Source of the DNA: Zygophlyctis sp. KS116
Taxonomy: Eukaryota; Fungi; Chytridiomycota
Length of the DNA: 10,382 bases
NCBI GenBank assembly: GCA_054661495.1
Contig: BAAFSQ010000328.1
Coordinates: 1-10,382, forward strand
Direction of reading: 5' to 3'
In this document: one piece after another, positions 1 to 10,382 of the stretch
Position numbering within the stretch: position 1 is the first letter of the stretch
Layout: each line of letters begins with the position of its first letter
Position numbers and translations under genes: made by a program
The notes under the pieces: generated by a model
Seen by the model: only the letters and a program-made list of their open reading frames with translations
Told to the model about the DNA's origin: nothing
Databases searched by the model: none

Positions 1-121
1 ATTACTTATCAATTGTGGAGCAAATAGAAAAACATCTAGTCGATATTCTAATTCAAAGACAACACACTGAATATAACAACAACAAGTCGCACTCTCTGCC
101 ACTCTAGCAACTTCAACCGGT

Positions 122-127
122 AAAAAA
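122..127 (-). terminator. RNA polymerase III terminator (T6) of the tRNA gene
   Basis: AAAAAA at 122-127 on + reads TTTTTT on -, starting 10 nt after the tRNA discriminator base at 137. Confidence 0.8.
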
Positions 128-136
128 GAAACCTCT

Positions 137-208
137 TAGCTTGGATAGGTTTCGATCCTACGACTTTTGGGTTATGGGCCCAACACGCTTCCACTGCGTC
201 ACCAAGCT
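137..208 (-). tRNA. tRNA-iMet(CAT): Eukaryotic initiator tRNA-Met (anticodon CAT), intronless, CCA not encoded
   Basis: Minus strand reads AGCTTGG TG ACGC AGTGGAA GCGT G TTGGG CCCATAA CCCAA AAGTC GTAGG ATCGAAA CCTAT CCAAGCT A, a full cloverleaf. Initiator hallmarks are present: A1:U72, three consecutive G:C pairs in the anticodon stem, and T-loop ATCGAAA (A54/A60). Anticodon at 174-176. Confidence 0.97.
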
Positions 209-213
209 ATTTT

Positions 214-217
214 CATA
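214..217. repeat. Target-site duplication CATA, copy 1 (tRNA-proximal)
   Basis: CATA directly precedes the TG of the LTR at 218; the same 4-mer is at 5399-5402 and 10302-10305. A 5-bp TSD does not fit (TCATA vs CATAT). Confidence 0.92.
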
Positions 218-520
218 TGTAACAATTTTAAAATCCGGGTTCTTAATAAACTATTATTTCTTATTTTTAGCTCTCTTATTCTCTCCAAATCTAATTAGGA
301 CTCAGATACAGACAAAACACTTGGTTCTTAGTAACAATTGAGATTTATTACCTTGGTTCTTAGTAACAATTGAGATTTATTACAGAGAACCAAGCGTCAC
401 TACTGATCATTTTAAGCCTCTAAAAGCACCAAGCTGCTGAGCTATGTATTATCATTCCTAGAGCTGATTAAAACCTAAAAAGAAACCCAGACGCTAAACT
501 AAGACCTATTCAACCTAACA
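218..520 (-). repeat. Element A 3' LTR (303 bp)
   Basis: TGTAACAATT...CAACCTAACA on +; identical by eye to 5096-5398; adjacent to the PPT. Confidence 0.97.
320..383. repeat. Perfect 2 x 32-bp tandem repeat inside the element A LTR (also at 5198-5261)
   Basis: CTTGGTTCTTAGTAACAATTGAGATTTATTAC at 320-351 and 352-383. Confidence 0.95.
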
Positions 521-3500
521 ACTCCTCCCTCACTAGAACTAGGCACCTCTTCAAGATTCTCATCTGAATCAACTTTATCATCATTATTCTCGGTGAGAGA
601 CTTCATCTTTCGATTATGATAAAATTTTGAAGTGTCTTTACTGGTATATAAGCGAAGATCATCCTGATGAATTAAGGGCGATAATACAGAGCCATCTGGT
701 CCCATTATGCGGTATAATGAATTTGGTAGCACTTCTATCACAATATAAGGCCCGGACCATGGGTAATCCAAAGATTCCTTAATAAAATTCTTTTTCTTAA
801 CAAACATTCCAGGTCTAAAGACTCCATCTTCCGTATCCTCCCGTAAGTCTTGTTCATTTATCATCTTCTTAGCTTGTTCTTGGGATTTAAAGAATGCAGC
901 TGCACGATCTTGTCCCAAAGATTGTAATTCTCTGATGGTATATTCTTTCTTACCTATTTCTGTACTGAAATCAAAAAGGTTATCAGGAGGACTGTCCCCG
1001 GGGAGTCTTGGATGTCGACCATACAGTAAATAGAATGGAGATTTTTCAGTAACACTATGAATCCTGACTCAGAGCAAAACAGGCCTGATCAAGGACCTTA
1101 TCCCACTTTTCTGGATACTCATCGCAATATCTTCGGAGCATATCTTTTAAAACTCTATTTAGCCGCTCGGTCATCCCATTGGTTCTCGGGTGATAAGAAG
1201 ACGTAAGCAAGTGTCTGACGTGATTCTTTTTCAAATAATTACCAAATACACCTTCCATAAAGTATTTCGCCCTATCAGATATTACAGAATCTGGAATTCC
1301 ATAACTATTTACTATATTTTTGACAAATTCTTTGTAGACAGTTTTAGAAGATCGGTCTTTAGTTGCGACAATGACAGGCCAGCGGGTTGCATAATCCATG
1401 AAAACGAGAACATTTCTATTACCTTGATCAGTTATTGGTAGGTCCTGCAAGAAATCCACTCCCCATCTTTCAAAGGGTAACGGAGCCGGGGGAATCGGGT
1501 GAAGGGGAGCCGATAACTGACTTTGACTCCTAGAAAGTTGACATTGCCGGCAATTACTGATAAAACTATATACTTCATCCTTCATTTGCGGCCACCAGTA
1601 CCTTTCTTTTAGGATCATATAGGTAGATTCTCCTGCCAAATGACCGAGCAATTGATGATATTTTGAAATTTTATCCAATCTGTCTTTGGTAAGAATAAAC
1701 GGCAAGTATATGGGGCTCTCCTTCCTCTTGTTTATTTTTCTTGATAACACATTCCCTTTAAATTCGAAATTTTGAGACTCTTCTTCTATCATTTCCAATT
1801 GTTCTAGCGATAAATCAGAAGGTAAAGGTTGATCTAACAAATATAAACCACAAAGCCAAGGCCAATCACTATCCGGGTGAGACACACCGTCCAGAATAAA
1901 TGAATTCATATAAACATTAGATTTCTTATTTGTCTTACAATCGGCTTTGAGCTCCCATACCTCCTCCGCATACCCAACGAGGCGATCCACTACAGAACTT
2001 GGAACCTTTTCCAAAGTCTCTATGGCAGATGGAGCATTATCCTCGAGGATAGAGGCCTTATTACAAGTTAACCTGGAAAGCGGATCTCCTGGCTGATTTT
2101 CTCCAGGGATGAACATGATGCTAGGAGAATAGTATTCCATTTCTTCTAGCCAAGACCAGACTCTTGGTTTCGGGTTCTTTAGTCCTCTGGCCCAAGTGAG
2201 CGGTTTGTGATCCGAATGAATAAGTATCCCACGACCATCTACGTAACATCTCCATCTTCTTAAACAAATTAAAATAGCTAATAATTCTCTTTCGGTGGTA
2301 GAATATTTTGACTCTGTTTCAGAGAACTTCTTCGACAAAAATGCAATTGGCTGATGACCAGATCCAAAATCTTGAGTGAGCACTCCTCCAGCTGCAAAAT
2401 TGCTGGCATCAGGCCAGATATGGAATTCTTTACTAAAGTCTGGCATTCTTAATACAGGGGCTGACATCAGTGCGCTTTTGAGGTCATCAAATGATTGTTG
2501 GCAACCGGCAGACCATTTAAACTCCTGGTCTTTCTTGGTTAATTCTAACATTGGCATGGCGAGCTTAGTATAGTCTTTGATAAATCTTCGATAGTAATTA
2601 GCTAAACCCAGAAAAGATCGCACTTCGGTAACGCTGCTCGGAGTAACCCATTCCTTTATTACCTTAATCTTGTCTTCGTCCACATGCACCGAATTATTCG
2701 AAATCTTGAAACCGAGATACTTAACTTCTTCACAATAGAATTTTGACTTTTTCATATTTATGAGTAATCCAAAATGATCTAGTCTTTCTAGAACTTTTCT
2801 TAAATGAGATTCATGCTCTTGTTTTGTCTTTGAATAGATCAAAATATCATCTAGATACACTACACAACAGGAATCCACTAAATCTCCTAATACAGAGTTC
2901 ATAATTCTTTGGAAACTACTAGGTGCGTTTCGAAGACCAAACGGCATAACTAGATATTCATACTGACCGTACCTAGTGACAAAAGCGGTTTTCTCGACTG
3001 AACTTTCTTCCATAGGCAACTGGTGAAATCCACTCTCAAGATCAATTACAGAAAATATTGAGCATCCTCCCAACCTGTCAAGATTGTCGTCAATCCGGGG
3101 AATTGGGTAAGAATCTGGTGTAGTAATTCTATTTAAAGCTCTATAGTCAACACACATCCGAAGGGTCCCTCCCATCTTTCTTCTTTGCAAAAATAACTGG
3201 AGCTGCCCATGGTGATGCACTGGGTCGTATCATTCCTTTTTCGGTCAGTTTCTTTATTTGTCTCTCCACTTCCATAAGTTCTCTAGGGGACATACGATAC
3301 TGTTGCTTCTTAATCGGTTGAGATCCGTCTATTACTGCAATTTTGTGAGCTCCTAAACTATGCAACCGTTTTTTGGCGATGAGATCTGGCTCTTTTTGTC
3401 CGATAACTACCGGGAAATCCTGTAGAACGTTTGCTGCCTCTGGACCAACTGAGTATACTTCTGACTGATTTGTCTTCATATGTATTAAGAACAGTTCTTC

Positions 3501-4103
3501 TATCTCGTTGTTTTTCTGAAGTCTTAGCAGCTCATCCTTTCCTATTATACTTCGGTCACACAGTTTAGTTCGTAATTCATTATATTCTAATCCATCATGT
3601 TCCTTTTGCCCATCCTCATCTTCAATTGGATACAACGTTAATGGACCTTCCTTTGTCATTATATCTACCGTATCATTTTTGTGATCCTGTACTGCGGACA
3701 TATCTTTTAACCATCGCTTACCCAGAACTATATCAAAGTCTTTATTGAGATCACAAATCATTGCAGATAAATTGAAAGTGGCACCATTAGGAAAAAGCTG
3801 AGTAACTTTAATGAAATGCTTGAGCTCACGACTGGATTTTGATCCGTCGCCCAGTTTAAGAGTAAGAGGGGGCGAAAATCGTCTCCACTGATCTCTATTG
3901 ACCAAACACAATGCTATTTCAGGCGATATAAAGTTGACAGACGCCCCAGAATCCACCAATGCTGTTATTTGTCTACCGTTCACATTAATTTTGTATTTGG
4001 ATAATCCTGGAACCTCAAAATGTTCATCTTCAATACGAGATAACAGGAGGTGAAAAACTTTATTAGAAATTTTACAACCTTTTTCCCTGCTATCCCCGTA
4101 CCG
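499..4103 (-). pseudogene. pol: Element A pol (protease-RT-RNase H-integrase with GPY/F domain), two frameshifts
   Basis: Protease LVDSGA; RT LRMCVDYRALN, MPFGL, YLDD; RNase H DAS/ERELLA/SDHKPL/DPLSR; integrase HQLLGH..CRQC, VDF/SDR/TERLN, WSGPY. Joins ORF pieces 3147-3983, 1055-3220 and 499-918 across frameshifts at about 3166-3173 and 1066-1072. The frame is open from 4103. Confidence 0.92.
522..531 (-). other. Element A polypurine tract
   Basis: Minus strand GAGGGAGGAG lies one base before the TGTTAGG start of the 3' LTR. Confidence 0.88.
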
Positions 4104-5028
4104 TCAACAGCTAGAATCTTCATTGGCTTCCTTGTTGGAATCTTCCAAACTTTCCCCAACATCCAGATTATTTTTGAAAACATATTTTGATCTGCAGCCA
4201 GAAGCATGTTGACCCTGTCTTTTACAATTAAAGCATCGATTTTCTTGTCGAAACTTGGCTTGTTCTTCTGGACTGAGGCGTCCAAATTGGATTCCTTCCA
4301 TAGGTGTGGGTCCATTTGAAGCCGCATGAGGTCTTCCAAAGTTGACAGATCGATTCATCCCCTTATTTTGAAACACGATATTGTCAATTTGAACTGATAT
4401 CTGTTCCACCTTATCTAATGACAATTCGTCATATAAATCTTTAAGTAACACTTCCTTTTTGACTGCGTCCTTTAACCCATTGATATAATAAGTCTTTGCC
4501 TCATTCTCAGATATGTGATCAATTTCCTCCATTAATTCTCTAAACTTGATGGAATATTCACTGACCGAAGTCCGCTGTTTCAGAGCAGCTAGCTTTCGTC
4601 TAGCCTCTTGAGATACATTAGCCGGACAAAAATGCGTTACTAAGTCTGATAGGAGTCTTTCAGCCGAGGGAGACTTTTGAGATTCGAACCAGCGGTGAAA
4701 CCAGGTGTCAGCAGGTCCTGTCAAAAATCCAGATATAATATCAACGTGATATAAGGGGTCCACAGCCGGTAGACAGCCGCTGGATTTTTCTGGAAAACTC
4801 TTTTACTTTATTTTTCTTTCGATCTCCATCATACTTTTCAGGGCGAGGAATAATCTTTGCATGAGACATTCCTCCAATTGCTTCCATGGCGTGTTGATTC
4901 TGCACGATCGGTGTGGGAACTCTTGAGGCCTCCACACGCAAACGATCATTTTCCATCTCTAAACTTTGTAGCCTAGCAATCAACTCTCTAGCCTGATCAG
5001 GGCTTAAATTTGTAATATCAATATCCAT
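4104..5028 (-). pseudogene. gag: Element A gag (retrotransposon capsid plus zinc knuckle), one frameshift near 4765-4790
   Basis: First ATG at 5028 (MDIDIT...), PRPEKYDG, then in the +1 frame FLTGPADTWF, LKQRTSVSEYSIKF, YINGLK, PTPMEG and CFNCKRQGQHASGC. Ends at TGA 4106-4104. Confidence 0.88.
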
Positions 5029-5082
5029 CCTTATTAGTTTTTCTTTCACTTTCTTCTTCTTTCTTCCAATAGTCGTAGTATT

Positions 5083-5094
5083 TCCAAGCTACCA
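5083..5094 (-). other. Element A primer-binding site for tRNA-iMet
   Basis: Minus strand TGGTAGCTTGGA begins 1 nt after the 5' LTR and is a perfect 12-nt complement of the 3' end (TCCAAGCTA + CCA) of the tRNA encoded at 137-208. Confidence 0.95.
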
Positions 5095-5095
5095 A

Positions 5096-5398
5096 TGTAA
5101 CAATTTTAAAATCCGGGTTCTTAATAAACTATTATTTCTTATTTTTAGCTCTCTTATTCTCTCCAAATCTAATTAGGACTCAGATACAGACAAAACACTT
5201 GGTTCTTAGTAACAATTGAGATTTATTACCTTGGTTCTTAGTAACAATTGAGATTTATTACAGAGAACCAAGCGTCACTACTGATCATTTTAAGCCTCTA
5301 AAAGCACCAAGCTGCTGAGCTATGTATTATCATTCCTAGAGCTGATTAAAACCTAAAAAGAAACCCAGACGCTAAACTAAGACCTATTCAACCTAACA
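5096..5398 (-). repeat. Element A 5' LTR (303 bp)
   Basis: Identical by eye to 218-520; adjacent to the PBS. Confidence 0.97.
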
Positions 5399-5402
5399 CA
5401 TA
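5399..5402. repeat. Target-site duplication CATA, copy 2 (sole spacer between elements A and B)
   Basis: ...CCTAACA|CATA|TGTTGTG... Confidence 0.92.
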
Positions 5403-5613
5403 TGTTGTGTCTTAGTGCAACAAGTAACTTAGAGTCTAGGAGTAGTTCGGATCCTTAGGTTAGCTTCCATGCTTTGTGCTTGTTAAGGCTTAGTGCTTGA
5501 ATTGCTTGTTTAAACTGATTAATTGAGGCTTGAATCTTTGGTACTTTTTAATACAAAGTATTTTGGTTGTTACTCATTATTATATACTGTCTGAGCTATT
5601 CCAGACCGTAACA
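5403..5613 (+). repeat. Element B 5' LTR (211 bp)
   Basis: TGTTGTGTCT...ACCGTAACA; matches 10091-10301 with one substitution (G5540 vs T10228). Confidence 0.97.
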
Positions 5614-5615
5614 TT

Positions 5616-5627
5616 TTAAAAAGTACC
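5616..5627 (+). other. Element B self-priming PBS (complementary to 5540-5551 in its own LTR)
   Basis: No TGG follows the LTR. TTAAAAAGTACC (5616-5627) is the exact reverse complement of GGTACTTTTTAA (5540-5551). Confidence 0.82.
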
Positions 5628-5661
5628 TCAATAATATTGAAAATAATCTATCTGAAAAATT

Positions 5662-8600
5662 ATGTCTCAATCGGATCCTTCTCAAACTCCATCGAGAGCT
5701 TTCTTCCCTGAATCGGTTGAAGTACCGAACCAGTTTGGAACACCGTATACTTCTCCTGGAGCTTTCTTACCTGAACCTGTTGAAGTTCAGTCTCAGTTTG
5801 GAATTCTCCTGAATCTAGTCCAATCTTTACAAGGACAAGTAAATCTTTTGTCTCAAAGAGCAAATAATGTGCCTGAAAAAATGCCGAAGTTGGTATTACC
5901 TGCTCAATATGATGGATCTGCAGAAGATTTCGACGTTTTCTGGAGTGACATCAATGACTACATTAAGGTCAAATCTTCAAGCTTCTCAAATGATTTCTCA
6001 AAAATAACTTTTGTTTCAGGGCTACTTAAAGATAGTGCAAAAATCTGGTTCCAGTCTTTAAGGGATAGATCAATGACTTATGATGTGCCAGAGTTACGGG
6101 ATTTCCAAATATTCTCCAGAAGCTTTAAAGAACACTTTATGAATCGGGAAGCTAGGTCTCTTGCAAAAGCAAAGTTAGATAGGTTAACTCAGGGAAAAAC
6201 TAAAATGCACAAGCATTTGGCTGCAGTTGAATCACTTATTATTCAGTCAGGTTTAGATGTGTATTCTGATTTAGGAATTGAAACATTTATAAAGACTTTG
6301 AATGAAGATGTAAAACTTGACTTACGTGATGCATTCCTCTATAATGAATCATGGTCTAAGGATTATAATGCCATAAAGAAATATCTCAAGGCAAAGGAAA
6401 CAAATAGGATTGTTATCCAAGAGGATTCTTCGTTGACAGTTTCTATTCCTAATGATCCTATGGATATCAGTAGTCTTGGTCACTCTAAAGTCCAAACTAA
6501 ATGGAAATCTTTAAAAAATGATGATTGGAAAATTTTAAAGGAAGCTTTACTGAAAACTAAATGCTGTTTAATCTGTCGGGACTATGTAGAATTTCGACAT
6601 TCTGAAAATTCCTCATGCAAGTATAAAGGGAAGTCATTCACGGAAATTTTCCAAATAAATGATAATTCAGCTTACCTGTTCTCTTTGAGCGGGCCGTCGT
6701 TCCTGGTCAAAATATCTCTGGAAAATCAATCCACTCTGGCTTTAATAGATACAGGTGCTCAAGGAGATACATATATTTCATCACAATTTGCTAAAAAATT
6801 AAATTTGCGTCTAGTCACGACAAGACCGCAGCCAATTTGCCAATTTCAGGGTGTGGAGGTGGATACTATATCACATTCTACAGATCCTATTACTATCATT
6901 ATTCAGGATAGAAAGTTTATCATTAAACCGAAAGTGATTAAAAAGCTGGCTTACGATGTGTTACTCGGCTTTGATTTCTTCGCTAAACATAATATCAAAC
7001 TTGATTGTAAAAAGAAATTGCTGGAATTTCCGAGATTATCAAGTGCAAAAAGCAATATAAATATTGGTGTGATAACCTTATCAACTTTGAAGAAATTAGC
7101 GTTAAACGAGAAGTTACCGGTTTATTCGCATTACATTGATTTTTCGGCTACTATTAACATTTCATCAATGAATTTTGATGCTGATAAATTAGACCGTAAA
7201 ATACCTAGCTTTCTTAAAGATTATAGTGACGTCTTTGATTTACAAAGATTAAAGACTCTACCAAATTACAAAGAATGTCATGCGATGCCTGTAGACATTC
7301 TTCCTGATTCAGTAATGCCTTCGTCAAAACCATATAAAATTTCAGCCAAGGAAGAAGCAGCTCTTCGGGAAGCACTTGATGATGGATTAAAATCAGGGAT
7401 AATCAGCATCTCTGAAGCTACTGGTGGATGTCCAATCTTATTTGTGAAAAAACCGGATGGATCTCTTCGGCTTTGCGTTGACTTTAAGGCACTAAATCAA
7501 ATTACTGCACATAGCCAAGCTATTCTCCCGAATATAGAGGATATAATTAATGATCTACAGCCATCTACCAGGCCGCTCTTCTCCAAAATCGATCTTAAGG
7601 GAGCTTTTCATCAACTTAGAATCAAGAAAGGGGACGAGTTTAAAACCACGTTTATTACAAAGATGGGGAAATATCAATATAATGTTATTCCATTTGGTTG
7701 TAAAAATGCACCTGGGCACTTTCAGAAAGTAATGGACTCTATTTTCCATGAGCTTATCGGTAAAGGTTTGCACGTCTATCTTGATGATATATTGATCTAT
7801 GAATCCGATCCGGCTAAACATCGAGAAATACTTCTTAAATCATTACAAATTCTACAAAAAAAAATCTGATTGCCAATCTGGAAAAATGTCTTTTTGAAGT
7901 TAGTGAAGTCGAATTTTTAGGATATAAGTTATCATCATCTGGTATCAGCATGCAGCACGGAAAGGTAGATGCAATAGTAGGATTTAAACAGCCCGAAAAT
8001 GTAAAGTCCTTACAGAGGTTTTTGGGACTCTGTAATTATTATCGGGGATTCATTAAAAATTACTCTTTTTTGGCAGAACCATTATTTAAACTACTTAAGA
8101 AGAATGAAGAATATAAGTGGACACAAAATACCGAAAAACACTTCAAATTATTAAAATCCAGTTTCTCGCACAAAGACTTTTTAGTTATACCAAATCGATT
8201 GAAGCCTTTTATTCTCTACACTGACTGTTCAAAAGTAGCTCTGGGAGGAGCGCTTCATCAGCTTGATTCAAATGGTGCCGAAAAACCGGTTTCTTTTTAT
8301 AGTCGTACATTGACCCCCGCAGAGAAAAATTATGCAATTTATGATAAGGAAATGCTGGCTATCAAGGCATCATTTGAACACTGGCGACATCTTCTAATAC
8401 ACACTGACGAAGCAGTTACGGTATATTGTGATCATCGAAACTTGACATATTTCAAGAAACCTCAGCTGTTAAATGAGAGACAATCCAGATGGAGCGAATT
8501 TTTGGCCGACTTTAATTTTATTGTTTCATATATACCTGGAAAACTCAACGTAGTTGCTGACTGCTTGTCAAGATCAGATTCTCTAGAAGAGGCTAAAAAT

Positions 8601-10103
8601 AAAACTTTGCTGCACAAGTCTATCTGTACAATCAATCAGGCTAACTCGTTAGGAAAATTGGTTTCGAGTCAAAATGATGGACTGCCTAAATTGATTGAGA
8701 CCTCAAACGCTGACTCTCTCTTTGATCTTTCTATAATCAAATCAAAATTGCCTGAACGCTCATCAGAAATGGAAGTGTTAACCGATCCCTCAAAAACGTC
8801 AATGGGAAACTGGCCTGTCTTCTTCTACTTTTCTTTACGCAACCAGCCATTACCTCATCTGTTACCTAAAATGTACAAAAAACATCATATGGTTATTAAG
8901 GATGGAAAATTGCTGCGAAGAATTAAATATCTCGACATCACTTACTGGGTGCCTTATGTAGCTGAATCATTACGTGAATCAAAGTTGAAGGAATTACATT
9001 GTACCTTAGGTCATTTGAGCACCGATTCTATTTTTGATTCACTCCGAACCCGTTGTTGGTGGCCACAACAATTGCAAAGCTTAAAGCAGTTCGTTGAACG
9101 TTGTTCAATATGTCAGAAAAACAGAATAAATAAATCAAGCAGCCAGCCACAAATACCAATACCACCTTCAGGATTACCATTTTATCGTTGGAGTATCGAT
9201 TTTATCCAAGATCTTCCTGAAACAGAGAATGGTAACAAAGATATCATTGTGGCAGTCGATCATGCGACCCGGTTGGTAGTAGCGGAGGCAAGTAAAGACC
9301 GCACTGCTAGAACAGTAGCTCTATTTCTTTTCAAACTGATGATAAAATACGATGCACCCCAAGAAATAATCACTGATCGTGCAAACTGTTTCTTAGGAGA
9401 TGTAATGAAAGAATATCTAGCAATTCAATCAATTAATCATTTTCCTACTACCTCGTATCATGCAAGGACAAATGGAATGGTAGAGAGGGTCAATGGAGTA
9501 TTAGGATCTATAATTACAAAAATGACTCTTGGAACTAGAGAAAAGTGGGACAAGTTTGTTGAACCTGCAGCCTTTATATTGAATGCTCGAAAACACTCGA
9601 CAACTGGATTCTCTCCCTTTTTTCTAGCCTATGGACTAAATCCCCGACTCCCTGGGGACGTCTTTCCGCCATGCATATACTCAAAGAAGAATGATAATGA
9701 TGTTTCTTTAGCCACTCACCGTGAATTGACGCGTTTGGGCCAATACAGGGCGCTAGCACTCAAGAAGTCCCAAGAAAACGCAAAGGAATATGCCTCCACA
9801 ACTTCTGAATACGTTCAGTTTCAAATAGGTGAATTCGTCAAATTGAAAAACTTCACTAAAAAGAAATTTGAATTCCGTTGGAATGGGCCTTTCATCATTC
9901 AAGGAATCGGTCCACACAACACGTATTATCTTAAAAAGGCAGATGGCACTCTTTTAGATCACCCACAAAATGGAATCCATTTAGCTACTTGGGTTAGCAT
10001 TAAGGAATTAAATCAATCAAATGTTAAATTAACTCAACGAAATAATACTATGACCTCTGGAAATGTAACTAACAGTGGAGGGGAGAGTACTGTTGTGTCT
10101 TAG
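5662..10103 (+). CDS. gag-pol: Element B Gag-Pol polyprotein (about 1480 aa if one A is restored in the A9 run at 7856-7864)
   Basis: Gag LPAQYDG..KITFVSGLLKDSAKIWF and DPMDIS; protease LIDTGA; RT LRLCVDFKALN and YLDD; after a -1 shift NLIANLEKCLFEVSEVEFLGY; RNase H TDCS/DKEMLAI/CDHRNL/ADCLSR; integrase HCTLGH..CSIC, IDF/TDR/VERVN, WNGPF. Joins ORFs 5662-7869 and 7950-10103. Confidence 0.92.
10077..10087 (+). other. Element B polypurine tract
   Basis: GGAGGGGAGAG ends 3 nt before the 3' LTR. Confidence 0.88.
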
Positions 10104-10301
10104 TGCAACAAGTAACTTAGAGTCTAGGAGTAGTTCGGATCCTTAGGTTAGCTTCCATGCTTTGTGCTTGTTAAGGCTTAGTGCTTGAATTGCTTGTTTA
10201 AACTGATTAATTGAGGCTTGAATCTTTTGTACTTTTTAATACAAAGTATTTTGGTTGTTACTCATTATTATATACTGTCTGAGCTATTCCAGACCGTAAC
10301 A
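10091..10301 (+). repeat. Element B 3' LTR (211 bp)
   Basis: Direct repeat of 5403-5613, 210/211 identical by eye. Confidence 0.97.
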
Positions 10302-10305
10302 CATA
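10302..10305. repeat. Target-site duplication CATA, copy 3 (distal)
   Basis: ...CGTAACA|CATA|TGAAAAATC... Confidence 0.92.
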
Positions 10306-10382
10306 TGAAAAATCGGGGTTTTCCAACAGATTGAGTTTAGAGTAAGATTGAGGTTTAACTAACTAAAATCAACAGATTTCTT

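Follow-up and report, generated by a model that had tools for sequence, protein, structure and literature searches.

Two distinct Ty3/gypsy retrotransposons at one 4-bp target site upstream of an initiator tRNA-Met gene in the chytrid Zygophlyctis

INTRODUCTION

Gypsy retrotransposons that target genes transcribed by RNA polymerase III (Pol III) lie from a few to ~30 bp upstream of the mature 5′ end of a tRNA. Tj1 of Schizosaccharomyces japonicus, a Ty3/gypsy element, has its insertion sites 5-11 bp ahead of the mature tRNA 5′ ends, and three of its inserts at one tRNA gene are found at -5, -6 and -7 (PMC4600332). In Tj1 an in-frame stop divides gag from pol, priming is by the element itself, and the orientation follows that of the tRNA gene (PMC4600332); its LTRs are 244 bp long and its target-site duplications 5 bp. 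In Saccharomyces cerevisiae, Ty3 is integrated where Pol III begins transcription of tRNA genes, and its 5-bp duplications are ~15-17 bp distant from the mature end; it has a primer site for initiator tRNA-Met and passes from gag to pol by a +1 frameshift. The exact position of Ty3 is set by the C-terminal chromodomain of its integrase, and the long linker of that integrase is part of the TFIIIB platform (PMC8632968). The DGLT-A elements of dictyostelids insert 13-33 bp from the mature end and have a primer site that matches no known tRNA; their integrase lacks a chromodomain (PMC5006619). Several gypsy families may share one tRNA-upstream target, as do Ylt1, Tyl3 and Tyl6 in Yarrowia lipolytica (PMC5911963) and DGLT-A.1-5 in D. 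purpureum (PMC5006619). Tf1 carries a chromodomain and is targeted to Pol II promoters.

Here we describe a window of 10,382 nucleotides from Zygophlyctis sp. KS116 (contig BAAFSQ010000328.1) in which two Ty3/gypsy elements, here called A and B, lie side by side at a single site next to an initiator tRNA-Met gene.

RESULTS

Arrangement of the locus

The tRNA gene scores 57.8 bits against Rfam RF00005 using Infernal, and ARAGORN places a tRNA-Met (CAT) at 136-209. It is marked as an initiator by an A1:U72 pair, A73, three G:C pairs in the anticodon stem and the T-loop GAUCGAAAC. Judged by its good score, internal promoter boxes and T6 terminator the gene looks functional. An exact search with the 5′ half of the tRNA returned no match.

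Reading outwards from the tRNA gene, the order is ATTTT, CATA, element A, CATA, element B and CATA (Table 1). The initial annotation had given this order, and its positions proved correct to the base when the three CATA copies, the LTR pairs and the tRNA gene were located again. The duplicated site lies at -6 to -9 of the mature 5′ end, as had been claimed, because the five bases ATTTT separate the two. The duplication is 4 bp for each element because extension to 5 bp fails in both (TCATA versus CATAT). Thus a 5-bp duplication, or LTR boundaries moved by one base, could be ruled out; only TG...CA ends combined with a 4-bp duplication fit both elements.

The middle CATA is common to A and B, with no extra bases between them, and this indicates two separate integrations at the same staggered cut. 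Neither element is nested in the other, because all four LTR ends are intact and A and B abut via one common 4-bp copy. The earlier reading of the locus as independent integrations of two families at one 4-bp site, and as neither a tandem duplication nor a nested insertion, is therefore upheld; each element is complete and has its own 4-bp duplication.

Table 1. Features of the locus, in order of position within the window
Feature	Position	Strand	Size, basis or remark
Pol III terminator of the tRNA-Met gene, T6 run	122-127	minus	10-15 nt downstream of the gene
Eukaryotic initiator tRNA-Met gene, anticodon CAT	137-208	minus	Rfam RF00005, ARAGORN, initiator signatures
Spacer ATTTT, mature tRNA 5′ end to target site	209-213		5 bp; read from sequence
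Target-site duplication copy 1, CATA	214-217		-6 to -9 from tRNA 5′ end
Element A, Ty3/gypsy LTR retrotransposon	218-5398	minus	5181 bp; LTR pair, Pfam domains
Element A 3′ LTR	218-520	minus	303 bp; TG...CA ends
32-bp tandem duplication in element A 3′ LTR	320-383		
Element A polypurine tract GAGGGAGGAG	522-531	minus	adjoins 3′ LTR
Element A frame break, integrase core	~1068-1070	minus	tblastn against intact relative L002, frame read-outs
Element A frame break, protease/RT boundary	~3171-3181	minus	tblastn against intact relative L002, frame read-outs
Element A in-frame UGA, gag/pol boundary	4104-4106	minus	frame read-out, relatives
Element A frame break in gag	4726-4775	minus	tblastn against intact relative L002, frame read-outs
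Element A primer binding site TGGTAGCTTGGA	5083-5094	minus	12 nt complementary to initiator tRNA-Met 3′ end plus CCA
Element A 5′ LTR	5096-5398	minus	303 bp; TG...CA ends
32-bp tandem duplication in element A 5′ LTR	5198-5261		
Target-site duplication copy 2, CATA	5399-5402		right copy of A = left copy of B
Element B, Ty3/gypsy LTR retrotransposon	5403-10301	plus	4899 bp; LTR pair, Pfam domains; transcribed away from tRNA gene
Element B 5′ LTR	5403-5613	plus	211 bp; TG...CA ends
Element B predicted self-primer GGTACTTTTTAA	5540-5551	plus	within 5′ LTR; reverse complement of 5616-5627
Element B primer binding site TTAAAAAGTACC	5616-5627	plus	12 nt, 2 nt past 5′ LTR
Element B frame break, A9 run within RT	7856-7864	plus	sole break; frame read-out
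Element B polypurine tract GGAGGGGAGAG	10077-10087	plus	read from sequence
Element B 3′ LTR	10091-10301	plus	211 bp; TG...CA ends
Target-site duplication copy 3, CATA	10302-10305		LTR-pair comparison and sequence

Two Ty3/gypsy lineages

Both elements have the Pfam domain order PR-RT-RNase H-IN, and each has TG...CA LTRs, a primer site, a polypurine tract and a target-site duplication, as expected of Ty3/gypsy elements. Both have a Ty3-type capsid, and the closest sequence match of solved structure to each element is the Ty3 polyprotein (7q5b). Yet their Pol proteins are only ~32% identical to each other, and blastn finds no significant similarity between the two LTRs (best match 22 nt, E = 0.007). 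Their coding strands are opposite, so that the description of the LTRs as unrelated and oppositely oriented was accurate. On Pol identity, unrelated LTRs and different priming and gag-pol strategies, A and B are assigned to different Ty3/gypsy lineages.

The two LTRs of element A are identical over 303 bp, down to the tandem duplication that each contains. The primer site begins 1 nt past the 5′ LTR, and the tRNA-Met to which it is complementary is that of the neighbouring gene. A TGGTAGC... primer site likewise follows the LTR in six relatives (L001, L002, L003, L084, L087 and L090). The context of the UGA at the gag/pol boundary, UGA-CGG-UAC/UGC-GGG, is kept in relatives of A, and suggests a stop-codon readthrough arrangement as in Tj1 and MLV. 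With three frame breaks this copy is defective. Run SRR35554702 holds a copy of A with 1 base different in 4634, and the Logan contig with this copy shows a matching run of broken ORFs, by which sequencing noise is ruled out as the source of the breaks; the integrase break is also present in a metagenome copy. By this comparison the breaks are real and inherited. Because they are common to near-identical copies elsewhere while its own LTRs are identical, the likeliest source of mobility for this copy of A is an intact relative acting in trans.

Element B has a single gag-PR-RT-RH-IN frame, and its LTRs differ by 1 mismatch over 211 bp (G at 5540, T at 10228). As in the Tf1/sushi group, a 12-nt primer site shortly after the LTR is complementary to a segment of the 5′ LTR, and an equivalent 11-nt primer/self-primer pair is present in the B-family relative L086. 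Thus element B is predicted to be self-priming, of the Tf1/Tj1 type. The single frame is a further likeness to Tf1/sushi elements, as is a weak sushi/RTL-type signal (PF16297) in gag. This copy, too, is defective, by its one frame break.

AlphaFold2 models of the integrases have pLDDT values of 85.8 for A and 83.0 for B. Each is predicted to comprise an NTD, the catalytic core, a long helical linker and an SH3 domain, as in the PFV and Ty3 integrases, an architecture that fits tethering to Pol III factors. Both models end soon after the SH3 domain, with no chromodomain beyond it, and Pfam finds no chromodomain match in either element. On the predicted models a Ty3-like chromodomain in the integrase tails is ruled out. 

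Relatives and their flanks

How are related elements placed in other genomes? Pieces of the elements were searched separately. The closest proteins to those of A and B come only from metagenomes, and the nearest named relatives, from Absidia glauca, Closterium and a chytrid, are ~40% identical. Beyond metagenome Ty3/gypsy sequences, the named relatives of B are mostly sushi-like elements of fish; neither of its two ORFs is on record in exact-protein look-ups. By such look-ups, close relatives were found only on metagenome contigs that are LTR-collapsed or circularly permuted and without flanks. A profile scan of metagenomes for the A family gave, among the matches listed, only distant gypsy elements with 28-49% identity. 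Scans of viral contigs for A and B, and of prokaryote genome contigs for A, gave no match.

No tRNA gene was found at any of 83 loci, 80 of them the distant elements of the metagenome scan (among the matches listed), a set that does not bear on the placement of the A and B families themselves. Amongst distant A-clade relatives with flanks, one of four is near a tRNA gene, on its downstream side. This element, from Absidia glauca, has a primer site for initiator tRNA-Met and ends 22 bp from a tRNA-Ser gene; the flanks of the other three have no tRNA gene nearby.

DISCUSSION

Comparison with described elements

The site at -6 to -9 is within a range already known, that of Tj1 (5-11 bp), and both elements, at this one locus, are placed where Pol III-targeting gypsy elements are found. 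Of the systems used for comparison, Ty3 and DGLT-A had been named in the initial annotation, while Tj1, the nearest analogue so far characterised, had been missed. Features of Tj1 are recognizable in both elements: the in-frame gag/pol stop and the orientation of the tRNA gene in A (B is opposite), and self-priming in B. The likeness is one of features, with readthrough and self-priming divided between the two, and Tj1 differs in the lengths of its duplications and LTRs. Both elements share with Ty3 the Ty3/gypsy type, a site of integration just upstream of a tRNA gene and, in the models, the long helical linker that joins the catalytic core to the C-terminal domain. The initiator tRNA-Met primer site is shared with A only, B being self-priming instead. 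Ty3 differs in the length and distance of its duplication, in its +1 frameshift and in the position-setting chromodomain, which is not seen in the models of A and B. In lacking a chromodomain A and B appear to resemble DGLT-A, which differs in distance and primer site; no close sequence kinship to DGLT-A or to Ylt1, Tyl3 and Tyl6 was seen among the database matches. B differs from Tf1 in having no chromodomain and in lying at a tRNA gene.

Targeting and the order of events

The use of one staggered cut by two unrelated elements cannot reasonably be a coincidence under untargeted insertion. We infer that targeting via the Pol III machinery is the best explanation for this one locus; by analogy with Tj1 it is the most reasonable cause, as the initial annotation had proposed. 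In its favour, too, are the integrase architecture and the Absidia element near a tRNA gene, albeit on the downstream side. Against it count the integrase models, which lack the domain that sets the exact position in Ty3, and, as far as such distant elements bear on the matter, the three A-clade relatives with no tRNA gene nearby. Each integrase complex would be held on the tRNA gene by the initiation complex of Pol III (TFIIIB/TFIIIC), and strand transfer would then take place at the transcription start or slightly upstream of it; this has been shown for Ty3 and is implied for Tj1. Each integration would duplicate the 4-bp CATA. The first insertion would leave the tRNA-proximal CATA at an unchanged distance from the gene, where the second targeted event could reuse it, so that B would have inserted first and A second. 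Overall, we consider it probable that a single staggered-cut position by the initiator tRNA-Met gene received one integration from each of two distinct Ty3/gypsy lineages, tethered by Pol III factors, with B preceding A. The description of the targeting as base-precise goes too far, given two events at one locus and the spread of Tj1 inserts over three positions at one tRNA gene.

Could the DNA itself have selected the site? Reconstruction of the empty site gives a perfect 14-bp palindrome, TTTTCATATGAAAA, with a chance of ~6.5e-4 within +/-3 bp under a simple composition model. Both integrases might then prefer this sequence or shape, or an existing LTR edge, and the proximity of the tRNA would be incidental. 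With TG...CA ends on the LTRs, CATATG is re-formed at either duplicated copy, so that this context persisted after the first insertion and the second element could have reused either copy. Yet the centre of the palindrome is 1 bp away from that of the duplication, two such divergent integrases would have to share a strong sequence specificity, a trait seldom seen in integrases of retroelements, and the site is exactly where Pol III factors direct known Ty3-like elements. We therefore regard selection by sequence or shape in place of Pol III as unlikely, though either may have contributed.

The reverse order of events is less probable still. On this view Pol III targeting brought in A, and B subsequently entered the distal CATA, at a distance of 5.2 kb from the tRNA gene, in a way that had nothing to do with Pol III. 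The order cannot be read from the structure by itself, nor is the difference of 0 versus 1 LTR mismatch significant; this reading nevertheless needs an untargeted event exactly on a 4-bp site, where measurement of position from the tRNA gene predicts reuse of the proximal copy with no extra assumption. That A is the younger element, as first suggested, thus follows from the positional model, but the LTR mismatches offered in its favour (0/303 against 1/211) are statistically empty, as at the rate of B the probability of zero differences in 303 bp is ~0.24. Least probable is an assembly artefact, in which A and B would share a site but belong to separate haplotypes or nuclei, or short repeats would have given a chimeric contig, and A-CATA-B exists on no single molecule: the junction is known here from the assembled contig alone, and such repeats do break or mis-join assemblies (the related metagenome contigs are all LTR-collapsed), but assemblers do not make chimeras through only 4 bp of common sequence, the four LTR ends and three duplication copies are all clean, and even then two families would have used the same 4-bp site.

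How Pol III-tethered integrases without a chromodomain might measure position is a related matter. Possibly, though we hold this only tentatively, two distant chromodomain-less gypsy lineages each evolved nucleotide-exact integration at Pol III start sites, with 4-bp duplications and different priming and gag-pol strategies. If so, the positional ruler would be something other than the Ty3 chromodomain, for example contacts of TFIIIB with the N-terminal extension or with the helical linker.

Significance

The locus is a fresh example of the tRNA-gene targeting known from Ty3, Tj1 and DGLT-A, and not a novel kind of system. The sharing of one tRNA-upstream target by several families is precedented by Ylt1/Tyl3/Tyl6 and DGLT-A.1-5, and the locus alone opens no new question. 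What it provides is an exceptionally clear record, left by nature, of a site used twice, with one 4-bp duplication in three copies. Targeting of Pol III genes allows retrotransposons to multiply in compact genomes while coding sequence is spared, and it has evolved repeatedly; the locus adds two mutually distant gypsy lineages to those that exploit it. If the A and B families were tRNA-specific genome-wide, their chromodomain-less integrases would be comparators to Ty3 for how position is measured.

Structure of the locus

The window contains a single tRNA gene together with two LTR retrotransposons, both of them full-length. ARAGORN identifies the gene as tRNA-Met with anticodon CAT. Its sequence is typical of a eukaryotic cytoplasmic initiator: it combines A73 and an A1:U72 pair with the T-loop GAUCGAAAC and an anticodon stem that contains three G:C pairs. 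The central CATA is simultaneously the right duplication of the tRNA-proximal element A and the left duplication of the distal element B, with zero bases between them. This layout of gene, CATA copies and elements had been proposed in the initial annotation, and it is exact to the base, because alignments fix the LTRs and a 5-bp target-site duplication fits neither element.

Features of the locus and of related elements
Feature	Position	Strand	Details
T6 run, Pol III terminator	122-127		10-15 nt downstream of tRNA gene
tRNA gene	137-208	minus	Infernal, 57.8 bits
ATTTT spacer	209-213		rightward from tRNA 5′ end
CATA copy 1	214-217		tRNA-proximal
Element A	218-5398	minus	
LTRs of A	218-520 and 5096-5398		303 bp, TG...CA ends, 0 mismatches (pairwise alignment)
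A frame break, integrase core	about 1068-1070	minus	versus L002
A frame break, near protease/RT boundary	about 3171-3181	minus	versus L002
A frame break, gag	about 4726-4775	minus	versus L002
A primer site TGGTAGCTTGGA	5083-5094	minus	12 nt complementary to 3′ end and CCA of initiator tRNA-Met
CATA copy 2	5399-5402		between A and B
Element B	5403-10301	plus	
LTRs of B	5403-5613 and 10091-10301		211 bp, TG...CA ends, 1 mismatch at 5540/10228 (pairwise alignment)
B primer site TTAAAAAGTACC	5616-5627	plus	2 nt past LTR
B frame break	7856-7864		A9 run inside RT, single break
CATA copy 3	10302-10305		right of B
In-frame UGA, relative L002	about 979-981		equivalent to that of A
In-frame UGA, relative L084	about 4482-4484		equivalent to that of A
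In-frame UGA, relative L087	about 1374-1376		equivalent to that of A
L090, Absidia glauca LT553428.1	10772-10986		about 40% identity; ends 22 bp downstream of tRNA-Ser(AGA), just past T-run

Two distinct families

Both elements encode capsid, protease, RT, RNase H and integrase in the Ty3/gypsy order (Pfam; pieces of A and B were searched separately, as they stand in the window), A on the minus and B on the plus strand. Their LTRs are unrelated and their RNase H-integrase parts are 32% identical, bearing out the earlier view that these are two different families. Between RNase H and the zinc domain of the integrase, A and B can be aligned over a segment of ~130 residues (about 400-510 in the 721-aa ORF of A; about 230-340 in ORF2 of B), which includes a common DWP...QPLP stretch. 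Contacts with host factors could be made through this shared N-terminal extension.

The primer site of A is complementary to initiator tRNA-Met, and A therefore lies beside a gene that encodes its presumed primer. In relatives from several datasets, among them a GC-rich host and Absidia glauca, the LTR is likewise followed by a site of this kind, and its sequence suggests that in the A clade it tracks the initiator tRNA of each host. In L002, an intact 85%-identical relative, 13 nt of the site match the initiator tRNA-Met of the window; relatives from other hosts have slightly different acceptor-stem complements.

The gag and pol genes of A lie in one frame split by a single UGA (4104-4106, minus). 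Its UGA-CGG-UAC/UGC-GGG context is kept across the A clade, in relatives with protein identity as low as about 45%, and the UGA is likely to be a programmed stop-codon readthrough signal. It points the same way as the gag-pol readthrough described for Tj1 (PMC4600332).

B has one long gag-pol frame, and its priming follows the Tf1/Tj1 self-priming design (PMC4600332), judging from the primer site, whose reverse complement lies within the 5′ LTR at 5540-5551. The equivalent primer pair, of 11 nt, occurs in a 43%-identical relative. The B LTRs differ only at the base with which the predicted 12-nt self-primer begins; the 5′ version (G at 5540) pairs 12/12 with the primer site, while the 3′ version (T at 10228) would pair 11/12. 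A single random difference would fall in the primer with a chance of about 6%.

Both copies are defective, A by three frame breaks relative to L002 and B by its one break in RT. For A, assembly noise can be rejected as the source, since a matching series of broken ORFs occurs on a Logan contig from an independent sequencing run (SRR35554702) with just 1 base in 4634 different from A. The integrase break is also present in a 98-99% identical copy from an ENA metagenome. Together with the identical LTRs, these inherited breaks indicate that A was probably copied in trans, and suggest a defective sublineage that is still mobilised in this way. Both A LTRs contain a perfect 32-bp tandem duplication (320-383 and 5198-5261). 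In that metagenome copy, contig L001, the LTR is 32 bp shorter, consistent with a single repeat unit; copies thus appear to differ in the duplication, and it appears to be older than the present insertion.

Predicted integrases

AlphaFold2 models were made of an intact A-family integrase (P0001:740-1146, pLDDT 85.8) and that of B (window 8847-10100, pLDDT 83.0). Both predictions comprise a zinc-binding domain, catalytic core, helical linker of 36-40 residues and SH3 domain, with the PFV and Ty3 integrases as best matches; that of B has an additional N-terminal extension. In Ty3 a C-terminal integrase chromodomain and long helical linker dock on TFIIIB and fix the position of insertion (PMC8632968). 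In contrast, neither model, each stopping shortly past the SH3 domain, contains a chromodomain, nor does Pfam find one on A or B. In this they resemble DGLT-A, whose integrase also has none (PMC5006619). Thus the integrases may work like that of Ty3, yet without one of its defining parts; we infer tethering to TFIIIB.

Probable targeting upstream of the tRNA gene

With CATA common to A and B and no base between them, the sequence has the pattern left when a later element integrates at an identical staggered cut in one of the two target copies that flank an earlier one. Untargeted insertion could effectively never produce this arrangement. The Pol III machinery would deliver both elements to a site just upstream of the tRNA gene. 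If distance is measured from that gene, the proximal CATA would keep its position after the first integration, placing B first and A second. The earlier proposal that A is the younger agrees with the LTR differences (one in B, none in A), counts that carry no statistical weight.

Removal of both elements and two CATA copies gives the empty site ...ATTTTCATATGAAAAATC... (209-217 joined to 10306-10312). This includes TTTTCATATGAAAA, 14 bp that form a perfect palindrome, its centre 1 bp away from the middle of the duplication. Under a simple composition model the chance of such a palindrome is about 6.5e-4, and so a rival explanation, in which the sequence or shape of the DNA helps to select the site, keeps some weight.

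Among related copies, all the close relatives fetched lie on LTR-collapsed contigs without flanks. No tRNA gene was found at the 83 loci examined after a metagenome scan whose listed matches were all distant elements, and scans of viral and prokaryotic collections found nothing. One of four distant A-clade relatives with flanks lies near a tRNA gene, on its downstream side; the other three have none nearby. In that one, L090, the primer site is of the initiator tRNA-Met type and the LTR segments are 100% identical, the LTR start being hidden by an assembly gap. Its position, a single case, may mean that Pol III-linked targeting can also reach the downstream flank of a tRNA gene.

Insertions of Ty3 lie 1-4 bp upstream of the start site, and Tca8, Ylt1, Tyl3, Tyl6 and DGLT-A target similarly upstream of tRNA genes (PMC5911963, PMC5006619, PMC4600332). 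For Tj1 the distance is 5-11 bp, counted from the mature tRNA end (PMC4600332). The initial annotation's reading is partly upheld: two lineages occupy the same four bases, but nucleotide-exact precision is unproven, as Tj1 insertions at one tRNA gene were spread over -5 to -7 (PMC4600332). By analogy, the site of A and B is where gypsy elements of a known class are delivered by the Pol III machinery. That class is well described, as are several co-resident families with a common target; the variant details here are the 4-bp duplications, the predicted integrases without a chromodomain and the two lineages on the same four bases. On this comparison the locus adds a new and clean case to the known targeting of sites upstream of tRNA genes by gypsy elements.
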